From Malacoraja senta (lineage: Eukaryota), in NCBI GenBank assembly GCA_038087875.1, contig CM075978.1:103726001-103790000 (forward strand): 64,000 nucleotides of DNA. Direction: 5' to 3'. Each line of letters begins with the position of its first letter. Positions within the stretch are counted from its first letter, which is position 1. Below, piece by piece: positions 1 to 64,000 of this stretch. Under the pieces are notes generated by a model. It ran no database searches, was not told where the DNA came from, and saw nothing but the letters and a program-made list of their open reading frames with translations. A program made the position numbers and the translations under genes.

Positions 1-340
1 TTGGGATAGTCCCTGCCTCAACTACCTCCTCTGGCAGCTTGTTCCATACACCCACCACCCTGTGTGTGACAAAGTTACCCCTCAGATTCCTATTATGTCT
101 TTTCCCCTTCACCTTAATCCTATGTCCTCTGGTCCTCAATTCACCTGCACTGGACAAAAGAGTCTGAGTATCTACCCGGTCTATCCTCATGATTTAATAC
201 ACCTCAATAAGATCACCCCTCATTCTCCTGCGCCCCAAGGAATAGAGTCCCAGCCTTTTCAACCTATCCCTATAGGTCAGACCCTCCATCCCTGGTGACA
301 TCCTTGTAAATCTTCTCTGTACCCTTTTCAGTTTTGACAA
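1..340 (-). mobile_element. CR1 LINE ORF2 C-terminal fragment
   Basis: Reverse strand reads ..RVVGVWNKLPEEVVEAGT; closely similar to 31385-31730. Confidence 0.85.
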
Positions 341-344
341 CAAT

Positions 345-560
345 ATAGGCATGTGTTTGTGTATGTGGGCGTATATACATGTGTGTATGTGTATGTGTGA
401 GTGTATCCGATTGCGTATATATGTATGTACCGTATTGTATGTGTTTGCTTTGTATGGTATATATATGTTATGTGTGTGTTTTTTTATTATGTATTATGTC
501 TATGTCTGCGTTCTGTATTGTGTAGGTATGTGTTCTGCATTGTATATGTGTGTAAGTGAA
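345..560. repeat. Degenerate (TG/TA)n low-complexity tract upstream of the first coding exon
   Basis: Direct reading. Other microsatellites: (GT)n ~4220-4242, (AT)n ~5211-5232, (GT)n ~32780-32800. Confidence 0.9.
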
Positions 561-692
561 TGAGAGTGAGAAGCCTCCACGGGCTGGGTTGCCACTCCTG
601 GGGCAGTTCCTTGACCAGGTTTTCTGTGCGCTGATGAGATGCATCTTCTCTTTCCAGATACATTCATGATCCTGTGAGTGCATCGAGCGAAG

Positions 693-765
693 ATGAAGAG
701 CAGGCTTAGCCTAGCGATTGCTGCTGTCCTCGCAGCTCTATTTGCCGCCTCGGTAGAAGCTCAAG
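693..765 (+). CDS. col12a1: First coding exon (human exon 2 equivalent): signal peptide MKSRLSLAIAAVLAALFAASVEAQ; exon begins at 658 with 35 nt of 5'UTR
   Basis: Acceptor tcttctctttccAG ends 657; ATG at 693; hydrophobic leader ending V-E-A; donor G|GTAATG at 766. Too short for the ORF track. Confidence 0.92.
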
Positions 766-3700
766 GTAATGTCTCTTCCACACCCCTTCACTCCCGACGG
801 GGGTGGCACAAGGGCTGAGACTGTTGGCAAGTCCATGCCCTTGGCCAATCCATCCCGCCTCATAACTAGCGATTTTAGCGCCATCTGACACCGCAAAATA
901 CTCCGCAGGAGCGACAGCAAATGAAAAAAACACTCAAACTAACTTTTCACTCCATAGGTACAAGGAACGCGTGTTTTAATAACGGAATCATTTCATTGCA
1001 TTGCTTGATCTTCTGTTATTGGATGCGATTTGATGGCGATAATAATTATTCCTAAAAGGATACGTTAAACCCTGGAATAACATCAGAGATCCATTCGTCG
1101 ATACCACCGCGTCAATTAATACGGTGTCATTTGGTTCGTCAGCACAGAGCTTTGAGAAGGTGGAATATTCACCTCAATCGTTCAGCGGCTGGCTCAGAAT
1201 TATATTTAAATGATGTTTTTTTAATTGCACTATTTTCTTTCCATCTACCATGCAGATTCTATAGGACCAGGCAGCATTCGGGCTGCCCCTTGTTTAAATT
1301 GAGGAAAATAATCTTTGTGCCTTTGCAAAGTTTCCAGAAATAAAGTGTAAATAGAGCAGGGGTGATGGTGGTGGTGGTGGTGGCTGGGGGGGGGGGATGA
1401 GGGGGGGGGGAGTTATGCACGCACAACGGGATTGACATTTTCACACTGATCACTATTTATTCACTTTCCATGCCCCTACCTTCGGCCCGGATACAGGGCA
1501 TTTCAAATCAGGATAGCTGTCCATGGACATAAATAATGTTAAATGACATTGGAATATATGGATAACATACTCTTGACCAGAAACGTCACTCATTCCTTTT
1601 CTCCAGAGATGCTGCCTGTACCTCTAGCTTTTTGCTTTTTGCGTCTATCTTTGGATAACATAAGTCCTGATTCCAACCACTTTCACAAAATGTGTGGGAT
1701 TGGTCACTGGTATATTCAGCACTGCGTTAAATAAAGACAGATAATTATAGAAGTATTCGATGGGTCAGACAGCATGTGTGGAAAAAGAAACTGAGTTGAT
1801 ATTTCAGGTAAACGACCCTTTAGTTATCTAGTCCTTTGACACAATCGGTAATTAAAAAAAAAAAAATTGCAAACGAAATTAAAGCGATTTTCAAACCAAA
1901 TCCGCCAGTTGGTTCGGTTTTCCAGATGTGGAGAGCAGATTGTTGGCGAGTCTGAGATTCGTTGAATTGAAGAGCAGACGGCCGACTGGAAAAATCTCAA
2001 CTTGGTGACAAAACAAGCGAATCAACTCGAACGTTTTGTTCTCCGTAAACTGTGCTGTCCCTGTCCCAAGAGTCTATTCCCCTTACAATTTGCACCCCCT
2101 ACCCGCTCTTCTCCACCCACGAAAACAAACCCAGCCTATCCAGTCTCTCCTCAACGCCTGATCCTGGGCAACGTCCCGACGAACCTCGTCTACAAACTAT
2201 CCTCGTTTGTTAATGCAACTAGCCCGTGGTTTTAGTGGTTCCTATATAACGGAAAGCTTTTGATAAAAAGAAAGGAAAACTGTACAAATAATTGGTTAAT
2301 GGAATTACCCCGTAGATTTAATAGTTTATATGCAATGAAAAACGTTTAAATAATGAACACCTTCTGCAAACGGCAGGAGAGTGGAAATACCCGAAGGGCC
2401 TCTGAAAGAGAGTAGAAATACCCCGGAGAATAGAATAGCCTTTTATTGTCATTCAGACCGAAGTCTGAACGAAATTGAAGCAGTCGTACATAAAACAACA
2501 ATAAACACACATTAACATCCACCACAGTGAGTCCACCCAACATCTCCTCACTGTGATGGAGGCAAAAGTCTTAGGTCTGCAGTCTCTTCCCTCCTCTTCT
2601 CCCTCTGCGCTGAAGCGATACCCCCCGGGCGATGTTTCCCGCGGCTCAAACACCGCGGCCCGGGGTGGTCGAAGCTGCCGCCCACCAGTCCTGCAAACGC
2701 AGCCGCTGGCCCACGGCCGAACCCCGAATGAACTTTCTAGATTATCTCTGAGAGTAGCCATGACTTTCCGGGTGAATTGTCTGTTCCTTTAACGTAAGAA
2801 AATGTGAAATCTATATAAATAAATGTCAAAGGATCTTACAGCATACAAATAATGGGCCTGCCAGCTCTTCAAATTTTCCATTATATGTATCCCAATTCTC
2901 TTTTGAAATCTCTCCTTAAACAGGACAGGCAAGATCGCAACATCTTGCCAATTGTTTTCAATCTGCGTCCTCTACTTACAGACCTTGCCACAAGTGAGAA
3001 CACATTCTCATTATTTACCCTTTTTCACCCCAAATGAAGGAACGAATAACGTAAATAAACAAACGCACAAATAATCCCCCCGAGACAGAGGTAATGGTCC
3101 CCACGAGTGTCAGAGGGAAAGCAGCAAGATTTGGATTATACTGTATTCCTTTTCACAATATTTGGACAATGTTTGAAGAGTGCTGTAAAAGCACTGATTG
3201 TGAACAGGGACTGCAGATTCGTGTCGTATTTTATGGAACACGCTTTCATTTTCAGTAAGAGAGTAGCCCAGAATAGGATTATTATTTCAATTCTTGCAAG
3301 GTGCGACGTTCACTGGCTGTGTATAGCTATTGTGCGATATGATTCGCCTTGCAATGCAATGAAAGCCGTGTCTAGATCCAAACCTTTTTCAACAGTGCAT
3401 CTTCCGGACTTGTGAAGACTCCTGCGCCTCGGGCACGCACTCCCCTTCGTGGCATCGCGACCACGCGTATGAGAGAATGAAACCACAGATGACCTGCAGA
3501 CTGAAACTGTTCCCTTTCAATAGAAGTGTCTGAGTTGTGGAAAGGTGGGACGGGGAGTGGGGGCCGAATCTTAAAATAATAAATTCCATTGCAACACATT
3601 ATACATAAAATATAAATGCACAAGTGACAGTCTGCACACAACACAGATCGATCATGCCAGAATTGGCTGTCAACTTCAATTTAAAAATGGAACTTGGCTC

Positions 3701-3889
3701 TGCGTTAGTGTGAAAATCGTACGAATTCGACAAACCTTTGCCCGGATAAACCGCGGCAGAACATTCTGAACTTTCACTGCGAGGAGCCATGAACAAGCTC
3801 AATGAGAATGTACCAATTTGTTAAGAGTGATCGCATTGAGTGGACGGCAGAGGAACCTTAATCTCTTTCCTCCAATTTATGCGGTGGCA

Positions 3890-4060
3890 AAAAATACCAC
3901 AAAATGTTCCAGTAATTCAGCAGGTCAGACAGCATCTCTGGAGGAACTTCGAAACCTCGCCGATCGATGTCCTCCAGAGATGCTGCCTGATCCGCTGAGT
4001 TATTCCAGCACTTTGTGGGGTTTTAAACGAGCATCTCCACATCCTTGCGTCTGCATATCA
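3890..4060. mobile_element. Palindromic (inverted) Penelope terminal-repeat fragment
   Basis: ~55-bp imperfect arms ending cagcatctctggagga / starting tcctccagagatgctg around a short spacer. Confidence 0.72.
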
Positions 4061-5434
4061 ATTCAATTGATATGTAGTTTTCTGCAGTGGAAAATCCGTA
4101 TTTGGGGTAATTCGAAGCACGATTCGTTAAACAGCAAAAGATCCACGGATCTTCAGATGGCTACAGGCTGGTCGAGTTGCCCCAATTTTAGGGGTCTTTT
4201 ACTTTTCCGCATCATGGTTTGTGTGTGTGTGTGTGTGTGTGTGGTCAGAGGATGCTGGCCGCTCCATAAGGTTGTCACCAGCTCCAAACTGTCGTCGGAT
4301 TTTCCATCGCTGTGGGGACACAGACTCATTCCCACCGCTCCATCGCCGGGAATTTCGACTGGAGTTCGGCAGGATTGACACTGGCCTGTGGGAGGACAGC
4401 CAACTCTCCCTCACCACCCCTCAGGGTGGGCACATGGACAAGAGTCGGTGAAAGTTTGGATGCACTAACTGACTCTGCTCCCTCTGCGACTCATTTCCCC
4501 CAATTTAATACACAAACCCAGGTTGGTAATAATCCTTTTATTTCCACCTAACGATATTTAGCTAAACCAAAAAAAATTGCTAATTAAAAATAAAGTGAAC
4601 ATTTGCTCAATGTGTATGACTTTGCATTAAATTTGTCCTGATCTTGGAAACAAGAAGAATATTTTACAATGGTATTCTGCTTTCCTCAGTTCCGGACACT
4701 AACACAAGAATAAATTTGCAAGTGACATTTCCATTACCTCAGATTATAACTACAACGTGTGCATGAGGTTATAACAAGTATTGCGATGCGACTTCCAGAT
4801 TTAGCACAAGCGTTGGCATGTTTAATGCACCTTGCGTTTTCAGGTTGCATGTTAAATTGTATACAGAAGGAAACAATCCACCTCAATTAATTATTAAGCT
4901 TCATTTCTTTTGCAGTTTAAAGTAGATTCAAGAATTAATAAAATAACATTAGTCCGACGGAACTAAACTGATGCACGTCCTCCTGAGCTAACCGCTCCAG
5001 TCAAGTGAAGCACATTTGAAAAGGGACAGCCACATCCTGCATGCGCACAATGAAAGAATGGGAATATCATTATAAAATATGTGAATAAAGTCTTTTGTGT
5101 TTAAGCTTTCGTTGTGTGAGGGTGGAAACTCGGGTTGCTCCAACTCAGTTTCGATCTGCATGAATATGTGAGACACTAATAATTACTGCGACCGATCTCT
5201 AATCAAAGTGTATATATATATATATATATATATTACCATTTGTGTCAGAACGTTTTATTTCTGTACAGTTTGTTACAGTGCTCCTGTATGTAAAAGGCTT
5301 CCTGTATTTTGCGAGTGATTCAGAGGGACGTGGGTTGGAAAATTGCAGAATACTGTGGGCAAGTCTAATCGAAGCTGTCTGATGAGAAATCGAGCCGTTA
5401 CACCACAACCCGCCATAGAAATAGACGATTCGGC

Positions 5435-5680
5435 CCATAAGACCATAAGGCGTAGGAACAGAATTAAGCCATTCGGCCCAAAGAGTCTGCTCTGCCATGG
5501 CTGATCTGTTTTTCCCTCTCAACCCCATTCTCCTGCCTTCTCACTGTAACTTTTGGCACATTTACTAATCAAAAACCTATCAATCTCCGCATTAACCATA
5601 CCAAATTATATTGCCTCCACAATGAAGACCACAGATTCACCACCCTCTGGCTAAAGACGTTCCTCATTTCCATTCTAAAG
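5435..5680 (-). mobile_element. CR1 3' end fragment
   Basis: (CATAAGAC)n-type tail followed by gccattcggccc...catggctgatc...cctgccttctc, shared with other CR1 tails in the window. Confidence 0.75.
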
Positions 5681-7456
5681 CCCACCATCAAGCATTAACT
5701 ATACACCAACTGCATTTTATTCTCTCTACATTCTCATCAACCTCTCCCAGTTTCCACCATTCACCTACACAGTAGACGTAATACACAACAACCAATTTGT
5801 TTCCTGCTGGGAGTAACATTGGTCGGATTTAAAACAGAGAATAAGAAGAGTTCTAGCCACCATATGACTACTACCTGTAATACGCTCATCTACAATAAAT
5901 AGTTTTGAAATCCTCATGGGTTTCCGGTCTCCAAAAATGGAATTTTCACAACCCATGGTATTCAGATATCGCCCCCCTAATTTCAAAGTAAGTACGAATT
6001 TCATTGTTCTATCTCGGACATATGACAATAATACACTTGACTTGACTCTCTCTTGAAAATCACCCGGCCCACCTTGCATGGGACAAATAATTTCCTTTCA
6101 TCCACATTATAAAATCAATTGAGACCCAGAAGCTACCCGTATGCCGGCTTGTTTTGTGTTTTTTGTCCTCAAGAATCCAGCATCAGCAGTCTATTGTGTC
6201 TCTAGGGTTAATCCAACGTGGGGTCAGGTACACGTGAAATACAGGTGGATTCTGGTTATTATACAGAAGCACGACTGCTAGTAACACTTCCGTTTCTCTG
6301 TGAAGGTCCCGTGAACGTCTTGCATTGTCTCTGCCTGTGGAATTTGATAATAAGCTTGCCTGTTAAGATGTCGTGACTGTTACAGCAACTCCAGCTGGGG
6401 TCCTTCGTAAACACCAGTGCGTGTTTTGAAGATCGCCAGTGTGACCTGGTGTACAGATTAACAAAATCATTATCTTGATTTATTTCAATACAGAAGCTAT
6501 CGCAAATTATCAGATGATCACACGGCCCTGTTCGGATCTTTAAGTACCCTTTGTCAGGTCTCGCCGGCGCTTTAACGGAGAGGTCAATTTCCATTGATTG
6601 GTTGAATTTTTGTTCATTTAATGGGTTAAATCTTGTATTTCTTTTTCGTCTGATCTTACAAAAAAACACCAGTTTCATCGTTTCAGCTTGAGGCCAGGCG
6701 TAAAGCGTGACAACAATACATTATATATAATCTGCGGATCACCGCTGATTGAACTATTGTAGCGAGTTCCATCGAAGCTAAAAAAAAGTTTTATGAGTCC
6801 TTGATTATTTTTAAGTCAATTATTTTTCTCCAAAATTTTTGACCCTTCCAGCAGCTCTGACCGGTTTATATTGCAAGTTTCCTCCCCAACCCTCCCACCC
6901 CGAATTGACACGGCGACGTGTAACTTTCAGCGTGAGTCTTATTATTATGGGCAGTAATTTGACCAGCTTTGTATTGAGTAGAATCAGCATGCAATAATCA
7001 GAACTTGAGTTCACTGTGAGATGTTTGCCCATTTGAACACTATCTGTTTACCCGTTGTACTCGTATCTGATTTGTTGTTCATCGTGTTTGATCTTTTGTT
7101 TTGTTTTCCGCTATACACTGCCCTTGCGGCAGAACGCCCGATGTTTGTGTTGGCCATGTGCTCTTATTACTTGTCATTATTTATCTGTGTTCCCGTCAGC
7201 TTCTGACACGTGTTTTATAGTTGTCCTTACTTGCCAACAATAGACATCAAAGCTCGAAATGCCTATTGTTGAAAGCAAATTTATGCAAAGATTTTATGTG
7301 GGTCTTCAAACGCTTAGCTGTCATTCGACACACTCTGCTTTTAACTATTGCACCGTGAACAGATTTTATACAAAATATTTACTTTATTTGCAAAGCGGGA
7401 GTCCAGACCGAGACTGACGCACCTTCCTTTTGTTTTGCTACCTTTTCTCTCCGCAG

Positions 7457-7573
7457 TGGAGCCTCCCTCACAACTCAGGTTTAAAATTTTATCTGAAAGT
7501 AAAGTTCAAATGACATGGAGGCGTTCGCCAAACAGAATTGGAGGCTACAAATTGACATTAACATCTGCAACTG
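7457..7573 (+). CDS. col12a1: Exon 3 equivalent: FN3-1 first half (VEPPSQLRFKILSESKVQMTWRRSPNRIGGYKLTLTSAT)
   Basis: ttttctctccgcAG / GTGAGT; 117 nt; phase 1-1; FN3 W and Y residues. Confidence 0.94.
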
Positions 7574-8284
7574 GTGAGTACGATCCGCCTGCGGACACCT
7601 CAGGCACCAGGGGACAGGTGGCACGTATATAACTTGGTAACTTGTAAAGAAAGATTTAAGATTACAAAAACCGCCTGCCCCTTCCACGGTATCTCCCTCC
7701 CAAAGAAAAAGCTTAAGACTATCAAAATGTCCCAGGATGAACAGAATCAGAATCAGGTCAGTCTCTTGATAAAATCTACCCAAGTCATTGGCCACATTGC
7801 AAATGTACCCTGAACCTGAAGCAGATTCAAGGAAAGTTGCTCTTGAATCTGCTTCCATGCACTGGCGGGTAATACACACAGAACATAAGAATACTTAAGG
7901 TGATTTAATCTTGAATCTGATTCCATGGACTGGTGGATAGTTTATCCAGAATATAAGAACTTCTTGTGTTAAATAACAATATGCAATGCCTCTGATAACA
8001 GAGGGAAGCAAGAAATGGAACCAAGATGAGGCCACCTCTCCATTCAGTTGGATCACACCTGATCTTTTATCTTTCCCACTTTTGTAACCTTTCTGCACTA
8101 GCTTCCACCAATGGCCAAGGAGAAGAAGGTGTGAAATGTATACTGGGAGGTTTGTTTCCCTAAAGGCCATGGTGAACAAGTTAAGATTTTACCATAGTCA
8201 ACTGCTTCATGGTCACGTTGACTGATGACAGATATTTCCAAAAGTAAATTAGATTGTTAGTTGAGGCAAACCCAGTAAAGTGGA

Positions 8285-9640
8285 GATAGCAGAGCTGAAC
8301 ATCATTACTGAGAGTCAATGAGTTAAGCATAGAAAAAGGCCCCTTTGGCTTGACTTGTCTGTGCTGCACAAGTTGACAAACCAAGACTCCAATGTGGTTT
8401 TGATTGCTCATGTCCCTCCAAACCTTCCCTATTCACATCTGTCCAAACATCCTTTAAATGTCATGATTGTACATGCCTCTACCACTACCAGTTTTCTTCA
8501 TATACTCAAAACCTCTGTGTCAAATCTACCAGACCAATAAATCATCCTCGTAAATCAATTTTGCAGCTTTTCTAGTTTAATGACATCCTCCTATAACAGT
8601 GTCCAGAACGGTACACACTATTCCAAATCTATTATTATTATTATTATTAAATGTAGCCTTACCAATATTTTGTACCTATGTAACCTGACGTGCCAACTTC
8701 TGTACTCAAAACGCTGATCAATGAAGGCAAACATGCCAAACACCTTCTTTACTATCTGTCCAACTGTGTCATCACCTTGCCATCGTCCAGCCTTGTTTTT
8801 TTCCTAGCAAAATGCCGCACCTCACTTTTATCTGAATCCATCTGCCATTCCTCAGCCCATTAGCACAGTTGAGCAAGATCTCGTTATGATTGCAGATAAC
8901 CTTCACTGACAACTATACCAGCAATTTTAGTGTTATCTGCAAACTTACTAGTCATACTACCTTCACTATTACTCACTAATCAATAATATAAATAATGAAC
9001 AACGGTGGATCCAGCAACAATCCCTGTGGTACACCACTTGTTAGAGGTATTCAGTCTGAAAAACAACCCTCTACAACCATTCTCTGATCCCTACTTTCAA
9101 ACCAATTTTGTATCGCATCGGCCTGGTTTACATGTGATCTAACTTTGCAGACCAGCCTACTGTGCAGTTTCTTTTCAACAGCCTCACTAAAGTTCACGTG
9201 GACATTGTCTACCACTCTGTTCTCATCAACCTTTTTGGTCACCTCTTTAAAAAACAATCAAATTCTTGAGACAAGACATGCACATTGCATCAGCCCTAGC
9301 CTTTCGAAATGCTGGTAAATTCTGTTTCTCAGAGTCACCTCTAATAATTTACCCACCACGGATGTGAGACTCACTGGTCTGTAGTTCCCAAGGGTTTCCT
9401 TGTAATCTTTCCACATTACCCACTCCAGTCTTCCAGCCCCTCATTCATGTCTACCAATGATCCAAATATTTCTGCCATTTCTTCCCTAACTTCCCACAAT
9501 ATTCTAGGATACACTTGACCATTTATCTACTTGAATATATTTTATGACCTCCAGCACCTCCTTCTCTGTGACATGGATTAATTCTATTCAAGACATAACT
9601 ATTAACCTCCCTGAGTTCCCTCGCCTCAATGTCTTTATGC
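8285..9640 (-). mobile_element. Old fragmented CR1 LINE
   Basis: ORF 9051-9257 FFKEVTKKVDENRVVD..NFSEAVEK resembles CR1 RT; CR1-like tail near 8290-8360. Confidence 0.75.
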
Positions 9641-12600
9641 ATGGTAAACACAGATGAGAGCCACATCTTAATGAATAGGTCTGATATAAAAACAATCCCC
9701 ACTGTGACAAAGAGTTCAACTGGTACATTCCAGAGATTCCCTGATTTTAATGCCTTTGGACAGTATTTAAAGCTTATAGCTCTTTAAAATATATACTTTT
9801 AATGAAAATAACAGAAGGTTTTGTTTGCAAGTTGTGGAAACAGGTCAAAACAATGATATTGTTAACGGTACACCAATTATAAAATCTGGATGCAATTAAG
9901 AAAAGGATTTTCCTTTGCACAGGAACTGAAGCCTATTTAATGAACTGGTTTGTATTTTTTCACATAAAGTTCCCATTTCTCTTCAAGTGTTACTGACTCC
10001 TTGCTAGGACTATTTGCACCATTACTGCTGCTCTTTGATCAGTTAAAAAAGCTCCAGGGTCCATGGGCTACACATTGCCCTGAATCTTGTTAAGATGATT
10101 ATGAATCTCAAGAATCCCTTTCATTTCAACTTAAAATTCTTACCTGCTCGTTAGAGCCTTTTGATCTCTGTGGAGCTGGTGGTTTGTAAAAAAAAAATTC
10201 TCTCAGCTATGTTGCCTCATTGATAGATAAATCCAAACTCAGAACACTGGGATTTGTTATTATGGAAAGCCCAATTTTATTATGAACTTCATGTGTGGTC
10301 TTGGACTCAATGATAGACATCTATGTAAGGTTCGAAGGCAAGGCATTTGTGTACCCTGATCTTTAACAATGAAGATCAACAAAATATACCATCATGGGAG
10401 CCATTTGAAGTGTTAAGAATGTCAGTTCTCTGTGCAATCCTCGATCCACAAATGGAAATATTCCAGAAAGTGGCAAGGAGTCATGAGAACCATGGCTGGT
10501 CCTTCCCTTTGGAAACAAATAAACTATTATTTTTTTGTTTCTCCTTTGGAGTGTCTTGGGTAGTCATAGAGGCACAGAAAGTAATACTAGGAGTTGGATA
10601 TTTGACTCTTTAAGCCTGCTCCATCATTTAATTTGATCATGGTTGATCTTCTGTCTCAATACCATTTTCTCGTTACCTTCTCATATCTTGGAGATATGTC
10701 AAGATATACTTGGTTTCACTTCAGTTCTAGGTTGAGGCCAGTGTGGAACATGCAGACTCAGCTGTAGGTATAGCAGAAGGTGTCTGACAGAATGGATGAG
10801 TGGGCAGTAGTTGTGAGGTGGTGCACTCCTTCTGTGCTAACTATGACTTCTGTCTACTCCCAATGCCGGGACTTGAGATGCACACTGCCTGCAACCACTG
10901 CTTAGATTAACTTTGTAGAGCTGGGGTCAAGTCTGAGAGCTTTATGGCTTGTTGAATTGACATGCCCAAGGGAAGGCATAAAGTGGAAAGTATTTTGATA
11001 TCTTCGGTATTCAAGAAGGACAATTTTGCCATTTCCTGAGGGAAAATGGAACACCTTCATCTGTCTATCTCTTCATTGTGCTTTTGACGTGCCATGAAAA
11101 TCCCGCAGATGAAACAGTAATTCAAGCCTTACTTGTGCAAAAAAAACCAAGGTTGCATATTTCTATTGATGAAAGAATTGGAACCATGCAAAGCATGTTA
11201 ACTTCCATGCTATTTATATGCAGGTGTTAAAGTGATTAGTTCAGGCAGATAAACCTAAAAAAAAAAAGAGGAATGTCAAGCAAATATGCTTAGCTTACAG
11301 CTGCTGTTACTATTGGCAGTGGTTTCCAGCCATTGAATCAGACAATATCATAAATCAGGTTAATCACTAGTCTTAGAAGTTGTGGTAAATTTTAAAGAAA
11401 ACAATATGTAGCTCTCACTCACATTGAAGTCAAATTCAGGCAGGCTCTGAAAGCCAAATACTGGCTGTTTGTTACTTTTTAAAACTTTTCTCAATCAAAG
11501 TTCTCACCTGATAATCAAATATTATTTTAAAGGATAGGCATTCTATTTGGGACCAGCATAGAGCTTATAGTGTGGAGCCTAGATTGTAATTAAGTTCTTT
11601 AATCTACACGTGCATCTATTGCAGCCAAAGTTTAAAAACGATAAAATAACGCTAGTTTATAAGCGCACTTTATAAATAGGTAAATAGATTCAAAGTATTA
11701 AAAACAAATTTAAAATGAGTTGTCAGTCAGCTTCCTGCAGGAAGGAAGACTTTAGAAAAACTTGGGAACGTTCAGTCCCTCAAGCCTGTTTCAGTAGTCA
11801 GTAAGGTCATGGCTATTGTCGTTCATTACTTGTTCCATTGCACTGGCCCTGATTTTGCCATAATACTCCAGCAACCTCAGGTCAAAAAATATTTTTTGTG
11901 TGAGCAACTATTGGAGTTATGGGAAGTTCTAAACTCTGACACTTTTGAGAGAAAATGTTCAACTTGGAATAGATTTTGTATACTTTTGTTCTAGACCCTG
12001 TCTCCCCCATCTTCTATCATTCACTTTTGCAGTCAGCAAAAAAGATTGTCTCAATCTATCTTAATAATTCTTTCCAAGATACTAAACATCTCAATCTCAT
12101 TATATCAGACAATTTTATACTCTCATATTAACTTCCTGTCAATAAGTTCTATCATTGATTGCACCCTCATGCCATACCCCAGGAATGCTAGCCTGGTCTC
12201 TGTAAATGTTACATTCTGCACAGTGCAACTACCTCTCCATCTTAAGACATGATGACCAATATTGGAATCAGAGTTTTTTATGCAACTGCTTCTGAATATC
12301 CCTTAATATTCCTTGCTTCCAATTTTGAAGGCTAACATACCATTAGTATTTATGAATGTCAAGATCTTATCTTTAATTACAGTGGGGACTATTGGAACAA
12401 GGATGCAGTAATTTAAGAAACAGCTACTATTATTAGATTGGACGTGGAAGTTAATAATAACACCTATTGATAGGAAGCTAATATGGGAACATAAAATTAT
12501 ATGAGCACAATCTCATGGTTATAAATGTAGGAAGTTTACAATTATCATATTTTCCAATATCTATTTATATTGGTGGTATGGAAATTTTACTTGTTATTCA

Positions 12601-14497
12601 GATAATCTATCCATAAGGTCATAAGATGAAGCCATATAGGAATCACCTTGCTCGACACCAAGAGCTTGACTGTAACCCCGGCATGTATAAAGATGGCTTG
12701 AAAGGACTGAGGGTATAGCTTGCACTGGACACATGAATTGCTGTCTGTCGGCAGGGGTCGGAGCTCGGTATGGGAGAGGTGGTTGATGGTGGTTGTTATT
12801 ATTAGTTTACAATACTTGAATTACTTAACACACCAGGTAGAGGGAAGAAAGAGAAGGTAGTCAGTCCTACTCCTGAAATTGCACCTCAATCAGGATCCAA
12901 AAACCGATATAAGAATCCAATCCTAAATAACTTGGAATGGATTTTGGATACTTTTGTCCTAGTCCTAAATGTTCCCATCGGGGAAGAAATTGGCAACACT
13001 GCAGAAAGAGGAAGATTCCACATCTGGATCTCCAAACATGTGAGCTGTCAGTCTTCACTGGCAACGTTTTCCACACATTGCCCAATCTGAATGGGAAAGA
13101 AATGCCAAACCCATCATTTATTTCTGTGTCTGTAACAACCACCAGTGGAGCCAGTACTGCCAGTGTCTAGACTGATTTCAAGAATGATCATCCTCTGGAA
13201 AAATTATTTGCAGGCCATATCCTGCTCATGGTCGCTGATGTGAAATCTGTCATACACCAAGGGACCTGCTTCTTTTCATGACTACTTTACAGGTGGTCTC
13301 CAGCATGAACTGTGTGAGCAGAGAAAAGTAATGGAATTTAGGCAGGATTCCATCATCTTTCTTCCTAATGCATATTCCTTACAGCACTATGCTGCAGTGT
13401 TAGTTGGGGGTGGAAATGATGGAAGCATTAATCCATTCCAGATGCTACATTTTCCACTGCATTTGTGGAAAAAAACTGAAAGGTCTTCAGCATGAAATGT
13501 AGTCATTTATAAAAACAAAAGACGAGAGAAGCTTGCTTGTCCTTTGAAGCTCATCCATCCACGTTAGCTTTCCTAATATTAGCATTGGACTCTACTTTGA
13601 ACATTACCTTTTTAATTGTCTCTTGCTGTTTTAGTGTCATAGAGTCAAACAGCACACAAACAGGCATGCAGCCCAACCTGTCCAAGTTGACCAAGCTGCC
13701 CATCTAAGTTCGTGCCATTTGCCCACATTTGGAACATAGCTCTCTAAATCGTTCCTGTCCATCTACCTAAAAGGACACAGTTCTGGAGTCACTGCAGGTC
13801 AGGCAGCATCTCTGAAGAACAAGGATATGTGACATTTCAGGTTGAGACACTTCTGTCCATCTACCTTCTTCACTACCCCACCCCATCTAGTAACATGGGA
13901 ACAATATTGAAAGAGCTAGTGTGAATTAATAATGAACCCACATATACATTGCTCTAGATTTGATGTATGCAGTGCAAATAAGAACCAATATTCCTGGGGC
14001 AGTTTTATTCACTGGTGTTATAATGAAACTCCTGTTGGTCATGAAAGTAATCCCTAATCCTGCTGAAAATATTTTAAGTTGCTGCTGAATATATTTATGA
14101 CGTCTTCGGCTCCATTTCTTCTAGGTTATTCTGTTTATCTTTTCCACACGATTTACAGATCTTTCTTTCCAATGCCTTCCTTATAAGACTAGGAATCCTG
14201 TGGTTCAGTTATCTTTTCTCTTAGCTCATCTCCTTTCATCTTACTTGTAGCCTCTCTTCAATATTTCTGGATATTTTTTCACTTGTGTCATGATTGAAAC
14301 CAGTGCTCCATTGCAGGCTAACTAAATACTTCACATAACATTTACTACATTTCCTGCAGTTTTCTTCCTCACCGTCAACCTGATGGTCAGTTTTTGTATC
14401 ATCTGCAAACATTTAAATTTTTCCTTCAAAAATTATGCCTAAGTGAAATCAAAACAATAGCTTCAGAAGAGACTACCCAGGTGATGCTGAATTACTA

Positions 14498-15150
14498 GTG
14501 AGAAAGTCTTGGACTAGAGGTCATAGCCTCAGAATTGAAGGACGTTCTTCAAGGAAGGAGATGAGGATAAATGTATTTAGTCAGAGGGTGGTTAATCTGT
14601 GGAATTCTTTGCCACAGAAGGCTGTGGAGGCCGTCAGTGGATATTTCTGTAAGGCAGAGATAGATAGATTCTTGATTAATACAGGTGCCAGAGGTTACGG
14701 GGAGAAGGCAGGAGATTGGGGTTAGGAGGGATCAGAGGGTTAATCTTGGAATTCTTTGCCACAGAAGGCTGTGGAGGTTGTCAGTGGATATTTTTGTAAG
14801 GCAGAGACAGATAGATTCTTGATTAATACAGGTGTCAGAGGTTATGGGGAGAAGGCAGGACAATGGGGTTAGGAGGGAGAGCTAGATCAGCCATGATTGA
14901 ATGGCGGAGTAGACTTTATGGGTGGAATGGCTTAATTCTACTCCTATTCCTTATGACATGACTTTATGAATTAACTACTGGTGGTGGGAAGGGAAAAGGC
15001 AGGACAATGGGCTTAGGAGGGAGAGCTAGATCAGCCATGATTGAATGGCGGAGTAGACTTTATGGGTGGGATGGCTTAATTCTACTCCTATTCCTTATGA
15101 CATGACTTTATGAATTAACTACTGGTGGTGGGAAGGGAGAAGGCAGGAGG
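14498..15150 (+). mobile_element. CR1 3' end with two tandem duplications
   Basis: TRGHSLRI..FSQRVVNLWNSLPQKAVEA; 14581-14731 repeated at 14732-14879, and ~14847-14990 repeated at ~14991-15133. Confidence 0.88.
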
Positions 15151-16754
15151 AAAGAAATATGCGGTTAAGTCTGGAACATCTTCATGCCATTATGAGGCAA
15201 AATTAGCCAAGATTCCCTCTTCTGTGTGTTAATGTTGTAGGGTGAACTGGGCACACGGAAACTAGTCGAGAATTGTCTTATTTTAGAAATGATATGTGTC
15301 TTATGGCTCAGGAAGAACAGATAACTGTAGACCTCTGCTCTTCAAAACTCCTTGGGGATTATGCACCTCCAGCCCAGGTTTATTGCAGAGACTGTATTGA
15401 TGAACCCATGATGAGAATCTCCATCATTGGCATGCAACTGTCAAGCTAGTCGAAGGATAACATGATGGGCTGTGGTCCACTCGTCCAACCAATTGAACAG
15501 GCTGTTGGCACTGATTAGCCTGGTTTCTTGATGAAGTCTGGTCACATGGTTTCCAGGCACCACTACACAAAGATACATCTGATTGAGCAGATTTCAGTGG
15601 CTCAACCAAAGGATGCCTCCCTTTTGGCACAGACATTCTGTTATGTCTTATTTTACAGCTTACATTTTATCTTATAACTGTTATACATAGGGACCGGATA
15701 AATATTTGGGATCTTCTCATGACTGGCATCCAATGTATTTGAATAAATTGTTGATTTTAACGGAACAACAATGAACATTGGTGGATCCATTGGCCACTGG
15801 CCCTATTATGTAGGCAAGGGTCAGAGTAAAGGGGAGATGATCGGATTTTGGGGCAATAGGTTACAGGGAAAATTGGAGGGGGAATAGGATTGTTATTTGA
15901 GTTGGCATAGATTTTACAGACCACAATAACCTCCGTCTCTGTCTTAAGGAAATATGATAAAGTGGCAATAAGCAGAATTGTCCAGACTCTGTTTGCCAAG
16001 TAAATTTCAACACTGCCCTGGGCAGCACTGCATCATCTCAACAGTTCACCTGGACCTCTGTCTCATCTTCTGTCTTTTATGCTTCAGGTTGCACATGTTT
16101 ATCTTCTGTTACTTGCATCACAATTTGCCTGTACCCCAGCCCAGGCATCATCCTGTCTGTCTGCTCACAAGCTGTTGGGTACCAACACTGACAGGTGTGA
16201 GCTGGCTGGCTTTTACTGATTGCTTATGAGGAATTGGCCCTCAAATTTCTCCCATTCACTTCTGATGTGGAAGTGAAATCAGTACTGAGAAAATTGGCCT
16301 CACTGCATCCCAGCATAGACAGGAGAAATAAAACAGATGTGTGGAACAGATAGAATGCATCTGCCAGGTTGTTGTTATCACTGAATGCATTGTGTCTCTG
16401 CAGTCAGATTCATCCACAATTAGTGATTGATAGTGTGGATTAATTAGTTTGCAGCCCTGAGTTGTTTTCTCCATGTTAAAAGCTTGGGTAATTTTAACCC
16501 AACTCAGCCATTTGAAGACTGATCATCTGTCAACTATTTGACATTCTGCCTGTTTCTACTTCAGGCACATAGTAGAATGGGTGAGAAATTTTATCCAGTG
16601 AGTTTTCTTTTGCACAGATTAAGTTACTTAATAAAGTTTAGTGTTGTTTGGCAGATAATGATCATGTGTTCCTTTAAGTTCTGATATTATTTGCAGGGAG
16701 ATTTGTTTAAAATCATGCTTCCTTATTGTTTTTTTCTTCTATATTTTACTTCAG

Positions 16755-16898
16755 GAGACCCTGCAAAAGAAAGTGTGTTGCCCCGAGGTGCAAGTAAAAC
16801 CACATTTACAGACCTCGTCCCAGAAGTAGAATACAGTGTTATGTTGGTTGCCTTTGACAGTTCCACTGAGAGTGTCCCAGTCTCTGGAAAGTTCACAA
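16755..16898 (+). CDS. col12a1: Exon 4 equivalent: FN3-1 second half (GDPAKESVLPRG...DLVPEVEYSV...ESVPVSGKFT)
   Basis: ttttacttcAG / GTAAGT; 144 nt; FN3 L-x-P-x-x-x-Y motif. Confidence 0.94.
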
Positions 16899-17261
16899 GT
16901 AAGTAAAGACTACATCTCAAGAGTTGCAAATAAACAAAGACCTTGTCTGCAACTAATGTTCGGTAAAAACCTGACTGATTTACTCATCCTTTGGAGTAAA
17001 AATCTTGTTTTCCTATATAATCCTCTCAGGGTGAATGTACAATAAATACTGTATACCCATTAATTGGCAGACAGGTTCATTTCCTTTCTAACCATTTTAC
17101 TCGTTAAATGGCAGGCAGGTTCTGTTCCTTTATAATCGTTTTACTCATTCCCTGTAAGTGTACTGTTGTACATCCTCTGTAATTAAATAATGGTGGCTGG
17201 ATGATTAAACTAAAAATAGCTATATATGCTGGCTAATGCATTTACTTTTTTTACTTCGTAG

Positions 17262-17318
17262 TTCAGTCAGGTCGCACACCAACAAAACTGCCAGAGAAAA
17301 AAGAAGAGCTTACACAAA
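17262..17318 (+). CDS. col12a1: Exon 5 equivalent: 57-nt linker (IQSGRTPTKLPEKKEELTQ)
   Basis: tttttttacttcgtAG / GTAAGT; phase 1-1; resembles the COL12A1 linker IQTG..TKPVEKK. Confidence 0.88.
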
Positions 17319-18858
17319 GTAAGTGAGATTGTTTAAATATTCTCTGTCTCCTCAGATGTGTCTCCCATTCACTAGCAAATCAAGATAAAGTAAAAACAAT
17401 TTGGATTTATGTAGCACGTTAATATAATAACTTGGAGTGCACCCATCGGAACTGCTGTCCCATACAGTCAGATAGCTGGGTTCATTTCTGAATCTGTGGA
17501 GTTTGCACATTCTCTTCTTTTCTCCAGCGGTGCTGCTTGACTCGCTGAGTTCCTCCAGCATTTTGTGTCTATGTTCCTTCAACCGCATTGGTATTGACTG
17601 GGCACTTCCATTTCCTCAAGCATCCCAAAGACGTACAGGTTGGCAGGTTAATTGATTGCACTAAGTTACCCCTATTCTGTGGGTGATTGGTAGAACTCAA
17701 TGAGAGTTGAAGGGAATGTGGTGACAATAAATTTCAGGGGAAATTAGTGAGTGAACGGGATTTCGTTGTGAGCTGACATAGATATAATGAGAAGAGTGAA
17801 ATATGGAAAACATATGGAACAAGAATAATAATGAAGTCTGAAATAAAGTAATTGCAGAAGGCAATAGGGGAGATGACCAAAGGCTTGTTCAAAGTAGTGG
17901 ATGTTAAGGAAGAGGGATGGGTAGAAAGATGGAGGTTATTGAAGGCATCCAATAGAGAGAGCTGATCATTTTGGCTACTAATGTCAGAGGAAAGTAATTA
18001 TTTCTTTAGGTTATGGGGAGAAGGCAGGAGTATGGGGTGAGGAGGGAGAGATAGATCAGCCATGATTGAATGGCGGAATAGATTTGATGGGCTGAATGAC
18101 CCAATTCTGCTCCTATCACTTATGCAAGAAAACTGAAGATGTGCCAGAATTGGCAAAGTGCCGAGGGGAAGATTTGTAAAGACTGGCAGGCATTTGAAAA
18201 CAAGAGTGACAGTTTTAAAATAGAGTTGCAAGACCAAAACTGTAACAGTTAATAAGCACATCGGTGATGAGTGAATACATTTTGTAGTTTTGGTAATGGT
18301 TTATTATTTGCCACTACCTAGCTCTGCAGTCAAATAATAGTATACATGAATACAGTTGGAACATAGGCAGCAGGTTCATCATTGCCAATTTATAATGAGA
18401 GGCTGGTGAAGACAACATTGGATTATTAAATTGACACTGGCTTTGGTGGGAGTAACAATGTTTCATGCTAGGATGAAGCTGTGTTGTGATCTCTAACACT
18501 CTCATTGAGCTGTACAGCACAGAAATTAGCCATTTGGCCCAACTCATCCATGCAGACCATAAAGCCAGACTACTCTAACCCCATTTGCTGACACTAGGCC
18601 TGTATCCCTTTACTCCTTTCCTATCAAAGTTCATATATAAATACCTTTTAAACAAAGTAAGTGCACCGTCTCTGCCACCTCCTCTGATAGCTCAGTCCAT
18701 ATACCCACCGCTATTTTTACGTGAAAAACCTACCCCTTAGATCTCTTGTAATGTTGCCTGAGGATAAGAAACAGAATCAGGGGGAAGCCATTCAGCTCCA
18801 TACATCTGCTCTTCCATTCAATGATCATGGCTGAATTTTTATCTCACCATCACATTCT

Positions 18859-20318
18859 TGAGGGTAGCTAATGTTATCCCACTTTTTAAGAAAGGCGGGA
18901 GAGAGAAAACATGGAATTATAGACCAGTTAGCCTGACATCGGTGGCGGGGAAGATGCTGGAGTCAATCCTAAAAGATGAAATAGCGGCACATTTGGATAG
19001 CAGTAACAGGATCGGTCCGATTCAGCATGGATTTACGAAGGGGAAATCATGCTTGACTAATCTTCTGGAATTTTTTGAAGATGTAACTAGGAAAATGGAC
19101 AAGGGCGAGCCAGTGGATGTAGTGTACCTGGACTTCCAGAAAGCATTTGATAAGGTCCCACATAAGCAAAATTAGGGCACATGGTATTGGGGGTAGAATA
19201 CTAACATGGATAGAAAATTGGTTGGCAGACAGGAAACAAAGTGTAGGGATTAATGTATCCCTTTCAGAATGGCAGGCAGTGACTAGTGGGGTACCGCAAG
19301 GATCGGTGCTGGAGCCGCAGCTATTTACAATATACATCAATGATTTAGATGAAGGGATTCAAAGTAACATTAGCAAATTTGCAGATGACACAAAGCTGGG
19401 TGGCAGTGTGAACTGTGAGGAGGATGCTATAAGAATGCAGGGTGACTTGGACAGATTGGGGGAGTGGGCAGATGCATTGCAGATGAATAATGTGGATAAA
19501 TGTGAGGATATCCTCTTTATTAGCAAAAACAGGAAAGCAGATTATTATCTAAATGGTGTCAAGTTGGGAAAAGGGGAAGTACAACAGGATCTGGGGGTCC
19601 TTGTTCATCAGTCAATGAAAGTAAGCATGCAGGTACAGCAGGTAGTGAAGAAAGCGAATGGCATGTTGGCCTTCATAACAAGAGATGTTGAGTATAGGAG
19701 CAAAGAGGTCCTTCTGCAGTTGTACAGGGCCATAGTGATACCACACCTGGCGTATTGTGTGCGGTTTTGGTCCCTTAATTTGAGGAAGGACATTCTTGCT
19801 ATTGATGGAGTGCAGCGTAGGTTTACAAGGTTAATTCCTGGGATGGAGGGACTGCCATATGCTGAGAGAATGGAGTGGCTGGGCTTGTATACTCTGGAAT
19901 TTAGAAGGATGAGAGGGGATCTTATTGAAACATATGATTATTAAGGGTTTGGACACTCTAGAGGCAGGAAACATGTTCCCGGTGTTGGGGGAGTCCAGAA
20001 CCAGGGGCCACAGTTTAAGAATAAGGCGGAGGCCATTTAGAACGGAGATGAGGAAACACTTTTTCACACAGAGAGTTATGAATCTGTGGAATTCTCTGCC
20101 TCAGAGGGTGGTGGAGGCCGGTTCTCTGGATACTTTCAAGAGGGAGCTGGATAGGGCTCTTAAAGATAGCGGAGTCAGGGGATATGGGGAGAAGGCAGGA
20201 ACAGGGTACTGATTGGGGATGATCAGCCATGATCAGATTGAATGGCGGTGCTGGCTCAAAGGGATGAATGGCCTACTTCTGCACCTATTGTCTATTGTCA
20301 ATTGTCTATTGTCTATTG
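18859..20318 (+). mobile_element. 5'-truncated CR1-clade (HER1-like) LINE, RT region to 3' tail, frameshifted
   Basis: NYRPVSLTS, QHGF..GKSCLTNL, YLDFQKAFDKVPH, SGVPQGSVL and KFADDTKL motifs across three frames; (CTATTGT)n tail. Confidence 0.95.
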
Positions 20319-20589
20319 ATGTTCTTAAGCATATTCAGTGACTGAGCTTCAGAAGCTCTTGGTTAGTGTATTCCAAGGATTCACCATCATCTGGGTGAAG
20401 AAATGTCTTCTCACCTCAGTTATGAATTAGCAACCCCTTATTCTGAGAATGTGACCCACAAGGAACACTCATCCGAACATTCCTACTGTTCAACCCCATA
20501 CAAATTATTTCCTTCAGCCATGGTCCTTTGGGCAAATCTCCTTTGTGTCTTCCAGTCCCCCTTACCTTGCATTTTGGCTGCATGGTCAT

Positions 20590-20763
20590 AAAGATAGAGT
20601 TAGATAGAGCTCTAGGGGCTAGTGGAGTCAAGGGATATGGGGAGAAGGCAGGCACGGGTTATTGATAGGGGACGATCAGCCATGCTCACAATGAATGGTG
20701 GTGCTGGCTCGAAGGGCCGAATGGCCTCCTCCTGCACCTATTTTCTATGTTTCTATGTTTCTA
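20590..20763 (+). mobile_element. CR1 3' terminus with (TTTCTATG)n tail
   Basis: gggatatggggagaaggcagg...gaagggccgaatggcct...ttctatgtttctatgtttcta. Confidence 0.85.
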
Positions 20764-21175
20764 AAGCAGGGAAACTGGTCCTTCGGTCTATTGAGTCCAG
20801 ACAAACCACTAAGAACCTGTTTGGATTGCAGATGCTAGAATCTGCTGCAACAAACAATCTTGTGGAGAAACGTAGCAAGCCAAACAGCATTGGTAGAGGG
20901 AAAGGAATGGTTTGCATCAGGACCTGCTCCATCAAGCACCGAATTGCCTTTGTTATAGACTATAATTTTATTATGTTCTCACAATCACATCTATGCTGTC
21001 CAGATTCTACCACTCATCTACACACTGGGGGTAATTTACAATGGCCAATTACGTTTTCAGCTACAGAGTTACATCCCCTTATGTATCTACTGTGTGCGTT
21101 TGGTGTGCTGTGGGTGGTTGTTAATCCACATTAATTCTCCCTGTTAATAAACCTTGCCATGGTTTGTCTCTTCAG

Positions 21176-21439
21176 AATGTTCAGCCATGGCTGTGGCCGA
21201 CTTGGTTTTTCTGGTTGATGGATCGTGGAGCGTGGGAAGAGCAAATTTCAGAAAGATCAGGGCATTCATCTACTCCCTTGTATCTGCATTTGAGATCGGA
21301 GATGACAAAACGAGAGTTGGAATTGTCCAGTACAGTTCAGACACAAGAACAGAATTCGACCTGAACCAATACAGCCGGAAGGAGGACCTGCTCAGTGCAA
21401 TTACTACTCTCCCCTACAAAGGGGGAAATACTATGACTG
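21176..21439 (+). CDS. col12a1: Exon 6 equivalent: vWA1 part 1 with MIDAS DGSWS
   Basis: tttgtctcttcAG / GTACAG; 264 nt; [20 protein letters not shown]...PYKGGNTMT. Confidence 0.96.
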
Positions 21440-21834
21440 GTACAGAATATCTTTCCTGTTTTGTTTCCAAACAGTTCACTTGCATTTTACACTGAGATTT
21501 GAAATTTTTTAAATCTATAATGTTATCTCTAGTTGGTAGTCCTCAGCATTAAATGGATTTTGGATTCAGGCTACTGATGCCGCCATACTGTGTGTTCAGT
21601 GCCATAGACAGGGTATGTTCAAGGCGAAGTTCCAGAAGCACTTTGAGAATGTAATAGATGCCTGAAGTGGGTTAGAAACTAGAATCTAAATGTGCGGTTT
21701 AGATGATTGATATTCAGAAAAATGCTTAAGAAGGAATGTGTCATGGGCTGGGATCAAATATATATATATATATATATGGTTTTGTCTTTGCTTCAATTGG
21801 TTGGAATTGAAATTGGTTTCTTTTGTTTCTGAAG

Positions 21835-21999
21835 GTGAAGCCATGGATTACCTGGTAAAGAACACCTTCAATGAGGGTGCTGGAGCAAGGAAATCCTATC
21901 CTAAGATAGCGGTAATCATCACTGATGGGAAATCGCAGGACCCAGTGACAGAAAGTGCTGAAGCCCTTCGCAGCAGCGGTGTTGAAGTATTTGTTTTGG
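21835..21999 (+). CDS. col12a1: Exon 7 equivalent: vWA1 part 2 (GEAMDYL...IITDGKSQD...VEVFVL)
   Basis: ttttgtttctgaAG / GTAGGT; 165 nt; TDG motif. Confidence 0.96.
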
Positions 22000-23021
22000 G
22001 TAGGTTATTTTCATCTATTCTTTCTTATTTAACAAAAAATGCACATACTTATCATTCTTCCTACATTGTCTAAACCTTGGAAATCCCTAATTAGTAGAGT
22101 GGGAGCAGCTTCAGTAGCTCAAGAAGGTAATCTCAAGGACAATTGGGCTCAGGAAATAAATGCAGTCTTCGGAAACAATGCCAACACCCTCTGAAGGAAG
22201 AAAGCAGAACCTTCATTGTTTATGGAAGGGTAAGAATGACCCATCCAGTCTGAAGAGCCTAGTTCCCCCACAGACTCAAACCAAGATAGACTCGGTGTCC
22301 TGTGGAAAAATTCGGCAATGTACTTCGCACTGCTGGCCAAAATAAACAAACCAAAATATATATCAATCCCACATCCTAACTTATACATCCAGGGCTGTTG
22401 CTTTCATTGGCAGCGACCTATAAAATCCAAATCTATGTAAGATTTATATACTTCTCCAACATCTGGGGAGAACCTTTGGCATGCCTTTCTCTTGCACATC
22501 TGGTCAGAATATAGATTAATGATATTTCTCTTCTTTAAAACCTTCTTTTCATCTGCAGTCTCAAACATCTCCCTCTCTGCTGTAGGAAACATTGTCCTCA
22601 TGGTATTATCCTGTTTATTCCAGTTCCAGGCAAAAAAAATCTTCATACTTTGGATTTCTGCTATTTTCAATGCTACTTGTTCTTTCCCAGAAGTACAATG
22701 CAGCAGAATGCTAAACTCCCTTTATTTCACATTGACACAGTTTACAAATTGGCTGCAATGCTGCCATATGTTACACCATTGTCTACATTTCAACAGCTAA
22801 TAAACATTTTTATGTATCCTGTGGTGATACCACAGCAATCTGTCTACCATTCCTCTTTACACAAGTCTGACAGCATCTTATGACCTTTCATAGATTACCT
22901 TATTTTTGGTTCCTCTGAAGGCTAAAGAAATTTGGCATATCCCCAATGACTCTGGTCAATTTCTGCAGATGTACCATAGAAAGCATTCTATCTGGATGCA
23001 ACACAGTTTGGTATGGTAACT

Positions 23022-23240
23022 GTGTAGGAAGGAATTGCAGATGCTGGTTTACACTGAAGATAGACGCAAAAAGCTGGAAAAACTCAACGGTTCAGGCAGA
23101 ATCTCTGGTGAAAAGGAATAGGTGACATTTCGGTTCAAGACCCTTCAGACTATAAAAGGATCTCAACCTGAAAAGTCACCTATTTTCTCTGGACCTGCTG
23201 CCTAAACTGTTGAGTTACTCCAACTTATTGTGTCTATCTT
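23022..23240. mobile_element. Inverted pair of Penelope terminal-repeat fragments
   Basis: aagatagacgcaaaaagctgg...aataggtgacatttc mirrored by gaaaagtcacctatt...ttgtgtctatctt. Confidence 0.75.
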
Positions 23241-23439
23241 TGATAAGTTAACTATTCTGCCTAAAACCATAAGAAGTTGCAGATTTCTGAATGCATCCAA
23301 GTACATAACTTAACCCCCCCCCTCTCCCCCCCCACCCCAACTTTACTCTATGTGCACTTAATTCTGTCTTGGATCAGCAGCCAACGTAATCAAAGACCAC
23401 TCACACCCCCGTCAATCTCTCTTCTATCTCTCTTCTCAT

Positions 23440-23940
23440 ACAAGTTCACAAGTTACAGGAGTAGAATTAAGCCATTGGGCCCATCAAGTCTACTCTGCCA
23501 ATCAATCATGGCTGATCTCTGCCTCCTAATCCAATTTTCCTGCCTTCTCCCCATAACTCTTGACCTGTTCTAATCAAGAATTTGTCTATCTCTGCCTTAA
23601 AAATATCCACTGACCTGGAGCCCTCTGTGACAGATTAACCTCCCTCTGATTAAAGAAGTTCCTCCTCGCCTCCTTTCCAAAATAGCGCCATTTAATTCTG
23701 AGGCTATGACCTCTGGTCCTAGACTCTCCCGCCAGTGGAAACATGCACTCTATCTATGTCTTTTATTATTCTGTAATTTTCAATAAGGTCCCCCCTCAAC
23801 CTTCTAAATTCCAGCGAGCAGAGGCCCAGTGCTGTCAAGCGCTCATCATATGCTAACTCGCTCATTCCTGAAATCATTCTTATAAGCCTCCTCTGGACCC
23901 ACTCCAGAACCAGCACATCCTTCCTCAGATATGGGACCCA
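23440..23940 (-). mobile_element. CR1 3' fragment
   Basis: ORF 23719-23964 PYLRKDVLVLEWVQRR..LEFRRLRGDLIE; CR1 tail at the left. Confidence 0.88.
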
Positions 23941-24464
23941 TGCTTGATGCATGCTTGAAAGCATAATTTACCAGACTGAAGAACAGCTTTTTAACCCTCT
24001 ATTATCAAACTGCTAAACAGATCTCGGATAGGCTAGGAATTATTTATTGATCTCCAAATGTACCTTGTAGTGACCCATCCAGCTTTTTTAACTGCGCTCT
24101 CTGTTGATGTTGCACTATATTAAACACTGTTTAATTTTCTTTGCACAACCCATTGTACTCATGTGTGCATGATATGCAGGATTACATACAAAACAAAGTT
24201 TAACCGTATCTTGGAAAACATGATAATAATAAACCAATACCAAAACCAATAAATCCTTCTGAATTTGTTTTAAAATAATTTGACCATGAAACCAGATAAT
24301 AAACTAATTTGTATACTTCAAGAATTAATGAGAGCACATCTACCTCATCTAGTTATGGTTTCTGCTATAAATTTCACACAGCGCATTCCTCCACAATGTT
24401 TGAAAATAAAGAAATAAGTTTCTCTTATAATCAATTTGAATGTAGTTTGATTTTCTTTTCTTAG

Positions 24465-24638
24465 GTATAAAGGGAGCAGAGTTGGATGAATTGCAGTTAA
24501 TTGGCTCCGCTCCTTTCAAGAAGCATGTATTCAAAGTGGCAGATTTTAACCAGATTGAAAATGTGCAGATTGAGATAATTAGCCTGGTATGCTCCGGTGT
24601 TGAGGAACAACTTGGTGAAATTGTGAGTGGTGAAGAAG
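24465..24638 (+). CDS. col12a1: Exon 8 equivalent: vWA1 part 3 ([15 protein letters not shown]...[16 protein letters not shown])
   Basis: ttttcttttcttAG / GTAAGA; 174 nt. Confidence 0.96.
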
Positions 24639-25239
24639 GTAAGAATTTTTACCAGGATCCTGGTTGTTCTTCTCATCTACATCTTTTCACGCACTATTAA
24701 TTGACCCTTGCCGATTCTTTGGTAGTTGTTTTACTGAGAATTTCCTTGGTCGGGAGCTAGTTGGGTGCTGGTGGGTTGTTCAATAGGAGAAGGCAGAGAG
24801 GAAATTTGATAGCAGTGTACAAGATCATGGGAGGGTTCTGAAAACATGTTCCCATTGAAGAGGGTTTAAGGAGTGGGACCCATTGGTTTAAAATTATGGT
24901 CTAAGATCAAGGCTGGATGTGACGTAATTTAGAATACACAGAAAAAGGTGATGATCTGGAACTCGCTGCCTGTAAAGGTGGTGGATACAGATTCATTCAA
25001 GGATTTCAACAAGTAACTGGATGGGAAAATAAGAGAAACATGTTGAAGTGATACTGGAAAACCGTTGAATAGATTGCTTTACTCGGGGATTGGGGAAGGA
25101 CTGACGAGTTTTCTTGTCCTGTAAATTTTCTCTGAATTCTATAAATTTATGGAATTACTAAAAATGATGGTGAATCATGTTACTTTGGCAATTATACCAA
25201 TAGCACCATGGTAGAAGGTCTGTGACATTCAAGGGGGTT

Positions 25240-25565
25240 TGGCCATTATATCCTCTTCTCCCCTCTCGTGTTGGGCAGAAATGCAAAAGTTTGAAAGCAT
25301 GTGTCACCTGCTTCAGGACAGCTTCTTCCCCATTGTTAACAGACTTTTGAACGGTCCTCTCTAAAGACATGATCCCCTAAACTACCTCATAGCAGCCCGT
25401 GCACTTTTTCATAATACTGTAACACTATATTCTGCACTATAATTTTCTCCTTCACTACAAGTACTTGTGTATAGCTTCAGTGTTCTCATGTATAGTATAA
25501 TTTGATTGGAAAACACACAAACAAAACCTTTCATTGTACAAAAATAAACCAAACCAATACCAATG
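25240..25565 (+). mobile_element. Rex1/Babar 3' end fragment
   Basis: Degenerate LFSPL..GR...FRDSFFP.V.RLLNG; 3'UTR similar to 24000-24255. Confidence 0.65.
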
Positions 25566-26328
25566 TATATAACACACTTTTAATTCTTAATCATTTGGAG
25601 CCCAGTGGTTTGAATGTCCAACTCTGGTCACCACAATTCCTGAAATAAAAATAGCAAATACTGGGAGCACTTAAGGATTATGTCCCATCTACGGAAGGAG
25701 ATAATGTTTCAGTTCTCAGATCTTTTGTCAGTTCATGCCAGTTTCCCACATTCCATGATGTTGCAGCATTCCAAAAGGTCATGATCCGGATGCCCTCCTC
25801 CAGCTGGCAGGACTCTCATTAATTTCAGTACTCTGCACAGCATGTGGTACCTTAATGCCATGAGTACAATAATCACAGGCAACCCAAGCCAAGATCAATG
25901 CAAGATTTCTACATTTGCCCACTGAAAGGTGATTAGAAAGGACAAGGAGCTGATGAGATACCCATTTCGATAACCCTTTCAAAGGTCATAGCCGATGTGA
26001 GCAAGTTGAGGTTTAGTTTAAGGGAAGGTTGAATAAATATAATGAAAAGAAAATAGAACGTTTTATTTTGATAGGATTTTCCAAAGAGGATTTCAGGAGC
26101 TTCATGTACAACATTATTAACAAAGTGTTTAAGTGTTATTAACAAAGTGCTGGAGGAACTCAGCAGGTCAGGCAGCATTACTGGCTGAACTGGAATCGTG
26201 CCATTTCACCTTGAGACCCTTCTTCAGACTGACAATTCTTCAAATTGATGTAATAGATAAATAATGTTATCAAAAATGATTTGATGAAAAGGGCCAATCA
26301 AAGCCTTTTCTTGTTCCCCAAACTGCAG

Positions 26329-26619
26329 TGGTTGAACCTCCTTCCAACATGCAGGTCTTGGAGATTGCATCCAATTACATGAGGATCATTTGGGATTCAT
26401 CACCTGGACGGATCACCGGCTACAGAATTCATCTGATTCCCATGGCAGCGGGCAACAAAGAGCACATCCTCAATGTTGATGCCAACACCAGGACTGTGAT
26501 TGCCAAAGACCTCAATCCAGACACTGAGTACCAGATTAATTTGTACGCCATGAGAGGGCTGGCATCCAGTGATCCAATAACACTCATGGACAAGACACAT
26601 CCTTATGAGGTTACAGTTG
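26329..26619 (+). CDS. col12a1: Exon 9 equivalent: FN3-2
   Basis: ccccaaactgcAG / GTAAGT; 291 nt; VVEPPSN...W...GYRI...LNPDTEYQINL. Confidence 0.96.
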
Positions 26620-27647
26620 GTAAGTTGGTATCCATGCTGTGCAGGTTTCAATATGTGCGAATGATGCACACATTCGAGCAGGTTGTGTAATTTTCAAAAT
26701 GACACAAGCGGTGCACAAATACAGAACAAAACGATCAAATGACGGGCAACATTTGAAGAGTGTCACGGTGTCGTCTTGAAAATCAGGAGGGACAAATAAC
26801 TTTGTTATTGTGCGTCTGAGACTCTTTTGCCCTATTGTCAAAATTTTTTTTAGCACAATTTTCTATAAGGTGCTCTAGCAGCAACACCTGTGATTGTCAC
26901 AGAGGGAGTGAAATGAAGATTCCCCAGTCTGTTTCTAGGGATGGAAGGTTTGTCGTATGTGGAGAGTCTGAGAAGACTGGAATGATACTGTCTATAGTTT
27001 CAAAAAAAGAGGGGAGATATCATCAACACTACAAAATTCTTTAAGTGTTTAACAGGCTGGATGCATGGAGCTTGTTTCCCTGACTTAAGAGTCTGGGACC
27101 AGTGCCACAGTTTCTGAAATGGAAAAGGCCATTTAGAAGGGAGGAACACATTTTTAATCAGATGGTGGTGAACCTTTCGAGCTCTCCAAACCATAAGCTG
27201 TGGAGGCTCAGACACTGAGTGTGTTCAAGATGGATGTGTTTCAGATGGATGGATTTCAGAAATTAAGGGAAGCAAGGGATATGTAGGAAAATAGCACTGA
27301 AGTACAAGATCCACCATGACAATGAATCGGTGGATCGGGCACAAGGAGGCCAATAGTAATTTCTGCTACAATTTCTTATGTCCAATATTGATCCGCTCTA
27401 AAATGTATGGAAATGTTAAGCAGAAAATGTTGCGCTAGCTCATCTACAGTAGATTGGTCAATATCTGGTTTGAAACTAATGGAATGGTATTTCAAATATA
27501 CCTGGAGAGAGTTCTGCAATTGATCTACTAACGATCAAAGAGAATCAAAAGGGTCACATACATTTGTATTATCCCACACAAATTAAACAGTCATAGAGCT
27601 ATACAACATGGAAGCAGGCATTCAGTCCAACTTGACTATTGCAATGT

Positions 27648-27860
27648 ACAAAAAAATGCTGGAGAAACTCAGCGGGTGCAGCAGCATCTATGGAGCGAAG
27701 GAAATAGGCAACGTTTCGGGCCGAAACCCTTCTTCAGACTGATAGGGGGTGGGGGGGGGGGGGGGGGTGGGTGGGCGGGGAGGAAAAAGGAAAAAGAAGA
27801 AAGGAGGAGGAGGAGCCCGAGGGCTGAGGGAGGGATAGAAAGGGGAGGAGACAGCAGGGG
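27648..27860 (-). mobile_element. Penelope terminal-repeat fragment with hammerhead core and G/purine-rich tract
   Basis: Reverse strand CTGAAGAAGGGTTTCGGCCCGAAACGTT; flanked by a 16-bp direct repeat TTGACTATTGCAATGT. Confidence 0.8.
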
Positions 27861-28340
27861 CTGTTGCAATGTTGACTGTTGACTATTGCAATGTTGGTAT
27901 TCTGGGCTATTCTCATTCCTCTAAACTCTTCCTCTCCACATATCTGTTCAAATGTCTTCTGATGTTCATAATTGTCCTGAAGAGGAGTGATTATTGAAAG
28001 ATAAATGTAGGAAAGTTATCACTTGTGAAGTAGACCAAAACTGGGGGCCAGTTTTATGGAAAATATAAAAGAGCAGCAAATATCTTATTCGGGGGATAAT
28101 TAGAACTTTTAATCTGCTAGGAGTAAAAGGAGGGTGTATATACAGATTGAAGGCAAAGGGGAAGTTAATGTTGATAGACTGAGGTGAAAAGTATTGAGAG
28201 GGGAGTAATAAATGTTAGAGTCAACCAGGTAGGCTAAATGATCCATGCATTTTCTTATTACATACTACTCACTTACCAAGTCAATAACATTGTTCATATT
28301 ATAAAATGATTGTGGATTTCATCTCTTTTGACTCCCGCAG

Positions 28341-28943
28341 AATGTACCCTGGCTGACAACACGCAAGCTGATGTTGTCCTATTGGTCGATGGCTCCTACA
28401 GCATTGGCTTGAGCAACTTTGCCAAGGTGAGAGATTTCCTCGAAACCTTAGTCAAGACATTCAACGTTGGTCGTGACCGTATCCAGATTGGTCTGGTTCA
28501 GTACAGCCGGAATTCATTCACAGAGTTCACTCTCAATAAACACTCAACACTCCAGGAGGTGGTCCGGGCTATTCGCACTTTCCCCTACAGGGGTGGCTCC
28601 ACCAACACAGGCAAGGCCATGACCTATGTGAGAGAGAAGGTCTTCGTCCAGAATAAGGGAGCAAGGAGCAATGTGCCACGTGTGATGGTGCTGATCACGG
28701 ATGGCAAGTCTTCTGACACCTTCCAACTACCCGCCATGAAGCTGCGAGATGCCGGTGTGGAGATCTTTGCTGTGGGAGTCAAGGACGCAGTGTTCAGCGA
28801 ACTTGTGGCCATCGCCTCTCCCCCTGAAAACACCCACGTGTACCAAGTGGATGACTTTGATTCTTTCCAGCGGGTATCAACAAAGCTCACACAGACACTG
28901 TGTCTCAGGATCGAGGAGGAAACGAAAGCCATCAGAGCGCGGA
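28341..28943 (+). CDS. col12a1: Exon 10 equivalent: complete vWA2 domain with MIDAS DGSYS
   Basis: ttttgactcccgcAG / GTGAGT; 603 nt; [14 protein letters not shown] and ITDGKS motifs; flanking Cys pair. Confidence 0.97.
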
Positions 28944-29886
28944 GTGAGTGAGCCAAGGATAGGAACTTTCAACTTATGATTTACTCAGCTGTACATCCAA
29001 TTATAAACAGTAATAGGAAACTCCAAATGGGGGGTAGATATCAGGCAACAAGGCAAAATAATATATTAACTACACATTAAATCATTAAATGTCTGGCCTG
29101 CTTGAAATCCGATCAATGGATGGGGGTAATAAACAGAACTCAATCCAAGTGACCACCCACTGTCCATGGCTTTTTAAAATCACGTGCAAATTAACTTTAT
29201 TGGGAACTTGATAATGCGCCATGCAGCACTGTTTAGTAAAAATGTTGAGAGTGGGAGTGGGATTGACTACTTAGGGTTGTGGACAGGGATCAAACAAAAA
29301 AGGCTGCTTTGCCCTAGATGGTGCCGTGCTTCATGAGAGTGCTGAAATTATCCAGGTAAATATAGTGTCCTTAACACTCTTGATGTCCTTGTTGATAACC
29401 CAAACCTAAAGGAGATAGTGGGAGCTCCCATTGGCACAGCAGGGACATTTTTTAAGACAATTTTTTAAAATATTGCTCATTGCTACATCAGGATAGAGTA
29501 TCTGTCAAGTTTCTCAATCACTTTCATTTTGTATTGCCCATCAGAAATAATAATCAATTTTCAAAAACAGTGAATATGCTTCCCATATTCTAATTTTACA
29601 TAAATGATTTTTCTTTCATTAATCAAAATTGATCTTCTTTTATAAATCCCATAGATTAAATTACTTCATCCTGTTACAGTAGGAAGTGTAACAGCATCAT
29701 TGGTGCTTTATTGTTGTTGACATATTATTTTATAGGAGTTAAAGTGCATGTAGGTTGCAGATTCATGCTGTGAGCGAGTGACTGTTTTCTCATTACTGAA
29801 ACTGCATCCTGATAGGGGATTTAAATGTCTAAATTTGACTGTTTAGCTCAAAGGTCTTGTTGATAATTGATGTCCATTAATCATAG

Positions 29887-30159
29887 GTCTAACTCCAGCT
29901 TCGGACCTGAGGACATCTGAAGTGACTTCCCGTAGTTTCCGAGTGAGCTGGACAGCAGCTAGCCCAGATGTGCAGTCATATCTACTGAGCTATAACATGG
30001 AAGCGGGTGGTTATCCAGTGTCCATTCGGATTCCCGCAGACCAAACAACCAGAGTCCTGACAGACCTACTGCCAGAGACCACCTACCTAGTCAATGTGGT
30101 CGCAGAGTACACGGAAGGTCCAAGTTCACCAGTGGATGGAAAAGACACCACCCTTGAAG
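29887..30159 (+). CDS. col12a1: Exon 11 equivalent: FN3-3 (SLTPASDLRTSEVTSRSFRVSW...DGKDTTLE)
   Basis: attaatcatAG / GTATTG; 273 nt; LLPETTYLVNV. Confidence 0.95.
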
Positions 30160-30319
30160 GTATTGTTTCACTGTGAGTGTATAGTGATTAACTTACTGAA
30201 TTTATAGTCATCTAACTGATCGTGACACCAACTTGGCTCATGGCACTTCAATAAACAACAATAAATTTCAACAATGACCTTCATCCTGAGTATAACCATT
30301 TATTAACATTTTCTGATTG

Positions 30320-30795
30320 GGCCAGGCAGCATCTCTGGAGAAAATGGATAGGTGACGTTTCGGGTTGGGACCCTTCTTCAGACTGACTGTAGCCCCCGCC
30401 CCCCCCCCCCCCACCCCCAGCTGCCTTCTCTCTGTGGATCAGAGCATAACAGCAGGATCTATTCCCTAAGGTAGTTGAGTCTAGCTTTAAGTCTTGGGGT
30501 ACAAACTGCCCAAGCGAAATATGAGGTGCTGCTCCTCCAATTTCCGGTGGTCCTCACTCTGACCATGGAGGAGGCCCAGGACAGAAAGGTCGGATTCGGA
30601 ATGGGAGGGGGATTTGAAGTGCTGAGCCACCGGGAGATCAGGTAGGTTATAGCGAACCCGCTGAGTTTCTCCTACATTTTTGTCTCCCTTCGACTTTCCA
30701 GCATCTGCAGTTCCTTCTTAAACAAACTGCTGAGTTACACCACCACTTTGTGTCTATCTGCAGTATAAACCAGCATCTGCAGTTCCTTTATACAC
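30320..30795 (-). mobile_element. Penelope-like element remnant: terminal repeat, GIY-YIG endonuclease C-terminus and inverted terminal-repeat pieces
   Basis: 30499-30657 (-) translates VRYNLPDLPVAQHFKSPSHSESDLSVLGLLHGQSEDHRKLEEQHLIFRLGSLY, the PVAxHF..H..E..LI..L pattern of PLE endonucleases; hammerhead-bearing repeat at 30320-30390; inverted repeat pieces at 30658-30795. Confidence 0.85.
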
Positions 30796-30799
30796 ACTT

Positions 30800-32000
30800 T
30801 AAGTTTATCCAGCTTGCTTTCTATAGCTTGGATGGTTGCCAGGAACAGGCTGGGGAGGAAGGGCCTGGAACCAATTTGTTTCAGTGCAGACCAGTGTGTT
30901 TCCTATGTTTTCTAGATATGTGGCTGTTTCTGTTCAGGCTTGGTAGTCTGTGAGTGTGTTGGCCATTCCATGAGGTAGGTGGGAGCATTCGGTGGAGTCC
31001 AGGGGATGGGTTACATCTTGGAGCGGTCCCAAGGGTTGGGCCTTTTGTTCAGCCTCGAGGTCAGATCATGAGGTTGGCCACTCCCATCAAATGGTATGCA
31101 TGCTGGGATCAGGCCTTTGATATGTTGATTGGTTTCTGGCTTCTATTGTAGCTGTAGACCACAGATCCAATGGTCAGCAGTGAGTTTCAGCAGATCACTC
31201 ATTCGGTCAATTCGCTTAGAGGCATAGAGTCATAGAGTGATACAGTGTGGACACAGGCCCTTCTGCCCAACTCGCCCACACCAGCCAACAATGTCCCAGC
31301 TACGCTAGTCCCACTTGCCTGCGTTGGGTCCATATCCCTCCAAACCTGCCTATCCATGTACCTGTCTAATTGTTTCTTAAATGATGGGATAGTCCAAGCC
31401 TCAACTACCTCCTCTGGCAGCTTGTTCCATACACCTACCACCCTTTGTGTGGAAAAAGGTACCCCTCGGATTCCTATTATATCTTTCCCCCTTCACCTTG
31501 AACATATGTCCTCTAGTCCTCGATTCCCCTACTCTGGGCAAAGGACTCTGTGCATCTACCCGATCTATTCCTCTCATGATTTTATATACCTCTATAAGAT
31601 CTCCCCTCATCCTCCTGCGCTCCATGAACTAGAGACCCAGCTTACTCAACCTCTCCCTATAGCTCACACACTCTAGTCCTGGCAACATCCTCGTAAATCT
31701 TTTCTGAACCCTTTCAAGCTTGACAATATCTTTCCTATAACATGGTGCCCAGAACTGAACACAATATTCTAAATGCGGTCTCACCAACGTCTTATACATG
31801 AAGACGGGGACTCTATTTTGTCAGGTCCAATGGGTTGGTCTTGAGATCATTTTCTTCATCATCAGGATGTGGAGTCGGTATTTCAGAAGGCCGGTAGGCT
31901 GTAGGGCTCTGTGGTCGCGATAGGCTTTGTACCTGGGCAGTCTGGTTGAGTCCGTTTGGGTTAGGCAGCCGTTTGGGAGATCGGTTGTTCCTGGGGGTTG
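30800..32000 (-). mobile_element. Probable 5' region of a Rex1/Babar element, split by a CR1 insertion
   Basis: Reverse strand near 30803-30856 reads PSLFLATIQAIESKLDK, resembling the Rex1 APE N-terminus (PSxxLANVQSLENKLDEL). Confidence 0.5.
31223..31797 (-). mobile_element. CR1 3' fragment (young)
   Basis: ERRRMRGDLIEVYKIMRGIDRVD and VGVWNKLPEEVVEA; (CATAGAGT)n tail. Confidence 0.92.
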
Positions 32001-35000
32001 GAAGATCGAAAAGGAATTTCACTGTGCGTTTGTACATGTGACAATGAAGCACCATTGATTGACCATCACTTGATGTGAAAGTAGATTTAAGAGAACACTG
32101 TTCATAAGAGGGATATGGGCCACATTCAGGCAATGGGACTAGTTTGATTAAATATCTTTGTCACTATGAGTTGGAGTGACGGGCATGTTTACCTGCTGTA
32201 TAAGTCAATTACTCTTTGTGTCCATCTCTTTGTGTATGTGCTTGTGAAAGCATGTATAGAAGTACGACCATTTATGTGTTCATGTCCATCTTATATGTGT
32301 TTATACATATACCTGTTTGTATGTATGGCAATATAAGCTTGTTAGAGTGGATGTAAAGTGGGATGGCTGCAGTGTTGTTCCCCTGCTTAATTACATATTC
32401 AGTGTCTAGGACTGAAAGCTCACAGAATCTTACCGAGTGGAGTCAATGCTGTCAGTGTGAAAAAGTGTGGGTAATGGAAGTGAACACATTTTTCCAAACA
32501 AATAATGGGTGGAGGATTAACAGATATTTTGATTTTGTGCTTTAGAGAAAATGCTCATCCCTGGACAAGAGCCTAAATTAAATTTAGTGTGAACGTTCAC
32601 AGATTCAGTCCAGATGAGTCCTTGGAATGAAACCATATCAATTGTCAATAGAATAGAATGTGTGTGAGGTAAATGTCAATGCATTTTGCCTATTAGAGTG
32701 CATGTGTGTGCATCTGAGTGTATGTGTGTGTTTGTGTTTGAGTTCCTTTATGACTGCTTATGAGAGAGGGAGAGAAACAGTGTGTGTGTGTGTGTGTGTG
32801 CACATATGCATGTGCAAATCTGTGACAATCCCAGGGCCACAATGGATAATCCAGAAACAACTCTTATACTGGCATCTTATCAATGACTCGTTGCAGCTTT
32901 TTATTCCATGATATATAATTGCAACCTGAAAGATACAGACTATTTCTGTCAATCTGTTGTTTTACAGTTAGCTTGTCCTTGCAGTGCACTGAGTTATACA
33001 GACAACCTCCGCGCAACCCGTCTGGGTTGAAGTGTAGGAGTGGTGGTTTGTTTGCATCACAAACATGATATTTGAAGTGTATTTTTTAGGGTATTGCCTA
33101 ATACACAGCAGATTCATTAAATTAAAAGTAATTTTGCATTGTGTTTTGCCATTGGGGATAGATGAAATGGAAGGAGAATGGTCTGTAGCAAATCAGCAGG
33201 GTTTCTGATGGATGGTAGTTGTGGCGTGGTATTGTCAAACCACAGGTACTATAGATTATACATCAGTTGTATTATAACAGCATTTAAAAGACACTTGGAC
33301 AGAAAAGGTTTAGAGAGAAATGGGGCAGACGCAGGCAGGTGGGGTTAATGTAGATGGGGCATCTTGGCCAGTTGGGATGAAAGGCCTGTTTCCATGCTGC
33401 ATGACTCTATGAATCTATGATGATTCCACAGTGTCTCATCCCTCTCAATTCATCAGTGACTTTAAGCTCTACATCCATTGGGGAGTGGGGCTTGGTAATT
33501 CAGAGGCAGTTGTCCCCCACTGGAAACATTAAGCATATTAAAAAGGCATGCAAGTTTCCTGAGGCATTATTTTAAAATACTCTTCAAAAGATGAGCTTTC
33601 TAAAGGTGGCAGGACTTGCTTCTGCTTGTAGATACTCTCTACTGCATTGAAGCTGCCCCTCCTCTATGTCCACTCCATCTACACCAATATTAGTGGGTGC
33701 ATCAATATCTGCATTTCTTTGATTCTACTAATATCAGTGGGTTTGCTGATATCATTAGCATTTGCAGCTCTCTACATGATGCTATTGATTTATCAATTTT
33801 CTCCTCTAATTTCAAAATCCCTCTTTTCACTCCTGGCTCAATCTACGATTCCTTTCCTTCTTTCACCAGCATAAAGTGCATCAGGATATATTTCCTCTTG
33901 TGAGGAACCTCAAACAATGTTCAGCTGTATTTCCTGCGTTATGCCCAAGTTTGCACGATTGTTCATTCAGATTTTCTTCCTTTATTCCTTGTGAGGTGTT
34001 TTCTTATGACCGCAGGCTGCAGAACTTAAAACTCTCATATGTTTCTGTGTGATGATGCTTCATCAGTAAGTTTGCGTCTTGGATATACTACTGCGATGGG
34101 CAGTACTACCCTTATATTCCTTGATTATAAATGTGCACAGATCCCAGTGCATTTATCACTGCACTGCACACACCTGTACTTGTAAGAAAATGTACACAAC
34201 ATACAGTATACATAGTGTACAGACATTGCAATGCACACAGGCACACAACTCACAGTCTACAGCAGCACATACACACACATACACATACACATTTTCCAGT
34301 TGATCCCCACTGAAAATTGACCAACATTAGGATGCCACTTTGTTTCCTATTGCCGCTGCAGGATGTCAAGAGCAATTATAACGTTCAGTACCACTTGGCT
34401 AAGAAGAGAGAGTTTTGCACAATGTTAAATAATAATTAAAAGGACCCTTAGTTTGCCTGTATATTTTATCGACAACCTAGTGCTCATGGACTGAATGAAT
34501 ATAGCTGAAAAGATCCATTGTTACTATCTCTGTTGTTGCTTTATATAACTGCTGACTTTGGCACCAAATTAAACCAGGCATCCAGGGGAAAATTGGTGAA
34601 CTCCCTATGTCAGATCTCCAGGGTCCACTGTAATCATCTCTTGGCAGCTGGGGTAAATAGTGTTGACCCATACAATTACAATAACACATTTCCTGGAATC
34701 TGTCTTATGCCCAAGATACATTAATCTTTTGTGGATGAAGTTTGCAAATGTGGTGAGCTTGAGAGAGGTGCTGAGGAAAGAAGAATTGATGCAAATTCTG
34801 CCAGCAAAGCAGAACACCGTGTTTAATTTAAGGAACAACTGCAGGTCAACTGTGCAGTTATATTGAAGAAAGTGTTATAAAACACAATTTTATGTCAACA
34901 ATACAGAGACTTCAAAAAAGCACATGCCTATTTATTTAAAAGTAATGGTGCAAGTCATGAACAAATATGGATCATAACTGGAGACCTTCTTCCATGCAAT

Positions 35001-35511
35001 ATGCATCTGCCAAGATAAGGAAAGCAAAACAAAGTGGCAATGCTCCAAGGTGAGCATTTACAAATGGTAAAGCTGATGCCAATAGGATCACTGGCACTGG
35101 AACCAAATTCACTCAAAGCACAAAATGATGATAAAGCTACACCATCAATTTATCACAATCTCCCACCTGCTTCATCCCAAAATAACACAAATTTATGGAA
35201 TTGGATTCAAACCGTTTTAATGTCTTCCACATTCAACCCAATTGTGCTGATTTGAACAGAACTAATTTCACCCCAACCTCACATACCTCTCTGCACGCCC
35301 TGTGACTTACCTTTCATATTTAATTTCAGAGTTATGTCAGACTTTGGTGTTAACAACTTAGTGATGAGGAGATTACCCCGGAAAATTAGATCTACAGTGT
35401 GTTGAGTTATGAAGTTGACGTCAGTAAAAATCTATAGTCTTGAATTGGGAAAGGACTGACTGTAAATGTTGCTAGATTGTCGTAAGTACCTAGATTGTTC
35501 TTTATGTGTAA

Positions 35512-36070
35512 TATAGAGTTATACAGCATGGAAACAGGGCCTTTGCCCCAACTCATCCATATAGTGCCAAGATGCCATATCTAAGGTAGTTCCGTTTTGT
35601 ATGTTTGCCCCATATTCCTCTAAACATTTACTATACATGTATCTAAGGAAATGACACTTTAAATGTTCATATTATACCTGCTTCAACTACTTCATCTGGC
35701 AACTCATTCCATATATCTTCCACTCTCTGTTTGAAAAAGTTGCCCCACAGGTACCTATTTAATCTTTCCTTTCTCACCTTAAACCTATGCCCTCTAGTTC
35801 TTGACTCCATTACCCTGGGAAAAAGACTATGTGCATTCACACCTATTTATTCCTTTCATGATTTTATACAGCTGTATATGATCACCCCTCAGCCTCCTGC
35901 GCTCCAGGGCATAACAGTCCCAGCCTGACCAAACTCTGGCTACCACTCAGGATGTCGAGTACTGGCAATATTCTCATAAATCTTCTTTGCACTCTTTCTA
36001 GCTTAGTATTTTTTTATGGCATGGTAACCAAAACTGAACACAATATTGCAAGTGTGCCCTCACGAATGGC
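35512..36070 (-). mobile_element. CR1 3' fragment (older)
   Basis: Colinear, diverged similarity to 31223-31797. Confidence 0.8.
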
Positions 36071-37804
36071 CTTATTGAACTCAATTTGGCCTTATTGATT
36101 TCCGTTTTTCCATTTTTCCATTTGGCCTTAATGAAGTCAACATTTTATTGACTACAGTTAATTTTACTAGATTCAATGAGAGAATAGTCCTGAATTGCAT
36201 TCAGTTGTTTTACTTAACATTTAATTACTGTTCACATATTTTATTTATCTTCTCTCCCAATTTGCATTCACTGATGGGAAGTGGGGCAACCACAGAGTGA
36301 CAGACAGGTGAGAATTTTAGACTGAAGGTAATGGCGTATTATGAGATAATGTAGAGCAGGGCAGTGGATGAGCTGGAATTGGTGTGTGGGATAGAAAAGC
36401 TGGCATCAGATTTTAAGACCATTTGAAGTTCAAGGAATGCAGAAATAAGAAGGCCATCCAAAAGTGCCTGGAATAATTAAATCTAGATGTGATGTTGGCA
36501 TGAGACTTTCAGTAGCAGTTGAGGCAAAAACAGAATAGGAGGCTGGTATAGGGAATATTAACAAAAAAATAATCTTCTCAGAAATCTGGGAGCAGATCAG
36601 CCAAATTCTTTACTGAAACATAGAAGAGACAATAATTTAAGCGGGGCAGGGTAAAAGACAAATGAGGTTGACAAGGAATTCAAGTTGAAAAATGATCTGT
36701 TGTACCACTGCTGCAGTTGTCTGGCCAGGATCCAATTTTAGGTTTTCAGCTCACATCTGTAGCAGATCAAGAGTTATCTCCCATAGGTGCTAAAATCTTC
36801 ACTTTGATGTGTAGAAATCATGTAGGTGCTTTGTTTAAGCAGAAACACTTTATGGCTGATGTTGTATTCTATATGTCCTCCTGGACAAAATGATATGAAG
36901 TGTGAACCTGCCTTCATTCAGTTCATCACAAATTAAATATCAGTGTACATATGGAATGGATGACTCTATGACATTTGTTCTCCAAATATCTTGCTTAGTT
37001 ATGAACATTCATTGTGTCAATGTAACCGTGAGGGATTGACAAAAAAACAAAGGGTGGTGGGTTGCCCTCTCAGCTCCAGTAACCAGATTCAATCCTGAGC
37101 TCCGGTGTTATCTGCATAACGTTTGCATGTTTTTCCTGTGACCATGGGGCTTCATCTGGGTTTCTCCTTTCAAATCCACACAAACATGTTCACTGGAAGC
37201 TTAGTTAGTTGTTGTAAAGTGACCCAGGTGCATAGAATGGTAGTGTGTAGCAGAACAGTGGGGTGGGGGGGGGGGGTGATAGATGGTTAGTGTTGTAGCA
37301 GAACGCAGGTGGGGTGTTGTGAATTGATAGTAAAGTGGGGGTAATAGAGTGTAATTAGTGAGGGCAAATGATGTAGTTGTATGGTCAGATCAGATTCGGT
37401 AGACCAAAAGATCTAATTCCATGACTAATATTAGTGCATTGTATTTCAAAGTTACTGTAGTTAAAATTGTGCTACAACGTTAATAAATTCACATTTCTCA
37501 GGATCTTGGTGTCACTGGCATTGTTTTTTCCTTGATTACCCTTGTGAGAAGGTGGTGGTGAGCTTCCCTGAAGTCCAATTCTGGGCATGCCACTTTACGA
37601 TAAAGGAACTTGGAGAGAGTGTAGAGTTGATTTACTGGGAATGATAGCAGGTTCTTAATTATGTGTAAAAATGTCTGGAAAAGGTGCGATTGTTCTCCTG
37701 GCTGCAGAAAGAGGCGATTGAAGAAAGATGTTTAAGATCATAGGAAATTATGATAAAATAACAGAAACAATGTAGCTTTTCATTAAAAGGAGAAAACGGT
37801 GAAT

Positions 37805-38218
37805 ATAGAACCATATAACCCATATAACCATTACAGCACGGAAACAGGCCATCTCGGCCCTTCAGGTCCGTGCCCATATCTTTCAAAATCTTTGCATGTT
37901 TCCGTCCAACTGTCTTTTCAATGTGATAATTGCACCCTTTGGTAGCTTGTTCCATGTATCACCATATGTCTGAAAATGTTTATCATCCGGTCCTAAATTA
38001 TTTTCAATTTCAACTTAAACCTATGCCCTCGAGTTTTAGATTCCCCTATCCTGAGGAAAAGACTGTGCCTATTCACCTTATTTACGCTCCTCATGATTAT
38101 GTTAACCTCTTTAAGGTCACCTCTCTGCCTCCTGGAAAAAAGTCCTTGTCTGAACTCATGATGCAGCTTTATAGGACTTTGGTTGTGCCGCATTTGGAGT
38201 ATTGTATGTAGTTCTTGT
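37805..38218. mobile_element. Opposite-orientation CR1 fragments abutting the assembly gap
   Basis: Minus strand RGDLKEV..GESKTRGHRFK; plus strand MQLYRTLVVPHLEYC running into the Ns. Confidence 0.75.
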
Positions 38219-38418
38219 NNNNNNNNNNNNNNNNNNNNNNNNNNNNNNNNNNNNNNNNNNNNNNNNNNNNNNNNNNNNNNNNNNNNNNNNNNNNNNNNNN
38301 NNNNNNNNNNNNNNNNNNNNNNNNNNNNNNNNNNNNNNNNNNNNNNNNNNNNNNNNNNNNNNNNNNNNNNNNNNNNNNNNNNNNNNNNNNNNNNNNNNNN
38401 NNNNNNNNNNNNNNNNNN
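38219..38418. other. Assembly gap (200 N)
   Basis: Exactly 200 N, a round placeholder length; true size unknown. Confidence 0.99.
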
Positions 38419-41319
38419 CATTTAAATGACTTCCTTATTGTTCATGACAACAAATTAAAATTTGCATTAAGATTACTGCACTTGAATCATCCTCAGATCC
38501 CAGTAATTATTTATCAATGCTTAACATATGTGCAGCAAAGCAGCATATGAGAGATAAGTGGAGAATAAATGTAGTGCTGTTATTCGTGATGTACAAATTC
38601 GCTTTGGAAATTATAACCATTTTCCCACGAAGGAAAGGGCTATGACGTGAGGATGTGGATGTTGTGGAACATCGCTGGAAGGAGAGGAAATAGATATGTC
38701 AGAAAATAAACATGGAGGACAGAGAAAGAGGTCAATGGATTGGGGATTACTGAGTGTATATGAGGAAGAAGGTATATTCTGGGTTCATAGAAATTGGGTA
38801 CGCTGAAATAACTGCAGATATCTCCATGAGCAGGAGACGTGAGAGATTTGGAACAGGGAACAAAAAAACTATTTGGCCTTCCAGTTGCATCCCAATTTCC
38901 AAATTGCGCTCACACCCCAGCTGTTCACAAGTTGTTCATATTTTCTTATCCTGAACAAAGCAAATGCTGGGCAAAGCTGTCGCTTAATAGCAGCGCGGAA
39001 GAAGATGCATGCTGTTCTTTGGATGATGTTAGCCAAGACCTCATTTCCTTTTGCAAGTGAACAGTTCCGTTCTATGAATCCATGGTTACTAATTGCTCAC
39101 TCATATTCCATATAGAAGTATCCCAGCCATTATTCGCTGGTTGAGAATTGAAAGTAACTCTGGTCCAACACCAAAATGGTTGAATCTTAATTGAATTAGC
39201 AAGGATCACAGTTTACATGAGACCAGCATCTAGGTATTACTAATCAATGCTGGAAGTACCCATAACTAAACAAAAAGTAAATAGACTGCTGAAAGTCATT
39301 AGCTAGATCCATGTTTTACATCAAGTGAATTGTAATATAATCCTGCAGTTTGGAGCAAGAGGACTAGTACCTACAAAAACACAAGGAAATAGGAGCAGGA
39401 TTAGGCTACGTAGCCCCTCAAGCCTTCAATGGGTCCCTACTCCACGATGGTGTCTGTCGATTTCCCTCCACAGATGCTACCTGATCTGATGGGTTCCTCC
39501 AGCAGTTTGTTCTTTGCATTTATTAAGATCATGGTTGATTTATGCTGACCTCAAATCCTCTTTTGTGCCAGTTCCCCAAAGACATCAATTCTACAATCTT
39601 TCCAAAAACTTAACTTAACTATATTACTTCTAGTAAGGTACATCAAGAGAGCACAAGGGGAGGAAAACTGGAAAAATGTTGCAACGGTTTTAGTCATCTT
39701 AGTCATATTATTCTGCACAGAGCACGTGGGGCATGTGGATAGGGTGTAGTGTGTCTTGACTTGAGTGTAAAACCATGGAAGATCACCCTCCATTGTTTCT
39801 AGATTGACATTGAATAGAAGAGAGATAATCCTGCAAAAGGTTTATTTTTGGCAAATCCTCTCTGTGTGAGAAGACTGTCAAAACGTTGCCCTCCTTATTG
39901 CAACTGTCAGAGCAGAACAAAGAACAGCTCCAAACGCGTCCAGCATCCATCCTCCCGGGAGCTAAACAAGTCTTTGCAAGTTGTGGAAAGATCGCTAAAT
40001 AATAAGGCTATCTTGGAAAATGGAACAGTTCGCACATTTTTCACTTGTGACTAATACTAATACAGTCACATGGTCTTTTAACTGCTCCGTCTTAAGCATT
40101 CTATAAACTTAATAATAAAATAAATACAATGATTGCAATTTCTTCAGAGATTATTATGTGAAATCATAAAGAGTGGGTAGATATTTTGGACTTGGATGAT
40201 GCACAAGTGTGACTTTTATTTTGCCAGTGTAATTGAAACGTGATACTGCAGTGTACTAGTCATGTTATTGGATTGTTATCCTGGGCACCTGATTAATTAA
40301 TAAACCTGAAGTTGAGTGTCGAAATTCCAACGTGGTACTTTCAGAATTTGAATTTCTGTTTCTAAATAGCTCTGCCATCAGTAAAAACGTCCTTGAGCCA
40401 GACTAGTTCACTTGGGTGTGTGTAATCCATTGCTACAATTATAATTACCATTGACAAGCCGAGCAAATTAGTTAGTTATAGAGATTTAAAGCCATAGTCT
40501 TACTGCAGGGAAGCAGGCCATTTGACCCACTATTTACATGCCAGCCAGTGGGCACCCAGGTTCAGGGAAAGTGGGAGAGCAGCAGAATTACAACATGCAT
40601 GTACAATGTTGCTGTAGTTCAGCTTCATTGAGGTTAGTGTACAGTCAGCGGTATGTTATGTATTTAGTGCATGTGGCAGAGCTTGAATTCCCACTCGATG
40701 GCTCCCGAGTCATGGTTCCCAATAAGAGACAGCCTTTTTTCCAGTAGGGGCATTGTGATCAATGAGGGAAACCAGTGGTGATCAAGTGTTTTCTCCACGT
40801 CTGTGGAGTGAAATGGACAGATGACTTTTCAAGTTGGGACCCAAAATGTTGACTGCCCATTTCTCTCCACATGATGAGTTCTAAAAGAACGCAAGTTGAT
40901 TTGGTATGACTTGGTAATTTTAACATGGAGCTGGCTTAGCAGCTTGTCGTTAGCAGGAAGATGCTGTAATTGCTGCAAAGATTTTCACAGGAGCAAAGAA
41001 CATATGGATAGCAGAGAAGTATGTCCATGACAGAGTGATCAGACCTAGACTCAAGGTTAGAGTGGGATTGAGAGGCTGGATGGTCCTGGGTACAACTTGA
41101 GCTTCTTTATGTGCATGTAAGACCTGGCTTGCGAGAAGGTGGAGTAAAGGATATGAGTCAAATGCAGGCAAATAGGACTAACAAGACAAGTCCTAGGGTA
41201 GGCATGGGCAAATTGATCCAAAAGGTCTGTCTCAGTGCTGTATGACTCCATGACCAAGTCTTGAGGTTGCACTTCTCGTCAGTTGCTTTGTAAAGCTGAA
41301 AGAGAGTTAAACTAGAAAT

Positions 41320-41660
41320 AACCATATAACCATATAACCATTACAGCATGGAAACAGGCCATCTCGGCCCTTCAAGTCCATGCCGAACATTTTTTTAAAT
41401 ATTATTTTTTAATTTTTTTTATTATTTTTTATTTTTTTAATAAATACTTCCCCCTAGTCCCATCTACCTGCACTCAGACCATAACCCTCCATTCCTTTCC
41501 CATCCATATACCCATCCAATCTATTTTTAAAGGATAAAATCGAACCAGCCTCCACCACTTCCACTGGAAGCTCATTCCACACAGCTACCACTCTCTGAGT
41601 AAAGAAGTTCCCCCTAATGTTACCCTTAAACTTCTGTCCCTTAATTCTCATGTCCCCTTA
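41320..41660 (-). mobile_element. CR1 3' fragment with (ACCATATA)n tail and an AT-rich interruption
   Basis: ORF 41454-41651 FFTQRVVAVWNELPVEVVEAGS. Confidence 0.85.
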
Positions 41661-41898
41661 TGTCGTGCAAATTTAAAATGTTACATTTAGCGTTCATTCT
41701 TGGGACATTTTGCCATAAAGATGCATCTGCATTCATTATTGTAAATAGAACAGATGGCTAAACACTACCTCATGAATCAAATGTGTACAAGCACTTTTAC
41801 AATTAATAAATGTTAACCCAACAAGGATGCGGGATGAAAGGGAAAGGCTGAAATATTTGCTGTACTCTCACAGATGCTCTCTTTGGGTTGTTCAGGAT

Positions 41899-42204
41899 AA
41901 CATAGAAACATAGAAACATAGAAATTAGGTGCAGGAGTAGGCCATTCGGCCCTTCGAGCCTGCACCGCCATTCAATATGATCATGGCTGATCATCCAACT
42001 CAGTATCCCGTACCTGCCTTCTCTCCATACCCTCTGATCCCTTTAGCCACAAGGGCCACATCTAGCTCCCTCTTAAATATAGCCAATGAACTGGCCTCGA
42101 CTACCCTCTGTGGCAGAGAGTTCCAGAGATTCACCACTCTCTGTGTGAAAAAAGTTCTTCTCATCTCGGTTTTAAAGGATTTCCCCCTTATCCTTAAGCT
42201 GTGA
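41899..42204 (-). mobile_element. Young CR1 3' end, near-identical to 60165-60460
   Basis: (ACATAGAA)n tail; FFTQRVVNLWNSLPQRVVEASSLAIFK. Confidence 0.92.
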
Positions 42205-45200
42205 AGGATAACAGCACCAGAGAGTATCAGCACTGTCTAAAGTTCCCTTCTGGGATGTTAAAGTTTGTTACCATATCATTCTGACTGTCTGTCTATCTCC
42301 CTCTGTTCACTTCTTCCACTCACATTTATAAAAACTTTTAATTTGGAGATCATGGATATCACCAGGATATCAACATTTAATTGCCCATTCTCTTTGCTAT
42401 TAAGCCACCTTCTTGAACCATTGCAAACCTTCTGGGGATGTACTCCCATGGGTTTTGTTGGGGAGGCATTTCAAGAATTTAGACCCAGTGATAATAAAAG
42501 AATGGTGATATATTTCCAAGCCACATGGTGTAGGACTTGGAAGAGAATCTTTGGGTGTTCCTCCTGCATCTGCTGCCTTTGTCCATCTTGGTGGTCAAGA
42601 TCCAATCTAGCTCAACAGATTGACCAGAAGATAACAATGCTTTGGGTTTAATTTACATAGACAAACCTAGCTTCTATTCCTTCAGATTAGGAGATTGAAA
42701 AAAATCAGTGTGTGATTGCCCAAGATTCAGAATGGATTGCCCTTCTTAGACCAGTTAATGATGTAGAAAGGTGATAGCGATGTTCAAGTTACTGAAAAGT
42801 TTGTATAATTAGGGAAATCATGTTTCCTAGGGTAGAAAAATTAAAGGAAAAAGGTTGAAAACAATTGGCACTGAAACCAAAGGGGAGAAGTGGTGACTTT
42901 ATTTTCCATGCAGCAAGAGGTTATGGCCAGAAATGTACTACCTGATTGGAGGCAGACGCGCTTCCAACTGAGTCACATTCTGCACCATTTTAGCAGAGTA
43001 ATTGTGTCATTGTTTAAATAGTATGATTGTAGTTTGGCAGTACAAGTTCTGAGACTGGCAGAAGATAGAGGAAGAAATATTCTGTATGATTTCCCTCTCA
43101 TATTGGTGCTGTGATTCTTCTACACTGCTAACATGGCATGTGGCAACCTCATTGTCTGAAGCAAGTGGAATCTCGTCTCCAGGATACAGTGACCAAAAAA
43201 ATAAATGCAAATTTCTACTGGGCATGTTAAACTGCTAGCTTTGTGCATTTTCCTCTATTCCAAAGTGTGCATAAAAAGCTCCTGGATAAAATAAATATCT
43301 CTGGTCCTGTCACAACAGTATGGAGTGTGGAGTTACTTTGTACACTCATGCCAAAACTTAGCAGATGAAAGAATGCTCCTGAAAATCATGACAGCTTTTC
43401 AGTATTGTCGATCAGAGTTTGAATGGAAAGTGCCTGGGGGAATACTTGATGCTTAACGAGCTCAGCAAACAAACTATTTAACCAAGAATGTTAAAGTTCC
43501 ATGAGAGTGGGGACTAACCTTCCTACCAAATGGATTTTCTTGTTATTAGTTTTGTTGCTGAGTGGGCATGGTGGGTGATGGACTGGTCACTCGTCTTTGA
43601 GGGTTAACATATTAGATGTGGGATGGGACATGTTCTGAACGTTTGCTTGTTCCACATGGTCACAGATATTGTTTTTAATGTTTTGGCTCCCATCAGGTTT
43701 GCTCACAATCCTGATCTAATTTCCTCTTGGCCCCCCACGATACCACCTAACCACAGCTGCCATTCCCTTCGCTCCCATGGACAGATGCACAGCTGAGAAT
43801 TTCCAAGTTCCTTTCTCCTTTGTTCGTCTCAGAAGCCACGATAATGTTGGTGTTGACTTGCGTCAGAAAAACCAGCCATCCCTGTGGATAGAATGTACTC
43901 ATTCACACGTGGGTGAGCACTAAGGTCAAGACTCCACATATAGTGATATTCAAGACTTTTTGATTTTGCTTCCCCTCCTCTGTTTCTCTCATCTTCTGCT
44001 GGCAGATGTTGACCCTAGGGAGGAAGCTCCATGGGATTCTTCTTCCTATCTTGCAATCCATGTAGCAGAGCATAAAATTGAAGGAGGGATTAAATTGGAC
44101 CTCACGCTTCATTGTCCTCCAGCATCCTGTCACATCCCCTGAATATTGGCAACAATGTGATTAAATCAGAAATTGTGTCAGAGTCAATAGCAGGACCATC
44201 ACTGGTGGGCCAGGTTCAGTGTCCAGTTGACATCCACTCCAGCAAGCTCTAATCCTAGACTCCTGGGATTGTTCTTCACCAAGGCCATTCAATTATAGCC
44301 CTGAACATCCTTATGCCACTGGCTGGGATCAGTTGAAGATACATCGGCCAGAAATTAAAATGTTGGATCTACCTTATATTTGTAGATTATTCCAATATGA
44401 AAAATTGGACTCCAATCAAATCATAACAATCTGTTAACAAAACAATTTCTTCCCCTGTCCCTTTTAATTTTGTTCCCAGTTATGCTAAATCTCCCATGGT
44501 AACCTATCAGGGAATAACATTTCTCCTTCTTGAATCCATTAAAAACATTCATCATTTTGAACATGTCAGGGAACAATGTCAATTGGGAGTAATCACAGGG
44601 AGATCACCTTCCAATCTCCGACCTAAAGCAATACAAGCCAAACTTCATCATCTATCCACATAAATGATGTTTATCCATGGAACCTGTAGTTTCTCCAAGG
44701 TCTTGAAATCCTTCCAGCTGAGCCCTAGCAAGTGATTTATGAGATTTAGAATATCAACTATAACATTTTATTTGCTGAAGTACTTAAACTTTTTATTTAA
44801 TAAATTATCGGTTCCACCTCAATAACTGAGGACCTAAATATTCTTGTGCACTTGTGGTGTGTAGGTGGGTGGTAAAATCACAGGAGGGAGATGCGGGGAA
44901 TATAAGCAGAATTTTAAAAAAGAGACTACACTAAAACTGGTGTTAATAAGTGCTTGATGGTCAGTATGGGCTTTTCCTGTGTCATTTGACTCTGACTGTA
45001 AATAGTTCTTTGGTTTCTAGGTTAAATCAATTTTCAACTGAAATATGACTTGGCTGCCTCTTATGTCAAATAAACCAAAAATCAGCCAGTAGTTCATTTT
45101 TGAGAACATTCCTGGAACATTATTTTCAAAACAGCTTACCTCCTATCCTAGCTCAGGCATTAGATTGGCGCGGACAAAAATGCATTTTAAAAATTAACAT

Positions 45201-47201
45201 TGATTCGTGTGGATCAGAATTGATATAAAGCATTGCACAAAAGTGCACTGCTCATCAACTTCAGCCAGGATAACAGGGTGACTAATAGCAGAGTGAGAAC
45301 TCTTCAAAAGTCAAGGCTAGATTGCTGCATTGTGGGAATTCAGGCACAGGTCAGAGAGAATCATAACAGGCTCTTCAGCCCACTGAGTCTGCAACAACCA
45401 TTTATGCCAATCCTGCACTCATCACTAATTCCTTTCCCTTCCAACATTCCCATCAACCATGTTTGAAAGGCGACAGGAGGGGCACTTAAATTCAGAATCA
45501 GGGTACAATAAAATTCCTAGTTCACATGAATTTCATGGGGTAAACAATAAATACAATAAGTACAACAATCAGTACAATGACATATGCAAAATAGCAGAAT
45601 AACGTAGAGATTGAAGTGTAATCTGAAATAATGCAATACAAAATAAAGTGCAATAACAGAATAATCTGGGAATAGGAAAGGTGTGGAAAGATAGGGGGCT
45701 AATGTAGATAAATGGAATTGGTGTAGATAAGCACCACATTGATGAATTGAGTCAAAGGGCCCATTTCTGTGTTGTACAACTCTAGATTCTATGGCTCCAT
45801 AATACCCCTTTGATGTTACTATTCACCTGTGCACTAACGGCACTTTACAATGGTCAATTACCAACCAATCCTCACATCTTTGGGCTGTGGGAGGAAACCA
45901 CAAAACCTGTAGGAAGCCCATCCAGTCACAAATTGAACATAAATACTCCACACAGAGAGCACCAGAGGTAAAGGTGACTGGAGCTGTGAGGCAGCAGCTC
46001 TAGTAGCTGCACCACTGTGTCACCCTGAGCATTCATTCTTAAAATATTGATGGTTTCTATCTGAACATTATCTTAAATTGGCTCCTACATTTGGGCTTAC
46101 CACAATTATCCAAATATCTGTGCACATTATTCATTGCCAACAAGTAACACACATGGTTGATGAAGAGGTGATTTATTTTTGTACCACAAGCATGTGGTGG
46201 AGTACTTTGAGTATATGAGAGACGGAAATTACAAACATGTTTCTTTCGTCAGCTATGACGCAGCAATGAAAAGAATTGCAGCTCACAAAGCCTGCTAATG
46301 AAATAATTTAATTAAGAATGTCACAGGAGGGGAAGTAAGAGATGAGCAAGTCCCCTCAATATATCTTCAAATGAATTAACAAATTTAATTAATTAATTAA
46401 ATATTGAGAAAGTGTATATTCCCATTTTAACTGGAAGATAGTTTTCTGTTGTTTTATTGCAGTATTTTATCCACTGTTAATTATATGTTGGTTAGAGAGG
46501 GAATTTACAGAACAATAGGAAGAGAACAGGGCTTTGAGATTAGGATTCCTCTGGCAAGGGATGGATCAAATGTCATCATTATTGGCTGTTAAGATTTCAT
46601 GACTTTCTGGTTCATATATCGTTGCACTCAACAGGAGGTTTGTTGTTTGGCCAATTCAACTTTACGATTATCGGAAATTAAGTTTACTGGTTTGCTATTT
46701 CATGCTCCATGCCCTCATCTTCAAGGCAACCCCATTTACCTTTAACACTGTGAAGTAGCATCAGCTAAGAAGATGAACTCAAGAACCTGGAATGGGAGTT
46801 AAACCCACAACACTGTGACTCAGAGATGAGTCTGCTAACAGCTAAGCCAGTCGTGCAGCTGTTTAATTCACAGAAGGGAAAGGCCATGACTTTGTGAGAT
46901 AATGCAAACTGGCAACAGTGTGAGCCGCTAATGTACTGATGAAGCCAGTCGATTGGAAGTGAAGTAAAATAACCCAATTTGCAATTGCTTTCTTATACAA
47001 TGATATGAAGTCAAAAGCAAATTTGTGAACAGCTTTCAGAAAGATCAGGTTAAATAATTAAATGCAGCGGTTATAAGAGTGATTACAGGTATATATTTGG
47101 GTAACACATTGGTATTGAAAGGCTGTAAATACCTATCCTGTCCAGGTGATGATGTGGTGTAATGTACTGATACAGCTTAAATTTTAAATGGGTTCCCTAA
47201 T

Positions 47202-47700
47202 TAGTGTTGCCAACTTTCTCACTCCCAAATATGGGTAAAAATGTAAAATTACGGGACAAATTCCTGACACCAATTCATTGACCGACTTGGCGGTGACTGG
47301 GTGAATGATGAGTTGGCCCGGGTGTGGCACACAAAGCCCAGCCGTCGGGCCAGTTGAGGAGTTTTGCTCCGGGCGCGTGCGAAGTCCGGCAGCCCAATCC
47401 AACACATGAACCAATGATCGGCCTTGAGAAGGAGGGGTGGTGGTGTCAGTGGTAAGCGAAGGTCTGAAGGTCAGACAGCTGGTCGGGCTCTTGACCGACT
47501 GGGCCACGGGCGAGGAGCCGCGCTGCACGACATCGGGTCGGGTTAGGCGGGGTCGGAAGCAGCGCTCAGACCCGACAGTCCCCTCGACCCGAGTCCTTCG
47601 TAGCAATCAAATATGGGACAAGAGCCGTCCCATATGGGACAAACCAATTTAGCCCAAAATATGGGATGTCCCAGCTAATACGGCACAGTTAGCAATCCTA
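47202..47700. mobile_element. Non-autonomous hAT-like DNA element (Blackjack-like)
   Basis: Imperfect TIR TAGTGTTGCCAACT / AGTTAGCAATCCTA; repeated subterminal ATA(T/C)GGGAC motifs at both ends; CpG-rich core; no 8-bp TSD recognisable. Confidence 0.62.
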
Positions 47701-48755
47701 CCTGAGCTTCCAAAACTTACTGATTGAAGCAAAAGTAATGGCACTTGTTACAAACTCAGAGAGGTACTGTATTAAATGGGTGACACTGTGCAGTACGACT
47801 GTTGCCTTATTGTTCCGTCTACCCAGGTTCAATCCAACTTCCAGTCTGTGTGGAGTTTGCACGTTCTCTCCGTGACCACATGGGTTTCCCCAGTTGCACT
47901 GCTTTCCTCTTCGAAAGTCATGCAGTTTTTTGTAGGCTAAAATGCGACTGTAAATTTCCCCCAATGTGTAGGTGTATGGTAGAATCTGGGGGGAGATGAT
48001 GGGAATGCAGGTGGAATAAAATGGGATCAATGTAAATGGATGCTAAATGGTTAGTATGGTCTCATTGGATTTAAGGGATTGTTTCCATGCAATACATCAT
48101 ACTGACTGTGGGAAAGATTAGATTCAAATTCACTGGTGCTGAGCTGGTTTGAGTTTGAGTAATGAGGCTATGTAAATTGGATGGATACCATTTGTGTTAA
48201 TTGGTGCTACCAGAAAGACCCAAAAAGCCCTCCCTGAAACTTAAACAGGTGGGCAGACTCTACTCTAGAATAAATTTTGAATAGGAGCTACAGGACGAAG
48301 ACAGAGCAAAACCCATTCTTGTTACATATTCCAAACTCAATACAACTTGTTTTGACGGAAATTGCTTCAGCCTCTGCACAATAAAAACATTTAAAAAAAT
48401 TATTTTGGCGAAATAATCATGTCAAAACATTACACAATTCACAAAGGCAATTTTCATCAAAATAAGTTCCGCTTCCATTACTCCTTCAGGCATTGCATTC
48501 CAGATCATTGCAGCTTGATGAGTGAAAAAATGTATCATCTCATGTCCCATTCTTGTTGCCAGTCACAAATGTGTGTCCTCTGATTACTGGCCTTCTGTTT
48601 GCAGGGACAAATTCTACTTATTTTATCAAACAAAACTCAAAAGATCGCTCTCATATTAATAGTTTTAAATCCGTTAAATTTCGGGATTTGAATGCTGATG
48701 AAAAGCCTGATAATCTCATTAATTGTCTGAATTATACCAAAGACTTTTGCTGATA

Positions 48756-49029
48756 CAGGTCTCTTCCCTGGGTTATGCCAGAGACCCAAACAGTTTGCAA
48801 GTCAAAAATATTGCCACCAGGCAATATATTTAAATAAAAACATGGGCCAACTGAGGTCACTGTGTCGTTAAACCAGGGCGTATAACTCAACCATTCAGAT
48901 GTTGCTGTGAACCGAGTGCCCACACAGCGCAAGATGCCTGCAAGCACCATGGCAGCTGGCAAATCCATTCCGCCTTGATCAGATGTACGAGCTGTCCATA
49001 AGTCGGGCGTTTGTAACCTGGGGGAGCTG
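48756..49029. mobile_element. Degenerate Tigger/pogo-like MITE
   Basis: TA-flanked imperfect TIRs CAGGT..CCCTGGGTTATG / TGTAACCTGGGGGAGCTG. Confidence 0.45.
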
Positions 49030-49089
49030 TACTATTAAAGTCAAATGGGATCCAGTTCCCACTCTCATGAAAGATTCTCCTGCACATTT

Positions 49090-49290
49090 GAGCAGCACAG
49101 TGGCACAGCTGGTTACTGCCTTCCAGCCTCAGCGACCTGGGGTATATCCAGATCCCCAGTGCTGTTATGTTGCTGTTATGCATGTTTCCCTTATCACTGT
49201 GTGGGTTTTCCCCAGGAGCTCTGGTTTCCTGCCACATCCCAAATTCTGTGGGTTGGTAGTTTAATTGACAACTGTAAATCACTATTGGTG
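49090..49290 (+). mobile_element. HE1/V-SINE-type tRNA-derived SINE (other copies ~17435-17730, 37050-37430, 47780-48110, 53375-53560; - strand 45790-46025)
   Basis: Head gcagcacagtggcacagctggtt..ctgcc and V-domain-like gtgtgggttttccccaggagctctggtttcctgccacatcccaaa. Confidence 0.72.
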
Positions 49291-49772
49291 GGCGTGCTTG
49301 TACATTTGAGAGTAAGATTCTGCACAGTAGCTGTGGTGCAGTATCAGTGGTGTGGGTGTTGGCTTAAAATGATGGATGGTAGTCCATTGTACGAGTTAGT
49401 GTTGGGATTCTTGAGGAGGTAGGATGGGCACTACATGATAACGGAGATTTTGAAATACTTATATTTGTTCAGGTGTAAAGGAAAGTGAGATGGGTTATTG
49501 CGTGGCAGACGTGGAACAGCCTGATAGTGTGCATTAGTTTGAGTTCAATGGAATAACACCTCTCTCCTACTGATTACAAAGTCAACATGAACTGTGTGTT
49601 GTGAGATCAGAAGACTCCAGGGAAAGGAAAACAAAGTCATTTAATAAACAGGGAATAAAACAGATGCATTTGTATTCATTGAGTAAAGTGTAAACTTGTG
49701 AAAAAATTACAATGGCAACATTTGAAACACTATTGCCTGGATGTTTGAGGCATTACACACATTATTTTAGGT

Positions 49773-49909
49773 CTTCTTCTTGCGTATGGCGTGCATAGCC
49801 TAAAGTTGTAGGGCAACTTGTTCTATTTGATCTTATTTGATTGTGCACGCCAGGTTGATTGCATTCGTTGAAACAGGGCGGACCACGTGTAGGTTGCAAT
49901 CTCCCACCC
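49773..49909 (-). mobile_element. ~137-bp non-autonomous retroposon (Ingi/Vingi- or RTE-like short element) with a ribozyme head and (AAG)n tail
   Basis: Direct repeat (C)ATTATTTTAGGT at 49760-49772 and 49909-49921; - strand ends GCCATACGCAAGAAGAAG; no tRNA A/B boxes seen. The clade assignment is inference. Confidence 0.85.
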
Positions 49910-49910
49910 A
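49857..49910 (-). ncRNA. Minimal HDV-like ribozyme motif
   Basis: (U)GGGUGG GA GAUUGCA ACC UACACGU GGU CCGCCCU GU UUCAA CGAA UGCAAUC: P1, P2 (7 bp), P3 (3 bp) and P1.1 (2 bp), L3 U..G and J4/2 CGAA, all in HDV order. G1 is missing in this copy. Confidence 0.82.
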
Positions 49911-50342
49911 TTATTTTAGGTAAAAATTCAACATAAATGCTTTTTCCTGGGTTCAGTCAGGTTAGTGATTATTTTGGATCAATTATCTACCCATTGGGAA
50001 ATCTGGCCAAAGTGCAAAAATGGGAACTATGACATTATTTGGCACAATATCGCAAAGACTGAAGCAGCAGATTAGCAAAAATAGATATAGATTTTAAAAA
50101 ACCCAATATGATACTGATGTTTCATTCACAACCTAACTCATTGCTCAGTTGTAAAGAGAGACCTCATTGTGCCTTTCCTGAATGACTGTGCTGTGAACCT
50201 CTGGGCAAGATGCTGCTGAATAGTTCGGCCTGTAGTTTCCAGAGGCACGGTGTTGTCCACGGCATGCGACTCCAGTATTGGATTGGTGGGGAACTGTCAT
50301 ATAGATGGAAGCTGCCCTCAACCCTCCTCTGTGTTTTACTTA

Positions 50343-50645
50343 AGGGCCTGTCCCACTGTACAAGCTAATTCAAGAGCTCTCCTGAGTTAAAAAAAAAAAA
50401 TCAAACTCGTGGTAAGTACCTAGAATGTACGTAGCGGGTACGTCGGAGCTCGGGACGTCTCTTAGCGGCTCGTAACGCTAACGGCAGGTAAGCTCGTGAA
50501 GTCTCGTGAAGATTTTTCAACATGTTGAAAAATGTCCACGAGAGCCCCGAGTATCTACGAGCGGCTATTACCGTAATTCTCCAAGTTCGAATCAGGGGAA
50601 ACTCGGGAGGACTCTTGAATTAGCTCGTACAGTGGGACAGCCTCT
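50343..50645. mobile_element. PIF/Harbinger-type MITE (303 bp)
   Basis: ~34-bp TIR AGGGCCTGTCCCACTGTACAAGCTAATTCAAGAG with its imperfect reverse complement at the right end; flanks TTA / TCA. Confidence 0.82.
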
Positions 50646-50699
50646 TCAACCTCCAATACTGCTCCTCAGTGCAGAAACAAAGAACCACAGTTGTTGTTT

Positions 50700-50800
50700 A
50701 ATACACAAAAGGACACAAAGTGTCTGAGTATCTCAGCAGGTCAGGCAGCATCTCTGGAGAACATGGATAGGTGATGTTCCGAGTCGAAACCCTTCTTCAG
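50700..50800 (-). mobile_element. Penelope terminal-repeat fragment (related copies at ~1575-1660, 13770-13855, 26140-26232)
   Basis: cagcaggtcaggcagcatctctggagaacatggataggtga...cccttcttcag, shared with 30320-30390. Confidence 0.7.
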
Positions 50801-51069
50801 GACTCACTGCTCATCAGTGACTGCCACTGAGAGAGGCCCTCAATTCTAACTACCAATGGGAACTACATGGGTCTTATTTCATTGCTTGAATTGGTATAAT
50901 ATGCCACTGTGCAAGATTTCTACATATTTCACAAACTTTATTTGAGGGATTCTTTGCTCTATTCACTATGGAGGCAGGCACACGAAAGAGGTTTAGCTTA
51001 AGTTTCTAGGCATAAGATCCCAATGGAAAAACAATTAATCTGACTTTGCACCAATTTTTCTTTGCCCAG

Positions 51070-51339
51070 AACATGGTTCACCTCGCGACCTCGTGACAGA
51101 CAACGTCACGCCGACTACAATCGATGCTTCATGGACACCAGCTCCAGGGAATGTACAGAGTTACCGCATCACCTGGAAGTCACATTTCGGTGATGATAAA
51201 GGAGAAAAGTTGGTCTCTGCATCCACTCCTTACACAACGTTGGATAATCTGCTGCCAGAAACCAGATATCAGATCCTTGTCCACGCTGCTTACAGCAGTG
51301 GTGAAGGAGATCCGCTTGAAGAAGAGGAGATCACTGATG
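51070..51339 (+). CDS. col12a1: FN3 exon matching human exon 14 (EHGSPRDLVTD...YSSGEGDPLEEEEITD)
   Basis: tttttctttgcccAG / GTATGT; 270 nt; aligns by eye to human ERGSPQDLVT...YSSGEGEPL. Confidence 0.94.
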
Positions 51340-51918
51340 GTATGTTAATCCTGCTAGAAGCAAGAATCTCACATTCAATGATATCAAGAGTCCTAACCAG
51401 TGCAGTGTTTGAAAAGTTGAGTCCTGTAAATTTTATATGTTTGCAATTTTTAAACTACATTTAGATAAGAACCATATGTTGAATTGAATGGAAAAAAAAC
51501 ATTCCAGTTCTTTTTATTCTTGCATCAATGACTTTGCCATTCCTCCCATTGTGCTTCTTGTGTTCTGGTCCACTGTATCTAGTGTTGTGCAGGGTGCTGA
51601 CCGCCACTTGTAATTTGCATGTGTTCAAAAGTAGTCTTAATGACTTGATGTTCACATGCGATAGCACAACCAGGTCTTGTCTACATGGATTATAACACAA
51701 ATAATTAAGGTGAGAGGGAAAAGATTTTAAAACGGGCCTGAGGGGCAACATTTTCATACAGAGGAAGGTAGAGATATGGGATGAGCTGACGGAGGAGACT
51801 GTGGACGTAGATGCATTCACAACATCTAAAAGATTCTTTGACAGATACGTGACTAGAAAGGTTTTTGGAAATATTGACCAGTAGCAGTGAAGTGGGAAGA
51901 GCTCAGTCTAGCAACTTA

Positions 51919-52413
51919 AGGGCCTGTCCCACGAGCATGCGACTGCATGCGGCAAGCGCGACCTAACGTGGTCGCGCTAGCCGTGCGGCCTTGCGGGGCC
52001 GGTCCCACTTCGATCGCGGGAGCCGCATGGAGTTGTGCGGAGCTGGTCCCAACATCGCGCGGGGCTCCGAAAAACTGACAGTGTTCAAAAATTCCATGCG
52101 GCAAAGGCCTGCCGGCCCGCTGCCGCATGGAGGCCGCACGCACCGCCTCGACGCCGCATGCACCGCCTCGATGCCGTACGCACCGTCCCGACGCCGTATG
52201 TCACGCGCGAGCTTCCCCCGGACTTCGCTCGAACTTCACGTCAATCACCCGACCTCCGCGCGGCCCCCGCTTCTGGTTTGGTCACGCTCGCCGCAAGCAG
52301 CCGCATGCTGGTGGGACAGGCCCTTTACGGGGATCACTCGGCCTCCGTGCGACCCCCGCTTCCGGTTTGGTCGCGCTTGCCGCATGCAGTCGCATGCTCG
52401 TGGGACAGGCCCT
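51919..52413. mobile_element. PIF/Harbinger-type MITE (495 bp), GC-rich, with duplicated right end
   Basis: Perfect ~45-bp TIR AGGGCCTGTCCCACGAGCATGCGACTGCATGCGGCAAGCGCGACC; TTA TSD at 51916-51918 and 52414-52416; inserted in a CR1 3'UTR. Confidence 0.92.
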
Positions 52414-52960
52414 TTAGTCAGCATGGATGAGTTGGGTCAAAAAGCCTTTTTTTGGGCTATGTAGCACCATACTTTTAATATCTCTGCCAGTGTCCCTATT
52501 ATTTCATCCCTAGGTTTCCATAAGCTTCCAGGATGCACTTGGTCAGATAAATAAGAAATATGTTGATTGGTAGGTTAATTGACTGCTGTAAATGGACCCT
52601 GGTGTAGATAGTGATGAGGGAATTACAGGGAAGTTGATGGGTATGTGGATTTGGAAGGTTGCAGGGAAGGAAGCAGGGGCTAGAATTGATTGGATTGTTC
52701 TGAGAGCTGGCATAGAGCTGATGAGCTGAATAGCCTACTTCTATATCATATGCAAAGATGAGGAAAGAGCAGAGATCTCTGTCTGGTGTCCCTGGGTAAC
52801 CTTCAACCAATTTACGATTAGCACCAAGCAGGATTCTCTGGTCATTTATTTTATTGCTGTTCATCCGAGTATTCTGCTGCTTTTTCTCTGCTTCATAATA
52901 TTACATCAAAGATGTCACAAATGGAAAAATAAACATTTGTTTTCTTCTGCTGTTCTGCAG

Positions 52961-53227
52961 CTACTCCAGAGGCCAAGAGATTGCGCATAACAGATGAAAC
53001 AATTAACACTTTTCGAGTGAGCTGGATTCCGGCCCCCGGCAAGGTGTTGAACTATCGACTCACTTACAGACCTGCAGATGGAGGAAGAGCCCTAATCACC
53101 AAGGTTCCCCCTCATCTGACCAGCACTGTCCTACGACGGCTCAATCCCCAGACAACGTACGATGTCTCTGTTGTTCCGATGTATGGGAAAGGGGAAGGAA
53201 AATTAAGATTGGGGCAAGGAACAACAG
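52961..53227 (+). CDS. col12a1: FN3 exon matching human exon 15 ([14 protein letters not shown]...[12 protein letters not shown])
   Basis: tgttctgcAG / GTGTGT; 267 nt; [19 protein letters not shown]. Confidence 0.95.
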
Positions 53228-53634
53228 GTGTGTTTATGTTACTTAATGAGAATTCTGCTGAGGTTTAAATATTTTTGCAGCTAATCGAAGAGCATTGAAG
53301 TCTCTTCTGTATTTTCATTACGCTCTATTTCTGGGCAACATATTGCATAATGGTAATGCAAAATTATCAGGTCAAATAGGGTGCAGTGGTTCAATCCTTA
53401 CCTGTGTGTGTGGAGTTTGCATGTTTTCCCTCTGACCAGATGGTTTTCCTCCAGGTGCTTTGGTTTTCTCTGGCATCCTAAAGATATGCTGGTTATTGGG
53501 TTAATTGGTCACTCTGAATTACCCCTAATGTAAATGGGTGCAAGAGGAATTGTTGCAATTGGAAGTTTCTGGTCATATGATAAGGTGACATTTACAAAAA
53601 TTAAGTAGAAGAAGATTGGTGGGATTTTTATATA

Positions 53635-54030
53635 ACCATGACCTAGGACAAGAATTTGGCCATTCAGCCCACCGAATCTACTCCGCAATTCAATCATGGC
53701 TGATCTATTTTTCCCTCTCATCTCCATTCTCCTGCCATCTCCCCATAACCTTTGACACCCTTACTAATTAAGAACCTATCAATCTCTGCTTAAAAAATGC
53801 CCAATGATTTAGACTCCACCGCTATCTGTGGCAATGAATTCCATTGATTCACTACCCCCTGGCTAAATAAATTCCTCCTCCTTTCTAAAGGTGCGTCCTT
53901 TTATTCTGAGGCAGTGACGTCTTGTCCTAGACTCTCCCACTACTGGAAACATCCTCTCTACATCCATTCTATCCTGGCCTTTCATTATTCTGTAGATTTC
54001 ATTGAGATGCCCGCTCATTCTTCTAAAAGG
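53635..54030 (-). mobile_element. CR1 3' fragment
   Basis: Shared CR1 3'UTR (ggccattcagccc...catggctgatc...cctgcc) and ORF2 end. Confidence 0.8.
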
Positions 54031-54129
54031 ATTGTTCTGCGAGGTGACAAAAATCTTGATGGGCTGAGTGGCCTACTATGCGATAAAATGAGATTATGAG
54101 AAATACTTGAGCAGGTAATCGCATCTGAC

Positions 54130-54390
54130 AACTTTGTGCACATTTGTGGATATTATGTCCAACGGTACCATTCTGAAGAATAATATGAGAGTTTCTCTAT
54201 GTCCTGGACAATATTTATCTCTGACAACATCATTAAAGTGAATTATCTGGCTGTGATCATACATTTATAGAATCTCTCTCTTCAGAAACTAGCTGCAGTT
54301 TCTCTGCATTGCAATGGGAATGTAATCACAAATTAAGCTTTGAAGTTCTTTTAGAAGTCAAAAGTGTTATAGAAATTCAAATTCTTCCTA
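54130..54390 (+). mobile_element. Ancient DeuSINE (SacSINE1/AmnSINE1-like) remnant; second remnant ~52760-52910
   Basis: tgtcctggacaatatttatctctgacaacatcattaaagtgaattatctggc resembles the Deu central domain as recalled. Confidence 0.55.
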
Positions 54391-54856
54391 TGTTTGCAGC
54401 TGATGATTTAATCTGCCCTATAAATTCTTGTTTTTTGTTATATCTTAAATGAGTTTTGAGGTTTGGCACGACTTATTGAGCATTTGCCTTCCTTCATCAC
54501 CAAGAAGGGTTTCTGAGTGACATTGGAGGGAAAGCAGGTCACGGTTCACATTGGAAATCGGCCAATCTGAAGTCTAAACATTTGTTGAAGGCTCAGCCAC
54601 ATTCTTTGGTTTAGTCAAAACAAATCAAAGTGGGTTTCTGCTTATTTTTACATCTCTTCCAGATTATATGTTTGATGGATGGGGAGAGAACGTCTTGTGT
54701 TCATTAGTTATCTAAACCACGTGAGGCCAGATTAATGGAATTGGTTGAGTGTGGACTTAGTCATTTCTTGCTGGGTATTTTTATATATTTATCTGCATTG
54801 ACTGATGTTGATGATTTGACATCTCAGTTGTGATTTTTTTTAAATCTTCCTATCAG

Positions 54857-55049
54857 CCTCACGATACATACCTCCCCAAAACTTACAGACGTCTGATGCC
54901 GCAAGAACAAGCTTCAGAGTGACATGGGAGCCTTCTCCAGGGGAGGTAAAAGGATATAAAGTCATCTACCATCCAAGGGGAAGAGAAGAACAATTGGGAG
55001 AATTGGTAGTTGGACCGTACGACACAACTGTGGTCCTCGAGGAGTTGAG
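54857..55049 (+). CDS. col12a1: Exon 16 equivalent: FN3 first part ([14 protein letters not shown]...[13 protein letters not shown])
   Basis: tcttcctatcAG / GTAAAG; 193 nt; phase 1-2; absent from the ORF track on this strand. Confidence 0.95.
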
Positions 55050-56654
55050 GTAAAGCAATAAGCATTGAACTAGATATTACTTTTTAACGAGAGTAATGAG
55101 AAGCCAATGAATGAGTTTGAACAAGTCCCATTGATTTATAACTCAAGAAATCCTACAGAAAACTATTGACCTTTACATTTTGGAAACATTTTAATTGATA
55201 AACTTTAGTCACGACCAGCCAAGTTTGATCAGTCAGCTTTCTCAATGAAAAACATTGAATTTCCATTTCTAACTCCATCGTGACACATTTGAGAACAAAA
55301 GTTCAGAAGATTTGTACACTAGAGAAAATCACAGAGAGATTCAAAGGGGCTTAATAATGCATTGTATTCTTCTTTGTTTTTTTTTATCATGGAACTGGAG
55401 GCAGTGTAACTTGTTAATGATGTTTGACTTGTGAATATGCAAAAATCTTTGGATCATTTGTGGTCTTTAAAGACATAGATTCATTTTTGAAGATCATGGA
55501 ATTGAGGGAAGGGCCAAGGAAGCATATGACCAAGATCCAGTGATTTAAATTCATCTGACATTAAAGATACTAGCAAATGGTCTTCTGCAGGTGTTCTCCT
55601 GATCATCTGCTGCAAGAACCAGAGAACGCCTGGATGAAAAACAGCATAAGGCCTGCTTACTCTATTCTTCCAAGGTTTCCACAGACTTCTGCTGCAGAGA
55701 ATGAGTGGGGGGGGATGCCTCAACAAGTTGAACTTTTTTATTTAAATTGTCATTATAAATTCTTATGTCTAGATTTATAATGTAAACATGTCACACTGAA
55801 ATTACACTCATCTGTTAGTCCTGGGCTTGTGGAACCATGGTCAGGATGGATAAATAAACCATCTGATCTCCTTGATTGGATTCCAACTAACTCACTCCCA
55901 GGCATCCATTACTCCATATGAACCACTGGAATCCCTCAGTTGACTTATTATCTGGTGCATTGTACATTGTAAATCATTTGAACACTATTTGGTTCCAGCC
56001 TGAAACCTACCCTTGGGAATTAATATTATTCCATATTTAGCCTACTTCAAATCATTAATGAGATTGTTGCTTTTGATTGACTTTCTAATAATCCCTTTTT
56101 TCTGGTCAGATTTGTGTCCCAGACTTAATGGAGTAAGTTTTGCAAATTGAAAGATATTTTATATAAAACGGGTCTCCTCCCTCTACTGAGAAATGATGTG
56201 TTGATTTTGTCAATAAAAATGATTCATTTTATTTTGCCGAGAATCCCCGGTGACTTCGGGGTTACTTCAGCAGGCCCATGAATCTTTGAACCTTTTGTTT
56301 TCTAAATTCTTCGAAATGTGTTCAATTGTCGGATCAAAAACCAGGACTTTTATAATGTGCTCCAGCAAAAAGTAGTATCCACGGAGTAAGCTGGGTCTAG
56401 GGCCAATAACTGCAAATGACTAAGCTAGGGTGAAATTGGAAGGGAAAGATCAGATGAAGTGTGGTGTGATACTGTAGTTTAGGGGAATTAGGCATGGGTT
56501 TATGGAAATTCTTGTTTCATTGTCTGGCTTTGAAAAAGCAAGTATCCCAGTGAACTTTTTTGTATGGTCATTTTTTTGACAGCACTGATGGACTGTAACC
56601 AGAGAGTCATCATCACTTGACTTGGAATGAATGACTGTATTGAGTGACTTAGAT

Positions 56655-58840
56655 GTAGAATTGGCTTCATGATAGGAAGTAGACGGTGGTGGAAGGTTGT
56701 TTTTTCAGACAGGAGACCTGTGATTAGTGGTGTGCATCAGAGATTGGTGCTGAGACCATTGCTGTTTGTCATCTATATCAACAATGTTGATACTAATGTA
56801 CAAGGTGTGATTAATAAATTTACAGATGACAATAAAATAGGTGGTATTGTAGACAGTGAAGATAGTTATCAACATTTACATGGTGATCTCGATCAGCTGG
56901 GCAAGTGGGCTGAGAAATGGCTAAAGAAGTTTAATTGTGATAAATGTGAGGTGATGCCTTTTGTGACATTAGATCAGGACAGGACTTTCACTGTGAATGG
57001 TAGTGCAGAGGGATATAGGAGTATGAGTATAGAGTTCCTGAAAGTGACCTAACAGGTAGATAGGGGGATGAAGATGGCTTTTGGCACATTAGTCTTTACC
57101 ATTTAGGGAATGATAGTTGGGACATCATGCTATAGTTGTACAAGGCATTGGTGAGGCTGCACTTGGAGTACTGTGTTCAGTTTTGGTCACCCTGCTATAG
57201 GAAAGGTACCATTACGGTGGAGGATTTAGGAGGATTTTGCCAGGACTTGAGGGGCTGAGCTAAAGGCAGAGGTTGGGGATGCTAAGACTTTATTCCTCAG
57301 AGTGCAGGAGTCTGATGGGTGATCTTATAGTGGTATATAAAATTGTAAGGGGAATAGACAATAGACAGTGGACAATAGGTGCAAGAGTAGGCCATTCGGT
57401 CCTTTGAGCCAGCACCGCCATTCAATGTGATCATGGCTGATCATCCCCAATCAGTACCCCGATCCTGCCTTCTCCCCACATCCCCTGACTCCGCTATCTT
57501 TAAGAGCCCTATCTAGCTCTCTCTTCAAAGTATCCAGAGAACCGGTCTCCACCGCCCTCTGAGGCAGAGAATTTCACAGACTCACAACTCTCTGTGTTAA
57601 AAAGTCTCTGTTCTAAATGGCTTACCCCTTATTCTTAAACTGTGGCCCCTGGTTCTGGACTCTCCCAACATCGGGAACATGTTTCCTGCCTCTAGTGTGT
57701 CCAAACCCTTAATAATCTTATATGTTTCAATCCCCACTCATCCTTCTAAACTCCAGAATATAAAAGCCCAGCCGCTACATTCTCTCAGCAAATGACAGTC
57801 CCTCCATCCCGGAAATTAACCTTGTAAACCAATGCTGCACTCCCTCAATAGCAAGAATGTCCTTCCTCAAGTTTGGAGACCAAAAATGCACACAATACGC
57901 CTAGGTGTGGTCTCACTAGGGCTCTGTATAACTGCAGAAGGACCTCTTTGCTCCTATGCTCAACTCCTCTTGTTTTGAAGGCCAACATGACATTTGCTTT
58001 CTTCACTGCCTGCTGAACCTGCATGCTTACTTTCATTGACTGATGAACAAGGACACCCAGATCCCATTGTTCTTCCCCTTTTCCCAACTTGACACCATTT
58101 AGATAATAATCTGCTTTCCTGTTTTTGCTACCACAGTGGATAACCTCACATTTATCCACATTAAACTGCATCTGCCATCCATCTGCCCACTCACCCAACC
58201 TGTCCAAGTCACCCTGCATTCTCATAGCATCCTCCTCACAGTTCACACTGCCACCCAACTTTGTGTCAATAGATAGGGTGAATGCACAATCTTTTCCCAG
58301 GTAGGGGAATCAAGAACTAGAGGGCATAGGTTTAAGATGAGATGGGAAAAATTTAATAGAAACTTGAGGGGCAATTTTCTCACCCAGAGGGTGGTGAGTA
58401 TTTGGAACGAACTGCCAGATATAGTAGAAAAAAAAAGATATTATAACAACACTGAAAATATATTTGGGCAGTGTAAGATATTATGGCAGTAGCATATAGA
58501 TAACAACTAGCACAGTATTTCAGTACACGCTGTTGCCAGTGTGGGTCTTTTTTATTTTGCAAAAGTACACTGCGCATACTCATACATATTCACGACTGAT
58601 AAAATAATGAATATTTTACGTGACTCAAATCACACCATTCTGACACTCAGTTCTTGCAGTTACAGTTACCATTATATACACAATTAAAAAACACTACAGA
58701 CAGGTAAATGGATAGGAAAGGTTTTGAGGGATATGGGCCAAACATGGGTAAATTAAACTAGCTTCGATAGGGCATCGTGGTCAGCATGGATACATTGGGC
58801 TGATTGGCCTGTTTCCGTGCTGTATAACTCTATGACTGTG
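56655..58840 (+). mobile_element. Older degenerate CR1 LINE split by the 57359-58267 insertion
   Basis: SGVHQRLVL..PLLFVIYIN, KFTDDNKIGG; sequence resumes at 58268 and ends in a CR1 3'UTR. Confidence 0.85.
57359..58267 (-). mobile_element. CR1 LINE 3' fragment, same subfamily as 18859-20318, nested in an older CR1
   Basis: ORF 57845-58258 nearly identical to the 19.4-19.8 kb copy; (ACAATAG)n tail on + strand; AATAGA duplicated at both ends. Confidence 0.93.
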
Positions 58841-60162
58841 ATTAAAGAATGATTTTGGGCCAGCTTGGGGCATACTGCGGCTGGTTTGCATTACTCTCTT
58901 TGCAGCTCACATCTTCTTCTCATTACAATCGATCAAGTTCTCTTTCTCCATGCGTTGATTTTCACCTGAGCATGAGGGTCCAGTATTTCATAACAGCTGA
59001 ATCAACAGCTCACACATTACTCACTTATTCCAAGTCGGACTGAAGCCTGAGGACAATCAAGTAATATAGCTACTCTCTACTTTAGCCTGAGGGAAGTGTT
59101 TGTTGATTACTTTATCTTTTCCATTAAGCCATGACATATCTGGTTTTACACATTGTAACTTTTTGCTTAGTCTTTTAAATATTATTATACCTCCTTACTG
59201 TAGAATTGAATCACTTCCCTTGTGTACAATTAAATGTCAGTGTTCCACTTATCTACTTGATTAATTTGCTTGTTACGTCGAAAATGTGAGGCATGTCACT
59301 CTTGAGACATAATCAAAGTTTCGAGGGAGTTATCACATTAAAAAATGTACTTTGATTGTATTCATTCCAAACTGTTTCTTAGTCAAAGTCTGGACTATTA
59401 TAATGGCTAGATACAAGGTGCCTTGTAAGTTATTCTCTTACTACTGTATCGGTATTGGTTTATTATTGTCACCGGTACTGAGATACAGTGAAAAGTTTTC
59501 TTTGTGAGCTATCTTTTGAATTATAATGTACATGAGTATGTTCTTTATACCTATAGTTGGGTATAAACCTGTGGCATATATCACTTGAAAGCCTGTCATT
59601 ATGCATATTGTTTTAGCTGAATAGGTTCTATTACTTTTGTCATTGACCTGAAAATTTGCAATGCATGCTGTTGCAGCATAAAGTCCTAGTCATCCACCTC
59701 TCGTGCTTTCTCTTTTTCCTAGGTTGATTTTTAATTCCCTTCACAATCTGCCTTTCTCCTCTACTTTAACTTCCTCCATGACCTCTCTGCTTCAATTTTG
59801 GATGCTTGCACTCCCCCACCTCCTGCACTCCTCCACCTCCTGACTTCCATCCCCATTGTCAGTGACATGGACATTATGTTCTGGATTTACTAATGTAGGT
59901 GGATGAAATTGAATCCAAGCAATTTCGAGGTGTTGCACTTGGGGGGGGGGTCGAATGTTAGGGGAAAGTATACAATATAGCAAGACCCTTTACAGCACTT
60001 ATGTCCAGAGGTCTCTTAATGGCAGAACCTCTTTCCCAGCATGTTGATGTCAAATATTAGAGGTCAGAGGGGCAAAGTTTAAAGGATATGTGTGGGACAA
60101 GTTTTTTACATAGAGAATGGTGGGTGCCTGGACCTACTTCCAGGAGTGGTGGTAGTTGCAGT

Positions 60163-60607
60163 TAAGAAACATAGAAACATAGAAAAAAGGTGCAGGAGTA
60201 GGCCATTCGGCCCTTCGAGCCTGCACCGCCATTCAATATGATCATGGCTGATCATCCAACTCAGTATCCTGAACCTGCCTTCTCTCCATACCCCTGATCC
60301 CTTTAGCCACAAGGGCCACATCTAACTCCTTCTTAAATATAGCCAATGAACTGGCCTCAACTACCTTCTGTGGCAGAGAATTCCACAGATTCACCACTCT
60401 CTGTGTGAAGAATGTTTCTCTCATCTCGGTCCTAAAAGACTTCCCCCTTATCCTTAAACTGTTACCCTGTGTTCTGGACTTCCCCAACATCGGGAACAAT
60501 CTTCCTGCATCTAGCCTGTCCAACCCCTTAAGAATTTTGTAAGTTTCTATAAGATCCCCCCTCAATCTTCTAAATTCTAGCGAGTACAAGCCAAGTCTAT
60601 CCAGTCT
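60163..60607 (-). mobile_element. Young CR1 3' fragment nested in an older + strand CR1 (~59890-60750)
   Basis: ORF 60242-60589 YSLEFRRLRGDLIETYKIL...QRVVNLWNSLP; host sequence continues on both sides. Confidence 0.9.
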
Positions 60608-61299
60608 AGAGGCTTTTAGATGTGTGGGGAACCGAGGGATATGAATCTCAGGGGAGATTAGTTTAAGTTGGCATCAATTTCATCACAGATATTCTAGACT
60701 GTAGGGCCTGTTCCTGTGCTGAGCTACTGTATGGATTATATGTTCTATGACTCACCGTGCAGACCAGACTCTGCATGCATCTGCAGCCTACCACCTCACT
60801 TCTTTTACCATTGAGATGCTACTTAAGACCAACTTTGATCAATCTTTTTATCACTGATCCTGGTATATCTTTATGTCGCTCAGTGTCCCATCTTGTTAAT
60901 TTTTCGCTGATGCACCGTAGAAATTCAGGATATCCATAACCAGGCTGAAGAAGATGTTCATGGCAAAGGAGTTGAGAGAAAGTCAAAGTTTCCTTGACTG
61001 GTTGCAGGAAGTGTGTGTGGCATATGAGGAGAGAGAGTGAGTAGACAATGGCTGTATTTTCTTTAGATCTCGTCGAAACGTAGTAAATACTGAAAGGATC
61101 AGCTGGTAGGGAGGATGTTTCATCTAGCTGAGGAGTAGAGGAACAGGGAGGCCAGTCTCAGAATAAAGGGTAGACCATTTAAGACTGAAATGAGAGAATA
61201 TTTTTTTTTTCAACCAGCAATATTGTTTGCGGTTCTCTTTAGGGCTGTGGAGTATTAATAACTGTGTTTATTGAAAACAAAAATTGATTTGTGGGTGGT

Positions 61300-62160
61300 T
61301 TTTCAGGTAGTGAAGATGGTTGTGCAGCAGGATCTGGATCGATTGGGCAGGTGGGCTGAGGAATGGTTGATGGAAGTGTGAGGTGTTGAATTTTGGGACG
61401 TCTCACAAGGCAGGACCTACACGGTGTATGTTAGACCTCTGGGGAGTGTTGTAGGGCAGAAGGATTTAAGAGTGCAGGAACATGGTTCCTTGAAGGTCGA
61501 GTCGCAAGTAGGTGGTCAAAATGCTTTTGGCACTTTCGCCTTCATCAGTCAGAGTATTGAGTATAGAAGTTGGGAGGTCATGTTGCAGTTGTATAAGACG
61601 TTGGTGAGACCGCATTTACAATATTGTGTTCAATTCTGGGCACCGTGTTATAGGAAAGATATTGTCAAGCTTGAAAGGGTTCAGGGAAGATTTACAAAGA
61701 TGTTGCCAGGACTAGAGTGTCTTATCTATAGGGAGAGGTTGAGTAGACTGGGTCTCTTTTCCTTGGAGTGCAGGAGTATGAGGGGTGATCTAATAGAGGT
61801 GTGTAAAATCATGAGAGGAATAGATAGGGTGGATGCCCAAAGTAGGGTAATCGAGAACCAGAGGATGTAGGTTCAAAGTGAAGGGGAAAAAATTTAATAG
61901 GAATCCGAGGGATAACCTTTTCACACATAGGGTGGTGGGTGTTTGGAACAAGCTGCCAGATGAGGTAGTTGAGTCTGGGACTATCCCAAAGTTTTATAAA
62001 CAATTAGACAGGTACATAGATAGAACAGGTTTGGAGGGATATGGACCAAGCGCAGCTAAGTGGGACTAGTGTAGCTGGAACACTGTTGGCCAGTGTGGGC
62101 AAGTTGGTCCGAAGGGCCGGTTTCCACACAGTATCACTCTATGACTCTTTGACTATGATT
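61300..62160 (+). mobile_element. CR1 3' fragment, same subfamily as 31223-31797
   Basis: [36 protein letters not shown]; (ACTCTATG)n-like tail. Confidence 0.92.
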
Positions 62161-62449
62161 GATTTCTTAACATTATATAATCTGGGGGTATGAAAATGAC
62201 ATTGAGGTAAATCAGCCATGATCTAGAAACGGGGTCGAAGGCCCCAATGGGCTTCACTTGTTTCTATATCATATATTTTTATGAGAGGGATATGATGAAG
62301 GCATGCATTAAGGCTATGCATGTCCTTACCCCTCCAAAATCTTCCAAATAGTGATGGGAAACTTCCACAGAAATGGCTTTAAATCCAGACATACTGCAAA
62401 CAACACTCTGACACATGATTGCGATAAAGGATGGTCTGCATGGCAAATA

Positions 62450-62760
62450 TGCCCCTCACTCTCTGTTCCTTCCTCACCATAGTCATCGTACTAGTTTTAC
62501 TGTCATCCTGTTGAGTTCCACTGTCTGTATAATTTGATATCGCCTATCCCACAGCCAATAATAGACCATTGGGGGCTCCACATTTCCTTAATTATTGTTG
62601 CTTTTTGCATATCTATCATTCATTTGTCCTAAGTACTGTCTCATTCCCCTTTCCCCTGACTCTCAGTCTGAAGTAGGGTCTCGACCCGAAAAGTTACCTA
62701 TTCCTTTTCTCCATTGATGCTGCCTGACCTGCTGAGTTACTCCAGCTTTTTGTGTCTGTC
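62450..62760 (+). mobile_element. Penelope terminal repeat, sense orientation, mutated hammerhead core
   Basis: cagtctgaagtagggtctcgacccgaaaagttacctattcc...gatgctgcctgacctgctgagttactccagc; left boundary uncertain. Confidence 0.7.
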
Positions 62761-63061
62761 TTATGCTTTTTGTCATATCTTGCTGGAGGCATTAACAAGA
62801 GACCACCTTGGGGATGTTTGCCTTGGTCACCAATGATACATCATTGATGGCCGGCTCCATCATCCTCAGCAGATCTGGTTACATTGACTTCTGTGAGTGG
62901 AGTCGAGAACAATGAGCAGCTGATATTCGCACAGTCACTGAACTGAAGATAAATATCACCTCCATTTATGGTGTTTCACAGTGAAGCAGTTGCATTTTAT
63001 ATTTTGATTGTACGGAATTGTTTACACTGATAATGATCTCACTGTGTTTTTAATATTACAG

Positions 63062-63186
63062 GGCTGGTACCACCTACAAAGTGGCAGTTTCTGGAATGTT
63101 TGATGGCGGTGAAAGTTTGCCATTAATGGGGGAGGAACAAACAACTCTCTCTGATGAGGGTTCAATTGTGCCTTTCAATGCATCAG
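63062..63186 (+). CDS. col12a1: Exon 17 equivalent: FN3 second part plus linker ([41 protein letters not shown])
   Basis: tttttaatattacAG / GTAACC; 125 nt; phase 2-1 completes the AG|G Arg codon from the previous exon. Confidence 0.95.
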
Positions 63187-64000
63187 GTAACCAGCTCATT
63201 GATCAATCAGTTATTAAATGTTACGTTTTCTTCCAGGTAGTGACTTATTAGACATTGGTGCTCATAGCAGCATAGAAGGAGGAACTTGTAGCAAGATAGA
63301 AAGACGTCATTCATGTCTTTCAAAACTGTTGTGCATTCATTTTAAATTCTGCTTTCAATTCAATTACCTGTTTCATAACATTTCTCCATAACCCCAAAGC
63401 CATAAATGAACAAAATATATAAATTTCTTAAATGATGCCCAGCCTCAACAACTTTTAGTCATCTTTTGTTTTAAATCATTCCTGTAAATCAATTAATGTG
63501 TTGCTTAGTATCTGCCTTTCACAGTGACACTGGCTCTATTTTCCACCTGTTCATTTGCTTGTAGCTACGATTAATTTTAAAATAAATTAAAATTTAACCC
63601 ATATTTATATCTTCCCTAATTTTTCTCCCTAACTCTCTTGAAGGTGATTACTGAATGACAGCAGTATGGAAAGATCAACTTGGCTTGGAGAATCTGTACT
63701 GGCTTTTTGAAAGAGTAATCTTGCTTGTCCCACTCTTTTCAGCTTTTCCTCTCAGCCCTGCAAATTCTTTCCCTTCAGCTACCCAAACAGACCCCTTTGA
63801 TCACTGCAATTGTTCCTGGCAATGTATTCCAGATTCTAAGCACTAAGCATTAAGATATTTTTCCTCATGTCATTATTAGATCAGCATTCACCAATTACCC
63901 AAACACGTAATTACATTAAAATTAACACAGAAACATTCAGCATGTCAGGGAGCATCATTGGGAAGAGGATAGTTCACATTGAAGGACATTGAATAAATTA

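What the first reader, a model, noticed from the sequence alone, without database searches (positions are those of the whole stretch)
49760..49921. Tiny retroposon headed by a minimal HDV-like self-cleaving ribozyme
Seen: a ~137-nt insert between 12-13 bp direct repeats (C)ATTATTTTAGGT. Its - strand begins GGGUGG-GA-GAUUGCA-ACC-UACACGU-GGU-CCGCCCU-GU-UUCAA-CGAA-UGCAAUC. This gives P1 GGGUGG/CCGCCC plus the U37 partner, P2 GAUUGCA/UGCAAUC, P3 ACC/GGU and P1.1 AC/GU. L3 has the U20 and G25 equivalents, J4/2 is C-G-A-A with the catalytic C75 equivalent, and P4 is reduced to 5 nt. Established: HDV-like ribozymes define the 5' ends of R2, some RTE and L1Tc/ingi retrotransposons and of short derivatives such as R2 SIDEs and trypanosomatid NARTc/SIDER; P4 is dispensable. 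Inference: this is a promoter-less 'ribozyme SINE' family of cartilaginous fishes that cleaves itself out of host read-through transcripts and borrows an Ingi/Vingi- or RTE-type RT. This copy lacks G1 (U1-U37 instead of the G-U wobble), so the family consensus is more likely active than this copy. I cannot tell from here whether the family is already catalogued.
Basis: partly seen in the sequence, partly recalled or inferred. Interest (0 to 1): 0.93.

Follow-up and report, generated by a model that had tools for sequence, protein, structure and literature searches.

The report
Ribozyme-headed mini-retroposon in a cartilaginous fish
This is one slightly damaged copy of a very abundant ~138-base mobile element of cartilaginous fishes; its first 54 bases have the fold of a stripped-down hepatitis-delta-like self-cutting RNA, which probably trims the element's RNA to its exact start, but cutting itself is still untested.

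Summary
A 137-nt insert (49773-49909, element on the - strand) lies between exact 13-bp direct repeats. It sits antisense in an intron of a COL12A1-like gene.

- **Family:** public runs of two organisms give it a summed depth about 10^4-10^5 times that of its flanks. Contigs break away at 49772/3 and at 49909. Its 31-mers occur in at least 12 coded organisms.
- **Independent copies:** One has its own 10-bp target duplication.
- **Head:** the first 54 nt fit the HDV-like double pseudoknot (P1, P2, P3, P1.1; U20, C22, G25; J4/2 CGAA) with no P4. A fold starting at nt 1 arose in 3 of 400,000 shuffles.
- **Tail:** the last ~60 nt plus (AAG)n also end a tRNA-SINE-like element in L004.

I read it as a bipartite non-autonomous LINE derivative with a minimal ribozyme head. 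This copy lacks G1 and is probably inactive.

Not shown: cleavage, covariation (only four copies), and the partner LINE. Rfam models do not match.

The scan's first readers noted the same kind of element many times elsewhere in this genome; no follow-up was listed for any of them. I found no paper describing it. P4-less HDV-like ribozymes are so far reported from phages.

The parts
49760..49772 (.). Left copy of the target-site duplication, CATTATTTTAGGT. It lies 3' of the element, which is on the - strand.
   Evidence: Exact 13-bp direct repeat. Family contigs diverge at 49772/49773 (table 7).
49909..49921 (.). Right copy of the target-site duplication. It lies 5' of the element. C49909 is shared with the element's first retained G.
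   Evidence: Loose ends pile up at 49909: 150, 200, 42 and 7 contigs in the four runs.
49773..49909 (-). The retroposon copy, 136-137 nt. It lacks the family's first G and differs from the family majority at 49796, 49813 and 49869.
   Evidence: Summed word depth is 1-4 x 10^5 over the insert against about 5 on the flanks in X1 and X9. Majority letters come, table 3. It aligns to L004 copies at 91%, 87% and 76% identity.
49857..49909 (-). Head: a minimal (P4-less) HDV/CPEB3-like ribozyme fold, family positions 2-54.
   Evidence: Descriptor match. Coordinates mapped. Shuffle test.
49904..49909 (-). P1 5' strand, GGGUGG (family positions 2-7). Position 1 would fall at 49910, which reads U on this strand instead of G.
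   Evidence: L004 copies a and b start GGGGTGG.
49895..49901 (-). P2 5' strand, GAUUGCA.
   Evidence: Seven Watson-Crick pairs with 49857-49863. Intact in the window copy and in L004 a and b.
49892..49894 (-). P3 5' strand, ACC.
   Evidence: Pairs with GGU at 49882-49884. Invariant in all four copies.
49885..49891 (-). L3, UACACGU, carrying U20, A21, C22 and G25. A21 and C22 form P1.1 with GU at 49873-49874.
   Evidence: L004 copy b has UUCACGU and copy a has UUCGCGUU with one inserted base. UUCACGU is the mouse Cpeb3 ribozyme L3 at positions 20-26, as read from a primer that starts 18 nt from the cleavage site (PMC10919898).
49882..49884 (-). P3 3' strand, GGU.
49875..49881 (-). P1 3' strand, CCGCCCU (family positions 30-36).
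   Evidence: The only family variant of at least 5% here is G32>A, which turns U5.G32 into U5-A32. It holds 13% of depth in X1 and is seen in L004 copy b.
49873..49874 (-). P1.1 3' strand, GU.
   Evidence: C22-G37 is invariant in all four copies.
49868..49872 (-). A 5-nt linker, UUCAA, in place of P4. The family majority is UUCGA.
   Evidence: 49869 T>C holds 84% of the depth.
49864..49867 (-). J4/2, CGAA. C at 49867 is the equivalent of the catalytic C75 of HDV and C57 of CPEB3.
   Evidence: No variant of at least 5% at 49867, although it lies in a CpG. The neighbouring G varies. CPEB3's J4/2 is 4 nt with the catalytic C57; C57, G58, A59 and A60 are named there (PMC4836649).
49857..49863 (-). 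P2 3' strand, UGCAAUC.
49782..49856 (-). Structured 3' module. An 8-bp closing stem encloses three hairpins. The last ~60 nt are the shared LINE-type tail.
   Evidence: MFE -20 kcal/mol, z = -3.5. Positions 76-135 are 90% identical to the tail of a tRNA-SINE-like element in L004. There is one compensatory G-C>A-U change in the closing stem.
49773..49781 (-). (AAG)3 simple-repeat tail.
   Evidence: In other copies the letters next to 49773 read ...TTCTTCT, so the tail length varies (table 7).

Best explanation
The insert is a dead copy of a very abundant, ~138-nt non-autonomous retroposon of cartilaginous fishes. It is built like a 'bipartite non-autonomous LINE', that is, a LINE 5' end joined directly to a LINE 3' end.

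Its first 54 nt form a minimal HDV-like ribozyme with a CPEB3-like core, without P4. Its last ~60 nt plus an (AAG)n tail form the 3' module that a LINE reverse transcriptase recognises.

Proposed mechanism:
1. A source copy is transcribed as part of a longer RNA.
2. The head folds and cleaves immediately 5' of G1, which gives every RNA the same 5' end.
3. The partner LINE protein binds the 3' hairpin and tail and primes reverse transcription on a nicked AT-rich target.
4. The cDNA runs to G1 and is integrated with a 9-13-bp target duplication.

What is shown: the target duplications, the very large family with sharp ends at G1 and at the variable (AAG)n tail, AT-rich flanks, a tail shared with a different (tRNA-SINE-like) element, and the HDV-like fold placed exactly at nucleotide 1.

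What is inferred: catalysis, read-through transcription, and the identity of the reverse transcriptase.

This particular copy lost G1 at the 5' junction and carries three substitutions against the family majority. It lies antisense in an intron of a COL12A1-like gene. It is most likely inert.
For: - **Insert and TSD:** a 13-bp target duplication flanks the insert.
- **Family size and ends:** summed depth is 1-4 x 10^5 over the insert against about 5 on the flanks in two organisms. Loose ends pile up at 49772/3 and at 49909. The flanking letters are AT-rich and have no consensus.
- **Spread:** the insert's 31-mers are held by runs of at least 12 coded organisms, with shares up to 0.91.
- **Independent copies:** L004 holds copy a (starts GGGGTGG, with its own 10-bp duplication AATGGCTTTG), copy b and a decayed copy c.
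- **Fold:** the descriptor finds P1 of 7 bp, P2 of 7 bp, P3 of 3 bp, P1.1 of 2 bp, U20, C22, G25 and J4/2 CGAA.
- **Chance:** such a fold at nt 1 arose in 3 of 400,000 shuffles, or 0 with the strict rules. There were no other descriptor hits in about 255 kb of real DNA.
- **Tolerated variants:** the family variants of at least 5% in the head fall at tolerant places. One is in the linker, one is the second base of J4/2, and one turns a wobble pair into a Watson-Crick pair. The catalytic C and the L3 CpG show none.
- **Pairing in copies:** all P1 (positions 2-7), P2 and P3 pairs are intact in the three non-decayed copies.
- **Tail:** it is shared with a tRNA-SINE-like element. The 3' module folds with z = -3.5.
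- **Precedent:** HDV-like ribozymes at LINE 5' ends and bipartite non-autonomous derivatives of RTE, Ingi, Vingi and R2 are described (PMC5786205). P4-less 'minimal' HDV-like ribozymes are active in vitro (bioRxiv 10.1101/2023.06.13.544163).
Against: - No Rfam HDV, CPEB3 or drz model matches, even at E up to 10 on the head alone. Those models include P4 and cannot encode the pseudoknots.
- There is no double-sided covariation in the head among four copies.
- No RNA-end evidence exists. Only assembled contigs were available, and RNA-run contigs run through the predicted cleavage site (table 8). This is uninformative rather than negative.
- The nested MFE of the whole element is unremarkable, z = -0.8.
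- No autonomous LINE with this head or tail was found.
- No copy was found in 126 kb from six named species: Hypanus, Leucoraja, Mobula, Stegostoma, Chiloscyllium and Pristis. The taxonomic range is therefore unknown.
Confidence: 0.7

Rival explanations
1. It is a genuine retroposon family, but the head is not catalytic. On this reading the head is a piece of the partner LINE's 5' UTR kept for another reason, such as protein binding, promoter activity or RNA stability. The HDV-like drawing would then be a resemblance or a dead relic, and the sharp 5' end would come from a transcription start.
For: No cleavage data exist. Rfam models are silent. There is no covariation. P4 is absent, and the linker could pair in other ways. 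For example, GU-UUCG-AC in the majority form would sequester P1.1 and the catalytic C; this is my own reading of the sequence.
Against: All a-priori conserved HDV/CPEB3 core features are present in the right order and spacing and begin at nucleotide 1. The catalytic C sits in a CpG yet shows no variant of at least 5%, while its G neighbour does. P4-less HDV-like ribozymes are active.
Confidence: 0.17
2. It is a conventional SINE transcribed by RNA polymerase III from an internal promoter in a head derived from some small RNA.
For: Its size of about 140 nt, its high copy number and its LINE-type tail are SINE-like. It has no internal run of four T.
Against: No small-RNA family of Rfam matches either strand at E up to 10. 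No A or B box is visible in the head. By contrast, the tRNA-SINE-like element with the same tail in L004 shows TGGCGCAG and GGGTTCAATCC.
Confidence: 0.06
3. The 'family' is only the heavily 5'-truncated 3' end of a LINE, and the TSD-flanked 137 nt are a dead-on-arrival fragment.
For: Most LINE insertions are 5'-truncated. The tail is LINE-like.
Against: Truncation points would be scattered. Here hundreds of contigs in each of two organisms diverge at the same nucleotide, 49909, and depth falls from about 10^5 to about 10^2 within one bin. Independent copies a and b start at the same G.
Confidence: 0.04
4. The HDV-like motif is pure chance in an unrelated repeat.
For: Loose descriptors hit shuffled sequence 0.5-0.8 times per 64 kb.
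Against: The fold falls at nt 1 in 3 of 400,000 shuffles, or 0 with the strict rules. It is preserved in independent copies from another organism. L3 and J4/2 match CPEB3.
Confidence: 0.03

Closest known systems
Bipartite ORF-less non-autonomous LINEs of the RTE, Ingi/Vingi and R2 clades. Examples are MAR4_MD, RTESINE2 and WALLSI3, R2 SIDEs, and NARTc/SIDER of trypanosomatids.
   Same: A LINE 5' end is fused directly to a LINE 3' end with no ORF. Mobilisation is in trans. In R2 SIDEs and NARTc the retained 5' end is an HDV-like ribozyme that sets the RNA 5' end (PMC5786205; PMC3414825 and PMC3185411, abstracts).
   Different: It is much shorter, about 138 nt. The host is a cartilaginous fish. 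Depth-based abundance is very high. The ribozyme has no P4. Unlike R2, it has no rDNA target specificity. Unlike Pr77, no internal promoter is known. The parent LINE is not identified, so clade membership is open.
Minimal (P4-less) HDV-like ribozymes: drz-Mtgn-1 and the theta ribozymes of gut Caudoviricetes.
   Same: A nested double pseudoknot in which P4 is replaced by a few nucleotides. The catalytic C lies in J4/2 and cleavage is 5' of G1. These ribozymes are shown active and C-to-U sensitive in vitro.
   Different: Those come from phage and metagenome sequence and process the 3' trailers of tRNAs. Their authors report finding minimal forms only in phage genomes. This one heads a vertebrate retroposon and is untested.
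Mammalian CPEB3 intronic ribozyme (Rfam RF00622).
   Same: U20, C22, A23 and G25 sit at the same numbering and J4/2 is 4 nt. In L004 copy b, L3 is UUCACGU, identical to mouse Cpeb3 positions 20-26. P1.1 is then one G-C plus one U-U, as described for CPEB3.
   Different: CPEB3 has a full P4. It is single-copy, mammal-specific, and sits in one conserved intron. The Rfam model does not match here. Any common descent is speculation.
HDV-like ribozymes at the 5' ends of autonomous RTE, R2, LOA and L1Tc LINEs (Ruminski et al. 2011; Eickbush and Eickbush 2010; Sanchez-Luque et al. 2011).
   Same: The proposed role is the same: co-transcriptional release of the element RNA from an upstream transcript.
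   Different: Those are full-size ribozymes on protein-coding elements. In some of them the ribozyme also promotes translation, which is irrelevant here.

Membership tests
HDV-like (delta) self-cleaving ribozymes | Nested double pseudoknot in the order P1-J1/2-P2-P3-L3-P3'-P1'-P1.1-(P4)-J4/2-P2' | tested here: met
   A descriptor written for this topology matches at 49910-49857 on the - strand and at L004 copies a and b.
HDV-like (delta) self-cleaving ribozymes | Catalytic cytosine as the first base of J4/2, directly before the P2 3' strand | tested here: met
   C at 49867 in CGAA. It is kept in all four copies and has no family variant of at least 5%.
HDV-like (delta) self-cleaving ribozymes | G1 forming a G.U wobble at the cleavage site | tested here: not met
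   This copy has U at position 1 (49910), opposite U36. The feature is met in L004 copies a and b (GGGGTGG). It is implied for most copies by the C that follows 49909 in the loose ends of all four runs.
HDV-like (delta) self-cleaving ribozymes | L3 with U20 and G25 (metal-binding reverse wobble) and C22 pairing into P1.1 | tested here: met
   L3 is UACACGU with P1.1 A21-U38 and C22-G37. The roles of these residues are taken from PMC4836649.
HDV-like (delta) self-cleaving ribozymes | P4 helix | tested here: not met
   A 5-nt linker (UUCAA, majority UUCGA) takes its place. P4 is absent in the accepted 'minimal' subgroup.
HDV-like (delta) self-cleaving ribozymes | Match to curated covariance models (Rfam HDV_ribozyme, CPEB3, drz families) | tested here: not met
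   No match at gathering score in the window. No match at E up to 10 on 701, 66 or 71 nt. The models include P4 and omit the pseudoknots.
HDV-like (delta) self-cleaving ribozymes | Covariation supporting the helices | tested here: inconclusive
   With four copies there is one one-sided change (U.G to U-A) and no two-sided change in the head. All unpaired cells apart from the G1 and P1.1 positions come from the decayed copy c.
HDV-like (delta) self-cleaving ribozymes | Site-specific, divalent-ion-dependent self-scission that a C-to-U change abolishes | not testable with these tools
   This needs an in vitro transcription and cleavage assay.
Non-LTR retroposon copy (TPRT insertion) | Target-site duplication flanking an element with a simple-repeat or A-rich 3' tail | tested here: met
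   The 13-bp duplication here. A 10-bp duplication at L004 copy a. The (AAG)n tail varies in length.
Non-LTR retroposon copy (TPRT insertion) | Many dispersed copies with common termini | tested here: met
   Depth and loose-end pile-ups. Copies in L004 lie in unrelated flanks.
Bipartite non-autonomous LINE | The 3' end is shared with an autonomous LINE | not tested
   No matching LINE was available. The tail is shared with a tRNA-SINE-like element, which argues for a LINE-derived tail. The CR1-like LINEs seen here end differently.
Bipartite non-autonomous LINE | The 5' end is shared with the same autonomous LINE | not tested
   No eukaryotic genome search tool was available. The 22-25-mers of the head are absent from the metagenome, prokaryote-genome and viral collections.
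SINE in the strict sense | Head derived from tRNA, 7SL, 5S or snRNA with an internal Pol III promoter | tested here: not met
   No Rfam small-RNA match. No A or B box is visible in the sequence.
CPEB3 ribozyme (RF00622) | Match to the family model, with its P4 and its conserved location in a CPEB3 intron | tested here: not met
   No Rfam hit. There is no P4. The host locus is COL12A1-like. Only the core (L3, J4/2) is alike.

The most novel reading that the evidence does not exclude
This is the first eukaryotic example of a P4-less 'minimal' HDV-like ribozyme, and it is active. On this reading it serves as the only 5' functional module of a promoter-less retroposon with roughly 10^4-10^5 copies, spread over many cartilaginous fishes. 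Because its core is nearly identical to that of the mammalian CPEB3 ribozyme (L3 UUCACGU, P1.1, J4/2 CGAA), it could represent the kind of vertebrate retroposon ribozyme from which the CPEB3 ribozyme was domesticated.
Probability: 0.4. Interest if true: 0.75.

Novelty: new variant of a known kind. Interest (0 to 1): 0.62.

Why it matters
**What is already established.** HDV-like ribozymes that define the 5' ends of LINEs, and short non-autonomous derivatives that keep them, are known.

**What would be new.**
1. A vertebrate family of this kind at very high abundance, shared by many cartilaginous fishes.
2. A natural eukaryotic ribozyme of the minimal, P4-less type, so far reported only from phages.
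3. A core almost identical to the CPEB3 ribozyme, whose evolutionary origin is unknown.

**Why that is useful.** A 54-nt natural HDV-like ribozyme with very many naturally mutated copies would be a ready-made mutational data set for this fold. It would also make the idea that a ribozyme can replace a promoter in SINE-like elements directly testable.

**Practical consequence.** Annotators of shark and ray genomes should expect this element in introns, in both orientations. Sense-oriented active copies could cut host pre-mRNAs.

Tried and rejected
- **Rfam, four searches**. Nothing was found for HDV-like families or for any small RNA.
- **Other copies in the window.** BLAST of the insert against the window found only itself.
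- **Exact 22-25-mers of the head** in the metagenome (two scans), prokaryote-genome and viral collections gave 0 hits.
- **Protein trick.** The element's sense frame is open for 45 codons. The search for homologous proteins found nothing. The exhaustive representative search found one ORF, P0212, which led to L004 and three further copies. Its 90% cluster has no other member.
- **Eleven more loci fetched through CR1-like RT hits.** Six were from named species (Hypanus, Leucoraja, Mobula, Stegostoma, Chiloscyllium, Pristis) and five were ENA contigs. They total about 190 kb and hold no copy and no other HDV-like descriptor hit, except that L012 was checked by BLAST only.
- **The LINE next to copies a and c in L004.** I considered it as the partner and rejected it. 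It is 79% identical to the window's CR1-like fragment and ends in a CR1-type tail well upstream of copy c. Copy a has its own target duplication.
- **The 17-nt near-repeat as the true duplication.** If true, P1's 5' strand would be target DNA. I rejected this because the family boundary is at 49909.
- **Statistics.** The motif alone is not significant. Only the test tied to position is.
- **tRNA head.** ARAGORN does not call the tRNA-like head of the L004 SINE.
- **Cleavage evidence from RNA runs.** This was not possible. Only assembled contigs were served, and their ends at repeat borders are assembler artefacts.
- **Earlier scan notes.** I asked for an autonomous ribozyme-headed LINE and found none.
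Full report
**1. Observation**

The + strand carries CATTATTTTAGGT at 49760-49772 and again at 49909-49921. Between the two lies a 136-137-nt insert. C49909 can be counted either with the repeat or with the insert.

It ends ...CGC AAGAAGAAG.

The window holds no second copy. One search also reports a 17-nt near-repeat that reaches 4 nt into the insert. The family data below place the element boundary at 49909, so these extra matches are chance or junction microhomology.

**2. It is a member of a very large family with sharp ends**

The insert's 31-mers are held by public runs of at least a dozen coded organisms, with shares up to 0.91. The flanks are held essentially by organism A only.

I laid Logan contigs of four runs on 49690-49990. 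Results:
- Summed word depth is 1-4 x 10^5 across 49773-49909 in organisms A and E, against about 5 on the flanks.
- Depth collapses within one 11-nt bin at either end.
- The tool warns that this figure is not a copy number. I take it only as 'very many copies'.
- Contigs break away from the reference at 49772/49773 (245 contigs in X1, 322 in X9).
- Contigs break away at 49909 (150 in X1, 200 in X9, 42 in X18, 7 in X21).
- The sequence beyond is AT-rich and has no consensus (agreement 0.37-0.48).
- On the 3' side of the element the loose letters end ...TTCTTCT, so the (AAG)n tail varies in length.
- On the 5' side the loose letters begin with C in all four runs, so most copies carry one more G than this one.

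The family majority differs from this copy at three places: 49796 (99% of depth), 49813 (90%) and 49869 (84%).

**3. Independent copies**

The element's sense frame happens to be open. An exhaustive protein search with its 45 codons returned one ORF. That ORF lies on a 12.6-kb ENA contig, L004. L004 holds:
- Copy a: 91% identical, starts GGGGTGGGAG, and is flanked by its own 10-bp duplication AATGGCTTTG with a 2-nt filler at the 5' junction.
- Copy b: 87% identical, also starts GGGGTGG.
- Copy c: 76% identical, with a decayed head.
- Element d (L004 123-335): a different element with a head carrying TGGCGCAG and GGGTTCAATCC, which read as tRNA-type A and B boxes. ARAGORN does not call it. Its last ~60 nt plus (AAG)n are 90% identical to the tail of our element.

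So the tail is a module shared between two kinds of non-autonomous elements, as expected for a LINE-derived recognition tail.

All three majority letters inferred are also seen in L004 copies.

**4. The head**

With the family's G1 restored, the numbering runs as follows:

| Part | Positions | Note |
|---|---|---|
| P1 | 1-7 with 30-36 | G1.U36, three G-C, U5.G32, two G-C |
| J1/2 | 8-9 | |
| P2 | 10-16 with 48-54 | seven Watson-Crick pairs |
| P3 | 17-19 with 27-29 | |
| L3 | 20-26 | U20 A21 C22 A23 C24 G25 U26 |
| P1.1 | C22-G37, A21-U38 | |
| Linker | 39-43 | replaces P4 |
| J4/2 | 44-47 | C44 G45 A46 A47 |

This is the HDV-like order, with the metal-site residues U20 and G25, C22, and the catalytic C at their canonical places. 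The roles of these residues in HDV and CPEB3 are taken from PMC4836649.

In L004 copy b, L3 is UUCACGU. Copy a has UUCGCGUU, with one inserted base. UUCACGU is the sequence of mouse Cpeb3 ribozyme positions 20-26, read from a published primer that starts 18 nt from the cleavage site (PMC10919898). It gives the same P1.1 of one G-C plus one U-U that is described for CPEB3.

**5. Chance**

The motif by itself is not rare. A loose descriptor hits dinucleotide shuffles of the window 0.78 times, or 0.1 times with P2 of at least 7 bp. A P4-permitting version hits 0.5 times.

What is rare is the position. Among 400,000 shuffles of a 60-nt head of the same composition, 3 had a loose HDV-like fold starting at nt 1. 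None did when U20, C22, G25 and CGAA were also required.

In the window plus L001-L011 (about 255 kb, both strands), the only descriptor hits are this copy and L004 copies a and b, each starting at position 1.

**6. Variation**

With only four copies there is no two-sided covariation in the head. P1 (positions 2-7), P2 and P3 are fully paired in the three non-decayed copies. Apart from the G1 and P1.1 positions, every broken pair belongs to copy c.

The contig data list three head positions with variants of at least 5%:
- A/G at position 42, in the linker.
- G45 to U or A, the second base of J4/2.
- G32 to A, which converts U5.G32 into U5-A32 and is also seen in copy b.

The partner changes at the same CpGs are below 5%: C44, the catalytic C, to U, and C31 to U. 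So are both bases of the L3 CpG. By contrast, the CpG at 49848/49849 in the 3' module varies on both sides.

This asymmetry fits constraint on the source copies. It rests on depth-weighted contigs, which drop rare variants, so I treat it as suggestive only.

**7. The 3' module**

Positions 55-128 fold into an 8-bp closing stem around three hairpins (-20 kcal/mol, z = -3.5). The majority G at position 115 adds a pair. One G-C to A-U exchange occurs in the closing stem of copy c.

The tRNA-SINE-like element shares only the distal hairpin, the following ~25 nt and the tail.

**8. Context**

- The window comes from a cartilaginous fish. The best named hits of its CR1-like RT fragment (19147-19944) are Hypanus sabinus, Leucoraja erinacea, Mobula hypostoma, Callorhinchus milii and Pristis pectinata.
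- A VWA exon (28310-28951, +) and two FN3 exons (51093-51464 and 52981-53268, +) identify a COL12A1-like gene.
- The element is therefore intronic and antisense to its host gene.

**9. What it is**

It is a TPRT-inserted, non-autonomous retroposon. It is built like the bipartite ORF-less derivatives known for the RTE, Ingi/Vingi and R2 clades. For those, a link to 5' self-cleaving ribozymes has already been pointed out (PMC5786205).

The head is best read as a minimal HDV-like ribozyme. P4-less forms are accepted and active in vitro, but their discoverers found them only in phage genomes.

I found no paper that describes such an element in cartilaginous fishes. I could not query Repbase or Dfam.

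**10. What is not shown**

- Cleavage, and transcription by read-through.
- The partner LINE. The only LINEs I could inspect are CR1-like with a different tail.
- The taxonomic range. No copy appeared in 21-kb samples of six named species, which is uninformative at a density of about one copy per 64 kb.
- Any match to Rfam models.

This copy lacks G1 and has three private differences, so it is probably inert.

**11. Earlier notes of this scan**

First readers flagged the same kind of ~140-nt 'ribozyme-headed' element many times elsewhere in this genome. No follow-up was listed for any of the notes shown. I used them only as leads. The family evidence in this report is my own.

Noticed in passing
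window 28310-28951 (+), 51093-51464 (+), 52981-53268 (+): One VWA exon and two fibronectin-III exons of a COL12A1-like gene on the + strand. A Logan ORF is 98% identical to the VWA exon. The retroposon therefore sits antisense in an intron.
   Followed up: partly
window 19147-19944 (+); weaker at 56669-57052 (+): A CR1-like reverse-transcriptase fragment. It is about 80% identical to copies in Hypanus and to ENA contigs, and 79% identical to the LINE in L004. A second, weak RVT_1 fragment lies further on.
   Followed up: partly
L004 123-335 (+): A tRNA-SINE-like element with TGGCGCAG and GGGTTCAATCC boxes. Its last ~60 nt and (AAG)n tail are the same as those of the ribozyme-headed element. 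The two kinds of head apparently share one LINE partner. ARAGORN does not call the head.
   Followed up: partly
L004 8950-11511 (-) and 8095-8400 (-): A CR1-like LINE ORF of 853 aa (partial endonuclease plus RT) that ends in ...CCTATTTTTCTATG, and a second CR1 3' fragment just downstream. Neither shares the retroposon's tail.
   Followed up: yes
window 359-440 (+): A (TG/TA)-rich low-complexity stretch gives ten overlapping false hits to a loose HDV-like descriptor. This is a warning for descriptor-only ribozyme calls.
   Followed up: yes
window 30345-30390: Another first-reader note claims a minimal hammerhead core in a Penelope terminal repeat here. I did not examine it.
   Followed up: no
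L005 10616-11050 (-) with 8466-10272 (-): A LINE with a GDSL-esterase/OSK-like ORF1 upstream of endonuclease and RT ORFs, next to an LTR-type RT-RNaseH ORF (11465-13816). This is ordinary TE content of the ENA contig.
   Followed up: no
window (position not looked up): The window contains 200 N, an assembly gap or masked stretch. I left it untouched.
   Followed up: no
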